A stretch of 64,000 nt of DNA from Dehalococcoidia bacterium (lineage in GTDB: Bacteria > Chloroflexota > Dehalococcoidia > Lucifugimonadales > QGNO01), in assembly GCA_965248955.1 (NCBI GenBank), contig OZ252212.1:1105037-1169036 (forward strand), given 5' to 3'. The notes beneath the pieces are model-generated. The model searched no databases and had not been told where the DNA came from. It saw only the letters and a program-made list of their open reading frames with translations. Position 1 is the first letter of the stretch. Each line of letters begins with the position of its first letter. The position numbers were made by a program, and so were the translations under genes. This document shows, one piece after another, positions 1 through 64,000 of this stretch.

Positions 1-111
1 CGCATGCCTGAATTGTAAGCAGGGGGAACGGGGAAGTCTAGTTAGGATGGGTTATCCGATGTACTCCAAAAACTCTCCCACCAATATGTTAAGCTTACCT
101 GGATCATCATT

Positions 112-861
112 ATGACTGAAGAACATCAAATAGACAGGCGTATGGCTCTCCTCATAGACGGAGACAACGCTCAAGCGTCTCTGGTGGCGAACATCCTTGC
201 CGAGGCCAGTAAGTACGGTCTGGTCACCATTCGCCGCATCTACGGCGACTGGACTACTCCCAACATGAATAGCTGGCGAGAGTCGCTCCAGCTTCACGCC
301 TTCCAGCCAATCCAGCAGTTCCGCTATACAAAAGGCAAGAACGCCACGGACAGCGCCATGATCATCGACGCCATGGACATCCTCTACGAGACCGTGGTCA
401 ACGCCTTCTGTCTTGTTTCCAGCGACAGCGATTACACCCGGCTCGCCACGCGCATTAGGGAGAAGGGCCTGTTCGTCATGGGAATTGGGCGGAGAGATAC
501 CCCTCGTTCCTTTGTCAACGCTTGCGAAGTCTTTGTCTACACCGAAAACATATCTCCAGAGAAGGCTGAGGTATCGCCTCAATCCCCTAACTCCGCCAGC
601 CAGGCGCCGGACCCTGTGCCACTTCTCAAAGCGGCTCATGACCTGGCGGCATCGCACGACGGCTGGGCGTCCCTGGGCGCTATCGGTGAGAGGCTCCGGC
701 AGCTCGATCCGGGCTTTGATCCCCGCACTTACGGCCAGAAGCAACTATCCGGCCTTGTAAAGGCGCATACCAAAGATTTTGAAGTTAGGGCATCTGAAAC
801 GCGCGGCCCTTTCCATGTCCGGATCAAGCAGCAAAGGCGCCAAACGGCTAGGAAGAAATAG
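112..861 (+). CDS. NYN-domain (LabA-like) protein with C-terminal OST-HTH/LOTUS-like domain
   Basis: 249-aa ORF. N-terminal LLIDGDN...VSSDSDY pattern is typical of NYN/LabA nucleases. C-terminal [24 protein letters not shown] is HTH-like. The antisense 230-aa ORF is a shadow. Confidence 0.7.
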
Positions 862-2326
862 ACCGCGATAGGGTGCCGGGCAGGCTGCGAGGCAGCTTGG
901 TCGAGCCCATGAGGTACTTGTCCATGTGGTGCGCCGCCTCCCGACCCTCCGCAATTGCCCACACCACCAGCGACTGGCCTCTCCGCATGTCTCCGGCGGC
1001 AAAAACGCCGGGTACGCTGGTCATGTGGCTCTCATCCGTGGAGACGTTACCACGTACGTCATAGGCCACTGCAAGCTGCTCCAGCAGACCCTCTTGCTCC
1101 GGGGAAACAAACCCCAGGGCCAACAATACCAGGTCTACTTCGATTTCAAATTCGCTGCCAGGTACCTCGTTCATCACGGGCCGGCCCGTCTCGTCCGGTG
1201 TCCCCCATTCCAGGCGTACGGCACGCATCCCCTCCACTCGCCCGTTGTTGCCGTAGAAGCCCTTGGTCAGGATGCTGTAATCGCGAACGCCGCCCTCATC
1301 GTGAGCCGCGGAAGACCTTAAAATCAGCGGCCAGTAGGGCCACGGCTCATCGTTGGAACGTTGCAATGGCGGCTCCGGCAGCAACTCGTACTGGTACACA
1401 ACCTCGGCTCCCTGACGGTGCGCCGTTCCCAGGCAGTCGGCTCCCGTGTCGCCGCCGCCCAGGATCACCACGCGTTTGCCCTCCGCACTAATCCTCTCCT
1501 CAGGGGCGACAGTCTGACCCGCTATTATCCTGTTTTGCTGCGATAGATAGTCCATGGCCAGATGAATACCTTCAAGGTCGCGCCCCGGTATCGGTAGTTC
1601 CCTGGCCTTGGTGGCTCCGCCTGTCAAACAAACGGCGTCGAAATCCTGCAGCAGGTCTTTCGCAGTGACGTCAACACCCACGTTCGTGCTCGTCCTGAAG
1701 ATGACTCCTTCCTCGGCCATGATGTCGACGCGGCGCTGCACCACGCTCTTCTCTAGTTTGAAATCGGGAATGCCCAAGGTGAGGAGCCCGCCAACGTATT
1801 CGTCCCGCTCAAACACCGTGACGGAGTGACCGGCGCGGTTCAACTGCTGGGCAACAGCCAGTCCAGCGGGCCCTGAACCCACTACCGCCACTTTCTTGCC
1901 CGTTCTAACCTGCGGCGGCTCCGGTTTTATCCAGCCTTCCTGGAAGCCTCTCTCTGCTATGGCGTTCTCTATATACTCAATAGTCACGGGATCCTGGTTT
2001 ATGTTCAGCACACAAGCCTCTTCACAGGGAGCGGGACAGATGCGGCCGGTGAATTCAGGGAAATTATTGGTTGCGTGGAGCATATCCAGCGCCTGCTTCC
2101 AGCTGTCCGTATAGACCAGATGGTTCCAGTCCGGGATGATGTTTCCCAGTGGGCAGCCCGTATGGCAGAACGGCACAGCGCAGTCCATGCAACGGCCTGC
2201 CTGATCACGTATGCTTTGCACAGGCCATTCCTGGTAGAACTCCTTCCAGTGCTTGACCCGTTCCGTTATTGGCTCCCGGTTGGGGCTTCTTCGGCCCAGA
2301 TGAACAAACCCCAGCAGCTTACCCAT
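848..2326 (-). CDS. gltD: Glutamate synthase (NADPH) small subunit
   Basis: 492 aa. Starts MGKLLGF. Has Cys clusters (CMDCAVPFC...C) and the GSGPAGLA dinucleotide motif. Overlaps the gltB stop by 8 nt. Confidence 0.9.
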
Positions 2327-5300
2327 GAATTACCAGTTCTACCTCTTTAGGCTGCTTCACCTTTTGCGTCTCCAGCACTTTGCGATAAGCTACGGGCATA
2401 ACCTTGACGAACTTGGCGATCATGCCCTTCCAGTTATCCAGCACCATCCGCCCCTTGGTGCTCCCTGTGTACTCCTGGTGCCATTCAATCATCTGTCGCA
2501 ATGCTAGCTGATCCGCCGGATCATCCACCTGCTCCAGCACAACCATTTCCGTATTGCATTTATCGGTGAACTCGCCGTCTTCGTCCAGAACAAAGGCTAT
2601 GCCGCCGCTCATTCCCGCGGCGAAGTTTCGACCCGTCCGACCAAGCACCACCACCATGCCGCCGGTCATATATTCACAGCCATGGTCGCCGATACCCTCT
2701 ACCACGGAATAAGCGGCGCTGTTGCGCACGGCGAACCGCTCACCAGCCATGCCGCGTATAAAGGCGCGTCCTCCCGTGGCACCGTAGAGTGCCACGTTAC
2801 CGATGATGACGTTGTCTTCAGCCACAAAGGTGGAACCCTCCGGTGCATACACTACGAGCCGGCCGCCGGACATCCCCTTGCCAAAGTAGTCGTTTGCATC
2901 ACCCTCCAGCGTCAGGGCAACTCCCTTGGCCAGAAATGCGCCGAAGCTCTGCCCCGCCGAACCCTGCAGGCGGAAATGCATGCTACCCTCAGGCAGACCA
3001 TCCTCTCCGTAACGTTTGGCCACCTCTCCGCTGAGCATGGTCCCCACCGTACGGTTGTAGTTATGGATTGGCAACGTGGCCTTTACCGGCCCGTTTCCAT
3101 GAAGAGCACTCTGCGCCAGGCGGAGCAGTTCTTTGTCAAGAGCTTTGTCCAGGCCATGATCCTGCACCTCGCGGCAATAAGTCGCCACCCTGTCCGATGC
3201 TTCAGGACGGTGAAGAAGCTGGCTAAAATCCAGGCCTTTTGCCTTCCAGTGGTCTATGGCCTTCTTGCTGTCCAACCTGTCAACGCGGCCCACCATCTCA
3301 TCGACTGTGCGGAACCCCATCTTCGCCATAATCTCTCGTAGCTGCTCTGCCACCATGAAGAAGTAGTTGATCACAGCCTCCGGCTGGCCGTCGAAATGCT
3401 TGCGCAGCTCGGGGTCTTGGGTGGCAATGCCCACCGAGCACGCGTTCAGGTGGCACTTGCGCAGCATAATGCAGCCCAGCGCTATCAAAGGAGCGGTGGA
3501 AAAGCCAAACTCCTCCGCACCTAATAGACAGGCGATAGCCACGTCACGCCCGGTCTTCAGTTGTCCGTCCGTTTGCACCACTATGCGGCCTCGCAAGTCG
3601 TTTTGCACCAGCACCTGCTGCGTTTCAGCAATGCCAAGCTCCCAGGGCAGCCCGGCATGTTTGACGGACGATTCGGGCGATGCACCCGTGCCGCCACTGT
3701 CTCCGCTGATCAGCACAACATCGGCGTGGCCCTTGGAAACTCCGGCGGCGACGGTGCCAACGCCTACCTCGGCCACAAGCTTGACGTGGATCCGTGCCTC
3801 AGGATTCACGTTCTTCAGGTCATGAATGAGCTGCGCCAGGTCTTCAATCGAGTAGATATCGTGGTGCGGCGGCGGCGATATCAGCTCCACTCCAGGCGTG
3901 GTCCGCCTCACCCACCCTATATAATCATCGACTTTATGGCCGGGGAGTTGACCTCCCTCTCCAGGCTTAGAACCCTGCGCCATTTTGATCTGCAAGTCGG
4001 TAGCGTTCACCAAATAGTTGGTGGTAACGCCAAACCGCCCGGAAGCCACCTGCTTGACAGCGCTGCTCCGCGAGTCGCCGTTGGAATCGGGAGTAAAGCG
4101 GCGGTAATCTTCTCCGCCCTCACCGGTATTGCTCTTGGCGTCTATACGGTTCATAGCTATGGCCAGGGTCTCGTGGGCCTCCCTACTGATAGCACCCAGA
4201 GAGATGGCTCCCGTGGCAAAGCGCTTCACTATCCGACTGGCAGGCTCCACCTCATCCAGGGATAGCGGCTCTTCCGCCATCCTGAACTCCAGGAGCCCCC
4301 GCAGCGTGCACAACCGTTTTTCGTATTCGTCGGCCAATTCAGCAAACCGCCTGTACACACTGGCGTCGGCTGTCTTGGCGGCGTGCTGCAACAAGGCAAT
4401 AGCGTTAGGATTCCACATGTGAAACTCGCCGTCCCGTCGCCACTGATAGACGCCGCCCACCTCCAAGTCCAGCACGGCAGCCAATCTTGATTCGCCGTAT
4501 GTTCTGCAATGCCGGCTCAGGCTCTCCTCTTCGATGACATCTATACCAATCCCGCTGATACGGGACGGCGTCCAGGTGAAGTATTTGTCTATGGTCTCTT
4601 GATTCAAGCCCACCGCCTCAAAGATCTGGGCGCCCCTGTAGCTTTGTATTGTGGAAATGCCCATCTTGGAAGCAACTTTGAGCAGGCCTTTGTGCACCGC
4701 TTTGATGAAGTTCTTCTGGACCGTATCGTAATCCAATCCTTCAGGAAGCAGGTCCCCCTGTCCTACCATGTCAGCCAGCGATTCAAAGGCCAAGTAGGGG
4801 TTCACGGCTCCCGCCCCGTAGCCGATGAGCAGGGCAAAATGCTGCACTTCCCGTGGCTCACCCGACTCCACAACGAGGCCAACCTTCATACGCAGCCCCT
4901 CCCTTATCAGGTGATGATGCACCGCGGAGGTTGCCAGTAAGCTGGGTATGGGAACGTGCTTGGCGTCCACGCCTCTATCCGACAGCACCAGAATGGTATG
5001 CCCCGACTTTACCGCCTGGGATGCCTCTCTAAGCAGCTCCTCCAGGGCCCTCTCCATGGCTCCCGGCCCTTCGTCGGCGTTGAACAGGGCCGGCAGGGTC
5101 TTCGTTTTGAGATAAGGGATCTGGTTTTGCCTTATTCGCTTTAGCTCTTCATTGGTTATCACCGGGTGGGGCAGCTTCAGTTGACGGGCCTGTTCAGGCG
5201 TTTCTTCAAGGAGATTGCCTTCAGAGCCAAGCCATATCTCCAGAGAAGTGACTATCTCTTCGCGTATCGCGTCCAACGGTGGGTTGGTCACTTGGGCAAA

Positions 5301-6854
5301 TAGCTGCTTGAAGTAGTTGAACAGCAGCTGCGGCCTGTCAGAAAGCACAGCCAGCGGCGTATCGTTGCCCATGGAGCCTACAGGCTCCGACCCCGTCTCA
5401 GACATAGGCTGGACCAGCATTCTGAGCTCTTCCAGGGTGTAGCCAAACGCCGCCTGTCTTTCCACCATTGATGAGCGTTCCACGGGCGGCTCCATTGTCT
5501 CTTCAGGCAGGTCCTCAAGCCGTACCATGTTTTCCCTGGTCCATTCACCATACGGCTGCCTTGTAGCGACCTCCGACTTGATCTCCTCATCGTCTATGAT
5601 CCGTCCCTGCTCCGTGTCCAAGAGGAACATCCGGCCCGGTCGCAGGCGCCCCTTGTACTGCACGTTTTCCGGCGACACCTCCAGCACGCCTGTTTCGGAC
5701 GCCATGATCAGCAGATTGTCCTTGGTCACGGTGTAGCGGAAAGGCCGCAGGCCGTTGCGGTCCAGATTGGCGCCTATCCTTGTTCCATCGGTGAAAGCTA
5801 TGAGCGCAGGGCCGTCCCACGGTTCAATCAGGTTGGCATGGTACTCGTAAAAAGACCGCTTTTCCGCTGAAATGAACTTGTTCCCGTTCCATGCCTCTGG
5901 AATCATCATCATCATGGCATGAGACAGAGTTCTGCCGCCCAGCACCAGCATCTCGAAAGCATTATCGAAGCTGGCCGTATCGCTAGCGCGGGGTGTAATA
6001 ATTGGGAATAGCTTCTTCACGTCATCACCAAACATGGGTGACGACAACAGGGCCTCGCGGGCCGTCATCCAGTTACTGTTGCCCCTCAGCGTGTTGATCT
6101 CTCCATTGTGCGATATGTAGCGGTACGGATGCGCCAGCTTCCATGAGCCCAGCGTGTTTGTGCTGAACCTGGAATGCACCATGGCAAAACCGGATTCCAT
6201 TTGGGGGTTCTTCAGATCCGGGTAGAAGTGCTCTACTTGCGTGCCTGTGAGCAGTCCCTTGTAAACCACCGTGTTGGAGGAGAGACTGGAGATGTAGAAG
6301 GCATCCGCTCCCTTCATCCCGGAAGCAGCCACCGCGTTCTCTATCACTTTGCGTATGACGTATAGCTTCCGTTCCAAGGAGGCCTGATCAAGCACGTTGG
6401 AGCCCCGCCCCACAAAGAACTGCCGTATGACGGGCCGTACCGCCCTGGCCGTCTTGCCAATACGGCTTTCATCCACAGGGACGTCCCGCCATCCCAGGAA
6501 CCGCTGGCCTTCCGCCTGAACCACGCCTTCTATGATCTCCTCGCAGCGCGCCCTCTCCGCCTGGTCTTGCGGCAAGAACGCCATTCCCACCCCGTACTCA
6601 CCCCGCTGCGGAAGGTCTACTCCACTCTCATGGACAAAGAATGCGTGCGGAGTCTGGAGAAGTATTCCCGCCCCATCGCCCGTATCCGGGTCGCTGCCCT
6701 GGGCGCCGCGGTGCGCCAAATGTCGCAGCAAGTCAATGCCCCAATCGACAATCTGGTGCGACTTGCGGCCCTTTATATCGGCGACGACACCCACGCCGCA
6801 GGCGTCGTGCTCGAACTCGGGGCGGTACAGTCCTCTCGGCATGTCTTCTTTCAT
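2319..6854 (-). CDS. gltB: Glutamate synthase large subunit
   Basis: ORF runs to 6929, but the N-terminal catalytic Cys motif (HDACGVG) follows M26 (MKEDMPRG). The ATG at 6854 has a GAGGA 8 nt upstream and avoids overlap with glnA. Amidotransferase, FMN and GXGXG domains are recognisable. Confidence 0.9.
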
Positions 6855-6865
6855 CAAAGTGTTCC

Positions 6866-8215
6866 TCAAAGTACCGGCAGATAGCGCTTGAGCTCGTAGT
6901 CTGTGACGTGGGTACGATAGCTGTCCCACTCGATCTTCTTGTTCTTGATGAAGCTATTGAAAACGTGCTCACCGAGGGCGCGTTTCACCAATTGGCTCTG
7001 CTCAGCATAGCTGATTGCTTCAAAGAGGCTTTCAGGCAGTGTCTCCACGCCCCTGGCCTTTCTCTCTTCTTCCGACATCTGGTAAACGTTAGCTTCTACA
7101 GGGTCAGGAACCGGATATTCCTTCTCAACGCCCTCCAACCCGGCGGATAGGAGTACGCTGAATGCCAGGTATGGGTTACAGGCAGGGTCCGGAGCTCGGT
7201 ATTCAACGCGCACCGATTCTTCCTTTCCTTCACGGAAGGCGGGAATACGTATCAGGTCTGACCGGTTGATCCTGGCCCAAGAGATGTAGACAGGTGCTTC
7301 ATAGCCTGGCACCAGCCTTTTGTACGAGTTCACCCACTGATTGGTTACCGCCGTTATCTCTTGGGCATGCTTCATGAGACCAGCGACGAAACAGCGCGCC
7401 AGCCGCGACAGTTTGTAGGAGTCATTCTTTTCAAAGAAGACGTTGCTGTCCCCCTGAAACAGTGACATATTTACGTGCATGCCGTTGCCGTTCATGCTGG
7501 CCACTGGCTTGGGCATGAAGGTGGCGTAAAACCCGTATCTTATAGCCACCTCCTTTACTGCCAGGCGGTACGTCATCACGGTATCGGCCATGGTCAAGGC
7601 GTCCGTGAATCTCAAGTCTATCTCATGCTGGCTGGGCGCCACCTCGTGGTGGCTGTACTCCACTGGTATCCCCATCTCCTCCAGCATGAGGACAGTATCG
7701 CGTCTCAGCTCGGTGGATATGTCTTGCGGGGTCTGGTCAAAGTAACCACCGGCATCCAGGGGCTCGGTGCCGTCCGCGCTCTTGAAGTAGAAGTGCTCCA
7801 GCTCAGGTCCAACGTAGAATGTGTAGCCGAGGTTGCTTGCCCGCTCCAGATTACGCTTCAGCACCGTCCTGGAATCGCCCTCGAAAGCCATGCCGTCAGG
7901 GGTCAGGATGTCGCAAAACATGCGTCCTACCGCGTTCTGTTTGGGCCGCCAGGGGAGGATGCGAAAGGTGGTGGGATCGGGCATTGCCACCATATCGCTC
8001 TCATCAATGCGGGCGAAGTCTTCAATGGATGAACCATCAAATCCCATACCTTTGTCAAAAGCGTTCTCCAGTTCCGCCACATTCAGAGCAAACCCTTTGA
8101 GATTCCCCAGGATGTCCGTGAACCAGAGACGAACAAACCGCACGTCATTGTCTCTAACCGTGCGGAGTGTGTATTCAATAGCTTCTTCGCGATCTTGTTG
8201 CATAAGAAGAGACAC
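6866..8215 (-). CDS. glnA: Glutamine synthetase type I (GSI-alpha-like)
   Basis: 449 aa. Contains VRFVRLWFTDILG and other canonical GS motifs. No NLYDLP adenylylation motif. Confidence 0.9.
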   Translation of the reverse strand: MSLLMQQDREEAIEYTLRTVRDNDVRFVRLWFTDILGNLKGFALNVAELENAFDKGMGFDGSSIEDFARIDESDMVAMPDPTTFRILPWRPKQNAVGRMFCDILTPDGMAFEGDSRTVLKRNLERASNLGYTFYVGPELEHFYFKSADGTEPLDAGGYFDQTPQDISTELRRDTVLMLEEMGIPVEYSHHEVAPSQHEIDLRFTDALTMADTVMTYRLAVKEVAIRYGFYATFMPKPVASMNGNGMHVNMSLFQGDSNVFFEKNDSYKLSRLARCFVAGLMKHAQEITAVTNQWVNSYKRLVPGYEAPVYISWARINRSDLIRIPAFREGKEESVRVEYRAPDPACNPYLAFSVLLSAGLEGVEKEYPVPDPVEANVYQMSEEERKARGVETLPESLFEAISYAEQSQLVKRALGEHVFNSFIKNKKIEWDSYRTHVTDYELKRYLPVL

Positions 8216-8324
8216 GTTTAATCCGATTGTGAATTCTTGGTCAAATACATTGTGATTACTTTTTCAATCAGGTGAGCCCGTTGCACCGACTATACGCCTC
8301 TTTTGACTGAAATGATGGACGGGA

Positions 8325-8342
8325 TGTTAACTGTTTGTTACA
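8325..8342. promoter_or_regulatory. Candidate operator upstream of glnA: TGTTAAC-N-GTTACA imperfect palindrome, also readable as GTTAAC/GTTAC direct repeats 11 nt apart
   Basis: Sequence tgttaactgtttgttaca lies about 110 nt upstream of the glnA start. It resembles TnrA/GlnR TGTNA-N7-TNACA but with N8. The 11-nt periodicity is also compatible with OmpR-family direct repeats. Confidence 0.25.
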
Positions 8343-8425
8343 AAAAGCAGGATGCATGGAGGGAATCAAGGCGGCGTTTGCTTGAAAAACAAGGCAATGC
8401 CCAAGGGCTGTGGCTTCTTACCTTG

Positions 8426-9112
8426 CTACCCTTCACCAAGCAACGCGGCCTCTCTTCTGAAGCGGTAGCCCACGTTGCGCACTGTCTCTATCAGGTCTTG
8501 ACCAGCATCTTCCAGTTTGCTGCGCAGCCTCCGTATGTGCACGTCCACCGTCCGCGACCCCTCGTAATAGTCGTACTGCCAGACCTCGCTGAGCAGCGTT
8601 TCACGAGTGAACACCCGGCCCGGACTGGCCGCAAGCAGTGAGAGGAGCTGGTACTCTTTGAACGTGAGCAGCACCCTGTTTCCACGGTGGAACACCTCAT
8701 AGCGGGCCAGGTCTATGTACAGGTCTCCCCTTCTGAGCGATTCTTCGCTTCTTGCTGGCCCGGTTTGATTGAGGCGAATCAGCGTTTGCCTGATCCTAGC
8801 ACTCACTTCACCTGGCGACGGCGGCAAGAGGAAGAAATCACTGGCCTGTGAAGCATCGTACTTACCGACAAGCTCTCTGGGTAGGGCACAGATGAGTGCC
8901 ACATCCAGCCTGCTGCACTGCTCGGCCAGAGTATCCACCTCACCCAAGCCCGATGCGCTTAGGTCCAGCAGAACTGCATCTACTTGGCCAGTCCTACTAT
9001 CCAGGCTGGAAACGACGGCGTAACCCACCCCCTCCCTGAAGAGGGTATCCAGCAAGCCTCTGTCGGCGTCACTCCTAGTCGCTAGCACACGGACTTCGTA
9101 CGTCACCACCAC
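8426..9112 (-). CDS. Orphan OmpR/PhoB-family winged-helix regulator with degenerate (pseudo-)receiver domain
   Basis: C-terminal LTFKEYQLLSLLAASPGRVFTRETLLSEVW...VDVHIRRLRSKLE...VRNVGYRF is the OmpR trans_reg_C signature. The likely start is one of three GTG codons at 9112/9109/9106, and the last forms a GTGA overlap with the cysteine synthase stop. The ATG at 9184 lies inside the upstream gene. Confidence 0.75.
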   Translation of the reverse strand: MVVTYEVRVLATRSDADRGLLDTLFREGVGYAVVSSLDSRTGQVDAVLLDLSASGLGEVDTLAEQCSRLDVALICALPRELVGKYDASQASDFFLLPPSPGEVSARIRQTLIRLNQTGPARSEESLRRGDLYIDLARYEVFHRGNRVLLTFKEYQLLSLLAASPGRVFTRETLLSEVWQYDYYEGSRTVDVHIRRLRSKLEDAGQDLIETVRNVGYRFRREAALLGEG

Positions 9113-10092
9113 ACCTTCCCTTCCACCTCCATCCTCAGATCGGCGTACTCTTTGGTCCAGAGCCCGGTGCTCAGGTACTTCCACCCACCGTCCGCCAGCA
9201 GGCAGACGATGTCTGCCTCGTCCAGTCTGCTGGCTACCTTCAGTGCGGCGGCAATGACCGCCCCCGAGGAGATGCCGGCAAACACACCTTCGCCATGGAG
9301 AAGCTCTTTGGTCATCTTGAACGCCTCATCGCCGGGCACCAGAATGCGAGCGTCCAGCAGCGATTCATCAAGAATCGGCGGAATGAACCCTTCTTCCAAG
9401 CTGCGCAGCCCTTGAATAGCATCGTTCGGTTCAGGGACCGCCGCTACCACCTTGATATCTTCGTTGTGCTCTTTGAGCCGGCGTCCCGTGCCGGTCAGCG
9501 TGCCCCCGGTGCCCAGGCCAGCCACGAACATATCCACGTTGGGCAGGGAATCCGTTATCTCCTTGCCCGTACCTTCATAGTGGGCTTGAGTATTGGCCTT
9601 GTTTCCGTATTGATACGGCATGAAGTACCGGTCGTCTTCCTCGGCCATCTTGCGGGCTACCGGGATAGACCCGTTGGTGCCCAGGCTTCCGTCCGAGAAG
9701 TGGATCTTCACTCCGAACGCCTCCAAAAGCTGTACGCGCTCCTGGCTCACGTTCTCCGGCATCACTACCTCTACACCATACCCCTTCACCGCACCTATCA
9801 TAGCCAGTGCAATGCCCGTATTGCCGCTGGTGGGCTCCAGTATCACCTTATCTGGCGTGAGCACGCCTTCGGCCTCTGCTTGCTCCACCATGGTCAGGGC
9901 AATCCTATCCTTTACGCTGCCCGTGGGGTTGGCGCCTTCCAGCTTGGCAAACAGGCGTATGTCAGGCTTGGGTGAAAGGTGCGGCAACTCCACCAGCGGC
10001 GTATTGCCTATGGCGGCTAATATCCCGCTCCGGCTTTCCGCCTTAGAACTGACCTCTTGAAGCTTGTTTTCCCTGGTTATCCTGGTCCGCAT
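9103..10092 (-). CDS. cysK: Cysteine synthase (O-acetylserine sulfhydrylase, CysK/CysM family, PLP-dependent)
   Basis: 329 aa. Has the PLP-lysine motif NPTGSVKDR, plus GNTG and a G-rich loop (GLGTGGTLTG). Confidence 0.85.
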   Translation of the reverse strand: MRTRITRENKLQEVSSKAESRSGILAAIGNTPLVELPHLSPKPDIRLFAKLEGANPTGSVKDRIALTMVEQAEAEGVLTPDKVILEPTSGNTGIALAMIGAVKGYGVEVVMPENVSQERVQLLEAFGVKIHFSDGSLGTNGSIPVARKMAEEDDRYFMPYQYGNKANTQAHYEGTGKEITDSLPNVDMFVAGLGTGGTLTGTGRRLKEHNEDIKVVAAVPEPNDAIQGLRSLEEGFIPPILDESLLDARILVPGDEAFKMTKELLHGEGVFAGISSGAVIAAALKVASRLDEADIVCLLADGGWKYLSTGLWTKEYADLRMEVEGKVWW

Positions 10093-10116
10093 AGCAGGCC
10101 GCCGTCAGCTACAGGC

Positions 10117-10962
10117 CTAATTGGCGGGCGCGGCCTCCTGTAGGTGCGGTATGCCGCAGAACTGCTCGTAGTCAATGAGTTCGGTTACCGTCGGTTTGTC
10201 GCCGCAGACTGGGCACTCTCTGTTGCGGGGCACCCTCACTGTGCGGAAGTTCATATCCAGCGCGTCGAACAGGAGCAGCCTCCCCGTCAAGGTCTCGCCT
10301 AGACCCAAGACCAGCTTTATAGTCTCTACCGCCTGAATGGAGCCGATGATCCCCGGCAACACGCCAAGCACCCCGGCTTCGGCGCAGCTCGGCACCATTC
10401 CCGGGGGAGGAGGCGTTGGGTACAAGCAACGGTAGCAACCGTAGCCAGGCACAAACGTCGATGCCTGCCCTTCGAATAGGAAGATGCTGCCGTGTACGCA
10501 CGGCTTCCCCAGCATCACTGATGCGTCGTTGACCAGGTATCGCGTGGGGAAGTTGTCGCTACCGTCTACAATGATGTCGTAATTCGCAAGCACGTCCAGC
10601 GCATTCTCCGAAGAGAGCTGCACGCGGTGCTTTACTACCTTAACGTCCGGATTGAGGCTGTTGATCATCTCCTCGGCAGAATCTACCTTCAGCCTGCCTA
10701 CATCCTTGGTGCGGTGAAGCAGCTGCCTTTGCAGGTTGGTCAGATCAACCTCGTCGAAGTCTACAATGCCCAGCGTCCCCACGCCTGCCGCCGCCAGGTA
10801 TAGGGCAGCAGGCGAACCCAGCCCCCCGGCGCCAATCAGCAATACCTTGGCGTCCAGCAACTTGCGCTGGCCCTTGCCGCCTATCTGAGGCATGATGATG
10901 TGTCTGCTGTAACGTCTTGCCTGTTCCGGCGTAAACACCCTTGCCTCTGTTGTCTGCATCAC
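10117..10962 (-). CDS. ThiF/MoeB/HesA-family E1-like adenylyltransferase
   Basis: 281 aa. Contains RYSRHI, the GAGGLGSP nucleotide loop, and two CxxC pairs (CYRC, CPVC). No rhodanese domain. Confidence 0.85.
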   Translation of the reverse strand: MMQTTEARVFTPEQARRYSRHIIMPQIGGKGQRKLLDAKVLLIGAGGLGSPAALYLAAAGVGTLGIVDFDEVDLTNLQRQLLHRTKDVGRLKVDSAEEMINSLNPDVKVVKHRVQLSSENALDVLANYDIIVDGSDNFPTRYLVNDASVMLGKPCVHGSIFLFEGQASTFVPGYGCYRCLYPTPPPPGMVPSCAEAGVLGVLPGIIGSIQAVETIKLVLGLGETLTGRLLLFDALDMNFRTVRVPRNRECPVCGDKPTVTELIDYEQFCGIPHLQEAAPAN

Positions 10963-11042
10963 TGCCTACCCCCTATAGCAAATTTCGAACTTCAGCTTCT
11001 ATGCGTCAACCATCTATCCAGATCCATCCCCGTTCAAGACGC

Positions 11043-11095
11043 AAAAAACCCTGAACTCATACGCTCAGTTGCTAGACCAAACAACGGTTCAGGGC
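11043..11095 (-). terminator. Candidate rho-independent terminator after the Rrf2 gene
   Basis: On the minus strand, GCCCTGAAC ... GTTCAGGGT inverted repeat followed by TTTTTT. The loop is unusually long (about 30 nt). Confidence 0.4.
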
Positions 11096-11115
11096 TTCTT
11101 TAATACTTGACGAGC

Positions 11116-11553
11116 CTAGATGTAGTACATGCCGCGACTTGCCATCGATTGCTGGCGGCTTGCCAGGTCGGCAATGGTTGTCGTTCCTAGTACGTTGCGA
11201 ACCGTCGACTCCACAGTCTGCCAGACTTCACGTTGAGCACAGGCGCCAGAAAGCGTACACTCAGATGGATGCTCAATGCACACGAGCGGAGCTCCTGTCC
11301 CTTCTAATGTGTCCACCACCATGGCCAGGTTGATTTCACCGGGGTCTCTGGCCAGAGTATGCCCCCCCTGGGGGCCCCTCCGGCTCCGAATCATACCAAA
11401 TTTTTGGAGAACCGATAGGACTTGATCGAGATATGACTCTGGTATGTCCTGCCGACCAGCTATTTCAGCTGTTGGCAATGGCCCGTTTTCGCCGTGCTGA
11501 GCTAGCTCCACCAGGGCCCGTACCCCGTAGTCCACCTTCATTGGCACCCTCAT
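11116..11553 (-). CDS. Rrf2-family transcriptional regulator (IscR/CymR-like)
   Basis: KVDYGVRALVELA N-terminal wHTH. Three Cys (CIEHPSECTLSGAC) suggest a cluster-binding type. The ATG at 11553 is preceded by GGAGG 10 nt upstream. Confidence 0.8.
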   Translation of the reverse strand: MRVPMKVDYGVRALVELAQHGENGPLPTAEIAGRQDIPESYLDQVLSVLQKFGMIRSRRGPQGGHTLARDPGEINLAMVVDTLEGTGAPLVCIEHPSECTLSGACAQREVWQTVESTVRNVLGTTTIADLASRQQSMASRGMYYI

Positions 11554-11717
11554 CTTGTCCGCACCTCCACAGGCTAGCCGTACTGGGGGATTATAGCACG
11601 CAATCTTGAAGGGTCGCAAATTGAATGGTATAGTGCCAGCCTTGGGGGATACAACGTGGACATCCCTGAGGCGCCTGGACAGCGTCTCTAAGCTGTTATA
11701 AGGAGACCATTCAATTC

Positions 11718-12362
11718 ATGACTATCGAGTCGCTTTCCCTGCAAGCAGATCCGCGCAGCGTAAAAGGGAAGAAGGTCAAAGAGCTGAGGCGGCTCGGCTT
11801 GACCCCTATCCACGTATACGGGCGGGGAATAGAGCCCGCCGCTCTCCAGGCCGATACTTCAACCCTCCGCAAGATAGTGGCACGGGCCGGGAGCAACATC
11901 CCCGTCACTGTCAAAGGAGAGGGTGGCTCCCGCTTTGCCTTCATCAGGGAGGTGCAGCGGCACCCCCTAACGGAAGACATCCTCCACGTCGATTTCCTGC
12001 AGGTGCCTCTAACGGAGACCATTCGCTCGGAAGTTCCCGTATATCTCATAGGAGAAGCCCCTGCCGTGCGGCTGATGAACGGCAGGCTCAACCAGGCCTT
12101 AAACTCCCTGCAGGTGGAAAGCTTCCCCCTTGAAGTTCCTCAATTCGTCGAGGTTGACGTATCCTCTCTTGAAGACTTTGAACGCAGCATCTATGTCTCC
12201 GACATAAGCCTTGGCGACAAAGTGACCATCCTCAACGATCCTGAGGAACTCGTGGCTCGCGTCAATACTACGCATGCCGCCGTCGAAGAAGCGGAGATGC
12301 CCGCCGAAGTGGGGCTTGTCGGAGGTGAGCCTGCGGCTGAGTCCGAAGAAGACAGCGGCTGA
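11718..12362 (+). CDS. rplY: 50S ribosomal protein L25 / general stress protein Ctc
   Basis: 214 aa. Has the KGKKVKELRRLGLTPIHVYG L25 motif and an acidic C-terminal tail. Confidence 0.85.
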   Translation: MTIESLSLQADPRSVKGKKVKELRRLGLTPIHVYGRGIEPAALQADTSTLRKIVARAGSNIPVTVKGEGGSRFAFIREVQRHPLTEDILHVDFLQVPLTETIRSEVPVYLIGEAPAVRLMNGRLNQALNSLQVESFPLEVPQFVEVDVSSLEDFERSIYVSDISLGDKVTILNDPEELVARVNTTHAAVEEAEMPAEVGLVGGEPAAESEEDSG

Positions 12363-12395
12363 GCCGCAGCATTTTCTCCTCGCCGCGGAGTCGCC

Positions 12396-13352
12396 TTACT
12401 TCTTTGCCCGGCTACTGAGCACCGCTCCCAGAAAGTGCGGCTGTCCCTTGAGGAACTCTCCCATGGGCTGAGGCTTTCTTCCTTCCAGCTGGACTTCATC
12501 CAGAACCAGCACGCCTTTACCCGTTGCCACTCCCGCCGTGTAGCCTCCGGCTTTGCCGGGTGAAACCACCTGTCCTTTTACAGCGTCAAGAGCATTTTCT
12601 TCGAATGCCCGGCCCCTGATCACCTTGAGCAACCGGCCTTCCCAGTGCGTAAAGCAACCCGGCCAGGGATGGAGCGCACGCAACCGCCTTGCCAGGTACT
12701 CCGCCGGCAGCGACCAGTCAAGATCCCCGTCCTTTCTGCTGTACAGCCTGGTGACGCTCGCCTCGTCTTCGTTCTGCGGCGCGGGCCTGATCTCCCCGGC
12801 CTCCCATGCCGGCAATACCTCTGCAAGCAACTCACCGCCCAATACAAACAGCCTCCGCGTTAGCTGATCCGTCGCCTCTTCAGGGAATACATCTGTCTCC
12901 TTCTGCGCCAGAATGGGGCCCGTATCCATTCCTTCGTCCAGCAACATGACCGTCACCCCCACCTTCGACTCGCCATCTAGGATGGCCTCCGTCACCGGCG
13001 ATGGCCCCCTGTACCTGGGAAGCAACGACGGGTGGACGTTCAACACACCCAAGGGAGGTATTCTCAGCATCTCAGGAGGCAGAATCCTTCCGTAAGCAGC
13101 CACCACCATAGCCTGTGGCTCCAGAGATGCCAGGGTTTCTATGGTCGGCTCCCGGCTCAGACTGCCCGGCTGAACGACCGGTATGCTTTGCTGCTCTGCA
13201 TACACCTTGACCGGGGGAGGGCTAAGCCGGCGGCCTCTACCCGCGGGACGGTCGGGACGGGTGTAGACCGCCGCCACGTCATGCCCGCTGGAGCAAAGCG
13301 CGTCCAGAACGGGCACTGCAAAATCCGGAGTTCCCATAAACACTAGTCTCAT
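12396..13352 (-). CDS. fmt: Methionyl-tRNA formyltransferase
   Basis: Starts MRLVFMGTPDFAVPVL. Contains HPSLLPRYRG. Confidence 0.9.
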   Translation of the reverse strand: MRLVFMGTPDFAVPVLDALCSSGHDVAAVYTRPDRPAGRGRRLSPPPVKVYAEQQSIPVVQPGSLSREPTIETLASLEPQAMVVAAYGRILPPEMLRIPPLGVLNVHPSLLPRYRGPSPVTEAILDGESKVGVTVMLLDEGMDTGPILAQKETDVFPEEATDQLTRRLFVLGGELLAEVLPAWEAGEIRPAPQNEDEASVTRLYSRKDGDLDWSLPAEYLARRLRALHPWPGCFTHWEGRLLKVIRGRAFEENALDAVKGQVVSPGKAGGYTAGVATGKGVLVLDEVQLEGRKPQPMGEFLKGQPHFLGAVLSSRAKK

Positions 13353-13480
13353 AATTGGAGGATACTATAGGTTCCTTGCCCTGACCGTTGCTTGGCTTCA
13401 CGTATCGGAACAGGAAAATATTTTCGGATTTTTGAAGATTCCATACTTGCACTCTCACGTAGTGGGCAATGATATCTTGT

Positions 13481-13507
13481 CGTCCATCGCGTCCATTTCC
13501 ATGGACG
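13481..13507. promoter_or_regulatory. CGTCCAT repeats (two direct plus one inverted; perfect 7-bp palindrome CGTCCAT-TTCC-ATGGACG) just upstream of dnaA
   Basis: Copies at 13481-13487, 13490-13496 and inverted at 13501-13507, 38-64 nt upstream of the dnaA ATG. TCCAT resembles the TCCAC core of the DnaA box. Confidence 0.3.
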
Positions 13508-13544
13508 TTTTTGCCGCCCTTAAATAAAGGCTAAGCTTAATTCT

Positions 13545-14936
13545 ATGACGAATCCTGCTCAAAAACTATGGACCGCCTCTCTGGGACAACTGCAACTTCA
13601 GGTCCCCCGTTCCAGCTATGAGACCTGGTTGAAGGGCACCTTGGGGCTTTCCATAGATGGCGACCTTCTGTCGGTTGGCACCGCCACTACCTTCGCCTCC
13701 GAGTGGTTAGAGAGACGTATGCACCAGGTAATAGAAGACGTGGTTTCGGACGTGGCGGGCAAGCCCACCCGTGTCGCCATTAAGGTTGTTTCTCCACACT
13801 TCGAGAGCGGTCCAGTGGAGGATGGCGCAATGGGCGATCCCATCCTTGTGGAGCCTAGAGTGAACCCACATCCGGCGCCCTCCGGCCCCGTCCGCAACTA
13901 CGGCGGCAACGGACGTTACACCTTCAACAACTTCATCACGGGGGTTTCCAACCATCTTGCCTACGCCGCGGCCCGCGCCGTAGCAGACAAACCAGGGGTC
14001 CAGTACAATCCCCTCTTCATCTACTCAGGAGTCGGACTAGGCAAAACCCACCTTCTGCACGCCATCGCCTCCTCCGTCTCTGAACGTGGCGTCACACCTC
14101 TGTACGTCACCACGGAGCAGTTCACCAACGACTTTGTCCAGTCCATTCGGCAGCGGCGAACGGAGGAATTCCGCGCCAAGTATCGTAGCGCGGAGTTCCT
14201 CCTCCTCGACGACGTCCAGTTCCTTTCTGGCAAGGAGCAGACCCAGGAGGGGTTGTTCCATACCTTCAACGACTTGCACAACGCCAACCGGCAAATTGTA
14301 GTCGCCTGCGATCAACCACCCACTTCGGTCTCACTGCTAGAAGACAGGCTACGCTCCCGGTTCGAGTGGGGCCTCATCGCTGACATTCAAGAGCCTGACC
14401 TGGAAACCCGCGTTGCAATACTGATCCACAAAGCCCAGGCCCAGAACGCCCCTATTACAGAATCGGTGGCTTTTGAAATAGCCAGGCGTGCACCCAACGG
14501 CATCCGGAGCCTGGAAGGTTGCCTCAACCGGATCATCGCGTTGTCCCAGTTCTTTGATTCTCCCATATCAACAGAGCTCATCGATATGGCTCTCTCGGGC
14601 ATGCCGGAAACCAATTCCTGGCAGGAGCTAAGTCCCGACGCCATTCTGGAGTCCGTCTCCCAGTACTACAACGTGCCAACCAAGCTGATTTGCACAAGGA
14701 CGCGAGACCGGAAAACGACGCATCCCCAACGAGTCTCCATGTTCCTCATTGACTCTGCAATCAAGAAGCCCATAAGGGAAATAGCATCTCTTATGGGGAA
14801 TTGGAACCCGAAGACAGTACGTAACTCGATACGTCAAATCAACGAAGCTTTGTTAAAGAACCCTACGCTTGAAAATGAGGTCACGGCCATCAAGAGTGGG
14901 CTTGGATTAGCAACCGATTCCCAGAAGATCCCATAA
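13545..14936 (+). CDS. dnaA: Chromosomal replication initiator protein DnaA
   Basis: 463 aa. Has the N-terminal LW...L...SYETWL motif, Walker A GVGLGKTHLL and a C-terminal DNA-binding domain. Confidence 0.95.
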   Translation: MTNPAQKLWTASLGQLQLQVPRSSYETWLKGTLGLSIDGDLLSVGTATTFASEWLERRMHQVIEDVVSDVAGKPTRVAIKVVSPHFESGPVEDGAMGDPILVEPRVNPHPAPSGPVRNYGGNGRYTFNNFITGVSNHLAYAAARAVADKPGVQYNPLFIYSGVGLGKTHLLHAIASSVSERGVTPLYVTTEQFTNDFVQSIRQRRTEEFRAKYRSAEFLLLDDVQFLSGKEQTQEGLFHTFNDLHNANRQIVVACDQPPTSVSLLEDRLRSRFEWGLIADIQEPDLETRVAILIHKAQAQNAPITESVAFEIARRAPNGIRSLEGCLNRIIALSQFFDSPISTELIDMALSGMPETNSWQELSPDAILESVSQYYNVPTKLICTRTRDRKTTHPQRVSMFLIDSAIKKPIREIASLMGNWNPKTVRNSIRQINEALLKNPTLENEVTAIKSGLGLATDSQKIP

Positions 14937-15037
14937 AGCCCCCTGAGATTCCAATAGGATTCAACTCTCAAGGAACCCCAAACTAGGCTTCGATTCCCTT
15001 ATTTCCCCTGACGAGACCAATGAAACAGATCAGGGCC

Positions 15038-15088
15038 ATTATTATTATTAGATATCTTAAATACTTTAAATTAACATAGGTCTTATTT
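15038..15088. other. Strongly AT-rich tract (candidate DNA-unwinding element of oriC)
   Basis: attattattattagatatcttaaatactttaaattaacataggtcttattt lies immediately downstream of dnaA in an otherwise GC-rich window. It is preceded by three GATTC(C/A) motifs at 14947, 14958 and 14992. Confidence 0.4.
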
Positions 15089-16345
15089 ATGAACGACAAA
15101 ACGACAATAACAGTACTTGGAGGACGAGGTGGACATGGGAGCATAAGTCTCTCCCGTGTCCGTTATCTCCCCTACGGGGGGCCTGATGGAGGTGATGGAG
15201 GGTTCGGATCTGATGTTTTCTTCTTGGGGTCTGCGTCTCTCCATGAGTATGGCCGGAATCTGCCGAGGTTATTTAGGGGTCGGCCTGGGTCGGATGGTCA
15301 AGGCGGGAAGAGGACTGGTGGGTCTGGGGGAGTTTCATATATTGAGGTTCCATTGGGCACGTCCGTCTGGGCGTTGAATGAGAGGCATTTCTTTAGAGGA
15401 GAGTTGCTTCAGCCTGGAGAGGAGTTGCTTGCTGCAGACGGAGGTTCAGGTGGGCGAGGGAATGTTCATTTTGCGTCTTCAACAAATAAGACGCCGCTCA
15501 TAGCTGAGACGGGTGAAGACGGGGAGCAAAGAGAGTACACCCTAGAACTGCAGGTTATTGCGGATGTTGGCTTCATAGGGAAGCCCAATTCTGGGAAATC
15601 GGCGCTCTTGAGATCAATGACCGGCGCAGGGCCTGAGGTGGCAGAGTATCCGTTCACCACTAGAGAGCCTGTCATCGGTGTGGCTGAGCACAACTGGGAT
15701 GCTTTTTCCATCCTTGAGTTGCCCGGTCTCCTTAGCGGGGCCAGCCTGGGCCAAGGCCTAGGCAACAGCTTTCTTCGGCACCTTTGGCGGCCGCGTCTCC
15801 ATGTGTACCTCTTGGACGGACGAAGTGCGGATGTAACCGGCGATCTCAAAGACCTTCGCGACGAGGTTGGTATCCATGACCCAAGCATGCTGGAGCGGCC
15901 ATATCTGGTTGTTGTCAGCGGAACAGACCTCCCAGACGTGGCGCAGGAAATGCCAGCCTTGAGAAAGAGGCTCGCCTCATACGGGGTAGCCCGCTACTTT
16001 GTTTCCAGCCAGTCGGGAGAGGGCATCGATGACCTCAGGGCGGGACTGCATAACCTCCTGGCACAGGTACCCCTGGTGCCCAGACGTCAGCCGGAAGGCC
16101 GTCCTGTGCTGTCCCCTAGGCCAAGAAGAGGGCTGCTCTCTGTCGTAAAGGACGGCGATGCATTTGTGGTATCATCGCCGCCAGCGGAGCGCCTCGTAGT
16201 CCTGCCAGACATGCGGCAGTTCAGAGTAAGGCTCCAACTGAGAGAGGAATTAGGAAGGCTTGGCGTGCTCCGCGTCCTGGAGAAAGCGGGAGTCAAGCAC
16301 GGAGACACGGTGAGAATAGGGAATCGAGAGTTCCAGTGGGAATGA
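15089..16345 (+). CDS. obg: GTPase Obg/CgtA
   Basis: Glycine-rich Obg fold (GGRGGHG..GGPDGGDGG). G1 motif GKPNSGKS. C-terminal OCT-like domain. Confidence 0.9.
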   Translation: MNDKTTITVLGGRGGHGSISLSRVRYLPYGGPDGGDGGFGSDVFFLGSASLHEYGRNLPRLFRGRPGSDGQGGKRTGGSGGVSYIEVPLGTSVWALNERHFFRGELLQPGEELLAADGGSGGRGNVHFASSTNKTPLIAETGEDGEQREYTLELQVIADVGFIGKPNSGKSALLRSMTGAGPEVAEYPFTTREPVIGVAEHNWDAFSILELPGLLSGASLGQGLGNSFLRHLWRPRLHVYLLDGRSADVTGDLKDLRDEVGIHDPSMLERPYLVVVSGTDLPDVAQEMPALRKRLASYGVARYFVSSQSGEGIDDLRAGLHNLLAQVPLVPRRQPEGRPVLSPRPRRGLLSVVKDGDAFVVSSPPAERLVVLPDMRQFRVRLQLREELGRLGVLRVLEKAGVKHGDTVRIGNREFQWE

Positions 16346-16346
16346 A

Positions 16347-16955
16347 ATGCGAATCGGTATACTGGGGGGTACGTTCGACCCCATCCATATAGCGCACCTG
16401 ATAATTGCAGAGGAATCCCGTATGCGCGGCCCGTTGCAAAAGGTGGTGTTCATACCAACGGGACAGCCCTGGCTCAAAAGCGGCAGGCGGATTACGGCAG
16501 GCTCCCTACGGCTGGAGATGGTGCGGCTGGCCGTGGCCAATAACCCCGCCTTTGATTCCTCGGCGATAGAGATTGACAGGCCGGGCCCCACCTACTCTGT
16601 CGATACCCTTGAAGAGCTGGCCGGACAATGGGGATCGGACGTCGATATCAACTTTATCGTCGGCGTTGACTCTCTGTTGAGCCTGCCCCGCTGGAAAGAT
16701 CCCGAGCGGTTTCTTGACCTATGCACGCTTACCGCCGTTACCAGGCCCGGCTACTCGCCTGATGCTCTTGAAGAGGTCAAGCGGCGGTATCCTGCCCTGG
16801 AGCGGAAGCTCGGACTCATTGAAGGGCCGTTGATTGGCATCAGTGGCACGGAGATCAGGCGCAGGGTCGCCTCGGGCCTGTCGGTGAGATATCTCGTACC
16901 GCCCGAGGTAGAGAGGTTTATCACGGAACGGGGACTTTACAAAGACGTAGCTTAA
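16347..16955 (+). CDS. nadD: Nicotinate-nucleotide adenylyltransferase
   Basis: Starts MRIGILGGTFDPIHIAHL. Contains the ISGTEIR motif. Confidence 0.9.
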   Translation: MRIGILGGTFDPIHIAHLIIAEESRMRGPLQKVVFIPTGQPWLKSGRRITAGSLRLEMVRLAVANNPAFDSSAIEIDRPGPTYSVDTLEELAGQWGSDVDINFIVGVDSLLSLPRWKDPERFLDLCTLTAVTRPGYSPDALEEVKRRYPALERKLGLIEGPLIGISGTEIRRRVASGLSVRYLVPPEVERFITERGLYKDVA

Positions 16956-16994
16956 CAATGATCGATCGCTTGCGTTCCGTGCGTAGTGAATGAA

Positions 16995-17023
16995 TTGACC
17001 ATCTTCCGTCGCGCATGTATCCT
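16995..17023 (+). promoter_or_regulatory. Candidate sigma70-type promoter for hotdog module copy 1
   Basis: TTGACC-N17-TATCCT, about 70 nt upstream of the 17094 start. Confidence 0.3.
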
Positions 17024-17093
17024 GCCCTCGTCCCACTGTAAGATAACCATTGACCTGTAAAGACAGAACAGCGAATTCAAGGAGGTAGGTTTT

Positions 17094-18254
17094 ATGGCAG
17101 GAAGCTTGAGTGATTTCATAGAGGACAGCAAAAAGCTGGTCGGAGGGGAAGCGCCGGACGTGGAGCAAGGGGTTAGCGTGGCTGACTGGTCCGCAATCCA
17201 GAAGTTCGGCGCCGCGCTGGGCGACGTGAATCCCCTATACAACAACGCAGCAGGGGGCGTAGGCACCCTGTACAATACGCTGATAGCGCCTCCCAGCTTT
17301 GTTCTTGCTGCACGCACACCAGATTCCGGCGCCGCATACGAGCAAAAGGAGTATGGCCTGCGACGGTTTACCGTCCGTGTCTCTGCCGAGTGGAATGACG
17401 TAATACGGATGGCGGAACGGCTGGCGAGCGATCTGAAGGTGTCCGACGTGCGCAGCGGGCCCACGTGGGGGGACAGGGAGACGGCGGAAGTCGAATCCGT
17501 TGCCACTTACCGGACCATTCACGGAGGCGTAATAGCGACGGCTACGGGCACCGCGGCAATGGTGCCCTACACCCCAGGTGAGCCGCTCATTCAGGACAGG
17601 GACATCTACCAGTACACCGACGACGAGATCCAAAACCTGGAAAGGGACCTGGATGCCATCTTGCCGCACCGCGGCCAGGTGCCCCTGTATTGGAGCGAAG
17701 TAGAGGAGGGCGGTATGCTTCCCACCCTGGTGAAGGGGCCCGTGGAGTACAACTCCATGGAACTCTGGGAAGTTGCGCTGGCGAAGTCCAATACGGCCTC
17801 CTTGGGCCCTGTAGCCCACCGGCAGATACTGGACAGCCCGGGACGCCGAACCGTCAATCCCACCACAGAGTGGCCCTACTGGGACTTGGAGCAGACCTAC
17901 AAGGATCTGTTGTCGGTTAGCGCGTTGGGATTCAAGATGCCGGTGGCCAGAGGGTTGCATCGCTTTGCCTTGACCAGCCAGGTCATCACCAACTGGATGG
18001 GAGACCTGGGCTTTCTGCGCAGCATAAGCTTGGACTTGCCCAACCACTACTGCTATGGTGATACCATGTGGGTCAGCGGCCAGGTGGCCAGGAAGTTTGA
18101 AGAGACCGTTGGAAACGAGAATTACTACGCCGTCGAGGTCAAACTCTCCGGCAACAACCAGCTTGGGCAGACTCTTGTTGACGGCACGGCAGTGGTCTAC
18201 CTCCCTGAGAAGGGATTCCTGGTTGGCCTGCCAGTAGGCAGTCCATGGTGGTAA
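17094..18254 (+). CDS. Double hotdog-fold (FAS1-like N-terminal + MaoC-like) dehydratase/hydratase family protein, subunit A, copy 1
   Basis: 386 aa. Has a GDVNPLYNN motif of the MaoC_dehydrat_N type (Y in place of H). The second half begins LYWSEVEEGGMLP, a typical MaoC domain start. Good RBS (AAGGAGG). Aligns without gaps to the 386-aa paralog at 35314-36474. Confidence 0.7.
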   Translation: MAGSLSDFIEDSKKLVGGEAPDVEQGVSVADWSAIQKFGAALGDVNPLYNNAAGGVGTLYNTLIAPPSFVLAARTPDSGAAYEQKEYGLRRFTVRVSAEWNDVIRMAERLASDLKVSDVRSGPTWGDRETAEVESVATYRTIHGGVIATATGTAAMVPYTPGEPLIQDRDIYQYTDDEIQNLERDLDAILPHRGQVPLYWSEVEEGGMLPTLVKGPVEYNSMELWEVALAKSNTASLGPVAHRQILDSPGRRTVNPTTEWPYWDLEQTYKDLLSVSALGFKMPVARGLHRFALTSQVITNWMGDLGFLRSISLDLPNHYCYGDTMWVSGQVARKFEETVGNENYYAVEVKLSGNNQLGQTLVDGTAVVYLPEKGFLVGLPVGSPWW

Positions 18255-18299
18255 CGTACGCGTGCCGGGGCAATTGAAAAACAGACAAGGAGTGAGGCG

Positions 18300-19676
18300 A
18301 TGACGACAACTGGCGAGACTTTTGAAAGTTTGGTGAACGAGTTTCGTGAGGCGTCAAGGGGAATGATTGGCGAAGAGGTCCATGAAGGCTACCCCCTTGA
18401 TGTTGGCCTGTACCATGGGATGAACCAGCCCTACGACTCTTCTGGACCACCGTTCAAGAGTCCCTGGACTCTTACGGAGAAGGTTGCCAAGGCTTATGCC
18501 GTCCACATTGGGGATGACAATCCCCTCTACACCGACCCCGAGTATGCCAAGAACGGCCCCTACGGCTGTCTCACCACCCCGGGAACGGCGATGATCATGG
18601 CCCGTACCCCCATGTGGCACGGCCCTGAGGAGCTGTGGAGAGATCGGCCCGGCGGTATACCGTTCGCCAATTTCCATTCCGGTACGGCATGGGAATTCTA
18701 CGATGTCCTTCGTGTCGGCACAGGCCTCCGCAGTACCTCTAAGGCTACCGAGGTCATCGAGAAGCCGGGAGCGCAGGGCAACCTCTTCTTCCTCATCACG
18801 GACGTCTTCTACAGGGACATGCGCGGCGACCTCCTTGGCAAGTGCTACGGCACTCTGATCATGATCCCACGTGAAGAGATGGGCACCGGCCGCGCCATGT
18901 CCGTGGAGCGTCTGGGTGAGCGCATGATGTACGAGCGGCAAGCCGGCAAGTACAACCAGGAAAAAGTGGAGGAGCTCATCGACCTCATTGAGAAGGCGCA
19001 GCCCAGGGGCAAGGAGATACTCTACTGGGAGGATGTAAAGGAGGGAGACAAGCTGCCCACCTTCGTTGTGCCGCCTTGGAGCGACCAAGACTGGTCGGTA
19101 ACCGGATTTATCCGCAACGGCGCGGCGCGGTCATACGCTTTTGAGGCCGGCTACAAGGCGCGGAAGTACAAGCTCCTGCCGGGATTCGCCGGGAACCCCT
19201 ATACCCATCCCGTGACCCGCTGGCCATGGGCTCACGGCGAGGAGCACGGCGACGCCCTAATGGCTGCCTACCGCGGCCAGGCTCTGCCCTTTGACTGGGG
19301 CGGCCAGAGGTCGCAGATACCACAGGCCCTGATGAGCAACTGGATGGGCGACCACGGCTTCATCCGCCGCCTCCAGATGGCTCTGCGCCGGCCTATGTAC
19401 TACGGCGACTTGGGCATCTACAACGGAGAGGTGGTCAAGAAGTTCACGGAGGTACAGAAGGGTGAACCCGGCGAGGGCGCCGTGGACGGCGAGCGCACCT
19501 ACCACGCCGTCGGCATCAAGTACGAGGGACGCAACCATGAGGACCAGGTCTTCGTACAGGGCACCTCTGCGGTATACCTGCCCTCGCGTGAAGGCGGCAT
19601 GGTGCAACTACCCGTCCCGCACCTGGCCAAGCCCACAGCCGTCCCCTACGAGACTTTCTACCGCGACTGGTACTAG
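18300..19676 (+). CDS. Double hotdog-fold dehydratase/hydratase family protein, subunit B, copy 1
   Basis: 458 aa. Contains GDDNPLYTD and LYWEDVKEGDKLP motifs. Its C-terminal half is paralogous to subunit A (NWMGDHGFIRRL vs NWMGDLGFLRSI). Confidence 0.7.
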   Translation: MTTTGETFESLVNEFREASRGMIGEEVHEGYPLDVGLYHGMNQPYDSSGPPFKSPWTLTEKVAKAYAVHIGDDNPLYTDPEYAKNGPYGCLTTPGTAMIMARTPMWHGPEELWRDRPGGIPFANFHSGTAWEFYDVLRVGTGLRSTSKATEVIEKPGAQGNLFFLITDVFYRDMRGDLLGKCYGTLIMIPREEMGTGRAMSVERLGERMMYERQAGKYNQEKVEELIDLIEKAQPRGKEILYWEDVKEGDKLPTFVVPPWSDQDWSVTGFIRNGAARSYAFEAGYKARKYKLLPGFAGNPYTHPVTRWPWAHGEEHGDALMAAYRGQALPFDWGGQRSQIPQALMSNWMGDHGFIRRLQMALRRPMYYGDLGIYNGEVVKKFTEVQKGEPGEGAVDGERTYHAVGIKYEGRNHEDQVFVQGTSAVYLPSREGGMVQLPVPHLAKPTAVPYETFYRDWY

Positions 19677-19685
19677 ACCCGTATG

Positions 19686-19729
19686 AAATGAGGAGATGAC
19701 GCTGACTACGGAGCGTCATCTCCTCATTT
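19686..19729 (+). terminator. Perfect 18-bp-stem hairpin downstream of hotdog module copy 1
   Basis: AAATGAGGAGATGACGCT - GACTACGG - AGCGTCATCTCCTCATTT. The T-tract is short (TTT within the stem end). Confidence 0.55.
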
Positions 19730-19807
19730 GGAAGCCTTTGTCCCTAGCCAAGCACTCCGGTGGCCCGGTTGGGAGAAACAGTGATTACAGGTAAAGGTAG
19801 ACCAGCC

Positions 19808-20443
19808 ATGGATGAGCAGGCCAGAGAGGTTTCTGCCATCCTCTTGGACAAAGAGGCCGTTATTATCAACACAGAGAAGCCCTTTGTATTCTCATCCGGA
19901 ATCCTCAGCCCAATCTACTGCGATCTGCGTCTGCTCTGCGCCCATCCTCTAGAAAGGGAGCGCATTGCAAAGCTTCTAGCAGATAGGATTCTGGAAACGG
20001 AACCGGAGGCTGACGTGGTGGCGGGAGTGGCCACCGCCGGTATACCTTGGGCGGCTTGGGTATCATCGCTAACGGGCAAGTCCATGGCCTACGTGCGAGA
20101 TCAGGCCAAGGGTCATGGCAGAGGCCAGCAGGTGGAAGGGGGCGTGCAACCCGGAAGCCTGGCGGTACTGATAGAAGATCTCACTAGTACCGCAGGCAGC
20201 GCCGTCAGAGCTGTCGGGGGGTTGCATGCCGTTGGAGCCAGGATCAGCCACAGCTACAGCATCTTCACCTACGGGTTCCCCCGGTCAGCTGAGGCATACC
20301 GCGAGGTTGGGGTTGATCTGGTCGCGCTTTCCACCGTCTCCACCTTGCTTGATCTGGCTACCTCAGAGGGGCGTATAACACGAGAGCAAGAGAGCGCCGT
20401 TAGGGACTGGCTCGCTAGTGACCCCATGGCGCACGGGCCTTAG
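19808..20443 (+). CDS. pyrE: Orotate phosphoribosyltransferase
   Basis: Contains FVFSSGILSPIYCDLR and the PRPP-binding motif VLIEDLTSTAGS. The ATG at 19808 is preferred over the upstream GTG at 19760. Confidence 0.85.
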   Translation: MDEQAREVSAILLDKEAVIINTEKPFVFSSGILSPIYCDLRLLCAHPLERERIAKLLADRILETEPEADVVAGVATAGIPWAAWVSSLTGKSMAYVRDQAKGHGRGQQVEGGVQPGSLAVLIEDLTSTAGSAVRAVGGLHAVGARISHSYSIFTYGFPRSAEAYREVGVDLVALSTVSTLLDLATSEGRITREQESAVRDWLASDPMAHGP

Positions 20444-20449
20444 CCTGCT

Positions 20450-22945
<2,496 letters not shown>

Positions 22946-23087
22946 TCAATATGGGTCGCCTCCGCTAATCCAAAGGACGCCCGGATTTGGGGCCTTGAGG
23001 ACCGGCGCAGCAGGGAAAAAAGAGAGGATAATTCCGCTTATGTTGTTGTTCAGCCGCTGCACCACCTCAAGGTGTTTATACGGTGTA

Positions 23088-23116
23088 ATTTTAGCAAAAA
23101 TTTTAACCGTCGTCAA
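23088..23116 (-). promoter_or_regulatory. Candidate sigma70-type promoter for gyrB
   Basis: On the minus strand, TTGACG-N17-TAAAAT, about 150 nt upstream of the gyrB ATG. Confidence 0.5.
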
Positions 23117-23135
23117 AAAAATCAGGCGCTAAACC

Positions 23136-24974
23136 TCAGCGTACTCCGTTCTTTAGATACTTGTCGAAGAAGTCCCCGATGTCGTTGAGCATCTCCCGGA
23201 TGTTGAACCTATTCACTACGTAGTAGCCGTCGTTGGGATAGGCCTTGTATTGCACCACCTTGCCCTCTTTCTTGAGGGCTTCAGCGAACTCCCTGGAGGC
23301 ATCTGACTGAGGGTCTCTGCCCTCGCCATGTAGGACGAATGTTGGGGTCATGGCATTACGCACCGAGTAAATGGACGAGCAGCGATACCAAGTCTCCTTA
23401 TTATCCTTATATGGTCCCAGCTCGTGTTCGAGCAATTTGATGTGCTTCACAGCCATTCTGTTCAACTCCACGGGCCAGTCGGCATATCCCGACATAGGCA
23501 CCGCGGCCTGGAACACCCCAGGCGCAAAGCAGACGGCGTTCATGCTCATGATGCCTCCGTAACTGGTGCCAGTTACGCCCATTCTATCTGGGTAGACGTA
23601 GGGCAGACTCTTCAAGAAATCGGCGCCTGCTACCGCGTCTTTCAAGTCGCCTCCACCCCAGTCACCGTCGTTAGCCTCTTCGAACGTTTTGCCATATCCG
23701 GAACTTCCTCGGACGTTGGGTTGCAGTACCACGTACCCTCGCTGTACCAGGTACTGGACATACGGCTGGTAATTATCCAAGAACTGAGAGGTCGGTCCGC
23801 CATGAGTAAACACGATGCCTGGGTAGCGCCTTCTTCTGTCTATAGGGGTGTATAGATAGGCGTTGATGGAGAGGCCGTCGAAGCTAGCATAAGCTACCTT
23901 TTCTGGAGTGACAAGGCGGTGCTCCAAGCCGCCTTCAGGCAAGGAGAAGGTCAGTTGTCTAGATTCGCCTTCCTTAGCTGATATCATCCAGAGGTCATCG
24001 GGAGCAGTCGGGGTGCCGTGGAGGAAACAGATGTGGGAGCCGTCTGGGGACCAACTGGGAGCGGTGCACACACCCATACCTGGATTAAACAGAGACCTCG
24101 ACTCGCCCCCTTCCGCGCTGGCGAGTCTGATCTCCAGAGTTCCGTTGCGGTTGGAGACATATGCCACCTCACTACCGTTCGGAGACCAGATCGCGTCGCT
24201 CTGTTCGGTCTCCTCTGGAACCAGTGGACGAGGCTCCCCTCCCTCAAGAGATACCTTCCAGTAATTGATATAGCCACTTCGCTGGGAGCGGAAGAGAAGC
24301 CACCTACCATCGGGCGAGACCTTGGGAACCCCCAGTGCGGGGCCGAACGAATAGTCGAAGAAATCTCTATCCTCAGTGATGACCTTGGGGTCTGTGCCAT
24401 CGCTGCTCATTTGGACGATCTGGTGGTCTTCCCAGGTTTCGTTCAGTCGTGTGTAGATGATCTGCTTTCCATCGGGAGTGAACACGGGGTTCACTTCATA
24501 AAGGGGATCCTGGGTAAGTCGTGTAGCGTCTCCCGAGGGTAAATCGACCCGGTAGATGTCGTAGCCACCGTAGCGGTTGCCAGACAGGACCAGGCTCTTG
24601 CCATCTGGCGCCCAGCGCACGGACTGGATGTGGGCCCCTAGGTTGGTGAGCTGGGATTCAGGATCGCCGCTCGCGTGCCACAGCCACACTTCGTTTGTGC
24701 CTGTCTTGTTGGATATATATGAGATGTGCCGACCGTGCGGTGACCATAGCGGCATGTGTGACGCGGCGTAGTCTGTAGTTCCCAGGCCTAGGGTAACCCT
24801 TGAGGGGAATCCTCCCTGTGGGCTGATGCTCCAGATGTCGGGAGAGCCTCCCAATGATGAAACGAAGACGATGCGAGAGCCATCCGGCGACCATTGAGGT
24901 GCATTGCTGGCTTCTCCAGGACCCAGCGTGAAGATAGACATGATCTGATCCAGGGTCAAGTTGCCGTCCAACAT
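23136..24974 (-). CDS. S9-family serine peptidase (prolyl oligopeptidase/acylaminoacyl peptidase type) with TolB-like beta-propeller
   Basis: 612 aa. Has repeated WSPDG propeller motifs, the nucleophile elbow GTSYGG, and a C-terminal HGEGRD. Confidence 0.85.
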   Translation of the reverse strand: MLDGNLTLDQIMSIFTLGPGEASNAPQWSPDGSRIVFVSSLGGSPDIWSISPQGGFPSRVTLGLGTTDYAASHMPLWSPHGRHISYISNKTGTNEVWLWHASGDPESQLTNLGAHIQSVRWAPDGKSLVLSGNRYGGYDIYRVDLPSGDATRLTQDPLYEVNPVFTPDGKQIIYTRLNETWEDHQIVQMSSDGTDPKVITEDRDFFDYSFGPALGVPKVSPDGRWLLFRSQRSGYINYWKVSLEGGEPRPLVPEETEQSDAIWSPNGSEVAYVSNRNGTLEIRLASAEGGESRSLFNPGMGVCTAPSWSPDGSHICFLHGTPTAPDDLWMISAKEGESRQLTFSLPEGGLEHRLVTPEKVAYASFDGLSINAYLYTPIDRRRRYPGIVFTHGGPTSQFLDNYQPYVQYLVQRGYVVLQPNVRGSSGYGKTFEEANDGDWGGGDLKDAVAGADFLKSLPYVYPDRMGVTGTSYGGIMSMNAVCFAPGVFQAAVPMSGYADWPVELNRMAVKHIKLLEHELGPYKDNKETWYRCSSIYSVRNAMTPTFVLHGEGRDPQSDASREFAEALKKEGKVVQYKAYPNDGYYVVNRFNIREMLNDIGDFFDKYLKNGVR

Positions 24975-25030
24975 GCTACCCTCCCGCTTGCTTCCTGTAA
25001 GTCATTATCAGGCCGATTCTACTCCACCGC

Positions 25031-26818
25031 CTAGCGGCCCATGGCATAAGACTCGCGGCGGGCGTCCGCCCCACCGATGAGGATGCCCTTTTCTCTGTCC
25101 ATTTGTATGAGGCAGACATTGCCCGTTCGGCCTGTCCAGTCGTCCCACACTGCAACCTTGTGGCCGCGCCCGCGCAAGTCTTCGATGACCGTGGGGTCTA
25201 TGCGCCCTTCCGCCGCTGCTTGGCCAGGGAAGTAGGCATGCGGCCAGAACGAGCTTGGCATGCTGAACGTGGCCACCCTTGGCGCCTCTACCGCCTCCTG
25301 GGGATCCATACCAAACTCGACGACATTGAGGAGCACCTGGACCATGGACTGGCATTGGGTATCGCCGCCCGGTGTGCCGTAGGCCATCCAGAACCTACCG
25401 TCCTTGAACGCCATTGCAGGGTTGGGCGTCAGCCGGGGCCGCTTCCCCGGCTGCAGCGAGCTGGGGTGCTCGGGGTCAAGCCAGCTCTGCGATCCCCTAG
25501 CCGATGCGATCATGCCCAGCCCCGGCACCACCGGCGCGCCGTATATCCCGTCGCTTGGCGTTACTGAAAAGGCGTTGCCCCAGCGGTCGACGGCGCAGGC
25601 ATAGCTGGTATCCGGCGGCACGGGACCGCTCACCGGCTCGGGCACCGTGGGAATGGGGAATGAATCGCCTTCCTGGTAGGCCCATGGCTCGCCCGCCGCT
25701 GGCATCTCGGCGAAGGCCTGTCTCATCTGTATGGCCTTCCGCCTCAGGGCGGAGTAATCTTTGGAAGTGAGACCGGCCAATGGCACGTTGATGAACTCCG
25801 GGTCGCCGTAGAAGGCCTCGCGATCGGCGAAGGCCAGTTTCAGCGCCTCCAGGACAGCATGGAGATAATCGCCGCTGTTGTGCCCCATCGCCCTCAGGTC
25901 GAAGCCTTCCAGGATTTGCAGCACTTGTATGTTGACAGGCCCCTGAGACCAGGGTCCGCAAGTGTACAGATCCAAGCCTCTGAAGCTGCCCTTCACCGGA
26001 GGCTCAACAGTGACCGCGTAGGATGCCATATCATCTAGGCTAAGCAGACCGCCTTCAGATTGTATGAAGCTGGTAATCTGCTCGGCTAGTTCGCCCTTGT
26101 AGAACAGGTCACGCGCCGCCTGAAGCGCGGCCTCTCGGCCCTTCGAGGAACTGGCGCGCTCTGCATCAATCAGCCTGCGGAACGTATTGGCTAGGTCTTT
26201 CTGTACTATGACCTGGCCAAGCTCCGGTATCTTCCCGCCCGGCATGAATATTTCCAAAGTGGACGGCCATGAGTGGATGTTGCCTTCAGTACCCTCTCTG
26301 CCGCTTCCCGAGCGCAGCTCGAAAGCCGTTGTTTGGGCTGTACCCATCTCCAGCACTTGCATTAGCGAGACGGAAACAGGGAATCCTCCCTCGGCAAGCT
26401 CCAAAGCGGGCCTCACCACTTGGTCAAAGGTCATGGTGCCGTAGAGTTTGAGGGCGGTGAAATAGGCATCCGGGGCCCCGGGCGTGATGCATTGCAACAC
26501 GCCCGCCTCTATTTCTCCCCCAGAGTTTTGCTTGAAGTAGTCTATGCTGGCTTTCTTGGGCCATCGGCCCAGGCCGTCTATGTTCACCGTCTCGTTACGG
26601 TCGGCGCGGTGTATGATCATGGGCGCCACTCCGCCAAAGCTGACCCAATGGGGCAGTACGGTTCCCAGGACAATGCCCGCCGCTACGCCGGCATCTATAG
26701 CATTGCCGCCTTCTTCCAGAATGCGGTATCCGGCGGCAGTGGCCAGCCAGTGGCCTGACGATACCATGTGGGACGTTCCTGTGATGGCGGGACGGAATGA
26801 AGTGAGGCCCATGGTCAT
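25031..26818 (-). CDS. ggt: Gamma-glutamyltransferase family protein
   Basis: Has a DTSYACAVDRWGNAFSVTPS autoprocessing-site region and GTPGGDTQCQ...EAPR. The ORF runs to 26833, but GAGGAGG lies 6 nt upstream of the ATG at 26818. Confidence 0.85.
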   Translation of the reverse strand: MTMGLTSFRPAITGTSHMVSSGHWLATAAGYRILEEGGNAIDAGVAAGIVLGTVLPHWVSFGGVAPMIIHRADRNETVNIDGLGRWPKKASIDYFKQNSGGEIEAGVLQCITPGAPDAYFTALKLYGTMTFDQVVRPALELAEGGFPVSVSLMQVLEMGTAQTTAFELRSGSGREGTEGNIHSWPSTLEIFMPGGKIPELGQVIVQKDLANTFRRLIDAERASSSKGREAALQAARDLFYKGELAEQITSFIQSEGGLLSLDDMASYAVTVEPPVKGSFRGLDLYTCGPWSQGPVNIQVLQILEGFDLRAMGHNSGDYLHAVLEALKLAFADREAFYGDPEFINVPLAGLTSKDYSALRRKAIQMRQAFAEMPAAGEPWAYQEGDSFPIPTVPEPVSGPVPPDTSYACAVDRWGNAFSVTPSDGIYGAPVVPGLGMIASARGSQSWLDPEHPSSLQPGKRPRLTPNPAMAFKDGRFWMAYGTPGGDTQCQSMVQVLLNVVEFGMDPQEAVEAPRVATFSMPSSFWPHAYFPGQAAAEGRIDPTVIEDLRGRGHKVAVWDDWTGRTGNVCLIQMDREKGILIGGADARRESYAMGR

Positions 26819-26872
26819 GATACGCCTCCTCATAATGACTTGGGTGGATGGTAGGCTCCTTCCCAGAAGGTG

Positions 26873-27985
26873 TCAAGCGGAGGACTTGCCATCCACCTCA
26901 ACGGTGAAGGTGTACGTCTCATCATGCAGTGAAGCGTGAAGTGTCCTGGCTTCGGCCGTGGTCTCCATTGCTTCCGATAGCCCCGTTTCCGCGATGTACT
27001 CCCGGTCGTTCACGCGGATGCTGAGTTTATGGCGGGAGAATACAACGCTGGGGCCCTTCCTGATGTCTTGTAAGAGGCCCTCCTGTCCCAGTAGAGCTGC
27101 GCGTGCCTCTTGAAGAGTTGCTCTTTGAAACGTGACCACGTCTCCCGGCGCCGCCTGTGCCAGGCGCATGATGTCAGCGCTGATCACGATGGCTATCTTG
27201 GTGTAGCCTCCCGTGGTACCCCTATCGGCTAGAAGAACAATGGGCATGCCGTCACCGGTCACCTGTACGGCTCCCAACGGGATACCGTCCGAGACGATGT
27301 CCGCGCCGGTCTTGTGCTCGATTGGCGACCCTTCCAGCCTGTAACCTATCCGGTCCGACCGAGGCGTAACCGTATAGCTGGACGACAGAAAGGTCTCGAT
27401 ACCCTGTTCGGTAAAGGCATCCTCCTGCTGTCCCGGGGTAACTCTAAGCCGGTGGGTGTGACCGTAGTGGGGGATCGCTATCGGAGGGAAACGTCTTCCT
27501 TCCACGCGTTCCATGCCTGCAGAGGCAGCTATCCTGTCGCCGCGGACCAGGGCGCGGCCTTCCAGCCCGCCGATATTGGCCCGTGTATAAGTGGAGCGGC
27601 TGCCAAGCATGGGCGGAACGTCCACGCCTCCCGCTATAGCAAGATAGGCTCTTACCCCGTCCCTGATCCCGCGGAACTGAAGGTCGGAGCCTTTCTGCAC
27701 CGCCACGGGCTGCCACGTGGGAACCGGGCAGCCGTCCAATGTGAGCATAAGGTCGGCGCCAGTCATTGCTACTACGGTTTCGTCCAAGAAACGAAGATTG
27801 GGGCCTGCCAGGGTCATTTCCAGGCCAGCGTCACCCTCACGGTTCCCCACCAAGAGGTTGGCGGCCCGCAGGGCAAAGGTATCCATTGCCCCGGACACGG
27901 GGACACCGTACCTCTGGTAGCCGTAGCGGCCCAGGTCTTGCACCGTGGTGAACATACCGCCGTCCAACACTTCTATGATATCCAT
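26873..27985 (-). CDS. pxpC: 5-oxoprolinase subunit C (PxpC / KipA, allophanate-hydrolase-subunit-2 family) with C-terminal extension
   Basis: Starts MDIIEVLDGGMFTTVQDLGRYGYQRYGVPVSGAMD. At 370 aa it is longer than I expect for the family. Confidence 0.8.
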   Translation of the reverse strand: MDIIEVLDGGMFTTVQDLGRYGYQRYGVPVSGAMDTFALRAANLLVGNREGDAGLEMTLAGPNLRFLDETVVAMTGADLMLTLDGCPVPTWQPVAVQKGSDLQFRGIRDGVRAYLAIAGGVDVPPMLGSRSTYTRANIGGLEGRALVRGDRIAASAGMERVEGRRFPPIAIPHYGHTHRLRVTPGQQEDAFTEQGIETFLSSSYTVTPRSDRIGYRLEGSPIEHKTGADIVSDGIPLGAVQVTGDGMPIVLLADRGTTGGYTKIAIVISADIMRLAQAAPGDVVTFQRATLQEARAALLGQEGLLQDIRKGPSVVFSRHKLSIRVNDREYIAETGLSEAMETTAEARTLHASLHDETYTFTVEVDGKSSA

Positions 27986-27987
27986 AT

Positions 27988-28713
27988 CTACTCCGTGGGA
28001 TATGAGGCCACTTGGTAGACCCCGTTCCTAACTTCTTCGAGAATCCTTCGGTACTCTTCCGCGGAGACAGGAACGAACCGTATATAGTCGCCTGGCTCCG
28101 CTATGACGGGCGGCTGCTTCGATGGATCGAACAGGCGCACCGGCGTCTGCCCTATGAGCTGCCACCCGCCGGGACTCTCTATGGGATAGACGCCCGTTTG
28201 CCGTTCAGCAATGCCCACGGATCCCGCGGGTATCGCCGTGCGCGGCGTCTGTAAACGTGGCGTGGCTATCTTTTCCGGCATACCTCCCAGGTAGGTGAAC
28301 CCGGGCGTGAATCCCATCATGTACACCAGGTAGTCCGTACCAGAGTGCAGCGCGATGACCTCTTCTTCCGTGAGGCCGTTATACTCAGCTACATATTCCA
28401 GGTCAGGGCCGTGGTCGTCGCCGTACGCGGTGGGTAGCTCAACCACTCTGGAGGCCGTTGGAGGAGTCTCATCCAAGTCTTGCGTCAGCTCTCGTACCCG
28501 CCCCTCCAACTCATTCGGCGGCAAGATCAACGGGTCGTAGTTGATGAGAACAGAGCGATAGGTCGGCACCAGGTCAAGGACTCCCGATATGCCCTGCTTT
28601 TCTATAGCGAGAGACAGGCTATGCACCATGCGATTGATTTCAGGGGATATGCCGTCGCCCAGCTCAATGACGAATGCCTTGTCTCCGGCGGGGACGAACC
28701 TCAAATCAGCCAT
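27988..28713 (-). CDS. pxpB: 5-oxoprolinase subunit B (PxpB / KipI)
   Basis: 241 aa. Has a KipI-type N-terminus and a cyclophilin-like C-terminal pattern. Tightly packed between pxpA and pxpC. Confidence 0.8.
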   Translation of the reverse strand: MADLRFVPAGDKAFVIELGDGISPEINRMVHSLSLAIEKQGISGVLDLVPTYRSVLINYDPLILPPNELEGRVRELTQDLDETPPTASRVVELPTAYGDDHGPDLEYVAEYNGLTEEEVIALHSGTDYLVYMMGFTPGFTYLGGMPEKIATPRLQTPRTAIPAGSVGIAERQTGVYPIESPGGWQLIGQTPVRLFDPSKQPPVIAEPGDYIRFVPVSAEEYRRILEEVRNGVYQVASYPTE

Positions 28714-28716
28714 GGA

Positions 28717-29481
28717 CTAGACCATCTCATTCAGACGTAAGATCTCGACGCCAGCATCTCTCAGCCCGTTCCGCACGGCGCGCGCCATCTCCACCGCGCC
28801 CGGGGTGTCCCCGTGCAGGCAGAGGGTGTCGGCTTGCACCTCCACCTCCTCTCCGGTGACAGCCGTGGCTCTGCCTTTCGTCACCATCTTCAGGCTTCGT
28901 TCAACCACTTCGTCCAGATCGTGAATCACAGAGCCGGGCTTGGACCTTGAGACCAGCGTGCTGTCCGGGTTGAGTGCGCGGTCGGCGAACGCCTCCGTTG
29001 CCACGCGAAGGCCCATTTCGCGGGCCAGGCCGGCCCAAGGACTGCCTGCCAGCACTATGAGGATCATTTCCGGGTCTATTTCCAGGACCGCTTCATTGAT
29101 TGCTCTGGCTAGGTCGCCTCCATCCGCCGCCATGTTGTACATGGCGCCGTGAGGCTTCACGTGCTGCAACCTATGGTCTTTGGTGAAAGCTTTGAGCGCA
29201 CCTATCTGGTACATCACGTCGTTCTTCGCCTCGGGGGAGGTGAGCAGCATGTTGCGCCGGCCAAACCCCTGAAGGTCGGGGAAGCTGGGATGCGCGCCGA
29301 CGGCTACGCCGTGCTCTTCAGCGAGATTAACGGTGTGGCGCATCCACTGCGGATCGCCGGCATGGAAGCCACAGGCCACGTTGGCCGACGTGATGTATTT
29401 GATAATCTCTTCATCTTGGCCCAGCTTGTAGGAGCCAAAGCTCTCTCCCATGTCACAGTTGAAGTCTATTCTGGCCGTCAT
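28717..29481 (-). CDS. pxpA: 5-oxoprolinase subunit A (PxpA / LamB-YcsF family)
   Basis: Has IDFNCDMGESFG and HGDTPGAV motifs. Confidence 0.85.
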   Translation of the reverse strand: MTARIDFNCDMGESFGSYKLGQDEEIIKYITSANVACGFHAGDPQWMRHTVNLAEEHGVAVGAHPSFPDLQGFGRRNMLLTSPEAKNDVMYQIGALKAFTKDHRLQHVKPHGAMYNMAADGGDLARAINEAVLEIDPEMILIVLAGSPWAGLAREMGLRVATEAFADRALNPDSTLVSRSKPGSVIHDLDEVVERSLKMVTKGRATAVTGEEVEVQADTLCLHGDTPGAVEMARAVRNGLRDAGVEILRLNEMV

Positions 29482-29600
29482 AGCGCCTCCTAGATCATGC
29501 AGCGTCTATTATTATATAGCTCCCTGGGCCATGCTATACTAGCCCCAAACACGACCCAAAGGCACGAAGGGGCCCAGTGTGCATACGGAGGATGGCAGGG

Positions 29601-30413
29601 ATGCAGTCTAAGCAGACCCACGCGGACTTGATCAGATCTGCCTTCACCGCCCAGGTGGGGTACATCAGCACCAGCCCTGCGTTCGTCAGCGAGGAGCGGC
29701 TGAAATGGCTGCTCGACCTGGTGCGCTTGAGCGGCAGCGCCGCGGAGCTGCAGGAATTGGAAATGCTGGACGTGGCCTGCGGCGCCGGGGTGGTTGCGGT
29801 GCCTATGGCTGAACATGTTCGCCATGTGACCGGGCTGGACCTAACGCCCGCCGTAATCGAAAGAGCGGAGGAGTTGGCCAGAGAAAGAAATGCCGGCAAC
29901 TGCAAATTTGTCGTAGGAGACGCCGGAGACCTTCCGTTTCCAGAAGGGTCTTTCGACGTAGTTACCTGTACGTCTGCCTTCCACCACTTTGACGAGCCGG
30001 AGCGGATAATGGCGCAAATGGCTCGCGTTTTGAAGCTAGGCGGCGCTCTGTGCGCCCTAGACATCACTACGTCGGAAGTGCCGCCTATAAGGGTGCTCCA
30101 TCAGGAGATGGAGCGCCTGCGCGACCCTTCCCACATCACGAACCTCACGCCTTCCACCTGGCGTCGGATGGCGCAAAAGGCAGGCCTGAGCGTCAAGCTG
30201 CTTGGAGTGCTGCCTTCTTACCGTGATCTGGACGAGTGGATGACCATTTGTCCAACCGAGAGCAGAGATAGGGTTCGCTCATTGTTCGAGCAGGACGTAC
30301 TTGACGGCAAGAGCGGGCTGGACGTGAGGAGGGATGGTGACGCCATACTGTTCACGCATCCCATGCTGCTTGTGCGCGCTGAAAAGATCGAATCCGAGAG
30401 CGGGTGGAAATGA
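29601..30413 (+). CDS. Class I SAM-dependent methyltransferase (Methyltransf_11-like)
   Basis: Motif I is LDVACGAGVV. The ORF starts at GTG 29577, but GGAGG lies 8 nt upstream of the ATG at 29601. Confidence 0.75.
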   Translation: MQSKQTHADLIRSAFTAQVGYISTSPAFVSEERLKWLLDLVRLSGSAAELQELEMLDVACGAGVVAVPMAEHVRHVTGLDLTPAVIERAEELARERNAGNCKFVVGDAGDLPFPEGSFDVVTCTSAFHHFDEPERIMAQMARVLKLGGALCALDITTSEVPPIRVLHQEMERLRDPSHITNLTPSTWRRMAQKAGLSVKLLGVLPSYRDLDEWMTICPTESRDRVRSLFEQDVLDGKSGLDVRRDGDAILFTHPMLLVRAEKIESESGWK

Positions 30414-31006
30414 AGTTAGTTTCTACCAAGCGAAGACGGCTGATCATTGGTGGACTGGTGGTGGCGCTCATCCCTGTCCTGGCGCTGGCCTGGTGGCTGG
30501 GCTCCCCTCTGTTCATCAATAAAACGGTCGACGAAGAGTTCCCTCTCACCGTGGGAGCAGACATTCCTGAAGGAATGTCCCGCTCTGAAGCGGAAACCAT
30601 CATGGAAGGCATGGCCATGATGGACAGCCCCATGACGGAATCCATGACGCATGACCAGGCAACAGCTATGGTGGTCAAGGCCGGCTCTTTCCGAGATGCT
30701 GACAGCTTTCACAAGGGCAGCGGGCGGGCTATGGTATACAGGCTAGCCGACGGCGAGCACGTTCTCAGGGTGGAGAATCTGAGAGTGACGAACGGCCCTG
30801 ATTTGAGAGTGCTGCTCAGCGCACATCCTGATCCCATGAGCAGAGGTGACTTCGATAGCGAGGAATACGTAGAGCTGGACAAGCTAAAGGGGAACATGGG
30901 CAATCAGAACTATCCGATCCCACAGTTGGACTTGTCTCAATATCGCTCCGTGGTTATATACTGCAAGCCGTTTCACGTGATCTTCAGCGTGGCGCCTCTA
31001 AGTTGA
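30410..31006 (+). CDS. DM13-domain protein with N-terminal membrane anchor
   Basis: GSFRDADSFHKGSGRAMVYRLADGEHVLRVENLRVTNGPDLRVLLS matches the DM13 pattern. ATGA overlap with the upstream gene's stop. Confidence 0.7.
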   Translation: MKLVSTKRRRLIIGGLVVALIPVLALAWWLGSPLFINKTVDEEFPLTVGADIPEGMSRSEAETIMEGMAMMDSPMTESMTHDQATAMVVKAGSFRDADSFHKGSGRAMVYRLADGEHVLRVENLRVTNGPDLRVLLSAHPDPMSRGDFDSEEYVELDKLKGNMGNQNYPIPQLDLSQYRSVVIYCKPFHVIFSVAPLS

Positions 31007-31033
31007 CCGCGAATCGTGCGGCTAGGACCCTAT

Positions 31034-31282
31034 ATGACAACCGCCGAATTTGAGGAAGCTATAGGACTAACCTTATTTGGTGCGGGGACTGCGTTTGCGG
31101 CGCTCGTTATACTGATGGCCATAGTTGTGCTTACCGGATGGTCGCTGCGGTGGCAATGGCTGCAGAGGCGGTTGATGGGTTCCGCGGCAGCGGAGGCACG
31201 CGATAAAGCGCTGGCGGCTTCCATTGCCGTGGGAGTTGCCCTGGCGCAGACGAATCAAACCGAAGATGACCCTTCTGAGTAG
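31034..31282 (+). CDS. Small membrane protein, OadG/GcdD-like (Na+-decarboxylase gamma/delta subunit)
   Basis: Single TM helix followed by an Ala-rich tail. Sits directly upstream of the beta subunit. The start could also be GTG 31016. Confidence 0.5.
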   Translation: MTTAEFEEAIGLTLFGAGTAFAALVILMAIVVLTGWSLRWQWLQRRLMGSAAAEARDKALAASIAVGVALAQTNQTEDDPSE

Positions 31283-31290
31283 AGCAGCCT

Positions 31291-32469
31291 GTGCCTGACC
31301 TTAGCCAGTACCTGAACGAGACCGGTTTTCTCAACTTGACTCCGGGCAATCTTTTGCTCATTGCGCTGGGGTTGTTCTTCATCTACACGGCAATCGCCAA
31401 GAAGGCGGAACCGTACGAATTGCTGCCCATAGGCATAGGAGTCATAATTGCCAACCTGCCTCTCAATGCGTTGACACAGCTTGCCCCTGGCGATCCACTG
31501 GCTCCGGAGGCGCTGCAGGGGTCAGGTATCCTTGGGCTCACCTTTCATTTTGCGCTCTCCTTCTGGAACATACTGCCTCCCTTGATATTCCTTGGGCTTG
31601 GCGCTCTCACCGACTTCACGCCGATCATCGCGAAGCCCAAAACGTTGCTTCTGGGTGGAGCGGCACAGGTGGGCATCTTCGTGGCTTTCTGGGGAGCCCT
31701 GGCCATCAGCCTGGTTCCCGAAATAGGGGTAGACTTCTCCACCAGGGAAGCGGCGGCTATCGGCATCATAGGCGGGGCGGACGGCCCCACAACGATATTC
31801 CTTTCCGCCATACTGGCTCCCGACCTGCTGGGCCGCACTGCCGTGGTCGCATACACCTACATGGCCGGCCTGGCGTTCATACAGCCTCCTTTGATGCGGC
31901 TCCTCACCACCAAGCGGGAGCGCCGGATCGTGATGCCTCCCGCGCGGGAGGTATCCAGGTTGGAAAGACTGGTATTCCCAATCCTGGCTATGGTCCTCAT
32001 CATCCTGCTTGTCCCCAATGCGGCGCCATTGATAGGCATGTTTATGCTGGGCAACCTGCTGGCGGTAAGCGGCGTGGTGCCTCGACTTAGTCAAGCGGCT
32101 TCCAACGAGGTCATCAACGTGGTCACCATCTTCCTCATGGTTACGGTGGGAGCGCAGCTTTCCGCCGAAAAAGTATTACAGCTGGAAACGCTTGCCATCC
32201 TTGCCCTGGGCCTGGTCGCCCTGGCCTTTGGCACCGTGGGAGGGATACTCTTTGCCAAGCTGATGAACCTAGTCTCCAAGGAAAAGGTAAACCCGTTGAT
32301 AGGCGCTGCAGGAGTTTCCGCAGTGCCTATGGCGGCCCGCATCGCTCACACCCAGGGCCAGGAAGCCAATCCGGATACGTTTCTTCTGCCCCATGCCATG
32401 GGCCCCAATGTGGCGGGCGTGATCGGGTCGGCGGTTGTGGCGGGCGTGTTCATCTCATTGCTTGGTTAA
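31291..32469 (+). CDS. Sodium ion-translocating decarboxylase beta subunit (OadB/MmdB/GcdB family)
   Basis: 392 aa, polytopic. Contains AIAKKAEPYELLPIGIG and IGGADGPT motifs characteristic of the family. Confidence 0.85.
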   Translation: MPDLSQYLNETGFLNLTPGNLLLIALGLFFIYTAIAKKAEPYELLPIGIGVIIANLPLNALTQLAPGDPLAPEALQGSGILGLTFHFALSFWNILPPLIFLGLGALTDFTPIIAKPKTLLLGGAAQVGIFVAFWGALAISLVPEIGVDFSTREAAAIGIIGGADGPTTIFLSAILAPDLLGRTAVVAYTYMAGLAFIQPPLMRLLTTKRERRIVMPPAREVSRLERLVFPILAMVLIILLVPNAAPLIGMFMLGNLLAVSGVVPRLSQAASNEVINVVTIFLMVTVGAQLSAEKVLQLETLAILALGLVALAFGTVGGILFAKLMNLVSKEKVNPLIGAAGVSAVPMAARIAHTQGQEANPDTFLLPHAMGPNVAGVIGSAVVAGVFISLLG

Positions 32470-32472
32470 ACC

Positions 32473-32862
32473 ATGGCAAAGCGCATCAGGGTAAAAATCG
32501 GCGATAGGTGGCACGAAGTCGAAGTAGGTGATATCTCGACAAACCCCATCCAAGTGCTGGTCGATGGTGAGACGGTTGAGGTCAACGTAGAAGGGCTGGC
32601 CGAGGCGATCCTACCCGCGGACACCCCGTCCCAGCTGCCCGCGGCTAGGACGATGCAAGTGAGGTCGCCCATGCCGGGCGTGATTGTATCGGTTGAGGTC
32701 GAGCCGGGGCAGAGGGTGGCGGAGGGCGACGTCCTGTGCATTCTGGAGGCCATCAAGCTTCAACAGGCCATAAGGGCGCCGGCTGCCGGCGCCGTACAGG
32801 CGGTGCATATTGCGCCGGGCCAGAGTGTGACCGCGGGCCATGCACTGGTAGACTTGGGCTAG
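32473..32862 (+). CDS. Biotin carboxyl carrier (biotinyl/lipoyl-domain) subunit
   Basis: 129 aa. Has a biotinyl-domain hammerhead, with VLCILEAIKLQQ (AIKL) in place of the canonical AMKM. Confidence 0.7.
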   Translation: MAKRIRVKIGDRWHEVEVGDISTNPIQVLVDGETVEVNVEGLAEAILPADTPSQLPAARTMQVRSPMPGVIVSVEVEPGQRVAEGDVLCILEAIKLQQAIRAPAAGAVQAVHIAPGQSVTAGHALVDLG

Positions 32863-33764
32863 GCTCTGGTTAGAGCCTTGGGATGCCCATATTTCATCGC
32901 CACGTAGATTCCGGACAGTATCAAGACGCCCCCTAGAACGCTGGTCAGTGGTGGGGCTTCCCCCAGTATGATCAGGGCTGCGGCGGTGGCTATGACAGGT
33001 TCGGCCATGACTGCAATGGCCACAACAGTAGCGGTGACGTGGGCCAGCGACCAGTTGAGCAGGGAATGTCCGATTACCTGTGGCACCAGGGCCACCATCA
33101 CCAGCCAGAAATAGGTGGAGGGAGTGTAGCCTGTGAAGGGGTCTCCGGCCCAGATGGCAGCTATGAGCAAGATGACTGCGGTCACGCTGTAGACGGCGGA
33201 GTTGTAGCTTAGCGCCGGCACGTGCCGGCGCAGTCGCCGGCCGGCCAGCATGTAGCCCACTATGGCGACGGCGCCGGCGAAGGCCAGCAGATCGCCTAGA
33301 AGCTCACTTTCGCCCCCGGCATCGCCCAGAGCTATGACGACTCCACCGGCAACGCCTACGGCTATGCCGGTGACCGCATATTTGTGAATCGGCTCCCCGA
33401 AGAAGGCGCGTGACGCAATGGCGACGAGGAACGGGCTGGTTGTAACCAGGACGACGGAGCTGGCGACGGAGGTGAGCTCCAGCGACAATATCCAGGCCCA
33501 GAAATGCACCGAAAGAGACACGGAGGAGAGGAGGACAAGAGGCAGGTCACGTTTGGTTAGACCTGAGACGGACTGGACGCCGTTTCTGATCCAGGAGCCC
33601 GCGGCAAGCCCAATCATAACGGCTGCGCCGATGGTCAATCTGTAGGAGGCTATAACCAGGGACGGCGCTTCGGCGAGGCGGATGAATATGGCGGCGAATG
33701 ATACGGCTACAACACCAATGGCGAGTCCCAGGTACAGGTTGCGGGTGTTGGCTTGGGTAAGCAC
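32859..33764 (-). CDS. EamA/DMT-superfamily transporter
   Basis: 301 aa, about 10 TM helices, two EamA-like halves. Confidence 0.75.
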   Translation of the reverse strand: MLTQANTRNLYLGLAIGVVAVSFAAIFIRLAEAPSLVIASYRLTIGAAVMIGLAAGSWIRNGVQSVSGLTKRDLPLVLLSSVSLSVHFWAWILSLELTSVASSVVLVTTSPFLVAIASRAFFGEPIHKYAVTGIAVGVAGGVVIALGDAGGESELLGDLLAFAGAVAIVGYMLAGRRLRRHVPALSYNSAVYSVTAVILLIAAIWAGDPFTGYTPSTYFWLVMVALVPQVIGHSLLNWSLAHVTATVVAIAVMAEPVIATAAALIILGEAPPLTSVLGGVLILSGIYVAMKYGHPKALTRA

Positions 33765-33797
33765 TCACGTAGTCTACAGCATTGCGAGAGGGGCGGG

Positions 33798-33840
33798 TGA
33801 GATTCTTCGCTGCGCTCAGGATGACGGGGTGCGAAGAAGA
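33798..33840. repeat. Short palindromic REP-like element (translates as EILRCAQDDG / VILSAAKNL)
   Basis: gagattcttcgctgcgctcaggatgacggggtgcgaagaag, with TTCTTCGC/GCGAAGAA arms at 33803-33810 and 33831-33838. Intergenic. Confidence 0.4.
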
Positions 33841-33845
33841 AGAGA

Positions 33846-33878
33846 GGGGGGTGCAGGCGGTTGAAACCTGCACACCCC
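33846..33878 (-). terminator. Candidate terminator downstream of hotdog module copy 2
   Basis: On the minus strand, GGGGTGTGCAGG-loop-CCTGCACCCCCC followed by a T/C-rich tract. Confidence 0.45.
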
Positions 33879-33892
33879 TTCTTGAATGCGGT

Positions 33893-35260
33893 CTAGTACC
33901 AGTCGCGGTAGAAGGTCTCGTAGGGGATGGCTGAGGGCTTGGCCACGTGCGGGATGGGGAGTTGCACCATGCCGCTTTCACGTGATGGCAGGTAGACAGT
34001 GGAGGTGCCCTGTACAAAGACTTGGTCCTCCTGATTGCGACCCTCGTACTTGATGCCGACGGCGTGGTAGGTGCGCTCGCCGTCCACGGCGCCTTCGCCG
34101 GGTTCACCCTTCTGCACCTCGGTGAACTTCTTGGTGATCTCGCCGTTGTAGAGGCCGATGTCGGAGTAGTAGAAGGGTCTGCGCAGAGCCATCTGTAGCC
34201 GGCGGATGAAGCCGTGGTCGCCCATCCAGTTGCTCATCAGGGCCTGAGGTATCTGAGACCTCTGGCCGCCCCAGTCAAAGGGGAGAGCCTGGCCGCGGTA
34301 GGCTGCCATTAGGGCGTCGCCGTGCTCGTCGGCGGCGCCCCAAGGCCAGCGGGAGACGGGATGGGTGTAGGCAAAGCCTCCGGGTCCCTCGTGCTGGATG
34401 TGCCGGCGCATCTTGTAGCCGCCCTCGAACTGGTAGCCCCTGCCTGGGCCGTTGCGTATGAATCCGGTGGCGGTCCAGTCCTGGTCTGTCCAGGGGGGGA
34501 TGATGAAAGTGGGTAGCTTGTCTCCCTCGTTGACGTCCTCCCAGTAGAGGACCTCCTTGCCCCTGGGTTTGGACTTCTCCATGAGGTCGAGGATCTCCTC
34601 CACCTTCTCGGCGTTGAACTTGGGGACGTTGCGCTCGTACATCATGCGCTCGCCCAGACGCTCCACGGACATGGCGCGGCCGGTGCCCATCTCTTCACGG
34701 GGGACCATGATGAGGGTGCCGTAGCACTTGCCGAGGAGGTCGCCGCGCATGTCCCAGTAGTTGACGTCAGTGATGAAGAAGAAGAGGTTGCCGTGGGCGC
34801 CTGGCTTTTCGATGATCTCCTTGCCCACGGAGGAAGTCTTGAAGCCGGTGCCGACGCGGAGGACGTCGAAGAACTCCCAAGCGGTGCCGGAGTGGAAGTT
34901 GGCGATGGGCCAGCCGCCGACACGACGGGCGCCGTGCCACATGGCGTTTCTGGCGATGATGAGAGCGGTGCCTGGTGCGATGAGGCATCCGTAAGGCCCG
35001 TTCTTGGCGTATTCGGCGTCGGTGTAGAGCGGGTTATCGTCGCCGATACTGGCGGTGTAGGCCTTGATCACGGGTTCGGTGAGCACCCAAGGGCTCTTGT
35101 AGGGTGGGCCTGAGGTGTCATAGGGCTGAGTGGTGCCCGGATAGAGGTACATACCAAGCGGGTATCCTTCCCCGATGACCTCATTTTCGAGGTCTTCATG
35201 GGAAAGCCGCCTGAACTCGTCGACTAGGCTTTCAAAGGTCTGTTTTTCTTCTGTGGTCAT
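33893..35260 (-). CDS. Double hotdog-fold dehydratase/hydratase family protein, subunit B, copy 2
   Basis: 455 aa. Close paralog of the 18300-19676 product. The C-terminal 140 aa or so are nearly identical. Confidence 0.7.
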   Translation of the reverse strand: MTTEEKQTFESLVDEFRRLSHEDLENEVIGEGYPLGMYLYPGTTQPYDTSGPPYKSPWVLTEPVIKAYTASIGDDNPLYTDAEYAKNGPYGCLIAPGTALIIARNAMWHGARRVGGWPIANFHSGTAWEFFDVLRVGTGFKTSSVGKEIIEKPGAHGNLFFFITDVNYWDMRGDLLGKCYGTLIMVPREEMGTGRAMSVERLGERMMYERNVPKFNAEKVEEILDLMEKSKPRGKEVLYWEDVNEGDKLPTFIIPPWTDQDWTATGFIRNGPGRGYQFEGGYKMRRHIQHEGPGGFAYTHPVSRWPWGAADEHGDALMAAYRGQALPFDWGGQRSQIPQALMSNWMGDHGFIRRLQMALRRPFYYSDIGLYNGEITKKFTEVQKGEPGEGAVDGERTYHAVGIKYEGRNQEDQVFVQGTSTVYLPSRESGMVQLPIPHVAKPSAIPYETFYRDWY

Positions 35261-35313
35261 TTCACGGCTCCTTTCTCCTCACTTTCAGAACAATCGGTCA
35301 ACGTCCTACGGGC

Positions 35314-36474
35314 CTACATCCAGGGATTGCCAATAGGAAGACCCACCAGGAAGCCTCTTTCCGGCAGATAGACTACTGCCGTGCCGTCCACCAGCGTTTG
35401 CCCCAGCTGATTGTGGCCGGAGAGTTTGACCTCCACCGCAGAATAATTGGCGTCGCCAACTTGCTCGTTGAACTTTCTGGTCACCTCGCCGGTGAGCCAC
35501 ATGGTGTCTTCGTACAGGTAGTGATTGGGAATATCCAGGGACATCCTGCGCAGGAAGCCTAGGTCGCCCATCCAGTTGGTTACGACCTGGCCGGCTAGGG
35601 CGAAGCGCATCAGTCCCTTGGAGACGGGCATCTTGAAGCCCAGTGCTTTCACAGCCAGAATGTCGCCGAAGGCCTGCTCTATGTCCATATAGGGCCAGTC
35701 GTTGCTGGGATTGACAGCTATCCTGCCGGGCCTATCCAGGATCTGGCGGTGGGCTACGGTGCCAACGGAAAGGGCGGTGGGCTTGGCCTCAGCCACCTTC
35801 CAGGAGGATATCTCCGTGTAGTAGAGCGGACCCTTGACTAGGGTGGGCAGCTTGTCACCTACCTGGACCTCGCTCCAGTAGAGGGGGACGTCGCCGCGGT
35901 GTGGGGCTATGGCGTCCAGATCGTCTTCCAGCTTGCGGATCTCTTCGTCGGAATACTGGTAGATCTCTCTATCTTCTATGAGGGGCTCGCCCATGGAATA
36001 GGGCACTATAGTCGCCGTTCCCCTGGCCTGGGCCAGGACACCGCCAAAGACAGTGCTGTAAGTGGCGGTGGAGTCCACCTCTACGGTCTCCCTGCTCTCC
36101 CAATTGGGCCCGTTGCGTACGTCGGTCACCTTCAGGTCGGTCATCAGCCGCTCTCCCAGGCGAATGACGTCGTTCCACTCTGCACAGGCACTGGTGCTGA
36201 ATCTACGCAGGCCGTACTGCTTCTGCTCGTAGGTTGCACCTGAATCCGGAGTGCGGGCGGAGAAAATGAAGGTGGGAGGCGCGATCATGGTGTCGTAGAG
36301 AGTGCCGACGCCGCCCGCGGCGTCGTTGTAGAGTGGATTTACATCACCCAATGCAGAGCAGAACTTCTGAATGGATGACCAATCGGCCACTTTGACACCT
36401 TGCGGTACGTCCGTGGCGTTTTGCCCAATCAGGGCTTTGGAATCGTCAATAAACTCTTTCAACTTATCTGCCAT
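35314..36474 (-). CDS. Double hotdog-fold dehydratase/hydratase family protein, subunit A, copy 2
   Basis: 386 aa. Gapless paralog of the 17094-18254 product. Confidence 0.7.
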   Translation of the reverse strand: MADKLKEFIDDSKALIGQNATDVPQGVKVADWSSIQKFCSALGDVNPLYNDAAGGVGTLYDTMIAPPTFIFSARTPDSGATYEQKQYGLRRFSTSACAEWNDVIRLGERLMTDLKVTDVRNGPNWESRETVEVDSTATYSTVFGGVLAQARGTATIVPYSMGEPLIEDREIYQYSDEEIRKLEDDLDAIAPHRGDVPLYWSEVQVGDKLPTLVKGPLYYTEISSWKVAEAKPTALSVGTVAHRQILDRPGRIAVNPSNDWPYMDIEQAFGDILAVKALGFKMPVSKGLMRFALAGQVVTNWMGDLGFLRRMSLDIPNHYLYEDTMWLTGEVTRKFNEQVGDANYSAVEVKLSGHNQLGQTLVDGTAVVYLPERGFLVGLPIGNPWM

Positions 36475-36543
36475 CGATATTGCCCCCGTTCTGAATAAGC
36501 CAGAATTGCACGATCAAGCTTGAAACGTGCCTCAATTTCGGAA

Positions 36544-36571
36544 TCTATACCCGTTTCAATTGCCTTGTCAA
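36544..36571 (-). promoter_or_regulatory. Candidate sigma70-type promoter for hotdog module copy 2
   Basis: On the minus strand, TTGACA-N16-TATAGA, about 70 nt upstream of the 36474 start. Confidence 0.4.
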
Positions 36572-36635
36572 TCCCTGGGTTGATGGGGAGTCAGGGCTAG
36601 GCGAAGTCGGGTCATCGTTCTACGGTGACCATGCC

Positions 36636-39383
36636 CTAATCTATGACCCTGTCCGTGACCGAAGGCTCCCGCGCTAGATTCTGCCGTACTGTGGCGACCC
36701 ACTCTGGGTCAAGGCCCAGGGCCTGCGTCACCGCCTCGTCTATCTGGCGGCGCACGGGGTCTTGGTTCATCTGTGGGAGGGGCAAGAGGACATCGTTCTG
36801 CAGCCAGTCAAACCAGCCGTCCAGCAACTCACGATCGGCGCTACCAAGGGCCTCAAAGTTGGGCACCCGCAGCCCGCGCAGCGTGTCCAGGGAGAAGGAA
36901 GGGTATGAAGGTTTGCGGTTGTCGCGCCCTCCCAGCAGCAACAGCAGGCCGGGAGTGGAGTTGAGGTAGAGGCATAGCGCCTTGGCAATGTCGGGATCGT
37001 TAGGACGGCACGGCGTCCAAATCGAGCCTACGGCAGGTGTCTCCAGCATCACTGCGGCTACCCGCGCCAATGGCAGCCAAAGCCGATGAGGTAGCAGCAT
37101 ATTGCTGCGCTGCTCCCAGTAGCTGTCCGCTAAGCGGCGCTCACGCTTGGAGGGTTTAGGCTCAATGTAAGAATCGGTCTCCGCCCGCATGGAAGTGGTG
37201 ACGTCCGTCTTGTGATACCACAGAGCCCGGCGGCCCGATGGGGTTGGCATATCCGAGCGAGTATGCGAGTCGCGTATCCGCCTTCCCTCCGGGCCTACTT
37301 CAGCCAGTTGGCTCAGGGGCACAGTTGGGACGGACCAGGGATTTGTCTCGCTGAGCTTTCGTTTAGCCTCCACGAGGAAGGGCGACAGGAAATTGACGGC
37401 GGACCAGTCGCCTCGTTCAATGCGGGCGGAGTCTACGTGCTGAACGGTGAAGTCGCGGGAGACCCACTCACCTCGCTCAATCCTTGCCGCCGTGTCCAGG
37501 GCCTCGACGGGCATTGCGGGGTTTCTCGCCAGGTTGACCACCCGCGTGGCTGGCTTGGGCCCGTCATCTTTCCAACGACGGCAGATAAGCAGAACTTCTC
37601 CAATACTGGTGTTCTCCGAGAAGAAGATGCGGTTAGGGTCGTGGGAGGTGACGATGGTGTCCACGTGAAAGTTCCGGGCTAGATATTTGCGTAACGCTAG
37701 ATTGCCAGGAGCTGTGGGCACTACGGATGGCAAGACTAGCGCCAGTGTTCCGGAATCTGACTTGAGTAGATTGTTTGCCAATACCGTAAAAGGGCCGCCG
37801 GATGAGTGCAAACGGGCGGCGGCGCGTTCGGGCCCGGCAGGACTGCCTAACCTGTCAAACCAGGGAACCGTAACGTCGTCGCCCAACACCTTCTTCTCAT
37901 GTTCCTTAATGGCCAACTCGTCGGCGCGGCTGAACTGGTCGTGGCGCAGACTGTCGCGGGTGAACGGCGGGTTCATGATCACCAAGTCCATCTGTGGGGG
38001 TCGTTCTCCCGATTCCTGTCCGCTCTCCACCTGCTGTGTGGCGGAGGGCCAGCCGGCAAGCCTGGGCTGGCCTGAGAGGAATTCCAGTGAGCCGAGGTAG
38101 GGTGTGTCGTCGAACACGCCGAGCAGCGTCCGGTGGATGTTCATCCGTCCAAAGCTGATCTTTGGCGCCAGCATTCCCAGCGTGCTAGCGGCCATGTGTG
38201 TCGCAGACAGATTCACGTCGTAGCCCCACAACACATCTTCTACCAGGGACAGACCTAGATACTCGTCGTCCCGTGGATCAAGCGGCCCAGCGGCGCTGCG
38301 CAGGTCGCGAATGCGCTCCGCGGCGGCCATGAGCAATGTGCCGGTGCCGCAGGCGGGATCGCATATCCTCAGGTTGGCTATGTAGTTGGGGTTGGACCAA
38401 TCGCCGTCCTCCTTCCGCAGGGCCAGGTTCGCCAGCAGCACGGCGGCGGCGGTGGAAGTGTAGAAGGAACCGTCGTAGCGGGCCGTGTCCAGTACCTTGT
38501 GGAAGATGCGGCCAAGCAGGTCGTGACGCAGGCCATGCACCCGCTCCGATACTCGTGCTACCACGGCCGCCAGACTCCTCACCGCTTGGCTGGTGTCGGG
38601 GTCTGTCGTTAGCTCGGCCAGTGCCGTGCGGCCTGTCTCAAAAACGGGACGGTAGTCCACAGCGAGGATGCCGCGCCACGCCTCTCTGAAGGCGCTGATA
38701 GCGGCATCATACTCCGCGCAATCTGTTGCGCTGGCGGGAGGCCACTCCCCGTCGTAATCCTCCGGGCGCTCGGCCGGCAGGAACTGTTGGACGCGATGGT
38801 GGAAGAGCATGGCCGTTGCCACCACCAGCATCCCTCGCTTGGCGGCCACAAAGTAGCCGTCGCTGTGCTCTCCACCCCCGGGCTTGGTGGCGGGTAAGTC
38901 TAGTGCCTGCGCCAGCGCACGGCGCACTGGAGTCTTCAGCCGCTGGACGGCTTGGTCCAGTCCGTCCGAGAGCCACTGCGCCGCCACGTCCGCGCCGCTC
39001 AGAGATCGAGGCGCTTGCAGAACGGCCTGGGCAAGCTGCGCAAGTCCGCCGGTCGACCACTCGCCAGCGGGTTCGCCCACCTTTGTGCGGACGGTCCAGG
39101 TCAGTTCTGCGTCTGCAAGATTGTCCTCTGTGACGCCGTCAGGGTAGCAGACGGCAAAGACCACGGTTGCCAGCCTTTGACGTAGGCGGGCGTCGGCGTC
39201 CTTGATAGCCTGCGCCTTGCGGTTGAAACCTGTCTCCGCTTCCAAGACGACGCGCAGGCCGTCCACCTCTGCAACAACGTCCATCCTCTTGCGCCCGCCG
39301 CGCTGCTCAAAGTCAGCCTCTACTCCACGCTCTGTAAGTAGCTTCGCCAGAGCCCGGTTCTGGAAGTCTTCCTGCTTGTTCAT
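36636..39383 (-). CDS. Large fused N6-adenine DNA methyltransferase-like protein with N-terminal PD-(D/E)xK-like module (Type IIG/IIL restriction-modification-like)
   Basis: 915 aa. SAM motif I is ICDPACGTGTLLMAAA and catalytic motif IV is VIMNPPFTRD (gamma-class order). N-terminal RMDVVAEVDGLRVVLEAETG gives D35...E48-x-E50. The C-terminal region of about 350 aa could be a target-recognition domain. Confidence 0.65.
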   Translation of the reverse strand: MNKQEDFQNRALAKLLTERGVEADFEQRGGRKRMDVVAEVDGLRVVLEAETGFNRKAQAIKDADARLRQRLATVVFAVCYPDGVTEDNLADAELTWTVRTKVGEPAGEWSTGGLAQLAQAVLQAPRSLSGADVAAQWLSDGLDQAVQRLKTPVRRALAQALDLPATKPGGGEHSDGYFVAAKRGMLVVATAMLFHHRVQQFLPAERPEDYDGEWPPASATDCAEYDAAISAFREAWRGILAVDYRPVFETGRTALAELTTDPDTSQAVRSLAAVVARVSERVHGLRHDLLGRIFHKVLDTARYDGSFYTSTAAAVLLANLALRKEDGDWSNPNYIANLRICDPACGTGTLLMAAAERIRDLRSAAGPLDPRDDEYLGLSLVEDVLWGYDVNLSATHMAASTLGMLAPKISFGRMNIHRTLLGVFDDTPYLGSLEFLSGQPRLAGWPSATQQVESGQESGERPPQMDLVIMNPPFTRDSLRHDQFSRADELAIKEHEKKVLGDDVTVPWFDRLGSPAGPERAAARLHSSGGPFTVLANNLLKSDSGTLALVLPSVVPTAPGNLALRKYLARNFHVDTIVTSHDPNRIFFSENTSIGEVLLICRRWKDDGPKPATRVVNLARNPAMPVEALDTAARIERGEWVSRDFTVQHVDSARIERGDWSAVNFLSPFLVEAKRKLSETNPWSVPTVPLSQLAEVGPEGRRIRDSHTRSDMPTPSGRRALWYHKTDVTTSMRAETDSYIEPKPSKRERRLADSYWEQRSNMLLPHRLWLPLARVAAVMLETPAVGSIWTPCRPNDPDIAKALCLYLNSTPGLLLLLGGRDNRKPSYPSFSLDTLRGLRVPNFEALGSADRELLDGWFDWLQNDVLLPLPQMNQDPVRRQIDEAVTQALGLDPEWVATVRQNLAREPSVTDRVID

Positions 39384-39426
39384 GCTACCTTGTTTTATAT
39401 GTGGCCAGTAGAAAAACGCCTACGGC

Positions 39427-39804
39427 CTAGTTGCTCTGGCAGCCGCAATGGCAATCTATCTCCTCATCATCCTCTGCTGCGCACTCATGGTCGAATATAT
39501 CCCCTCCAGTCGTGCGAGCCAGCATATACGTGTACAAAAGATCATCGTGCTGCTCACCCACAGACATTGAGGCTTCGTACACCGACTCGAGGCAAGAGTC
39601 GCAGACATCCCCTTTCGTCGTTACCGTCCCGAATGACTCCTCCCACGGCAAGATTCCAACCCGGCAACCACAGTTACAATCCACTTCCTCGTCACCATCC
39701 TCCTCGCAGAAGTGGTCAGAGATTCTGGCCCCGAACTTAAGCGCGAGAGTATGAATGAAATTGGCATCCTCGTACTCCTCTCCCGCCAACTTTGCGGATG
39801 CCAC
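39427..39804 (-). CDS. Highly acidic tandem-repeat cysteine-rich protein (two 58-aa CxxC...C-x9-CxCGC units); 5' end uncertain
   Basis: The ORF-track model starts at GTG 39804. The internal repeat aligns without gaps (23/58 identical, all 6 Cys aligned). The first unit continues in frame up to 39867, upstream of the called start. The stop lies 43 nt upstream of the methyltransferase-like gene on the same strand. Confidence 0.55.
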   Translation of the reverse strand: MASAKLAGEEYEDANFIHTLALKFGARISDHFCEEDGDEEVDCNCGCRVGILPWEESFGTVTTKGDVCDSCLESVYEASMSVGEQHDDLLYTYMLARTTGGDIFDHECAAEDDEEIDCHCGCQSN

Positions 39805-40097
39805 TACAGCGTCGATGCAAGACCCGCAGACAAACTTTTCTTCATTTGCCCATGCTGAACCGTCCTCCTAATTGTTCCTGGGGCACGCTCCGCGCTACGC
39901 CCAAGCGGGTGGTGGCCGGGGCATCCGACATTTCTTACTTACCCCTACCCGCCTCCGTCTCCTATACTTATCTACATGAACTGGAGGAAGCTAAATGCCG
40001 TGGCGAAACCCGCAACTCTATCTACGGAATTCGGATTTGTTTCCCATATTTGCAAAAAGGTGGTTCGTTTTTAGCCTTGTACTAGACATAACGTCTG

Positions 40098-40139
40098 AAA
40101 CAAATACCCCCTGCTCAGTGCCCCGCCTCCATGAGCAGG
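40098..40139 (-). terminator. Candidate terminator after ispG
   Basis: On the minus strand, CCTGCTCA-14 nt-TGAGCAGG followed by GGGTATTTGTTTC. Confidence 0.4.
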
Positions 40140-40186
40140 CCTTCCACGGGAATGAGCCTCTGGGAAACCGGGTCAACGCCAAGTGG

Positions 40187-41305
40187 TCAAAGAGCCTCCA
40201 CCTCTTCCATGAGGGCTGTGAGCATCTGCGATTCTTCAACCACGCGCACCTTCTGGCCTTTGCGGAAGATGACGGCGCGTCCCGCCCCGGCGGCTATGCC
40301 AACGTCGGCGTCCTTGGCTTCGCCGGGGCCGTTGACCTCGCAGCCCATGACTGCCACCTTCACGTTCTTGTCGATACCCTTGAGAAGCTCGTCCACCGTG
40401 TTGGACAGCTTGATGACGTCGACATCGGCGCGGCCACAGGAAGGGCAGGCGATCAGCGTGGTCCCCTTCTGGCGGAGCTCGAGCGACTTCAGTATCTCGT
40501 AGCCGGTGGCCACCTCTTCGCGGGAGTCATCGCTCAGGGAGACGCGAATGGTGTCGCCTATTCCCTCGTAAAGGAGTACGCCCAGGCCGATGGCGCTGCG
40601 AATGCTGCCCGATTTGGCTGTGCCCGATTCCGTGATTCCGAGATGAAATGGATAGGGCACCATTTCAGCCAGGCGGCGGTAGGCTTCAACGGTAGTGTGG
40701 ATGTCGAACGCTTTCATGGAGATTTTGATCAGGTCGAAGTCCAGCGCCTCCAGGATGCTAATCTCCCATAAGGCGGTGTCGACCATGTGGTCGACGACTG
40801 AGTACTGTCCAAAGGCGGCGACGCCCGTCTTGGGCAGCAGGTTTACGCCGTCGGATAGGCGGTGCTTGGCTCTGGTCTTGCCGATGCTGCCTACGGGGGG
40901 CAGACTGCCGAAGTTGACGCCGATGCGTATGGGGATGTCGCGCTCCTTGGCGGCCGACACCACCTGTTTGACGCGCTCCGGGTCGCGGATGTTGCCGGGA
41001 TTCAGTCGCAGGCAATCTACGCCGCCATTGATTGCTTCCAGTGCCAGCTGGTAGTGGAAATGAATGTCCGCCACCAGGGGCATGGAGATCTGCTTCCTGA
41101 TCTGAGGCAGAGCGAGCGCCGCGTCCATGTCGGGCACGGCGCAGCGGATTATCTCGCAACCGACTTCCTCCAGACCCTTTATCTGCTCCACGGTTGCCTT
41201 GACGTCGCGGGTGTCGGTCTTGGTCATCGACTGCACGGTTATGGGGGCGTCGCCCCCTACCTTTACATCGCCTACGTAAATGGGCTTGGTGATTCTGCGG
41301 TTCAA
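40187..41305 (-). CDS. ispG: 4-hydroxy-3-methylbut-2-en-1-yl diphosphate synthase
   Basis: Contains VGGDAPITVQSMT and the C-terminal Cys ligands CPSCGR...GCEVNGPGE. Confidence 0.95.
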   Translation of the reverse strand: MNRRITKPIYVGDVKVGGDAPITVQSMTKTDTRDVKATVEQIKGLEEVGCEIIRCAVPDMDAALALPQIRKQISMPLVADIHFHYQLALEAINGGVDCLRLNPGNIRDPERVKQVVSAAKERDIPIRIGVNFGSLPPVGSIGKTRAKHRLSDGVNLLPKTGVAAFGQYSVVDHMVDTALWEISILEALDFDLIKISMKAFDIHTTVEAYRRLAEMVPYPFHLGITESGTAKSGSIRSAIGLGVLLYEGIGDTIRVSLSDDSREEVATGYEILKSLELRQKGTTLIACPSCGRADVDVIKLSNTVDELLKGIDKNVKVAVMGCEVNGPGEAKDADVGIAAGAGRAVIFRKGQKVRVVEESQMLTALMEEVEAL

Positions 41306-41335
41306 TGTTGACTCCTCTGACTCATAATCATGCTA

Positions 41336-42421
41336 TCAGCCGCCGATGAGGCTTTCGCCCCGGAAGATGCGGTCCAGGTCCGCGAAGGTTATCAGTATCG
41401 CTACCATTATAAGTACGGCGAATCCGACGAGATGAACAAGCCCCTCCTTTTGGGGAGAGATGCGTTTGCCCCGCCGTATCCACTCTATGGCGACGAACAG
41501 AATGCGCCCTCCGTCCAGCGCCGGGATGGGCAGAAGGTTGAAGATGCCCAGGCTCAGGCTGATGACCGCGGCCAGGTTCAACGTGGTTATGACACGGTGA
41601 ACCGGCGGTACCTCCACCTGTGCCACCTCTCCGAAGACGTGTGCCATCCCCACAGGCCCAGTCACCTGGGGAGCTGCGCCTCCCGATATCCACTTGGTGA
41701 ACTCGTTCCTGACCAGCACCAGCACTTCACCCGTTCTCTGCAGGCCCAGCATGGGGGCGCGCCACAGAGCTTCAGAACGTTTTTCATACGTGACGTTTCT
41801 TGTAGCTACCCTGATGCCAGTAGCTCCGGATCCCTCCGGAGGATTGACCCGTGGCACCAGGGTTACAGCGACCTGCTCCCTGCCGCGCTGAACCAGCCAT
41901 GTCGTCTCCTGACCGAGGCTGAGAGCTATCTCATAGCGCAGGTGGCCGTCGTTGTCCAGGGTGCGGCCGTTGGCCTCCAGGATGACGTCTCCGGGGAGGA
42001 CGCCGGCCTGTGCGGCCGGGGAGTCTGGTAGAACATCTTGCACAGAGATGTCGCCCACCGGCACATCCTGGGGAATGACGAATAGCGCACTGAAGAGGAC
42101 AACCGCCGTCAGCAGGTTCATGAATGGGCCTGCCGCCATTACAAGGAACCTGACGGCGGCGCTTTTACCGGCCAGGCTGCCCGGTTCCGAGGGGTCTTCT
42201 TCACCGAGCATCTTGACGAATCCTCCCAGGGGAACGGCGTTAACTGTGTAGACCGTTTCGCCCTTGCGCAGGCCCCAGAGCCTGGGCGGAAAGCCGATGC
42301 CGAACTCGAGCACCTTGACCCTGGCCAGCTTGGCGGCAAAGAAGTGTCCTGCCTCATGGATAACGATGAGAACAACGAGCACCGCTACGAAACCCAGTAT
42401 TGAAAGAAGTACGGCAAACAT
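41336..42421 (-). CDS. rseP: RIP metalloprotease RseP (site-2 protease, M50)
   Basis: Contains HEAGHF, a PDZ domain and the LNLLPIPALDGG motif. Confidence 0.9.
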   Translation of the reverse strand: MFAVLLSILGFVAVLVVLIVIHEAGHFFAAKLARVKVLEFGIGFPPRLWGLRKGETVYTVNAVPLGGFVKMLGEEDPSEPGSLAGKSAAVRFLVMAAGPFMNLLTAVVLFSALFVIPQDVPVGDISVQDVLPDSPAAQAGVLPGDVILEANGRTLDNDGHLRYEIALSLGQETTWLVQRGREQVAVTLVPRVNPPEGSGATGIRVATRNVTYEKRSEALWRAPMLGLQRTGEVLVLVRNEFTKWISGGAAPQVTGPVGMAHVFGEVAQVEVPPVHRVITTLNLAAVISLSLGIFNLLPIPALDGGRILFVAIEWIRRGKRISPQKEGLVHLVGFAVLIMVAILITFADLDRIFRGESLIGG

Positions 42422-42423
42422 GT

Positions 42424-43557
42424 CTAGACCCCGGCCAGCTCTCGTGCTCTTTGCCCAGCCCAGGCAGCGGCGCCCAAGACGTCGTCCAGGGAGGTCTCGT
42501 TGCCGGGCCGGTGCTCTTCAAGGACGCCATCCACCAACCGGGGGATGTCCAAGAATCCAATTCTCCTCTCCAGGAAAAGCTCTACGGCCACGTCGTCCGC
42601 GGCGCAGAGGGCGGCCGGGTAAGTGCCTCCGGCCATCCCGGCATCCAGCCCGGTCCTGTAGCAGGGATATCTGCTCTCGTCTAGGGGTGAGAACTCCAGC
42701 GAACCTATGCGAGCTATATCGAAGCCGTTGGTCCAGTTGCTGCTGAGCCGCTTTGGGTAGAAGATGGCGTATTGCAGCGGAAGACGCATATCGGGAGGCG
42801 CCATCTGTGCCTTTATTGATCCGTCGTGGAACTCGACGAAAGAGTGGACGATGCTTTGGGGATGGAGCACGGCCTGTATCCGTTCCCAGGCGACGTCAAA
42901 AAGCCAGTGGGCTTCTATGACTTCAAAAGCCTTGTTCATCAGAGTAGCCGAATCTATGGTGATCTTCCTGCCCATCTGCCAGGTTGGGTGCATCAGCGCT
43001 TCTTCAGGAGTCACGCTAGCCAGTTCTTCCAGCGGCCTATTACGGAAAGCGCCGCCGGAAGCGGTGATGATCAAACGGGCTACGTCTTGCTCTTCTCCCT
43101 GCAGACACTGCCAGATGGCACTGGGTTCGCTGTCCACGGGCAAGAGCCGTGCTCCCGCCCGCATCTCCTGTGCGATTATAGCGCCGGCCATGACAATGGC
43201 CTCTTTGCTGGCCAGGGCCACGGCTTTCCCCGCCCTGAGGGCGGCCAGGGTGGGAGTCAATCCGGATAGGCCGCTGGTGGCCATAACCACAATGTCTACG
43301 TCCGGGTGGCAGGCTATCTCCTCCATGCTCTGGACAAGAGTACCCCGTGGCGCTGAAGGCAGCGAACCGTTGTGGCTCCATGCTACCTTTGGGTTGAACT
43401 CCGCAAGCTGCATCTGCAGCAGGTCCACGTTGCGCCAGCCGGCGAGACCCACGACGCATAGCTGCTCCGGGAAAGACCGCACTACCTCCAGGGTCTGACG
43501 GCCTATGGATCCCGTGGAGCCGAGAATAGCTATGCCTTTCACCATGTTGCCACCCAT
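42424..43557 (-). CDS. dxr: 1-deoxy-D-xylulose 5-phosphate reductoisomerase
   Basis: Contains ILGSTGSIGRQTL. An alternative ATG at 43545 (MVKGIAILG) gives an ATGGTGA overlap with the cdsA stop. Confidence 0.9.
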   Translation of the reverse strand: MGGNMVKGIAILGSTGSIGRQTLEVVRSFPEQLCVVGLAGWRNVDLLQMQLAEFNPKVAWSHNGSLPSAPRGTLVQSMEEIACHPDVDIVVMATSGLSGLTPTLAALRAGKAVALASKEAIVMAGAIIAQEMRAGARLLPVDSEPSAIWQCLQGEEQDVARLIITASGGAFRNRPLEELASVTPEEALMHPTWQMGRKITIDSATLMNKAFEVIEAHWLFDVAWERIQAVLHPQSIVHSFVEFHDGSIKAQMAPPDMRLPLQYAIFYPKRLSSNWTNGFDIARIGSLEFSPLDESRYPCYRTGLDAGMAGGTYPAALCAADDVAVELFLERRIGFLDIPRLVDGVLEEHRPGNETSLDDVLGAAAWAGQRARELAGV

Positions 43558-44435
43558 GTAGCTCCATAATAAACCAGCGCCAAATTGAGCACAATGCTAT
43601 CCAGTCTATCCAGGACGCCTCCATGTCCAGGCACCAGGCGGCCCGATTGTTTGGCGCTGTTGGCGCGTTTCAGTGTCGATTCGAGCAAATCGCCGGCCTG
43701 GGCGGCAAGGCCAACCACTATACCCAGCAGGGCAGCCTTCCAAACCGCCAAGGACAGGGAGAGCAACGATGCGAGGACAAGGAATGCAAGGATACCGCCG
43801 AGTAGACCTGCAACCGCTCCTTCCCATGTCTTGCCTGGGCTGATTCTAGGCGCCATACGGTGCTTGCCGAATGCTTTGCCGGCGAAATATGCGGACGTGT
43901 CCACCACGAAGGCAACGGCAAGGGCCAGTGATAGCCAGAGGCCGCCGTCCTCTATTCCCCTCAGTAGGACTCCGTAGGCCAGTGCTGCGCCAAGGTAAAA
44001 GGGGCCGCCTGCGACTAGAGGCCAGAATCTACGTTGTGCGGGCAAGAATCTGTAGGAGACGAATACAAGCACCAGCCCGCTGAATAGGATGGGAGGAGCC
44101 CATATCTGGGCTTGGAAGCCTGCCCCCGTCACCAGCGCTACTCCTAGGGCGATGCCCAGCAGGCGCGCCCACAACGACTTGATGCTTACCAGGCTATAGA
44201 ATTCCGCCAGGCCCAGCGCAACCACTGCAATAGCGAGGGCAAGGGTCCAAAGCTCGCCCAGCCAGACCATGGCAAACAGGATGGGGACGCCGATTATAGC
44301 AGTGGCTAGGCGCAGAACCAGCGTCTCCCTGCCCGTGGCGAGGCTATCGCATGATCCAAGTGGATGGTGTGGGCCGGATTGACGGGCGGATGATGTCATG
44401 GGTTCAACCGGAGTGCCGGCCGCCCTTTGGAGCAA
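43539..44435 (-). CDS. cdsA: Phosphatidate cytidylyltransferase
   Basis: Contains SAYFAGKAFGKHRMAPRISPGKTWEG and GHGGVLDRLDS. The start may be an internal Met (44399). Confidence 0.85.
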   Translation of the reverse strand: MLQRAAGTPVEPMTSSARQSGPHHPLGSCDSLATGRETLVLRLATAIIGVPILFAMVWLGELWTLALAIAVVALGLAEFYSLVSIKSLWARLLGIALGVALVTGAGFQAQIWAPPILFSGLVLVFVSYRFLPAQRRFWPLVAGGPFYLGAALAYGVLLRGIEDGGLWLSLALAVAFVVDTSAYFAGKAFGKHRMAPRISPGKTWEGAVAGLLGGILAFLVLASLLSLSLAVWKAALLGIVVGLAAQAGDLLESTLKRANSAKQSGRLVPGHGGVLDRLDSIVLNLALVYYGATWVATW

Positions 44436-44498
44436 TTGCAGTTTGCGTACCAGCGATGGCTATGCACATAGACTTTCAGGTTGGGACGAGGGGGACTG

Positions 44499-45059
44499 CT
44501 ACACTTCCAGCACTTCGGCCTCTTTCTCCGCGGCCGCGGTATCCACCTTGCCAATGTAGGAATCCGTAAGCTTTTGTATCTGATCTTGATTGCGCCGGCT
44601 TTCATCCTTGGAGAGCTCTTTGTTGCGCTCCATGGCGCGGACCTTCTCGATTACATCGCGGCGTATGTTTCTCACGGCAACGCGTGATTCTTCGGCGTGG
44701 CGCCTAACCACCTTGACCAGATCGCGGCGGCGCTCTTCCGTCGGCTCCGGTATGGGTATTCTCACCACGGTGCCATCGTTCGCAGGGTTGAGTCCCAGGC
44801 TTGATTTGAGAATGCTGCGCTCGATCCCAGAGATAACGCCCCTGTCCCACGGTTGTATGACGAGGAGCCTGGCCTCCGGCGCGGTTACGGTGGCGATCTG
44901 GTTGAGGGGGGTTTGGACTCCGTGGTAGTCCACCAGGACGTTTTCCAAAAGGCTGGGCGTGGCCCTGCCGGTCCGTACGGTGTTCATCTCCCGGTTCATT
45001 GCCTCTAGGGTCTTCTTCATCCGGGATTCCGCATCGCTTAGAAGTGAGGCTGTTGTCAT
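44499..45059 (-). CDS. frr: Ribosome recycling factor
   Basis: 186 aa. Canonical RRF sequence (VRTGRATPSLL...). Confidence 0.95.
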   Translation of the reverse strand: MTTASLLSDAESRMKKTLEAMNREMNTVRTGRATPSLLENVLVDYHGVQTPLNQIATVTAPEARLLVIQPWDRGVISGIERSILKSSLGLNPANDGTVVRIPIPEPTEERRRDLVKVVRRHAEESRVAVRNIRRDVIEKVRAMERNKELSKDESRRNQDQIQKLTDSYIGKVDTAAAEKEAEVLEV

Positions 45060-45117
45060 GACAAGACCTCCTGACGTTTGGTTTGCGGCAGCGGTACAGG
45101 GAAACCGCGGGCTGGTT

Positions 45118-45891
45118 CTAGGTATCCCCGGCAGGGACTTTTTTGTCCCCTTTAGGAGGGGTCAAGGCCTGCAGCTGTCCGACAACGGTTCCCAGTATAT
45201 CTCCCCTGAGCAGCCTGGAAAGGCTGCCAGGAACAAATAGGTCAAAAACCACTATGGGAAGCTGGTTTTCCATACACAAGGATAAGGCGGTGGCGTCCAT
45301 GACTTCAAGTCTGAGGTTAAGCGCTTCTATGTAGTCCAGATGCTGGAATTTCTTTGCCCCTGGATTACTGTGCGGATCCGAGTCATATACGCCGTCGACG
45401 CGGTTTTTGGCCATGAACAGCACTTCAGCGTCTATTTCCAGGGAGCGCAGTGCCGCAGCCGTATCCGTAGTCATATAGGGGTTTCCCGTACCGGAGGCAA
45501 AGAGGACAAGCCGGCTTCTTTCCAGGTGAGTGATGGCGCGGCGCCGGATGTACGGCTCTGCCACGGCACGGACGTCTATGGCTGTCATCACTCGGGTGTC
45601 CAGCCCCTCTCGCTCTAGCGCATCCTGCAGGGCCAGCGAGTTCAAAAGGGTGGCCAGCATACCCATGTAATCGGCGGTGCCTCTATCCATACCGCGCGCT
45701 TCCCACTCGTCGCCCCTCCAGAAGTTTCCTCCGCCGACAACGGCGGAAAGCTGGACGCCCATTTGGAAGGCTTCCTTGATTTCTCCGGCCAGGTAGGCCA
45801 ATGCCTTGGGGTCTATGCCGGAGTTAAGGTCTCCTTTGAGGGATTCACCGCTGAGCTTCAGCAGGATTCTGTTGTAAGCTGAATCCACCAT
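45118..45891 (-). CDS. pyrH: UMP kinase
   Basis: Contains RILLKLSGESL and GGGNFWRG. Confidence 0.95.
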   Translation of the reverse strand: MVDSAYNRILLKLSGESLKGDLNSGIDPKALAYLAGEIKEAFQMGVQLSAVVGGGNFWRGDEWEARGMDRGTADYMGMLATLLNSLALQDALEREGLDTRVMTAIDVRAVAEPYIRRRAITHLERSRLVLFASGTGNPYMTTDTAAALRSLEIDAEVLFMAKNRVDGVYDSDPHSNPGAKKFQHLDYIEALNLRLEVMDATALSLCMENQLPIVVFDLFVPGSLSRLLRGDILGTVVGQLQALTPPKGDKKVPAGDT

Positions 45892-45899
45892 CTGATGCC

Positions 45900-46403
45900 C
45901 TACTCTCCTAGAGCAAAGCGGGCAAACCTTTTGATGCGCACGTTCTCCCCAACCTTGGCTGCTACTTCAGTAACTATATCCTGGATGGTCTTGCTGTTGT
46001 CTCTGATGAAGGGTTGCTGCAAGAGGCATACCTCTTCCGGGTTACTGGTGTCATCCGCGGGAAGTTCGGATTTGTCGGTGTACAGAGGCGACATGGCGGC
46101 AACCTGCATGCTGAGGTTGTGAGCCAAGTCCTTGAACTCCGGGGTTCTGGAGACAAAATCGGTTTCGCAGTTAACTTCTATCAGTGCCCCAATACGGCTG
46201 CCGCTGTGCACGTACGATTCGATCAGTCCTTCGCTGGTCTCTCTGTGTGACTTGCTTGCCAGCTTTTCTATGCCTTTGGCTTGTAGCAGAGACTCCGCTT
46301 TTTCAATATCTCCCTCCGCTTCCTCTAGGGCTTTCTTGGAATCCATGATTCCAGCGCCTGTAAGATCCCGCAGGGCTTTGATCTGGTCGGTGGTGATCTC
46401 CAA
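45900..46403 (-). CDS. tsf: Elongation factor Ts (short form)
   Basis: Has the UBA-like ITTDQIKALRDLTGAGIMDSKKAL. I prefer the TTG at 46403, 10 nt after an AGGAGG that overlaps the rpsB stop. The ATG at 46442 lies inside rpsB. Confidence 0.85.
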   Translation of the reverse strand: MEITTDQIKALRDLTGAGIMDSKKALEEAEGDIEKAESLLQAKGIEKLASKSHRETSEGLIESYVHSGSRIGALIEVNCETDFVSRTPEFKDLAHNLSMQVAAMSPLYTDKSELPADDTSNPEEVCLLQQPFIRDNSKTIQDIVTEVAAKVGENVRIKRFARFALGE

Positions 46404-46410
46404 GGCCGGC

Positions 46411-47289
46411 TTACCTCCTGATCTCGGTGGTGAACCCGGCAACTTCAGTTTCAGGCAGTTCCATCTCTTCGGGCTTTGACATATCCTCAGCCTGTTCTGA
46501 AGGGCCAGCGATATCCGTCTCTATGGCGGCGCGTCTATGCATACCTTCCAGGACGGCGTCCGCGATTTTATGTGTGACGAGGCGAATCGAGCGTATGGCA
46601 TCATCATTGCCTGGAATTGGATAGTCCACCAGGTTCGGATCAGCGTCGGTGTCAACCAGTGCAACAATGGGCACGCCCATGCGCTGCGCCTCTGCCACGG
46701 CTATCTTCTCTTTACCAATATCGATCAAGAAGACACAGCCAGGGAGCTTTGTCATAGCCTTGATGCCGCCAAGGTAGCGGTTCAGCTTGACTATCTTCTC
46801 TTCCAGCTTTTGTCCCTCTCTTTTGGAAAGTACGCTGAACTGCCCTTTCAGTTCTTGCTCTTCCAACTGTACTAGGTAATCTATCCGTCTCTGTATGGTG
46901 GTGAAGTTGGTGAAGGTGCCTCCCAGCCACCGGGTATCGATATAGAAAGCACCACAGCGCTGTGCCTCGTTGACGATGGTCTCCTGCGCCTGGCGCTTGG
47001 TGCCAACGAAAAGGGCGTCTCCTCCGTCGGCGACCACCTCTGAAATAAACTCGCAAGCCCCTTCCAGTAGACCCAAAGTCTGCTGTAGATCGATGATGTG
47101 GATGCCGTTGCGGGTGGCGAATATGTAATTCTTCATCCTGGGATTCCAGCGCCGCGTTTGATGGCCAAAATGCACGCCCGCTTCCAGCAGGGCCTTCATA
47201 GTGACAGTCCCTTCCTCTTGGATGAGAGCGCCTTCCGGTGGCCTTGCTCGCCCATCGCCATCCGGAATCTTCCGGATTTCTTCAACCAT
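46411..47289 (-). CDS. rpsB: 30S ribosomal protein S2
   Basis: Contains [22 protein letters not shown]. The ATG at 47289 is preceded by AGGAG 5 nt upstream. The longer ORF to 47394 is unlikely. Confidence 0.9.
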
Positions 47290-47470
47290 GTAAACTCCTA
47301 ACTGTTCGAAATGGACACGTGGCACGGAAGTATAGCACAGGGCACGCCTGTGGGCAACGTCAGGCATGAGACATACAGGCAGGAGTGAAAGCAAGCGGCT
47401 GACTTGCGAACGGCCGGGGCGGGGTGGGCTCCATGTTCCATAAGATAAAATTTATGAGCAATTGGTTAGC

Positions 47471-47499
47471 TTGACACCCCGTTGCTCGATTTCTATAAT
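47471..47499 (+). promoter_or_regulatory. Consensus sigma70-type promoter for yceD-rpmF
   Basis: TTGACA-N17-TATAAT (perfect hexamers) with an AT-rich upstream tract, about 30 nt upstream of the 47528 start. Confidence 0.6.
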
Positions 47500-47527
47500 G
47501 GGCTCCCTGTAGAGGGTTTGATAACCT

Positions 47528-48040
47528 ATGGAATTTAACGTTGCCCATCTTCTCAAAGAGCCTGTGGGCACAAATAAGGACTACATTGTGTACTCCACCC
47601 TGGAGTCTCCCGAGGAGACCAGGGGAAGCGTAGTTCAAGGCAAAGCCCGGCTTGCCCGCGTGAACCAGGGTATTCTAGTGAACGCGTTGCTGAGGGTCTC
47701 TGCCACGTGTCCTTGCAGCAGGTGCCTTCAGGACTTTCATACCTTGCTGGAGTTGCAGCTAAGCGAGGTTTATTTTCCCGCTGTCGACATAAAAACAGGA
47801 GCGGCTCTTCATGTTTCAGAGGAAGCTGCTCCGGTCTTTCTATCGAACGATCGTCATGAACTTGATATTACTGAAGCCGTACGCCAGTCGATAATAGTGG
47901 CCCTGCCTATGAAACCGTTGTGCAAAGAAGTCTGCGCCGGCCTGTGCCCTAGCTGCGGCATGAACCTGAACTCCGGGTGTATCTGCGAAAGCAAGGAGCT
48001 TGACCCCCGCTGGGCGCCACTGCTTGAGCTGGCGCCATGA
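47528..48040 (+). CDS. YceD/DUF177 family protein (23S rRNA accumulation protein)
   Basis: 170 aa. Has paired CxxC motifs and the conserved position directly upstream of rpmF. Confidence 0.8.
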   Translation: MEFNVAHLLKEPVGTNKDYIVYSTLESPEETRGSVVQGKARLARVNQGILVNALLRVSATCPCSRCLQDFHTLLELQLSEVYFPAVDIKTGAALHVSEEAAPVFLSNDRHELDITEAVRQSIIVALPMKPLCKEVCAGLCPSCGMNLNSGCICESKELDPRWAPLLELAP

Positions 48041-48069
48041 TCTCAATCCCATCCAAAAAGAAGTGATAT

Positions 48070-48273
48070 ATGGCTGCATTACCAAAGAAGAAAAGAACAC
48101 AATCCAAGAAGGGTAAGCGGTGGAGCCACTCGGCTCTCAGGCCGGTTAACCTTTCGGTGTGCCCGCAGTGCAGAGTGCCAAAGCGCTCTCACCGGGTATG
48201 TCACAATTGCGGATACTATGCCGGCAGAGAAGTAGTTTCGCCGGCGGGTTCGGAAGTTGAAGAGCGAGAGTAG
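48070..48273 (+). CDS. rpmF: 50S ribosomal protein L32
   Basis: Contains KKKRTQSKKGKRWSH...CPQC...CHNCGYY. Confidence 0.9.
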   Translation: MAALPKKKRTQSKKGKRWSHSALRPVNLSVCPQCRVPKRSHRVCHNCGYYAGREVVSPAGSEVEERE

Positions 48274-48318
48274 CTGGTTAGCTCTCTCACATCAAACCCG
48301 GGCATTAAGGAGCAAATT

Positions 48319-49299
48319 GTGGCTCTATCAAGGAACAACGGAAAAAATGGCAAGAAGTCTGCGTTTCTATTCCCGGGACAGGGGTCTCAGGAGGTTGGCA
48401 TGGGGCTCAATCTCTATGAGAATTCGCCGGCGGCCAGGGACGTCTTCCGTCTCGCTGACGAAGCACTGGAAAGACCTCTGTCATGCCTGATGTTCGAAGG
48501 TCCTGCTGAGGAGCTCAACAGAACGGACAACTCGCAGCCGGCCATATTGACGGTCAGCTTGGCCAGCCTATCCGCGGCCAGAGAGCAAGCGGGAGACGAT
48601 CTAGACCACGATGTAATCTTTATGGCAGGGCACAGTTTGGGCGAGTATACGGCGCTGGTTGCCTCCGGCGTCATTGACCTTATAGAGGCCGTGCAGTTGG
48701 TGCGCGAGCGGGGCCGGCTGATGCAAGAAGCCTGTAATGATCATACCGGCACCATGGCCGCCGTCCTTGGCCTGGAAGAGCATATTGTTGAAGAGGTCTG
48801 CCGCGAAACCCGCGCACAAGTAGCCAACATCAACACTCCCGGCCAGATAGTTATCAGCGGCGAAAAGGAGGCCGTGGATAGGGCTATAGAGCTGGCGGCA
48901 GAAAGGGGCGCCAAGCGGAGCATCCCTCTCAAGGTTAGGGGCGCCTTCCATTCTTACCTTATGGGTTCGGCAATGGAAGGCATGCAAAAGGCGCTGGACT
49001 CCGTGAACTTCCGCAATCCCGTTACGCCTGTGATCGCCAACTGCACTGCCAGACCCTTGAGCGCTTCCTGGGAAATCAAAGAGGAGCTAGCCCAACAGCT
49101 CTGCGGCTGTGTACGCTGGCAAGACTCTATAAACTACATGGTGGAATCAGGAGTGGGCGAATTCATAGAGTTTGGCCCCGGCCAAGTGCTCACCAACATG
49201 GTGAAACGCATCGCCAGCGATGCCAGCGTCAAGGCTGTTCACGATATTTCATCAGTACGGGAACTGATTGGCAACGGCCACAACGGCCACAAAGGGTAG
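48319..49299 (+). CDS. fabD: Malonyl-CoA:ACP transacylase
   Basis: Contains FLFPGQGSQ and GHSLGEY. GTG start. Confidence 0.9.
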   Translation: MALSRNNGKNGKKSAFLFPGQGSQEVGMGLNLYENSPAARDVFRLADEALERPLSCLMFEGPAEELNRTDNSQPAILTVSLASLSAAREQAGDDLDHDVIFMAGHSLGEYTALVASGVIDLIEAVQLVRERGRLMQEACNDHTGTMAAVLGLEEHIVEEVCRETRAQVANINTPGQIVISGEKEAVDRAIELAAERGAKRSIPLKVRGAFHSYLMGSAMEGMQKALDSVNFRNPVTPVIANCTARPLSASWEIKEELAQQLCGCVRWQDSINYMVESGVGEFIEFGPGQVLTNMVKRIASDASVKAVHDISSVRELIGNGHNGHKG

Positions 49300-49339
49300 C
49301 CTTGGGCCTGATAGGTTCTAGCTTGCCAATAGGACGCGC

Positions 49340-49762
49340 ATGAACGGCGGTGGGAAGCGCTCTATGCGCCGCAAGGCGCGCCGAGTGCTGTTACAAGTCC
49401 TCTACGAGGTGGATACAGTCGGTCATTCTCTTGAGGAGAGCCTTGGCTGGGTCACTGAGCAGGCTTATTTGGACAAGAACAGCAGTTCCTTCATACGCCA
49501 CCTTGCCGAAGAGGTAATAGCACAAAGCGACAATCTGGATGACGAGATTCAGCGCTATGCTCAGAGCTGGCCTGTGGAGCAGCTATCGCCTGTGGATCGC
49601 AATATATTGAGGATAGCCATCTATGAGGTCAAGCGTGGGAAGGAAGTACCGCTCCAAGTAGCTATAAACGAGGCGGTAGAGCTGGCCAAACGGTTTGGTG
49701 GAGAGAGTTCACCTCGCTTTATAAACGGGGTACTGGGTGCAGTTGCGGAATCCGTGTCATAA
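49340..49762 (+). CDS. nusB: Transcription antitermination factor NusB
   Basis: Contains [16 protein letters not shown] and the [13 protein letters not shown] motif. The start may be the second Met (49364). Confidence 0.85.
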
Positions 49763-49806
49763 TAGCCAATACTGATTCCCAAACAACTATTGAAGGAGAG
49801 CACAAT

Positions 49807-50067
49807 ATGGCAGCAGTATTCGAGCGCGTGCAAAAGTTGGTTATCGACAAACTCGGAGTTGACGAAGCCGACGTGAAACCGGAGGCGTCGTTTACCAACG
49901 ACCTCAACGCTGACTCGCTTGACCTGGTCGAGCTCATCATGGCGTTTGAAGAAGAGTTCTCTCAAGACGGTGAAGCCATTGAGATCCCGGATGAAGATGC
50001 GGAGAAGATCAATACTGTTGCGGGTGCGGTTGAGTACCTCAAGGGAAAGGGCATCAAAGACAGCTGA
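49807..50067 (+). CDS. acpP: Acyl carrier protein
   Basis: 86 aa. Has the [16 protein letters not shown] phosphopantetheine-attachment motif. Confidence 0.9.
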
Positions 50068-50206
50068 TTGGACCGGTGTCTACTCGTATGTTAGCAAGCT
50101 TTGTCCAGGGTGGAGGATTGACGCTAGTTTTTGGGTAAATGTTAGTACTATTCCCAGATGATTTATAATAAATGTGTTGGACAAGGATTAGAACTCACCA
50201 AGAGAT

Positions 50207-50809
50207 ATGTCGGAACTACAACAACTAGCCGGTCAGATAGGCAGCTGTATGGACTGCAACCTGTCACAACATCGCACCAGGGCTGTCCCAGGTGAGGGAC
50301 CGGAAGATGCCGACTTGATGTTCGTAGGAGAAGGGCCAGGCTACAACGAAGACCAGCAAGGAAGGCCGTTCGTAGGCGAGGCTGGCCGTTATCTAGAAGA
50401 GCTGCTGGCTTCCATAGGCTTCAGTAGAGATGAAGTATACATCACAAACATGGTCAAGTGCCGCCCCCCCAGTAACCGAGACCCCTTCCCCGGGGAAATC
50501 CAGGCTTGCAGCAAGTACCTTGACGTGCAGATAAAGCTGGTCCAGCCCAGGGTAATAGTCACGTTGGGACGTCATTCACTGGGCAAGTTTCTGCCTGGAG
50601 AGACTATCGGCAAGACCCACGGCAAGCCGCGACAAATAGGAAATTTGATTGTATATCCCATCTACCATCCGGCGGCGGCATTGCGCCAGCACACATTGCG
50701 CACCGTCCTAGAGCAAGATTTTCAGGCTATACCCTCTCTGCTGCAAGGAGACCTCCCCTTGGAAAAACCGGAGGAACCCAAGGCCAAGCAAATTTCCATG
50801 TTCCAGTAG
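50207..50809 (+). CDS. Uracil-DNA glycosylase, family 4
   Basis: Has a 4Fe-4S Cys pattern (CMDCNL...) and the GEGPG, ITNMVKCRPP and HPAA motifs. Confidence 0.85.
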   Translation: MSELQQLAGQIGSCMDCNLSQHRTRAVPGEGPEDADLMFVGEGPGYNEDQQGRPFVGEAGRYLEELLASIGFSRDEVYITNMVKCRPPSNRDPFPGEIQACSKYLDVQIKLVQPRVIVTLGRHSLGKFLPGETIGKTHGKPRQIGNLIVYPIYHPAAALRQHTLRTVLEQDFQAIPSLLQGDLPLEKPEEPKAKQISMFQ

Positions 50810-50819
50810 AGTTTCAAGC

Positions 50820-52481
50820 ATGGGTAAACAACCCCTTAGAGTCATACCCCTCGGTGGATTAGGGGAGATAGGCAAAAACATGATGGCCTTGGAGTACGGC
50901 AAGGACATCATTGTCATCGATGCCGGCGTTCTCTTCCCTGAAGAGGACATGCTGGGAGTAGACTTGGTAATACCGAATATCTCCTACCTGGTTGAAAACA
51001 AGAACCGCATCCGCGGCATCTTCATCACCCACGGGCACGAGGACCACACCGGCGCATTACCCTACGTTCTCCGCGAATTGAACGTCCCTGTCTACGCTCC
51101 CCGCCTGGCCTACGGTCTGATCTCGGTGAAGCTTAAGGAACACAAGATCCTGAAAGAGGCCTCTCTCCATGAGATAAGACCAGACCAGCAGATCAAGGCG
51201 GGGGCGTTCCAGGTGCGGTTTTTCAGGGTCTGCCACAGCATTCCGGACGCCATGGGACTGGCCATCAAGACGCCCCTGGGGCTGGTTGTCCACACAGGTG
51301 ATTTCAAGATAGACCATACTCCCGCGGATGGGAAGCCAACTGACTTGGCGAATCTGGCCGAGCACTGCAAGGATGGCGCTTTCCTTCTCCTTTCAGACTC
51401 CACGTATGCCGACACGCCGGGTTATACGCCTTCAGAAATGGTGGTGGGAGAAGCCCTTGACCGCGCCATCCAACAGGCTAAGGGCAGGGTAATGATTGCC
51501 ACCTTTGCCTCTCTCATCACACGGATTCAGCAAGTGATAGATGCCTGTGCTAGGCATGGTAAGAAGATGACCGTAGTGGGCCGCAGCATGGTAAACAACG
51601 TCAAGATGGCCATGGACTTGGGCTATTTGAGCGACCCGGCCGGAGTCTTGGTGTCTCTTCAGGCCTTGCGCAAGTTGCCGCCGGAAAAAACGGTCATCAT
51701 CGCCACTGGCAGCCAGGGTGAGCCTACGTCGGCGCTGGTGCGCGTCGCCAATGGGGACCATCGCGACATCAAAGTGATGCCGGGCGATACGGTAGTGATC
51801 TCGGCTACGCCCATCCCTGGCAACGAGCTTGTCGTCAGCCGCACCATAGATAATCTCTACCGGCAGGGAGCACGCGTCCTCTACGACAAGGTGGCCGTGG
51901 TACACGTTCACGGACATGCCAGCCGGGAAGAGTTGAAGCTCATGCTGAACATTACCCGTCCCAAGTTCTTTGTTCCTATCCACGGTCAGTTCAGGCACCT
52001 GGTGGCCCACCGCGACCTGGCTCTGGAAGTGGGCGTTCAGCCTGAAAATGCCTTTGTGCTGGAAGACGGGAACGTCTTGGAGCTAACCGAGGAGGCAGGG
52101 CGCATTGCGGGAGATGTGACCGCCGGCCACATCTACGTGGATGGCTTGCAGCTTTGGGACATGAAGAGCGTTGTTCTCAGAGACCGCCGGGCATTGTCCC
52201 GCGACGGCATGGTGGTTGTAACCCTGGCCGTAGACAAGGCGACTGGACGCGTCCTGGGCCAGCCTGAGGCGGTTTCCAGCGGGTTTGTGGACCTGGAGGA
52301 CTACCCTGACCTGATGTCTCGCACCGCTGAGACCGCGCTTCGAGCGGTGGATAGGACCAACGGCGAACATCACCTTGACTTGGGGGCCATCACAGCCCAG
52401 GTGAAGGACTCCGTGGGGAGTTTCCTCTATGACGAGACAAGGCTCCGGCCACTGGTGATCCCCGTTCCGGTGGAGGTGTAG
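50820..52481 (+). CDS. rnj: Ribonuclease J
   Basis: Metallo-beta-lactamase motif HGHEDHTG. Beta-CASP and C-terminal domains. 553 aa. Confidence 0.9.
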   Translation: MGKQPLRVIPLGGLGEIGKNMMALEYGKDIIVIDAGVLFPEEDMLGVDLVIPNISYLVENKNRIRGIFITHGHEDHTGALPYVLRELNVPVYAPRLAYGLISVKLKEHKILKEASLHEIRPDQQIKAGAFQVRFFRVCHSIPDAMGLAIKTPLGLVVHTGDFKIDHTPADGKPTDLANLAEHCKDGAFLLLSDSTYADTPGYTPSEMVVGEALDRAIQQAKGRVMIATFASLITRIQQVIDACARHGKKMTVVGRSMVNNVKMAMDLGYLSDPAGVLVSLQALRKLPPEKTVIIATGSQGEPTSALVRVANGDHRDIKVMPGDTVVISATPIPGNELVVSRTIDNLYRQGARVLYDKVAVVHVHGHASREELKLMLNITRPKFFVPIHGQFRHLVAHRDLALEVGVQPENAFVLEDGNVLELTEEAGRIAGDVTAGHIYVDGLQLWDMKSVVLRDRRALSRDGMVVVTLAVDKATGRVLGQPEAVSSGFVDLEDYPDLMSRTAETALRAVDRTNGEHHLDLGAITAQVKDSVGSFLYDETRLRPLVIPVPVEV

Positions 52482-52491
52482 GGGTAAGGCC

Positions 52492-54822
52492 ATGGCAACG
52501 CTAAGCTCCAAGAGCAAAGGCAAGGCCAAGCAACAGACGTGGTGGGGCAGGCTTCTTGCCTTCTTCACCAGGAACTGGTATGGAAGGCTGATCATAGTCA
52601 GCGTCATATTAGTTGCTCTGGGGCTGGTATTCCGGAGCTACCTTGTCAACGATTTCTATCCCTGGGCTCGTGATGAAGTGCTTGGCGCAGTAGGATTGGG
52701 GGTATACTCCCTAACCCTGTGGGCACTGGCATTCCTGGGGGCCCTGCGCCTAAAGCCACGGATGGTATTGGACACCTGGCAATGGTGGATAGCCACAGCC
52801 CTTGTGGTAGTGGCGCTTCAAACCGCTCTGGGGTCGCTTCATGGTTCGGATGGTGTTGTCGCCGAGACAACGTTCGGTGGCGGCGCCGGCCGGTGGTTGT
52901 GGAACGAACCGTTGCGCGGCATTCCCCTGATTGCCGGTCTGCTGCTGCTATCAGCGATCATAGTTTGGCCCCGGAGTTTCTATAAAGCGGCAAGGGACGC
53001 CCTTAGATTTGTGGGCAGGAAGGTTCTTTCGCTAACCAGAGCTGCCTTAAAACAGATATGGAGAATTATCAAAGCGGCGCCACTGAAAATTTGGGGCAGG
53101 GTTCTGTTGCTTGTGCGCGGCCGCGACGGGTCTGTTAGGTCAAGAGCAGACGTGGCCGATCCCTTGCAGGATATGGTAGAGACAATAGACCCGGATGAAG
53201 AAGAGGATTACTTTGATGACGAGGAAGAGTTCCCGATAGTAGGGTCTCCCGCAATAGATGAAGAGGAGACAGAAGACGTGGAAGAACCTATCTCCAAAGA
53301 GGCTGTTACCGTCTCCCAGTGGAGGCCTCCGGGCACCGGTTTGCTTGATTACGGCGCTCCTGCCTCGGTGACCGAAGACGAGACGGAGGAAGTGGCCCGC
53401 AGGATAGAAAAGGCCCTCGCCGATCACGGTGTAGAGGTAGTTGTCAATCAGATCAAACCCGGCCCCACAGTCACGCTGTACGGCCTGACTCCCGGATGGA
53501 AACGCCGCCACCAGCAAGTCAGGGAAAAGGACGCCCATGGGAACGCCCTCAAGAATGAAAAGGGCAAACCCGTGGTCGGCCGCAAAGAGGAGCAGACCCG
53601 CGTAAGAGTGGACGCCATTGTTGCGCGGGAAAAGGACATGGCCTTGGCCCTGGCCGCGCCCAGTTTGCGCATACAGGCTCCCGTTCCCGGCGAGTCTGTG
53701 GTCGGAATCGAAGTACCCAACCGTGATCCGGTGCTGGTTGCTCTCCGCAACGTCTTGGAATCCAAAGAATTTCTTGCTGCGCACAGGAAGGGAGGCCTCA
53801 CCCTGGGCCTTGGACAGGGTTCTGGGGGGAATCCCGTTGTCGCCGACCTGAGAAGATTGCCCCATCTGCTCATTGCAGGCGCTACGGGCAGCGGTAAGAG
53901 CGTTTGCATGAATACGCTGATAGTCTCCCTGGCATGCAAGGTATCTCCTGAGAGGGTGCGTATGCTGCTTATAGACCCCAAGCGGGTTGAACTCACCCCG
54001 TACAACGGGCTTCCGCACCTCATGGCGCCCGTTGTGGTGGATACGGAAGAGTCGGTTAGGGCACTCAAGGGTGTCATGGGTGAGATGTTCCGCCGTTACA
54101 GACGCATGGAGGAGCTGGGTGTGCGCAATATAGAAGGCTACCACAGTCACCCGCAGGCACTGGAACCCATGCCATACCTGGTTATAGCGGTGGATGAGCT
54201 GGCCGACCTCATGATGGCGGCTTCCTATGAGGTGGAGCAGACCCTTACGCGCCTGGCGCAGCTGGGCCGGGCCACGGGCATACACCTCATTGTTGCCACG
54301 CAGCGGCCTTCAGTAAATGTAGTCACCGGCCTGATAAAGGCCAATTTCCCTAGCCGTGTCAGTTTTGCCGTTGTATCCCAGGTAGACTCCCGCACTATCC
54401 TGGATGCCGCCGGGGCCGAGAAGCTCCTTGGCAGGGGAGACATGCTCTTCCTTTCCGGAGATACTCCCAAACCGCAACGAGTACAAGGAGCGTACGTTTC
54501 AGACCGGGAAATTGAGCACCTCATGGAATCGTGGCGTGAGCAGAGCGGCCCCCAGCTGCCCGAGTTCAACCTGGAGCCTGAAGTGGTCGAGTCCAGCCCT
54601 GGCGACAACGGCTCAGGGAGGGGCGGGCCAAAGGACGACATGCTGGACAAGGCCATAGAGCTGACCAGTCGCTACTCGCATATCTCTACGTCGTTGCTTC
54701 AACGGCGCCTGCGTGTAGGCTACCCCAGAGCGGCGAGACTCATGGACCAGCTGGAAGACGAAGGCATTGTAGCTTCTGGCGAGCCGGGCAAATCGCGGGA
54801 GGTTGTCCGCCGCTCCGAGTGA
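52492..54822 (+). CDS. ftsK: DNA translocase FtsK/SpoIIIE
   Basis: N-terminal TM helices, an acidic linker, Walker A GATGSGKS, and a gamma wHTH domain (LLQRRLRVGYPRAARLMDQLE). Confidence 0.9.
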   Translation: MATLSSKSKGKAKQQTWWGRLLAFFTRNWYGRLIIVSVILVALGLVFRSYLVNDFYPWARDEVLGAVGLGVYSLTLWALAFLGALRLKPRMVLDTWQWWIATALVVVALQTALGSLHGSDGVVAETTFGGGAGRWLWNEPLRGIPLIAGLLLLSAIIVWPRSFYKAARDALRFVGRKVLSLTRAALKQIWRIIKAAPLKIWGRVLLLVRGRDGSVRSRADVADPLQDMVETIDPDEEEDYFDDEEEFPIVGSPAIDEEETEDVEEPISKEAVTVSQWRPPGTGLLDYGAPASVTEDETEEVARRIEKALADHGVEVVVNQIKPGPTVTLYGLTPGWKRRHQQVREKDAHGNALKNEKGKPVVGRKEEQTRVRVDAIVAREKDMALALAAPSLRIQAPVPGESVVGIEVPNRDPVLVALRNVLESKEFLAAHRKGGLTLGLGQGSGGNPVVADLRRLPHLLIAGATGSGKSVCMNTLIVSLACKVSPERVRMLLIDPKRVELTPYNGLPHLMAPVVVDTEESVRALKGVMGEMFRRYRRMEELGVRNIEGYHSHPQALEPMPYLVIAVDELADLMMAASYEVEQTLTRLAQLGRATGIHLIVATQRPSVNVVTGLIKANFPSRVSFAVVSQVDSRTILDAAGAEKLLGRGDMLFLSGDTPKPQRVQGAYVSDREIEHLMESWREQSGPQLPEFNLEPEVVESSPGDNGSGRGGPKDDMLDKAIELTSRYSHISTSLLQRRLRVGYPRAARLMDQLEDEGIVASGEPGKSREVVRRSE

Positions 54823-54828
54823 CCCCAC

Positions 54829-55029
54829 TTACGGAACATCTTGACGCATCCGGGCGCTGGGATGGTCCTCTGCTTTCGAAACGGGTAGACGCCCGGCTTC
54901 CTGAAGCGCCCTTCTCAGTAGGAACTCGATTTGCGCGTTGGCGCTGCGCAGATCATCGGCAGCCCACTTCTGGAGGGCGTCAAGCGTGTAGGCATCTAGC
55001 CGTAGTAGAAAAGCCTTCTTTTCAGCCAT
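54829..55029 (-). CDS. Arc/CopG-type ribbon-helix-helix DNA-binding protein
   Basis: 66 aa. KKAFLLRLDAYTLDALQKWAADDLRSANAQIEFLLRRAL fits the RHH pattern. Confidence 0.6.
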   Translation of the reverse strand: MAEKKAFLLRLDAYTLDALQKWAADDLRSANAQIEFLLRRALQEAGRLPVSKAEDHPSARMRQDVP

Positions 55030-55158
55030 ACCCAGACCGGTTAGTGGTAGAGAGTACCCGTGTCAAGACAGGCTGAGGATCGCGGTCTCCACAGAGGACA
55101 ACCATTAGGTTGCTGACTATGGGTCAAGTAATCTGAAGGCGGGCGCCGCTGACTGAGA

Positions 55159-55986
55159 TCAGCTCGCGGTGGTCGATGGAAGCTTGGGTAGAACGGCCTC
55201 CACTAGGCGGTCGTATTCGCCGGCCACCTGCTTGCTTTCCAGCACGGTGGGCTTCTTGCTAGTCATATACTCGGCCAGCAGTTGATGTCTACCCAGGAAG
55301 GCTAGGTCCATCTCTGTGGCGAGGTCTTCTCCGGCTCCTGAGCCGAATACACCGCCGGAGAGGTTTTCCAATACACCCAACACGTTCACGTTCATTTTCT
55401 TGATCATATTTATAGACCGCTTGGCGTCCAGCTTGGCCAGCGACTGAGGCGTAGTCACCACCACAAAGCCGTCCAACTGTAGCACCTGCATGATGGTGAG
55501 CGGAGCGTCTGAGGTGCCGGGAGGCAGGTCGACCACCAGGTAGTCGAGTTCACCCCAGTCGGTGTTCTGCAGGAACTGATTCAGGGCATTGTGGATCATT
55601 GGACCACGCCAGATGATGGCCTCCTCTTCGTTCTCCTGGAAAAAGGACATGGACATAACCTTTACGCCGTAAGCGTTGGGAGGTATGAACTGGCCGTTGT
55701 CCATGGCGGCGGGCTCTGTAGCGCCGATGACCCTTGCCGCGTTGGGGCAGTCTATGTCGGAATCCAACAATCCAACGGCGAAACCTTTGTTTGCCAGGGC
55801 AACCGCCAGGTTCACCGCTACGGTTGTCTTGCCCACGCCGCCCTTGCCGCTGTAAACGCCTAGCTTTACCTTGATGCGGCTCAGGCGGTCACCTATCTGG
55901 CGGCGTTGCTGCCAGGTACGTTTGATAGAGTCAAGGCGAGCCCGCTCCTGGGGGCTCATCTCGGGCAATTTGCGTTCTGCCGTCAT
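55159..55986 (-). CDS. Mrp/NBP35 (ApbC) family Fe-S cluster carrier ATPase
   Basis: Has the deviant Walker A SGKGGVGKTT. Confidence 0.85.
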   Translation of the reverse strand: MTAERKLPEMSPQERARLDSIKRTWQQRRQIGDRLSRIKVKLGVYSGKGGVGKTTVAVNLAVALANKGFAVGLLDSDIDCPNAARVIGATEPAAMDNGQFIPPNAYGVKVMSMSFFQENEEEAIIWRGPMIHNALNQFLQNTDWGELDYLVVDLPPGTSDAPLTIMQVLQLDGFVVVTTPQSLAKLDAKRSINMIKKMNVNVLGVLENLSGGVFGSGAGEDLATEMDLAFLGRHQLLAEYMTSKKPTVLESKQVAGEYDRLVEAVLPKLPSTTAS

Positions 55987-55989
55987 TGG

Positions 55990-56295
55990 CTAGATGCCCA
56001 GGAGGGCCTTGCCGTCTTCAGTGAGCATATCGGGCGTCCACGGCGGGTCGAAGACCATCTCCACCGTCACGTCCTCTAGGCCTTCCAGCTCAGAGACGGC
56101 CCACTCCGCCTGCTGTGCTATGTACGGCCCCATGCCACAGCCGGGGGCGGTCAGCGTCATCCGGACGTGTACTTCGTTGCCGTCGTTGACCGCTACTCCG
56201 TATATCAATCCAAGGTCAACCACGTTGACCGGGATCTCGGGGTCGTAGACTTCCTTAAGTTTCTCCAGAATTTCTTCTTTGGTTATGGTCGCCAT
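55990..56295 (-). CDS. DUF59 / SufT-like Fe-S assembly protein
   Basis: Contains EVYDPEIPVNVVDLGLIY and TLTAPGCGMGP. Confidence 0.8.
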   Translation of the reverse strand: MATITKEEILEKLKEVYDPEIPVNVVDLGLIYGVAVNDGNEVHVRMTLTAPGCGMGPYIAQQAEWAVSELEGLEDVTVEMVFDPPWTPDMLTEDGKALLGI

Positions 56296-56364
56296 TTTTT
56301 ACTCCTGTTCAGGATGAATCCAAGGCTTCAATGCAGGGATTGTATCCAATGTTGATTCACAGGG

Positions 56365-56625
56365 TCAAGTTTGGAGCTTCAGCCGTGGGTCTCCGGAGAC
56401 ATCCCATTGTTCGAGTTCCAGATAGCTCTGGCCGAGAACGGCGCGTCCTGCGATGCCGCCGAGCGGCCAGTCGAATATCACCAGCCAGAATGGGCCGCCG
56501 TCGTGCCCCTCGCCGGCGTTCTCTTTGTCAACGGATGCCGTGATCAGTCCGGTCCTGCCGTAGAGGAGTGATTGCCGGTCCGTGACCTTGACTCTGCTGC
56601 CCTGCTTTATGTCTTGCCCTGTCAT
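56365..56625 (-). CDS. Hypothetical small protein (possible SH3/KOW-like N-terminus)
   Basis: 86 aa. GGAG lies 5 nt upstream of the ATG. Same strand as the downstream DUF59/Mrp genes. No family recognised. Confidence 0.4.
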   Translation of the reverse strand: MTGQDIKQGSRVKVTDRQSLLYGRTGLITASVDKENAGEGHDGGPFWLVIFDWPLGGIAGRAVLGQSYLELEQWDVSGDPRLKLQT

Positions 56626-56805
56626 GAGTTGCTCCGGAAAACGTATTGGCCCTTAGCGTTCTGATGATACACGACTTTAAGGCTTTGATACAGGAGACGA
56701 TGTATTTAGGGACAGTTCAGAAAGGCTAACGGTCTGTTCCCACTCGCCCGTCCGGGTAGGTCCTTGGAATCTGGGGTGCCTTGCGAAGGTCATGAAAGGA
56801 GGCGC

Positions 56806-58509
56806 TCACCGAACTTGGCTCAGGATTGCTTTAACCGTCTCAACCGCGCTGTCTAACGGCGCCAGCGTTCCTTTTTCTTCCAGCCTGCCTTTGAGCTCTA
56901 TCGAGCCTTGCCGCAGGTTGCGTGGCGAAACCACCAAGCGCAGAGGAAGGCCCAACAGGTCGGCGTCATTGAACTTCACGCCCGCGGACTCTTCTCGATC
57001 ATCGTACAGTACCTCCAAGCCGGCATCTTGCAGCCTGCGGTAGAGGTGTTCCGCGGTCTTGTACACTTCGCTGTTTTCAGGATTGAGAGAAAGCAGGTGT
57101 ACCTGGTAAGGGGCTATGGGTGGTGGAAAAACTATCCCCTTATCGTCGTGGTTCTGCTCGATGGCGGCGGCCAGCAGGCGTCCCACGCCTATGCCGTAGC
57201 ACCCCATCACCATGGGATGCTGGTCGCCATGCTCGTCGAGGTAGCCAGCGCCGAGGCGTTCGGAGTAGAAGGTGCCCAGCTTGAAGATATGGCCCACCTC
57301 TATGCCGCGGATGGCTTCCAGGGTGGATTCGCATTTGGGACAGGTGTACCCCTCCTTGGCCAGCGCTATGTCCGCTACCAGTGTCGCGTGGAAGTCCCTG
57401 GGAAAATTGGCATTGCGGAAATGGTATCCGTCTCTGTTAGCGCCGACGACGAAGTTATTGCCGGTGTTGGCCGATTCATCTACCACAACCGTCACGTCTT
57501 TCAGGCCGATGGGTGACGCCGACCCGGCCACTATTCCTGCTTCGGCCACCTCTTCGTCTGACGCCATGCGCAGATCATGGGCTTTGAGGACGTTGTTCAG
57601 CTTGATCTCGTTGACGTCCAGATCGCCGCGAATTACCACGAACACCAAGCGGTCGCCGGCCATATAGAAGACGGCTTTCAGCGTCTTGCTTTGGGGCACG
57701 GCAAGAAGCTGCGCCAAATCCTCTATGGTCTTTGCTCCCGGAGTTGCTATCTCTTCCAAGGGGGCCTGGTCTTCATAAGGAAGGGGTTCCGGTTTGAAAC
57801 CGGCTCGTTCCACGTTGGCGGCATATCCGCAACCGGGGCAATGGAGAATCGTATCCTCGCCGGCCTCTGCGGGGAGAATGAACTCCTGTGAGTCCTTACC
57901 GCCGATGGCGCCACTATCCGCTTCCACCACTAAGGTGGGCAGGCCGCTCCGCTTGAATATGTTGCGATAGGCTTGGGACATCTTGGTGTAAGAGATTGCC
58001 AGTCCTTCTTCGTCGGCGTCGAAAGAGTAAGCGTCCTTCATGGCGAATTCACGGACACGCAGGAGTCCGGCGCGGGGACGCGGCTCGTCACGGAACTTGG
58101 TTTGGATCTGGTACAAGGTTAGGGGCAGATCCCGGTAGGAGCTGACGTTGGCTTTGACAATATTGGTAACGACCTCTTCATGGGTGGGGGCCAGCACAAG
58201 GTCGCGCTCCCGCCTATCGTGCAGTCGGAACAAGTTCTGGCCCAGGGCCGCGTCCCGGTCCGTTTTTTGCCATAGCTCCAGCGGCTGCAGGGTGGGCATG
58301 TGCACTTCCTGCGCCCCGGCTGCGTCCATCTCTTCACGGATAATCTGATCTATTTTCTTCAGAGAGCGGTACGCCAGAGGAAGGTAGGCGTAAACGCCCG
58401 CCGCCACCTGGTAGATGAGGCTTGCCCTCAGCATAAGCCGGTGGCTGGCGGTCTCAGCCTCCGCCGGGGCTTCTCGCAGTGTTTTGCCTAACGATTGGGA
58501 TACACGCAT
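56806..58509 (-). CDS. proS: Prolyl-tRNA synthetase (bacterial type with editing insertion)
   Basis: 567 aa. Class II aaRS motifs and an INS editing domain. Confidence 0.95.
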   Translation of the reverse strand: MRVSQSLGKTLREAPAEAETASHRLMLRASLIYQVAAGVYAYLPLAYRSLKKIDQIIREEMDAAGAQEVHMPTLQPLELWQKTDRDAALGQNLFRLHDRRERDLVLAPTHEEVVTNIVKANVSSYRDLPLTLYQIQTKFRDEPRPRAGLLRVREFAMKDAYSFDADEEGLAISYTKMSQAYRNIFKRSGLPTLVVEADSGAIGGKDSQEFILPAEAGEDTILHCPGCGYAANVERAGFKPEPLPYEDQAPLEEIATPGAKTIEDLAQLLAVPQSKTLKAVFYMAGDRLVFVVIRGDLDVNEIKLNNVLKAHDLRMASDEEVAEAGIVAGSASPIGLKDVTVVVDESANTGNNFVVGANRDGYHFRNANFPRDFHATLVADIALAKEGYTCPKCESTLEAIRGIEVGHIFKLGTFYSERLGAGYLDEHGDQHPMVMGCYGIGVGRLLAAAIEQNHDDKGIVFPPPIAPYQVHLLSLNPENSEVYKTAEHLYRRLQDAGLEVLYDDREESAGVKFNDADLLGLPLRLVVSPRNLRQGSIELKGRLEEKGTLAPLDSAVETVKAILSQVR

Positions 58510-58637
58510 TATTGGTCCTCTGGCCGTTATAGCAGTCTAGGTTATCAAAATGAGGGGTGCTATGCACGGACACGTGGGCATTACGGACACGGGGGCGTGC
58601 GAATCGGCCTGAACAGGTGCTGAATGCTTGAACGATT

Positions 58638-58681
58638 CACCAAACTGGACGAAATCGAGAGTCTTCACGGGGATGTTCTGG
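58638..58681 (+). repeat. Imperfect copy of the sequence that spans the 3' end of tRNA-Val and its trailer
   Basis: caccaaactggacgaaatcgagagtcttcacggggatgttctgg matches 62184-62227 at 34/44 positions (27 of the first 31). Confidence 0.6.
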
Positions 58682-59038
58682 TTGGAGGTGTAGCTAGACT
58701 GTTTCCACACGGGGATAGTAAGTCGCTGATGTGCCGCTGTTCTGACGGCTCTCACAGTGTCCCATTTTGCTGGTTGCCAACGCTTGCCCACAACGAGCGC
58801 CCCAGAGATGGCCGAATAGGAGCAGGCCGACAGAACTCAGCCCATTTATGAGAGACATTGGCAACGCCATCCTACGGGCCATTTACAGTGAGTGTTCCTG
58901 ACAAAACTGGCTGAAAGGCGTTGCCCTTGCTCATGAAAACAGGCGGCAATCTGTTAACATTAGAGTCACTCAGTTGATATGATGGGGCAGGTAGATTAGA
59001 TTCGGCTAGCACGGCTAGTCTGGACCATAGAATCCGGC

Positions 59039-60898
59039 ATGAGCTATCAACCGATTGAGAATTACGGAATCATTGGCAACATGCACACTGTTGCCCTGGT
59101 TGGGATGAACGGTTCGATCGACTGGTTCTGCATCCCCAGTTTCGACTCGCCCAGCATATTCGGCGCAATTCTGGATCAGGCCAAAGGCGGGCACTTCAAG
59201 ATTGCGCCCACGATGAGTGGTGTAACCCATAAGCAACTCTACTGGCCCCAGACCAACGTGCTGGTGACGCGATTCCTGTCCCCCGATGGCGTTGGTGAGG
59301 TTACAGACTTCATGCCAATGGAGGCCGATGAGGAACAGTATAAACACGAGCACAATGAGCTGGTGCGCCGCGTCAGCGTAGTGCGTGGCGTAATGCGCTT
59401 TCGAATAGAATGTTTCCCCGCCTTCGACTATGGCCGGGACTCCCATAAGGTAGTAGAAATCCCCAATTCGGGGGCCTACTTCGTCTCATCCAAAATCATG
59501 TTGCAGCTTTCCACCTCTGTGCCGCTGCACCGCAGCCCTGGCCCTCTAGGAGAGGGAATGATGGCGGAGTTTACCCTGCACGAGGGGCAGACCGTAGCCT
59601 TCGCCATCGGGGAGCTCTGCAACGAGTGTGGCGACTATCTTCCACCCTTCTCGGACACGGAAAGTCAGCGGATTTTTGAGGATACCGTCAACTACTGGCG
59701 CTCCTGGCTCGCAAGTTCCACCTACCGAGGCCGTTGGCGAGAGATAGTGGAGCGCTCGGCCTTGGTGCTGAAGCTCCTCACTTATAAGCCCACCGGCGCC
59801 ATTGTCGCCGCGCCAACGTGCAGCTTGCCTGAAGAGTTGGGGGGAGAACGCAACTGGGACTATCGCTACACGTGGATTAGAGACGCCGCCTTCACTCTCT
59901 ACGCCCTGCTGCGCATAGGGTTCACCGAGGAGGCGGGCCAGTTTATGAACTGGATCGAGGCCAGAGCCGCCGAGATAAACCCGGATGGCTCCCTACAGAT
60001 CATGTACGGCATAGATGGCCGTCACCTCCTGACGGAAGAGACCTTGGAGCACCTAGAGGGTCACCGTGGCTCTCGGCCGGTGCGTATCGGCAACAGTGCC
60101 TACTCTCAGCTGCAACTGGACATCTACGGCGAGTTGATGGACGCCGTTTACCTTTACAACAGGTACGGCCATCCTATTTCCAGAGATTTCTGGGTGCACC
60201 TGCGGAGGCTGATTAACTGGGTCTGCGACAATTGGCAGCGGCCCGACGAGGGCATTTGGGAGATGCGCAGCGTGCAGGACCATTACGTCTACTCCAAGCT
60301 TATGTGCTGGGTTGCCATAGACCGCGCCCTGCGCGTCGCCGATGCCCGTGCCTTTCCGGCGGACCGGGAAAGGTGGTACAAGACCCGAGACCGCATCTAC
60401 GAAGAGATTATGCAGCGGGGATGGAACAGCCGCCGCCGCGCCTTTGTCCAGGCTTACGAAAGCGAGCATCTAGACGCATCAAATCTGACAATGCCCTTGG
60501 TGTTCTTTATGGCCCCCACGGATCCCCGTATGCTTCAGACCCTGGATGCCATCAACCGCTCGCCGGAGAAGGGCGGACTGGTGTCCAATAGCCTTGTATA
60601 CCGCTACAACGTGAAGGTATCGCCCGACGGCCTCAGCGGTCAGGAGGGCACCTTCAATATCTGCACCTTCTGGTTGGTAGAGGCCCTCACCCGGGCCGGC
60701 CGCTCCGACCGGGCGCGCTTGGAACAGGCCCAACTTATGTTTGAGAAGATGCTTGGATACGCCAACCACGTGGGTCTCTACGCCGAGGAGACCGGCCATA
60801 GCGGCGAGAGCCTGGGCAACTTTCCTCAAGCCTTTACACACCTAGCCCTTATCAGTTCGGCCTTCAACCTGGATCGCGCCTTGGACGGGCTGTATTGA
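59039..60898 (+). CDS. Glycoside hydrolase family 15 (glucoamylase/trehalase-like)
   Basis: 619 aa. Has [17 protein letters not shown]...SIDWFC at the N-terminus and the [11 protein letters not shown] motif. Confidence 0.85.
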
Positions 60899-61014
60899 GA
60901 GTAAAGATACTCCTGTCTCCCGCCGAGGACTTCCTTGGAGACGTAGACCCTACTTAGGTTCTCGCAATCTATTGCTGGGCACAGTGTGGGAAGGCACGGC
61001 CATGAGGGGAGGTT

Positions 61015-62028
61015 ATGGCAAGAGGACGCAGACCTTCGGGAAGAGCAGAGATGGCTGGAAGGCGACGGCAAATCACACGGTTGACGGGCTCTCGAGTCGT
61101 ACGCTGGGGGCTGCCTATCGTGCTGTTGTTCGTAGGCTTCTATTGTTATGTCTCCTATTCCATGGCATCGGGTGTGACCACGCTCGACAGAAGCGCATTG
61201 GATGGACATCCCAACGAATACGGGCTGCCCTATGAGAACGTGGCGTTCTCCCCGCGAGGCGACGAGTGGGATGACATTGTCTTGAGAGGCTGGATCATTG
61301 AGAAGGAGAGACTCGCAGGTCCCAGAGACGAGTTGACAGTAATACTGGTCCATGGTCTGAACAGAAACCGCACTGCAGACAACGCCCTGGCGTTGGCCAG
61401 AAGACTGTTTGACCGTGGCTTCAACGTGCTGTTGTTCGACATGAGAGGTCACGGGGAGTCGGACGGCGATCAGTTGTCCGCCGGATACTTTGAGAAGTGG
61501 GATGTTCTGGGCGCCTACGACTTCCTGGTGCAGAGAGGCGCGCCACCAGGAGGCATAGGTGTGTTGGGCTGGTCCTTAGGGGGAGCTACGGCTCTGCTGG
61601 CTGCCGCCGAGGAGCCCGCGATCAGGGGCGTGGTAGCGGACAGCTCCTTCGCTGACGTGCACGACCTGATCGCTCAGGAGACGGCTCGTGCCACGGTCTT
61701 TCCCCAGTGGACAGTACCGGCGTTCGTTCCGGGCATGAAAATCATTTCCCGCGTTCTGTACGGCATAGACGTGGGTGCGGTGGTGCCGGAGAAAGCGGCC
61801 GGAACTCTTGGCTATCCCATCCTGGTGATTCACGGCGGCGCGGACAGCCGTGTCCCTAAAGGGCAGAGCATTCGCATACACGCCTCCGCTCCAACGGGCA
61901 GCGAGCTTTGGCTGGCCCCGGGCTCCGACCACGCCGACGCCGTGCTTGACGCGCCAGACGAGTACGTGGAACGGGTTGACGCCTACTTTCGCAGCCGACT
62001 CGCCGACAACGCGCCGGGATTGTGGTGA
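61015..62028 (+). CDS. Alpha/beta hydrolase with N-terminal membrane anchor
   Basis: Nucleophile elbow GWSLGG, with the HG oxyanion motif upstream and Asp/His downstream (HGGADSRV, DHAD). The start is uncertain. Confidence 0.75.
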   Translation: MARGRRPSGRAEMAGRRRQITRLTGSRVVRWGLPIVLLFVGFYCYVSYSMASGVTTLDRSALDGHPNEYGLPYENVAFSPRGDEWDDIVLRGWIIEKERLAGPRDELTVILVHGLNRNRTADNALALARRLFDRGFNVLLFDMRGHGESDGDQLSAGYFEKWDVLGAYDFLVQRGAPPGGIGVLGWSLGGATALLAAAEEPAIRGVVADSSFADVHDLIAQETARATVFPQWTVPAFVPGMKIISRVLYGIDVGAVVPEKAAGTLGYPILVIHGGADSRVPKGQSIRIHASAPTGSELWLAPGSDHADAVLDAPDEYVERVDAYFRSRLADNAPGLW

Positions 62029-62066
62029 GAACGCCCATTGCGACGGTCGTAGCGGCGACGCGGTCA

Positions 62067-62095
62067 TTGCCAAGCCGGTAGTGCAATACTATACT
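62067..62095 (+). promoter_or_regulatory. Candidate promoter for tRNA-Val
   Basis: TTGCCA-N17-TATACT. The -10 element ends 16 nt before the tRNA 5' end. Confidence 0.45.
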
Positions 62096-62111
62096 GGCGA
62101 AGCTAGAGGCA

Positions 62112-62188
62112 GGGCGGTTAGCTCAGATGGTTAGAGCGTCGCGTTGACATCGCGGAGGTCACTGGTTCGAGTCCAGTACCGCCCACCA
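62112..62188 (+). tRNA. tRNA-Val (anticodon GAC), CCA encoded
   Basis: Hand-folded cloverleaf: acceptor GGGCGGT/ACCGCCC, D arm GCTC/GAGC, anticodon arm TCGCG-TTGACAT-CGCGG, T arm ACTGG-TTCGAGT-CCAGT, discriminator A, then CCA. Confidence 0.9.
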
Positions 62189-62227
62189 AACTGGACAAAA
62201 TCAAGAACCTTCACATTGAGATTCAGG
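62184..62227 (+). repeat. tRNA-Val 3' end plus trailer; partner of the 58638-58681 repeat
   Basis: Starts at the last acceptor-stem base, followed by the discriminator base and CCA. See the partner feature. Confidence 0.6.
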
Positions 62228-62294
62228 CTAGCAGCCTGACATGGACCTTGGGCTAGGAATGCCCTGATGATCCCAAGAGAGGAAGCCGCGACGT

Positions 62295-62915
62295 ATGACG
62301 GGATGCCCCGCCAACAACTCTCCCGTAGCCCGCGCATTGGGGGACGACTTTATCAATCTACACACGGCGGTGCGTAAGCACTACTCTGAGCCAACGGTGG
62401 TTTTGAGTGGGGTCATGAACAGTATCAATGTTAAGACGGCAATCAGGCCAGTAGCATTGCTCTCATACATGCTGTTCCGTGCCCCGGTCCCGCACAACGG
62501 AGAGAATGTTGAATTCACCGTGCACAGCCGAGTCGATGGTTCGGGCGTGATGCATTGGCTTAGGACCTTCTTCGGCAACGACGGCTTTCGTAGGGACGTG
62601 ACGTTCTCTTCTCACATGGTATTTTCAGGCGACCATAGAATCATCGAAACTACGAGATGGGGTCTGGGGGTAGAGTCGGACTTGCGAGTTGACGACGTAG
62701 GAAGCTTGGTCTATGACATCCGGAAGTACGTGTTAAGGGCACCTTTTCTTGGGCTGATTATTGGGTTCCCCACCTGGGTCTCGCCTTTTGGAGGTGGCTG
62801 CACCACCGAAACCGGAGAGAGTGAAGCCAGTTTCAGTGTCAACTTTGAGATGACCCATCCGGTATTCGGACGAACTATCGGCTACTCGGGTAGGTGTCGG
62901 ATGTCGTCCTCTTGA
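62295..62915 (+). CDS. Hypothetical protein, possibly DUF4166-like
   Basis: 206 aa. The N-terminal ALGDDFINLHTAVRKHY resembles the DUF4166 N-terminal motif as I remember it. Unverified. Confidence 0.4.
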   Translation: MTGCPANNSPVARALGDDFINLHTAVRKHYSEPTVVLSGVMNSINVKTAIRPVALLSYMLFRAPVPHNGENVEFTVHSRVDGSGVMHWLRTFFGNDGFRRDVTFSSHMVFSGDHRIIETTRWGLGVESDLRVDDVGSLVYDIRKYVLRAPFLGLIIGFPTWVSPFGGGCTTETGESEASFSVNFEMTHPVFGRTIGYSGRCRMSSS

Positions 62916-63085
62916 GCTAGCCAAGACTGGGCAGGCGGCAAAAGACATGGCCAAGGGCCAGCCACTGCCGCCGGGGTCGCCGTTGCAGCTGCGGGGGTTG
63001 CAAAGGGTGGGGGCATAACTAGAATTGGGCTATCGCTCGGTCCCTTCGGGCGACATCACCAGGACGAGGCCAAATAGGAATCCCG

Positions 63086-63613
63086 CTAACGATTCTGAGA
63101 AACTAATGGTTCAGGCGCTGGGGCAACTGTAAATTCGAGAGGGAAGTCGCTCGGGATGACCTGACGCGCCCGGTCGGTCTGTTGCGCCCGGTCAAGCCGC
63201 TCAGTGGGTTCAATCCCAACTCCTATTCCTGAGAAATCAGCAAGAGATCCTGCCTCAGTGACATTAACGCCTGCCCCGGAGAGATCAAGTTCGACAAGCC
63301 GCCTTGCTTCCCGCTGAAGCTCTACGAGTGAGTAGGGTCTTTCAACTACTCGAACTGGGACGCTGGCCCGCAACGTCCGCACAAGCGCGGCCATCCTGTG
63401 AGGGACTTGTCCCTGACTCGACGCGTCTGCTAGAGGCATCTGCCTTGCAACCCTAGGGTCTATTGTTGGAGGAGCGGCCTCGTGGGATATCTTCGATTTG
63501 TGAGCAGATGCCGATTCGTAACCACCGGTGCCTCGGGCGTACAAAATCCCCGCAGCGGCAATCAACGTCAGCGCTACTACCAGAATTGCAGAGTATGTGA
63601 ATCTCCGACTCAT
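63086..63613 (-). CDS. Hypothetical membrane-anchored protein
   Basis: 175 aa. Single N-terminal TM helix (AILVVALTLIAAAGILY). No family recognised. Confidence 0.4.
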   Translation of the reverse strand: MSRRFTYSAILVVALTLIAAAGILYARGTGGYESASAHKSKISHEAAPPTIDPRVARQMPLADASSQGQVPHRMAALVRTLRASVPVRVVERPYSLVELQREARRLVELDLSGAGVNVTEAGSLADFSGIGVGIEPTERLDRAQQTDRARQVIPSDFPLEFTVAPAPEPLVSQNR

Positions 63614-63742
63614 ACCAAAGCTTCTTCGTCTTCACGAATGCAATTACTACAGCAATGTCGTCAAATCCAACGAACCCTACTAGAATAGAGGGGCATCTAA
63701 GGTTCGATTTTACCACGCCGGGGTTTAGCCATCTCAATTCAG

Positions 63743-64000
63743 GTGCCCCGTGATATCCGGGAGTCCGATGCACGAAACGTAGTAGCGCTTGGTACGGAGG
63801 GACATCTGAGGTCTATCGGCGTAGCGACGGTATCTGCATGGATCGCCTATGCCTTTGCTTGGGCTGCGGGGATCGGGTTTGCGTTCGTGCCGGTGTACCA
63901 GGGTGAGTCAGTAGCTCCAGCACTCCCTGGTGAGTCTGTCGACGAGCGGACCTGGATGAGCTCTACTCTGATAGCGGAGAATGGGTTGCATGTAATTTTG
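63743..64000 (+). CDS. Possible 5'-partial ORF running off the window end (hydrophobic segment)
   Basis: The frame is open from 63701 to the window end, and the first candidate start is GTG 63743. It encodes ...VSAWIAYAFAWAAGIGFAFVPVY... and is not in the supplied ORF track because it has no stop. Confidence 0.25.
   Translation, partial: MPRDIRESDARNVVALGTEGHLRSIGVATVSAWIAYAFAWAAGIGFAFVPVYQGESVAPALPGESVDERTWMSSTLIAENGLHVIL

What the first reader, a model, noticed from the sequence alone, without database searches (positions are those of the whole stretch)
39427..39870. Acidic six-cysteine tandem-repeat protein whose first repeat lies upstream of any canonical start codon
The minus-strand ORF encodes two 58-aa units that align without gaps. 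They are FVCGSCIDAVVASAKLAGEEYEDANFIHTLALKFGARISDHFCEEDGDEEVDCNCGCR and DVCDSCLESVYEASMSVGEQHDDLLYTYMLARTTGGDIFDHECAAEDDEEIDCHCGCQ. 23 of 58 positions are identical and all six Cys align in the pattern CxxC-x36-C-x9-CxCGC. The protein is very rich in Asp/Glu and I do not recognise the family. The called GTG start (39804) falls at residue 11 of unit 1. The first CxxC is encoded in the same frame upstream (39867-39805, EDGSAWANEEKFVCGSCIDAV), where there is no ATG, GTG or TTG. An ATG with a strong AGGAGG 10 nt upstream sits at 39853 in a different frame and stops after three codons (ATG GGC AAA TGA). Skipping the single T of that TGA joins it to the repeat frame as MGK-EEKFVCGSC. I see four possible explanations: a +1 frameshift site, an assembly indel, a non-canonical start, or a decaying first repeat. 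An acidic, metal-binding-looking protein 43 nt upstream of an RM-like enzyme on the same strand could be a DNA-mimic or regulatory partner.
Basis: seen in the sequence. Interest (0 to 1): 0.7.

Follow-up and report, generated by a model that had tools for sequence, protein, structure and literature searches.

The report
Frameshifted novel acidic cysteine-rich accessory gene
A small, very acidic protein built from two copies of a previously undescribed cysteine/histidine motif is a real, conserved accessory gene of soil Dehalococcoidia that tends to sit in defence and mobile-DNA islands, and the odd start in this genome is one extra G after the normal ATG, not a special decoding mechanism.

Summary
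The two 58-aa units, the 12 Cys, the out-of-frame ATG with AGGAGG 10 nt upstream and the lack of any in-frame start before the first CxxC are all there.

The cause is simple. Eight related loci compared at the start read (A/G)TG-GCA-AC… in frame (all full-length protein homologues begin with M). The window alone reads ATGGGCAAA, one extra G. This is a single-genome 1-nt insertion, either a real inactivating mutation or an assembly error; reads are needed to decide. It is not a conserved +1 frameshift or a non-canonical start.

The gene is real (median dN/dS 0.21; all Cys and three His invariant). It belongs to a rare family: 26 hits among 1.84 billion representatives, with no Pfam, NCBIfam, PHROG, PADLOC or PDB match. 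The ~58-aa unit (CxxC…DHxC…CxCxC) also occurs alone (~64 aa) and in 7 copies.

Gene plus short leader behaves as a ~0.5-kb cassette:
- It is absent from a syntenic relative whose methyltransferase is intact.
- It is flanked by duplicated tRNA-Val in one genome.
- It lies beside this methyltransferase family, inside type I RM operons, or next to toxin-antitoxin, ubiquitin-like, prophage or IS genes.

Function is inferred only: a metal-binding acidic modulator linked to defence islands.

The parts
39399..39921 (-). The ~523-bp cassette (short leader + Cys-rich gene + 28-nt tail). It is present in the window and L001 but replaced by about 43 unrelated bases in the syntenic relative L020.
   Evidence: Window against L020 by blastn and MAFFT: homology runs to window 39922 on the ispG side and resumes at 39398 on the methyltransferase side. 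Between non-syntenic loci, homology is limited to about -16..-80 to +420..+436 relative to the ATG.
39864..39869 (-). Shine-Dalgarno AGGAGG, 10 nt before the ancestral ATG.
   Evidence: Read directly. AGGAGG or a close variant sits at the same position in most of the 12 loci aligned: 9 read AGGAGG, and L009, L012 and L015 carry variants.
39842..39853 (-). Ancestral ATG start, now heading a 3-codon mini-ORF (ATG GGC AAA TGA). The run GGG at 39851-39849 holds one G more than every orthologue.
   Evidence: Eight orthologous loci read (A/G)TGGCAAC… and the window reads ATGGGCAAA.
39661..39834 (-). Repeat unit 1 (FVCGSC…CNCGCR, 58 aa). Its CxxC (39828-39817) lies upstream of any usable in-frame start in this assembly.
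   Evidence: C9 and C12 are invariant in 16 homologues.
39787..39804 (-). Internal alternative starts: GTG 39804-39802 (125-aa product) and TTG 39789-39787 (120-aa product, the call made by the source annotation). Neither has a Shine-Dalgarno.
   Evidence: for the ORF list. One search shows that the 120-aa product is the one on record (P0045, one contig of 2,006,147 bp). Sequence read.
39436..39609 (-). Repeat unit 2 (DVCDSC…CHCGCQ, 58 aa), intact. It is the unit closest to the stand-alone single-unit proteins.
39427..39429 (-). Stop codon TAG of the Cys-rich gene.
36636..39383 (-). Downstream 915-aa protein with an N6-adenine DNA methyltransferase domain (DPACGTGTLL and NPPF motifs), 43 nt after the Cys-rich gene. 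No nuclease domain was demonstrated.
   Evidence: Pfam N6_Mtase 4.8e-7. PADLOC mad2 7.9e-8 and weaker MTase, IIG and PglX hits. All NCBIfam hits lie far below their cut-offs. 77% identical to the gene that follows the Cys-rich gene in L017.

Best explanation
The locus encodes a genuine accessory protein of about 141 aa, made of two diverged copies of a previously undescribed ~58-aa acidic domain.

Shown:
- Each domain has two helices followed by an acidic Cys-rich tail. The invariant residues are CxxC, G, HxC and CxCxC.
- In this genome the gene carries one extra G directly after its ancestral ATG. Ribosomes that start at the strong Shine-Dalgarno/ATG therefore stop after three codons.
- The first CxxC cannot be translated by normal initiation. 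At best a poorly initiated 120-125-aa product with only unit 2 intact is made.
- This is a lineage-specific 1-nt insertion, not a decoding mechanism.

Unresolved: whether the insertion is a real early pseudogenising mutation or a consensus error in the assembly. I weigh it roughly 55:45 towards real.

Inferred:
- The domain binds metal through its six Cys and one His, most likely Zn. An Fe-S cluster is not excluded.
- The protein acts as a small acidic protein-binding modulator, for example an inhibitor or regulator of DNA-modifying or defence enzymes such as the adjacent methyltransferase-family protein or type I RM complexes.
- It spreads as a ~0.5-kb single-gene cassette among defence and mobile islands of Dehalococcoidia, and single-unit relatives are occasionally found in phage.
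For: Start and frameshift:
- Sixteen full-length homologues (139-148 aa, 71-94% identical) all begin with M and read straight into the first CxxC (consensus MATEE-x-FVC).
- Nucleotide alignments of 8 loci show (A/G)TGGCAAC after AGGAGG(A/G)…, against ATGGGCAAA in the window only.

Coding and selection:
- All 12 Cys plus H34, H47 and H122 are invariant.
- Median pairwise dN/dS is 0.21 over 45 pairs.

Family:
- A profile search of 1.84e9 representatives gives only 26 hits. They include stand-alone ~64-aa single units, other two-unit proteins and a 405-aa protein with 7 CxxC-led repeat units.
- Unit invariants are C3, C6, G35, H41, C43, C53, C55 and C57.
- No Pfam, NCBIfam, PHROG, PADLOC or PDB match was found.

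Decay elsewhere in the family:
- The copy in the circular 3.44-Mb, 188x genome OZ253548.1 has a nonsense codon plus a frameshift.
- L011 is a fragment. P0017, P0020, P0022 and P0023 are truncated or frameshifted.

Assembly quality:
- No other split genes were seen in the 64-kb window.
- There are almost no indels against L020 in 12 kb of coding sequence. A random error is therefore less likely, though still possible.

Cassette behaviour:
- L020 is syntenic at about 93% nt, has an intact 915-aa enzyme and lacks the gene.
- Homology between different contexts is limited to the gene plus a leader of 80 nt or less.
- In L002 the gene is bracketed by a 113-nt direct repeat that contains tRNA-Val.

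Context:
- Same methyltransferase family directly downstream in the window, L001 and L017.
- hsdM-hsdS-GNAT-[gene]-Schlafen/AlbA_2-hsdR in L008; by blastn L009 is syntenic with it on both sides, and L011 and L012 share the flank beyond the AlbA_2 gene, but their neighbours were not annotated.
- Type I RM and transposases in L015.
- BrnT/BrnA in L002.
- ThiF/E2/BubE and IS21 in L018.
- Terminase, protease and capsid genes in L004.
- By my reading of the ORF translations only (no domain search run): IS110-like and IS630-like transposases and a tyrosine-integrase-like protein in L007.
- A phage contig for the single-unit member in L014.
Against: - No reads were available, so real mutation and assembly error cannot be separated. 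The frameshifted product is on record from one contig only.
- Metal binding is inferred from residue conservation only.
- The AlphaFold models are weak (pLDDT 44 for the whole protein, 63 for one unit). Foldseek found nothing.
- The functional link to RM is circumstantial. RM genes are common in variable islands, and no background rate was computed.
- L020 and L021 show the methyltransferase does not need the gene, and most members of that large enzyme family (2798 hits) cannot have it.
- Several intact copies have no RM neighbour (L002, L004, L018).
- An inhibitor of RM sitting inside a host RM operon (L008) is not what a classical anti-restriction gene does.
Confidence: 0.7

Rival explanations
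1. Assembly or consensus error. The true genome has ATG GCA AAT GAA…, the gene is intact, and it starts at the ATG behind AGGAGG. Nothing biological happens at the start.
For: - The change is a single-base length difference in a G run (GG to GGG), next to a second substitution (ACT to AAT).
- Related records come from long-read metagenome assemblies. The low-coverage sibling contig L001 (1x) is riddled with split genes.
- The rest of the ORF shows no sign of decay. All invariant residues are retained and it is 94% identical to P0001.
- The frameshifted product is seen on one contig only.
Against: - The window shows no other split gene in 64 kb.
- It shows almost no coding indels against L020.
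- A 2-to-3 base run is not a typical homopolymer error.
- Independent, certainly real inactivations of this gene exist elsewhere, including a nonsense codon in a 188x circular genome.
Confidence: 0.42
2. Programmed +1 ribosomal frameshift. Translation starts at ATG 39853, and at AAA-UGA the ribosome slips +1 and continues as MGK-EEKFVC…
For: - A strong Shine-Dalgarno/ATG is followed after three codons by a stop.
- A +1 shift would restore the conserved frame exactly.
- A stop codon in the A site can stimulate +1 shifting in prfB (established knowledge).
Against: - It is not conserved. All eight related loci aligned at the start and all 16 full-length protein homologues are in frame with no shift site.
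- AAA re-pairing on AAU is poor.
- The Shine-Dalgarno is 16 nt upstream of the shift codon, whereas the prfB stimulator lies about 3 nt upstream.
- Removing one G yields exactly the orthologous codons ATG GCA AAT.
Confidence: 0.03
3. The protein is a dedicated partner of the downstream 915-aa methyltransferase-family enzyme, acting as its inhibitor, controller or DNA-mimic 'antitoxin'. The pair forms a two-gene system.
For: - The gene lies 43 nt upstream on the same strand.
- The same pairing occurs in L001 and in L017 with different flanks. The divergence is matched, at 79% for the small protein and 77% for the enzyme.
- In L021 the equivalent slot holds a TIR-domain gene translationally coupled to the enzyme, which suggests an exchangeable partner position.
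- The protein has an extreme acidic charge.
Against: - L020, the closest relative, has an intact enzyme and no small gene.
- The enzyme family has 2798 hits (more than 120 of the clusters listed are at least 70% identical), against about 26 hits for the small protein.
- Most contexts of the small gene lack this enzyme.
Confidence: 0.2
4. A metal-handling protein (metallothionein-like Zn/Cu buffer or small Fe-S protein) unrelated to DNA or defence. Its island location would be incidental to being an accessory gene.
For: - There are six Cys and one His invariant per 58-aa unit.
- The copy number of units is variable, from 1 to 7.
- The protein is acidic.
Against: - No metal transporter, regulator or Fe-S assembly gene recurs next to it.
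- No metallothionein or ferredoxin profile matches.
- The two conserved helices and non-ligand residues (LAR.xGGDIF.HEC) suggest a folded interaction domain rather than a thiolate cluster peptide.
Confidence: 0.12

Closest known systems
ArdA / Ocr-type acidic DNA-mimic anti-restriction proteins
   Same: It is a small, strongly acidic protein (pI about 4). It is encoded on mobile or variable DNA and is found repeatedly next to type I RM and other N6-adenine methyltransferase genes. A single-unit relative sits among small genes on a phage contig.
   Different: There is no sequence or profile similarity (Pfam, PHROG and PADLOC searches were empty). It has Cys/His metal-ligand motifs that ArdA and Ocr lack. 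It is often chromosomal and in one lineage lies inside a host hsdMS-hsdR operon. No structural evidence of DNA mimicry was obtained.
YacG-type small zinc-binding enzyme inhibitors (Zn finger plus acidic tail, blocks the DNA-binding site of gyrase)
   Same: A small Zn-ligand motif is combined with an acidic segment. This gives a plausible way for a tiny protein to inhibit a DNA enzyme. The comparison is from my own knowledge and was not tested here.
   Different: The ligand pattern differs: CxxC…HxC…CxCxC against C4. There is no sequence match, the protein is duplicated, and no gyrase context is present.
prfB (RF2) programmed +1 frameshift
   Same: A start/Shine-Dalgarno is followed by an early in-frame UGA, and the continuation lies in the +1 frame.
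   Different: There is no CUU-UGA-C slippery/stop context. The Shine-Dalgarno spacing is wrong. The site is absent from all orthologues. It is explained by one inserted G.
Genes embedded in type I RM operons (e.g. the PrrC anticodon nuclease between hsdS and hsdR)
   Same: In L008 the gene lies between hsdS and hsdR together with a GNAT and a Schlafen/AlbA_2 gene, as do other RM-linked accessory or defence genes. By blastn L009 is syntenic with L008 on both sides of the gene, and L011 and L012 share the flank beyond the AlbA_2 gene, although the genes in those three loci were not annotated.
   Different: It has no enzymatic domain. The embedding is seen in one lineage only. The relation to RM activity is untested.

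Membership tests
Programmed +1 ribosomal frameshift site (prfB type) | The shift site is conserved in orthologues | tested here: not met
   Eight related loci and 16 full-length homologues are in frame from (A/G)TG. Only the window has the extra G.
Programmed +1 ribosomal frameshift site (prfB type) | Slippery P-site codon that re-pairs in +1, followed by a poor stop context (CUU UGA C), with an internal Shine-Dalgarno about 3 nt upstream | tested here: not met
   The site is AAA UGA A. AGGAGG ends 16 nt upstream of AAA.
Programmed +1 ribosomal frameshift site (prfB type) | A trans-frame protein product is made | not testable with these tools
   This needs mass spectrometry, ribosome profiling or a reporter assay.
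ArdA / Ocr DNA-mimic anti-restriction proteins | Sequence or profile membership (Pfam ArdA, Ocr; PHROG anti-restriction families) | tested here: not met
   Pfam gave no hit at any threshold used (E up to 1-5), and PADLOC gave none for the Cys-rich protein (E up to 1). PHROGs gave only non-significant hits (E 0.02-0.38) to families that are not anti-restriction families.
ArdA / Ocr DNA-mimic anti-restriction proteins | Strong net negative charge | tested here: met
   33 D+E against 7 K+R, pI 4.05.
ArdA / Ocr DNA-mimic anti-restriction proteins | Surface charge pattern that mimics B-DNA, and inhibition of type I RM | not testable with these tools
   The models are too weak (pLDDT 44 and 63). Structure determination and restriction assays are needed.
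ArdA / Ocr DNA-mimic anti-restriction proteins | Encoded by phage early regions or by the leading region of conjugative elements | tested here: inconclusive
   One single-unit relative lies on a phage contig, and one copy lies beside a prophage head module. There are no hits in INPHARED phages, PLSDB plasmids or IMG/VR. Most copies are chromosomal islands.
Known zinc-finger, zinc-ribbon, metallothionein or ferredoxin families | Match to a curated profile or a solved structure | tested here: not met
   Pfam, NCBIfam and PDB sequence/profile searches were empty. Foldseek against PDB and BFVD gave a best E above 4.
SCIFF or radical-SAM-modified Cys-rich peptide precursors (RiPPs) | An adjacent radical SAM maturase and a short precursor with a leader | tested here: not met
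   No radical SAM gene occurs in any of the contexts annotated with Pfam. The only NCBIfam hits are lachnocin at E=0.13 and CYCXC at E=0.45, both over the CxCxC motif only.
RM controller (C) proteins | A small helix-turn-helix DNA-binding protein upstream of the RM genes | tested here: not met
   There is no HTH profile hit, and the protein is strongly acidic.

The most novel reading that the evidence does not exclude
The CxxC…DHxC…CxCxC acidic unit may be a new metal-binding inhibitor/regulator domain for DNA methyltransferase or restriction complexes. On this reading it is a metallo 'DNA or protein mimic' that travels as a ~0.5-kb single-gene cassette into the 5' side of RM and defence operons in Dehalococcoidia and is also used by some phages. 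The slot upstream of the 915-aa methyltransferase-family gene would then be an exchangeable partner position, holding the Cys-rich protein, a TIR protein or nothing.
Probability: 0.15. Interest if true: 0.7.

Novelty: new variant of a known kind. Interest (0 to 1): 0.35.

Why it matters
One inserted base is enough to mislead gene callers: the source annotation trimmed the protein to 120 aa from a TTG, and the 125-aa GTG product is not on record.

The lasting value has three parts.
1. The correct gene model is an ATG start and 141 aa with two units.
2. There is a compact, strongly conserved Cys6His acidic domain that no curated library or solved structure covers.
3. The gene behaves as a small movable cassette that lands beside methyltransferase/RM genes and other defence genes in an under-studied soil lineage.

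If the domain proves to modulate RM or other defence enzymes, it would add a new metal-dependent type of small inhibitor or regulator. If not, it is one more lineage-restricted small metalloprotein of unknown role.

Tried and rejected
- Non-canonical start: the in-frame stretch 39867-39805 holds no ATG, GTG, TTG, CTG or ATH codon. Rejected.
- A second ATG (39845) opens a third frame that stops after 13 codons. Irrelevant.
- Leader riboswitch or structured RNA: Rfam found only tRNAs in L002 and L003 and nothing in window 39300-40300. RNAalifold on nine leaders gave -2.5 kcal/mol and 4 pairs. Rejected.
- The promoter and terminator scan of 39300-40250 found nothing.
- Searches for relatives in INPHARED phages, PLSDB plasmids, IMG/VR and JGI metagenomes all returned nothing. 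The unit alignment was too variable for the locus scan.
- A second word-indexed protein search with the unit profile returned only 7 proteins.
- The exact-product look-up of the 125-aa GTG product failed. The source had called the 120-aa TTG product, which is on one contig only, so there is no independent assembly of the frameshift.
- The 6-nt GGCCAC at both cassette ends in the window is not kept in L001. Treated as chance.
- One literature search on acidic or zinc anti-restriction proteins turned up nothing that matches this motif.
Full report
**1. What is in the sequence**

On the minus strand, the frame that runs from TAG (39870-39868) to TAG (39429-39427) reads EDGSAWANEEKFVCGSC…CHCGCQSN.

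- It holds two 58-aa units, at 39834-39661 and 39609-39436, joined by a 17-aa linker.
- The units align without gaps, with 23 of 58 positions identical and all six Cys in register.
- The local alignment score is 141 against 28.5±5.4 for 5000 shuffles (z=20.9). With Cys masked the z is still 13.1.
- The protein is very acidic: 33 D+E against 7 K+R, pI 4.05.
- The first in-frame start is GTG 39804, at residue 11 of unit 1. A TTG follows at 39789.
- Upstream, AGGAGG (39869-39864) lies 10 nt before ATG 39853, but that ATG reads ATG GGC AAA TGA in another frame.
- The stop of the ORF lies 43 nt before the ATG of a 915-aa gene on the same strand.

**2. Why the first repeat has no start**

The protein has 23 relatives in the 5.8-billion-protein collection. 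Sixteen of them are full length (139-148 aa, 71-94% identical), and all begin with M and read straight into the first CxxC (consensus MATEE-x-FVC).

At the DNA level, eight loci from different genomes all read AGGAGG…(A/G)TG GCA AC. …, in frame with the repeats. The window alone reads ATGGGCAAATG.

- Removing one G from the run 39851-39849 gives ATG GCA AAT GAA GAA AAG TTT GTC TGC, which translates as MANEEKFVC. This is the orthologous reading.
- The surplus base is therefore a G directly after the start codon.
- The anomaly is one 1-nt insertion in one genome.

A programmed +1 shift is not supported.
- No orthologue has such a site.
- AAA-UGA-A is not a prfB-like context.
- The Shine-Dalgarno lies 16 nt, not about 3 nt, upstream of the would-be shift codon.

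A non-canonical start is not supported either. The in-frame upstream stretch has no near-cognate start worth considering.

**3. Real mutation or assembly error?**

I could not see reads. The source annotation called the 120-aa TTG product, and that product is on record from a single 2.0-Mb contig. The 125-aa GTG product is not on record. No independent assembly confirms the extra G.

For a real mutation:
- The 64-kb window has no other visibly split gene.
- It has almost no indels in about 12 kb of coding sequence when compared with the 93%-identical relative L020.
- A GG to GGG change is not a typical long-homopolymer error.
- This gene is demonstrably inactivated elsewhere. The copy in the circular 3.44-Mb, 188x genome OZ253548.1 carries a nonsense codon (Y32*) plus a C-terminal frameshift.
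- L011 keeps only a fragment, and P0017, P0020, P0022 and P0023 are truncated or frameshifted.

For an error:
- The related records are long-read metagenome assemblies, and the 1x sibling contig L001 is full of split genes.
- The rest of the window's ORF shows no decay at all.

I put the odds at roughly 55:45 for a real and recent mutation. In either case the ancestral gene model is the ATG-initiated 141-aa protein.

**4. The gene is real and constrained**

- All 12 Cys plus H34, H47 and H122 are invariant in 16 sequences.
- Pairwise Nei-Gojobori dN/dS over ten loci has a median of 0.21, with a range of 0.09-0.66 and a median dS of 0.49.

**5. The family**

An exhaustive HMMER profile search of 1.84 billion representatives returned only 26 proteins. 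Besides the Dehalococcoidia two-unit proteins, they include:
- stand-alone single units of about 64 aa (for example P0026, P0028, P0029, P0036-38, P0040, P0041, P0043, P0044);
- two other two-unit proteins (P0024, P0025);
- a 405-aa protein with 7 CxxC-led repeat units by eye, four of which meet the full CxxC…HxC…CxCxC pattern (P0034).

Aligned units share C3, C6, G35, H41, C43, C53, C55 and C57. The consensus is vC-x2-C-l-x-a…lA-x3-G-x-D-I-x-D-H-x-C-(acidic)-C-x-C-x-C-R. Unit 2 of the window protein is the one closest to the stand-alone units. L012 carries a 66-aa single-unit gene and shares flanking sequence with L008 and L009, where the two-unit gene sits. The two-unit form therefore looks like a tandem duplication with a diverged first copy.

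There is no match in Pfam, NCBIfam, PHROGs, PADLOC or the PDB, by sequence or by profile.

AlphaFold2 gave pLDDT 44 for the whole protein and 63 for one unit. The model shows two helices followed by a Cys-rich acidic tail. Foldseek found nothing in PDB or BFVD.

Six Cys and one His per unit fit a metal site, for example two Zn or an Fe-S cluster. This is inference only.

Relatives with organism names are all Dehalococcoidia MAGs. None was found in INPHARED phages, PLSDB plasmids, IMG/VR or JGI metagenomes.

**6. Cassette-like behaviour**

- Between non-syntenic loci, nucleotide homology (82-92%) is limited to about -16..-80 to +420..+436 relative to the ATG. That is the gene plus a short leader.
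- L020 is the contig that carries the closest homologue (91%) of the 915-aa protein. It is collinear with the window (frr-cdsA-dxr-rseP-ispG | enzyme | MaoC-like) but lacks the gene. Window 39921-39399 (523 bp) is replaced by about 43 unrelated bases.
- In L002 the 582-bp leader plus gene is bracketed by a 113-nt direct repeat (96% identical) made of a whole tRNA-Val(TAC) and its trailer.
- L003 has the same leader directly after a tRNA-Met.
- L018 keeps the first bases of the tRNA-Val at its 3' junction.
- The mechanism of movement is unknown. The leader has no Rfam match and no conserved fold.

**7. Neighbourhoods**

| Locus | Neighbours of the Cys-rich gene |
|---|---|
| Window, L001 | ispG upstream; 915-aa N6-adenine methyltransferase-domain protein downstream |
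| L017 | Different flanks; the gene is again followed (180 nt) by a 904-aa homologue, 77% identical, of that enzyme. The small proteins are 79% identical, so the pair has co-diverged |
| L021 | Shares L017's upstream CoA-transferase, but the slot before the enzyme holds a CAP12/PCTIR TIR-domain gene that overlaps the enzyme's start |
| L020 | The slot is empty |
| L008 | hsdM-hsdS-GNAT-[gene]-Schlafen/AlbA_2+HATPase_c_4-hsdR. By blastn L009 is syntenic on both sides; L011 and L012 share the flank beyond the AlbA_2 gene; their neighbours were not annotated |
| L015 | Type I RM about 3.5 kb away, plus transposases and AlpA |
| L002 | BrnT/BrnA and other small island genes |
| L018 | ThiF/E2/BubE ubiquitin-like system and IS21 |
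| L004-6 | Divergent from a terminase, S78 protease and capsid module |
| L007 | IS110-like and IS630-like transposases and a tyrosine-integrase-like protein, judged from the ORF translations only (no domain search run) |
| L014 | Single-unit P0038 among small genes next to a phrog_2554 gene found in 150 phage records |

The family thus lives in variable, defence-rich or mobile DNA. N6-adenine methyltransferase or RM genes are the commonest neighbour, in four independent contexts. The link is facultative, however. The enzyme family has 2798 hits, more than 120 of the clusters listed being at least 70% identical, against about 26 hits for the small protein.

The 915-aa protein itself is only shown to have the methyltransferase domain.
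- Pfam gives N6_Mtase at 4.8e-7.
- The MAD2, Alw26I and PglX hits lie far below their cut-offs.
- There is no PDB relative.
- A nuclease domain was not demonstrated, so 'RM-like' remains a description and not a finding.

**8. Mechanism proposed**

Shown:
- The protein is conserved, acidic and built of two units, with invariant Cys/His.
- Its start is broken by one inserted base.
- It is a cassette-like accessory gene.

Inferred:
- It folds around metal and uses its acidic surface to bind a basic, DNA-binding partner.
- It thereby tunes or blocks RM, methyltransferase or other defence enzymes. It may be used by hosts as a regulator within islands and by mobile elements or phage as a counter-measure.

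In this genome, ribosomes loaded at AGGAGG/ATG terminate after MGK. Without a Shine-Dalgarno before GTG 39804 or TTG 39789, little product is expected, and any product would lack the first CxxC. The copy is therefore probably non-functional or reduced to unit 2.

**9. Verdict**

The exotic readings (+1 frameshift, odd start) are rejected in favour of a single-base insertion. The protein family is new to curated databases, but its function is unproven. Interest is moderate and rests on the domain and its island or RM association, not on the start-codon puzzle.

Noticed in passing
L021:3210-4004 (+) against L017:8001-8426 (+) and L020:4678-5000: The position just upstream of the 915-aa methyltransferase-family gene is a variable slot. 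It holds a CAP12/PCTIR TIR-domain gene in L021 (overlapping the enzyme's start by 4 nt), the Cys-rich gene in L017, the window and L001, and nothing in L020.
   Followed up: partly
L002:5757-5869 and 6452-6564: A 113-nt direct repeat (96% identical) made of a complete tRNA-Val(TAC) plus a 36-nt trailer brackets the 582-bp leader plus gene. L003 has the same leader right after a tRNA-Met. L018 keeps the first bases of the tRNA-Val at the 3' junction.
   Followed up: partly
window 37000-38200 (-), inside the 915-aa gene: This part of the methyltransferase-family gene is only 80-85% identical to L020, while the rest of the gene and the flanks are 92-98% identical. It looks like a swapped or fast-evolving specificity region.
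   Followed up: no
window 17094-19679 (+) and 33893-36474 (-): A second, about 73%-identical copy of the two-gene MaoC/FAS1_DH-region dehydratase pair lies 14 kb away on the opposite strand.
   Followed up: no
L003/L010:5899-6330 (OZ253548.1, circular 3.44 Mb, 188x): The orthologue is a clear pseudogene, with Y32 changed to a stop plus a frameshift before the last CxCxC. No methyltransferase or RM gene was called within the 6 kb fetched on either side.
   Followed up: partly
L012:6007-6204: L012 shares flanking sequence with L008 and L009, which hold the two-unit gene, but it holds a 66-aa single-unit gene. This is either the ancestral state or a unit deletion.
   Followed up: partly
L008:5431-5892 and 6405-7820: A GNAT acetyltransferase gene and a Schlafen/AlbA_2 + HATPase_c_4 gene are embedded with the Cys-rich gene between hsdS and hsdR of a type I RM operon.
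   Followed up: no
L001 (contig labelled 1x): dxr, ispG and the methyltransferase-family gene are each split into several ORFs. This shows how error-prone low-coverage siblings of these assemblies can be.
   Followed up: no
window 62112-62188 (+): tRNA-Val(GAC) is the only tRNA gene in the window. It is not near the cassette.
   Followed up: no
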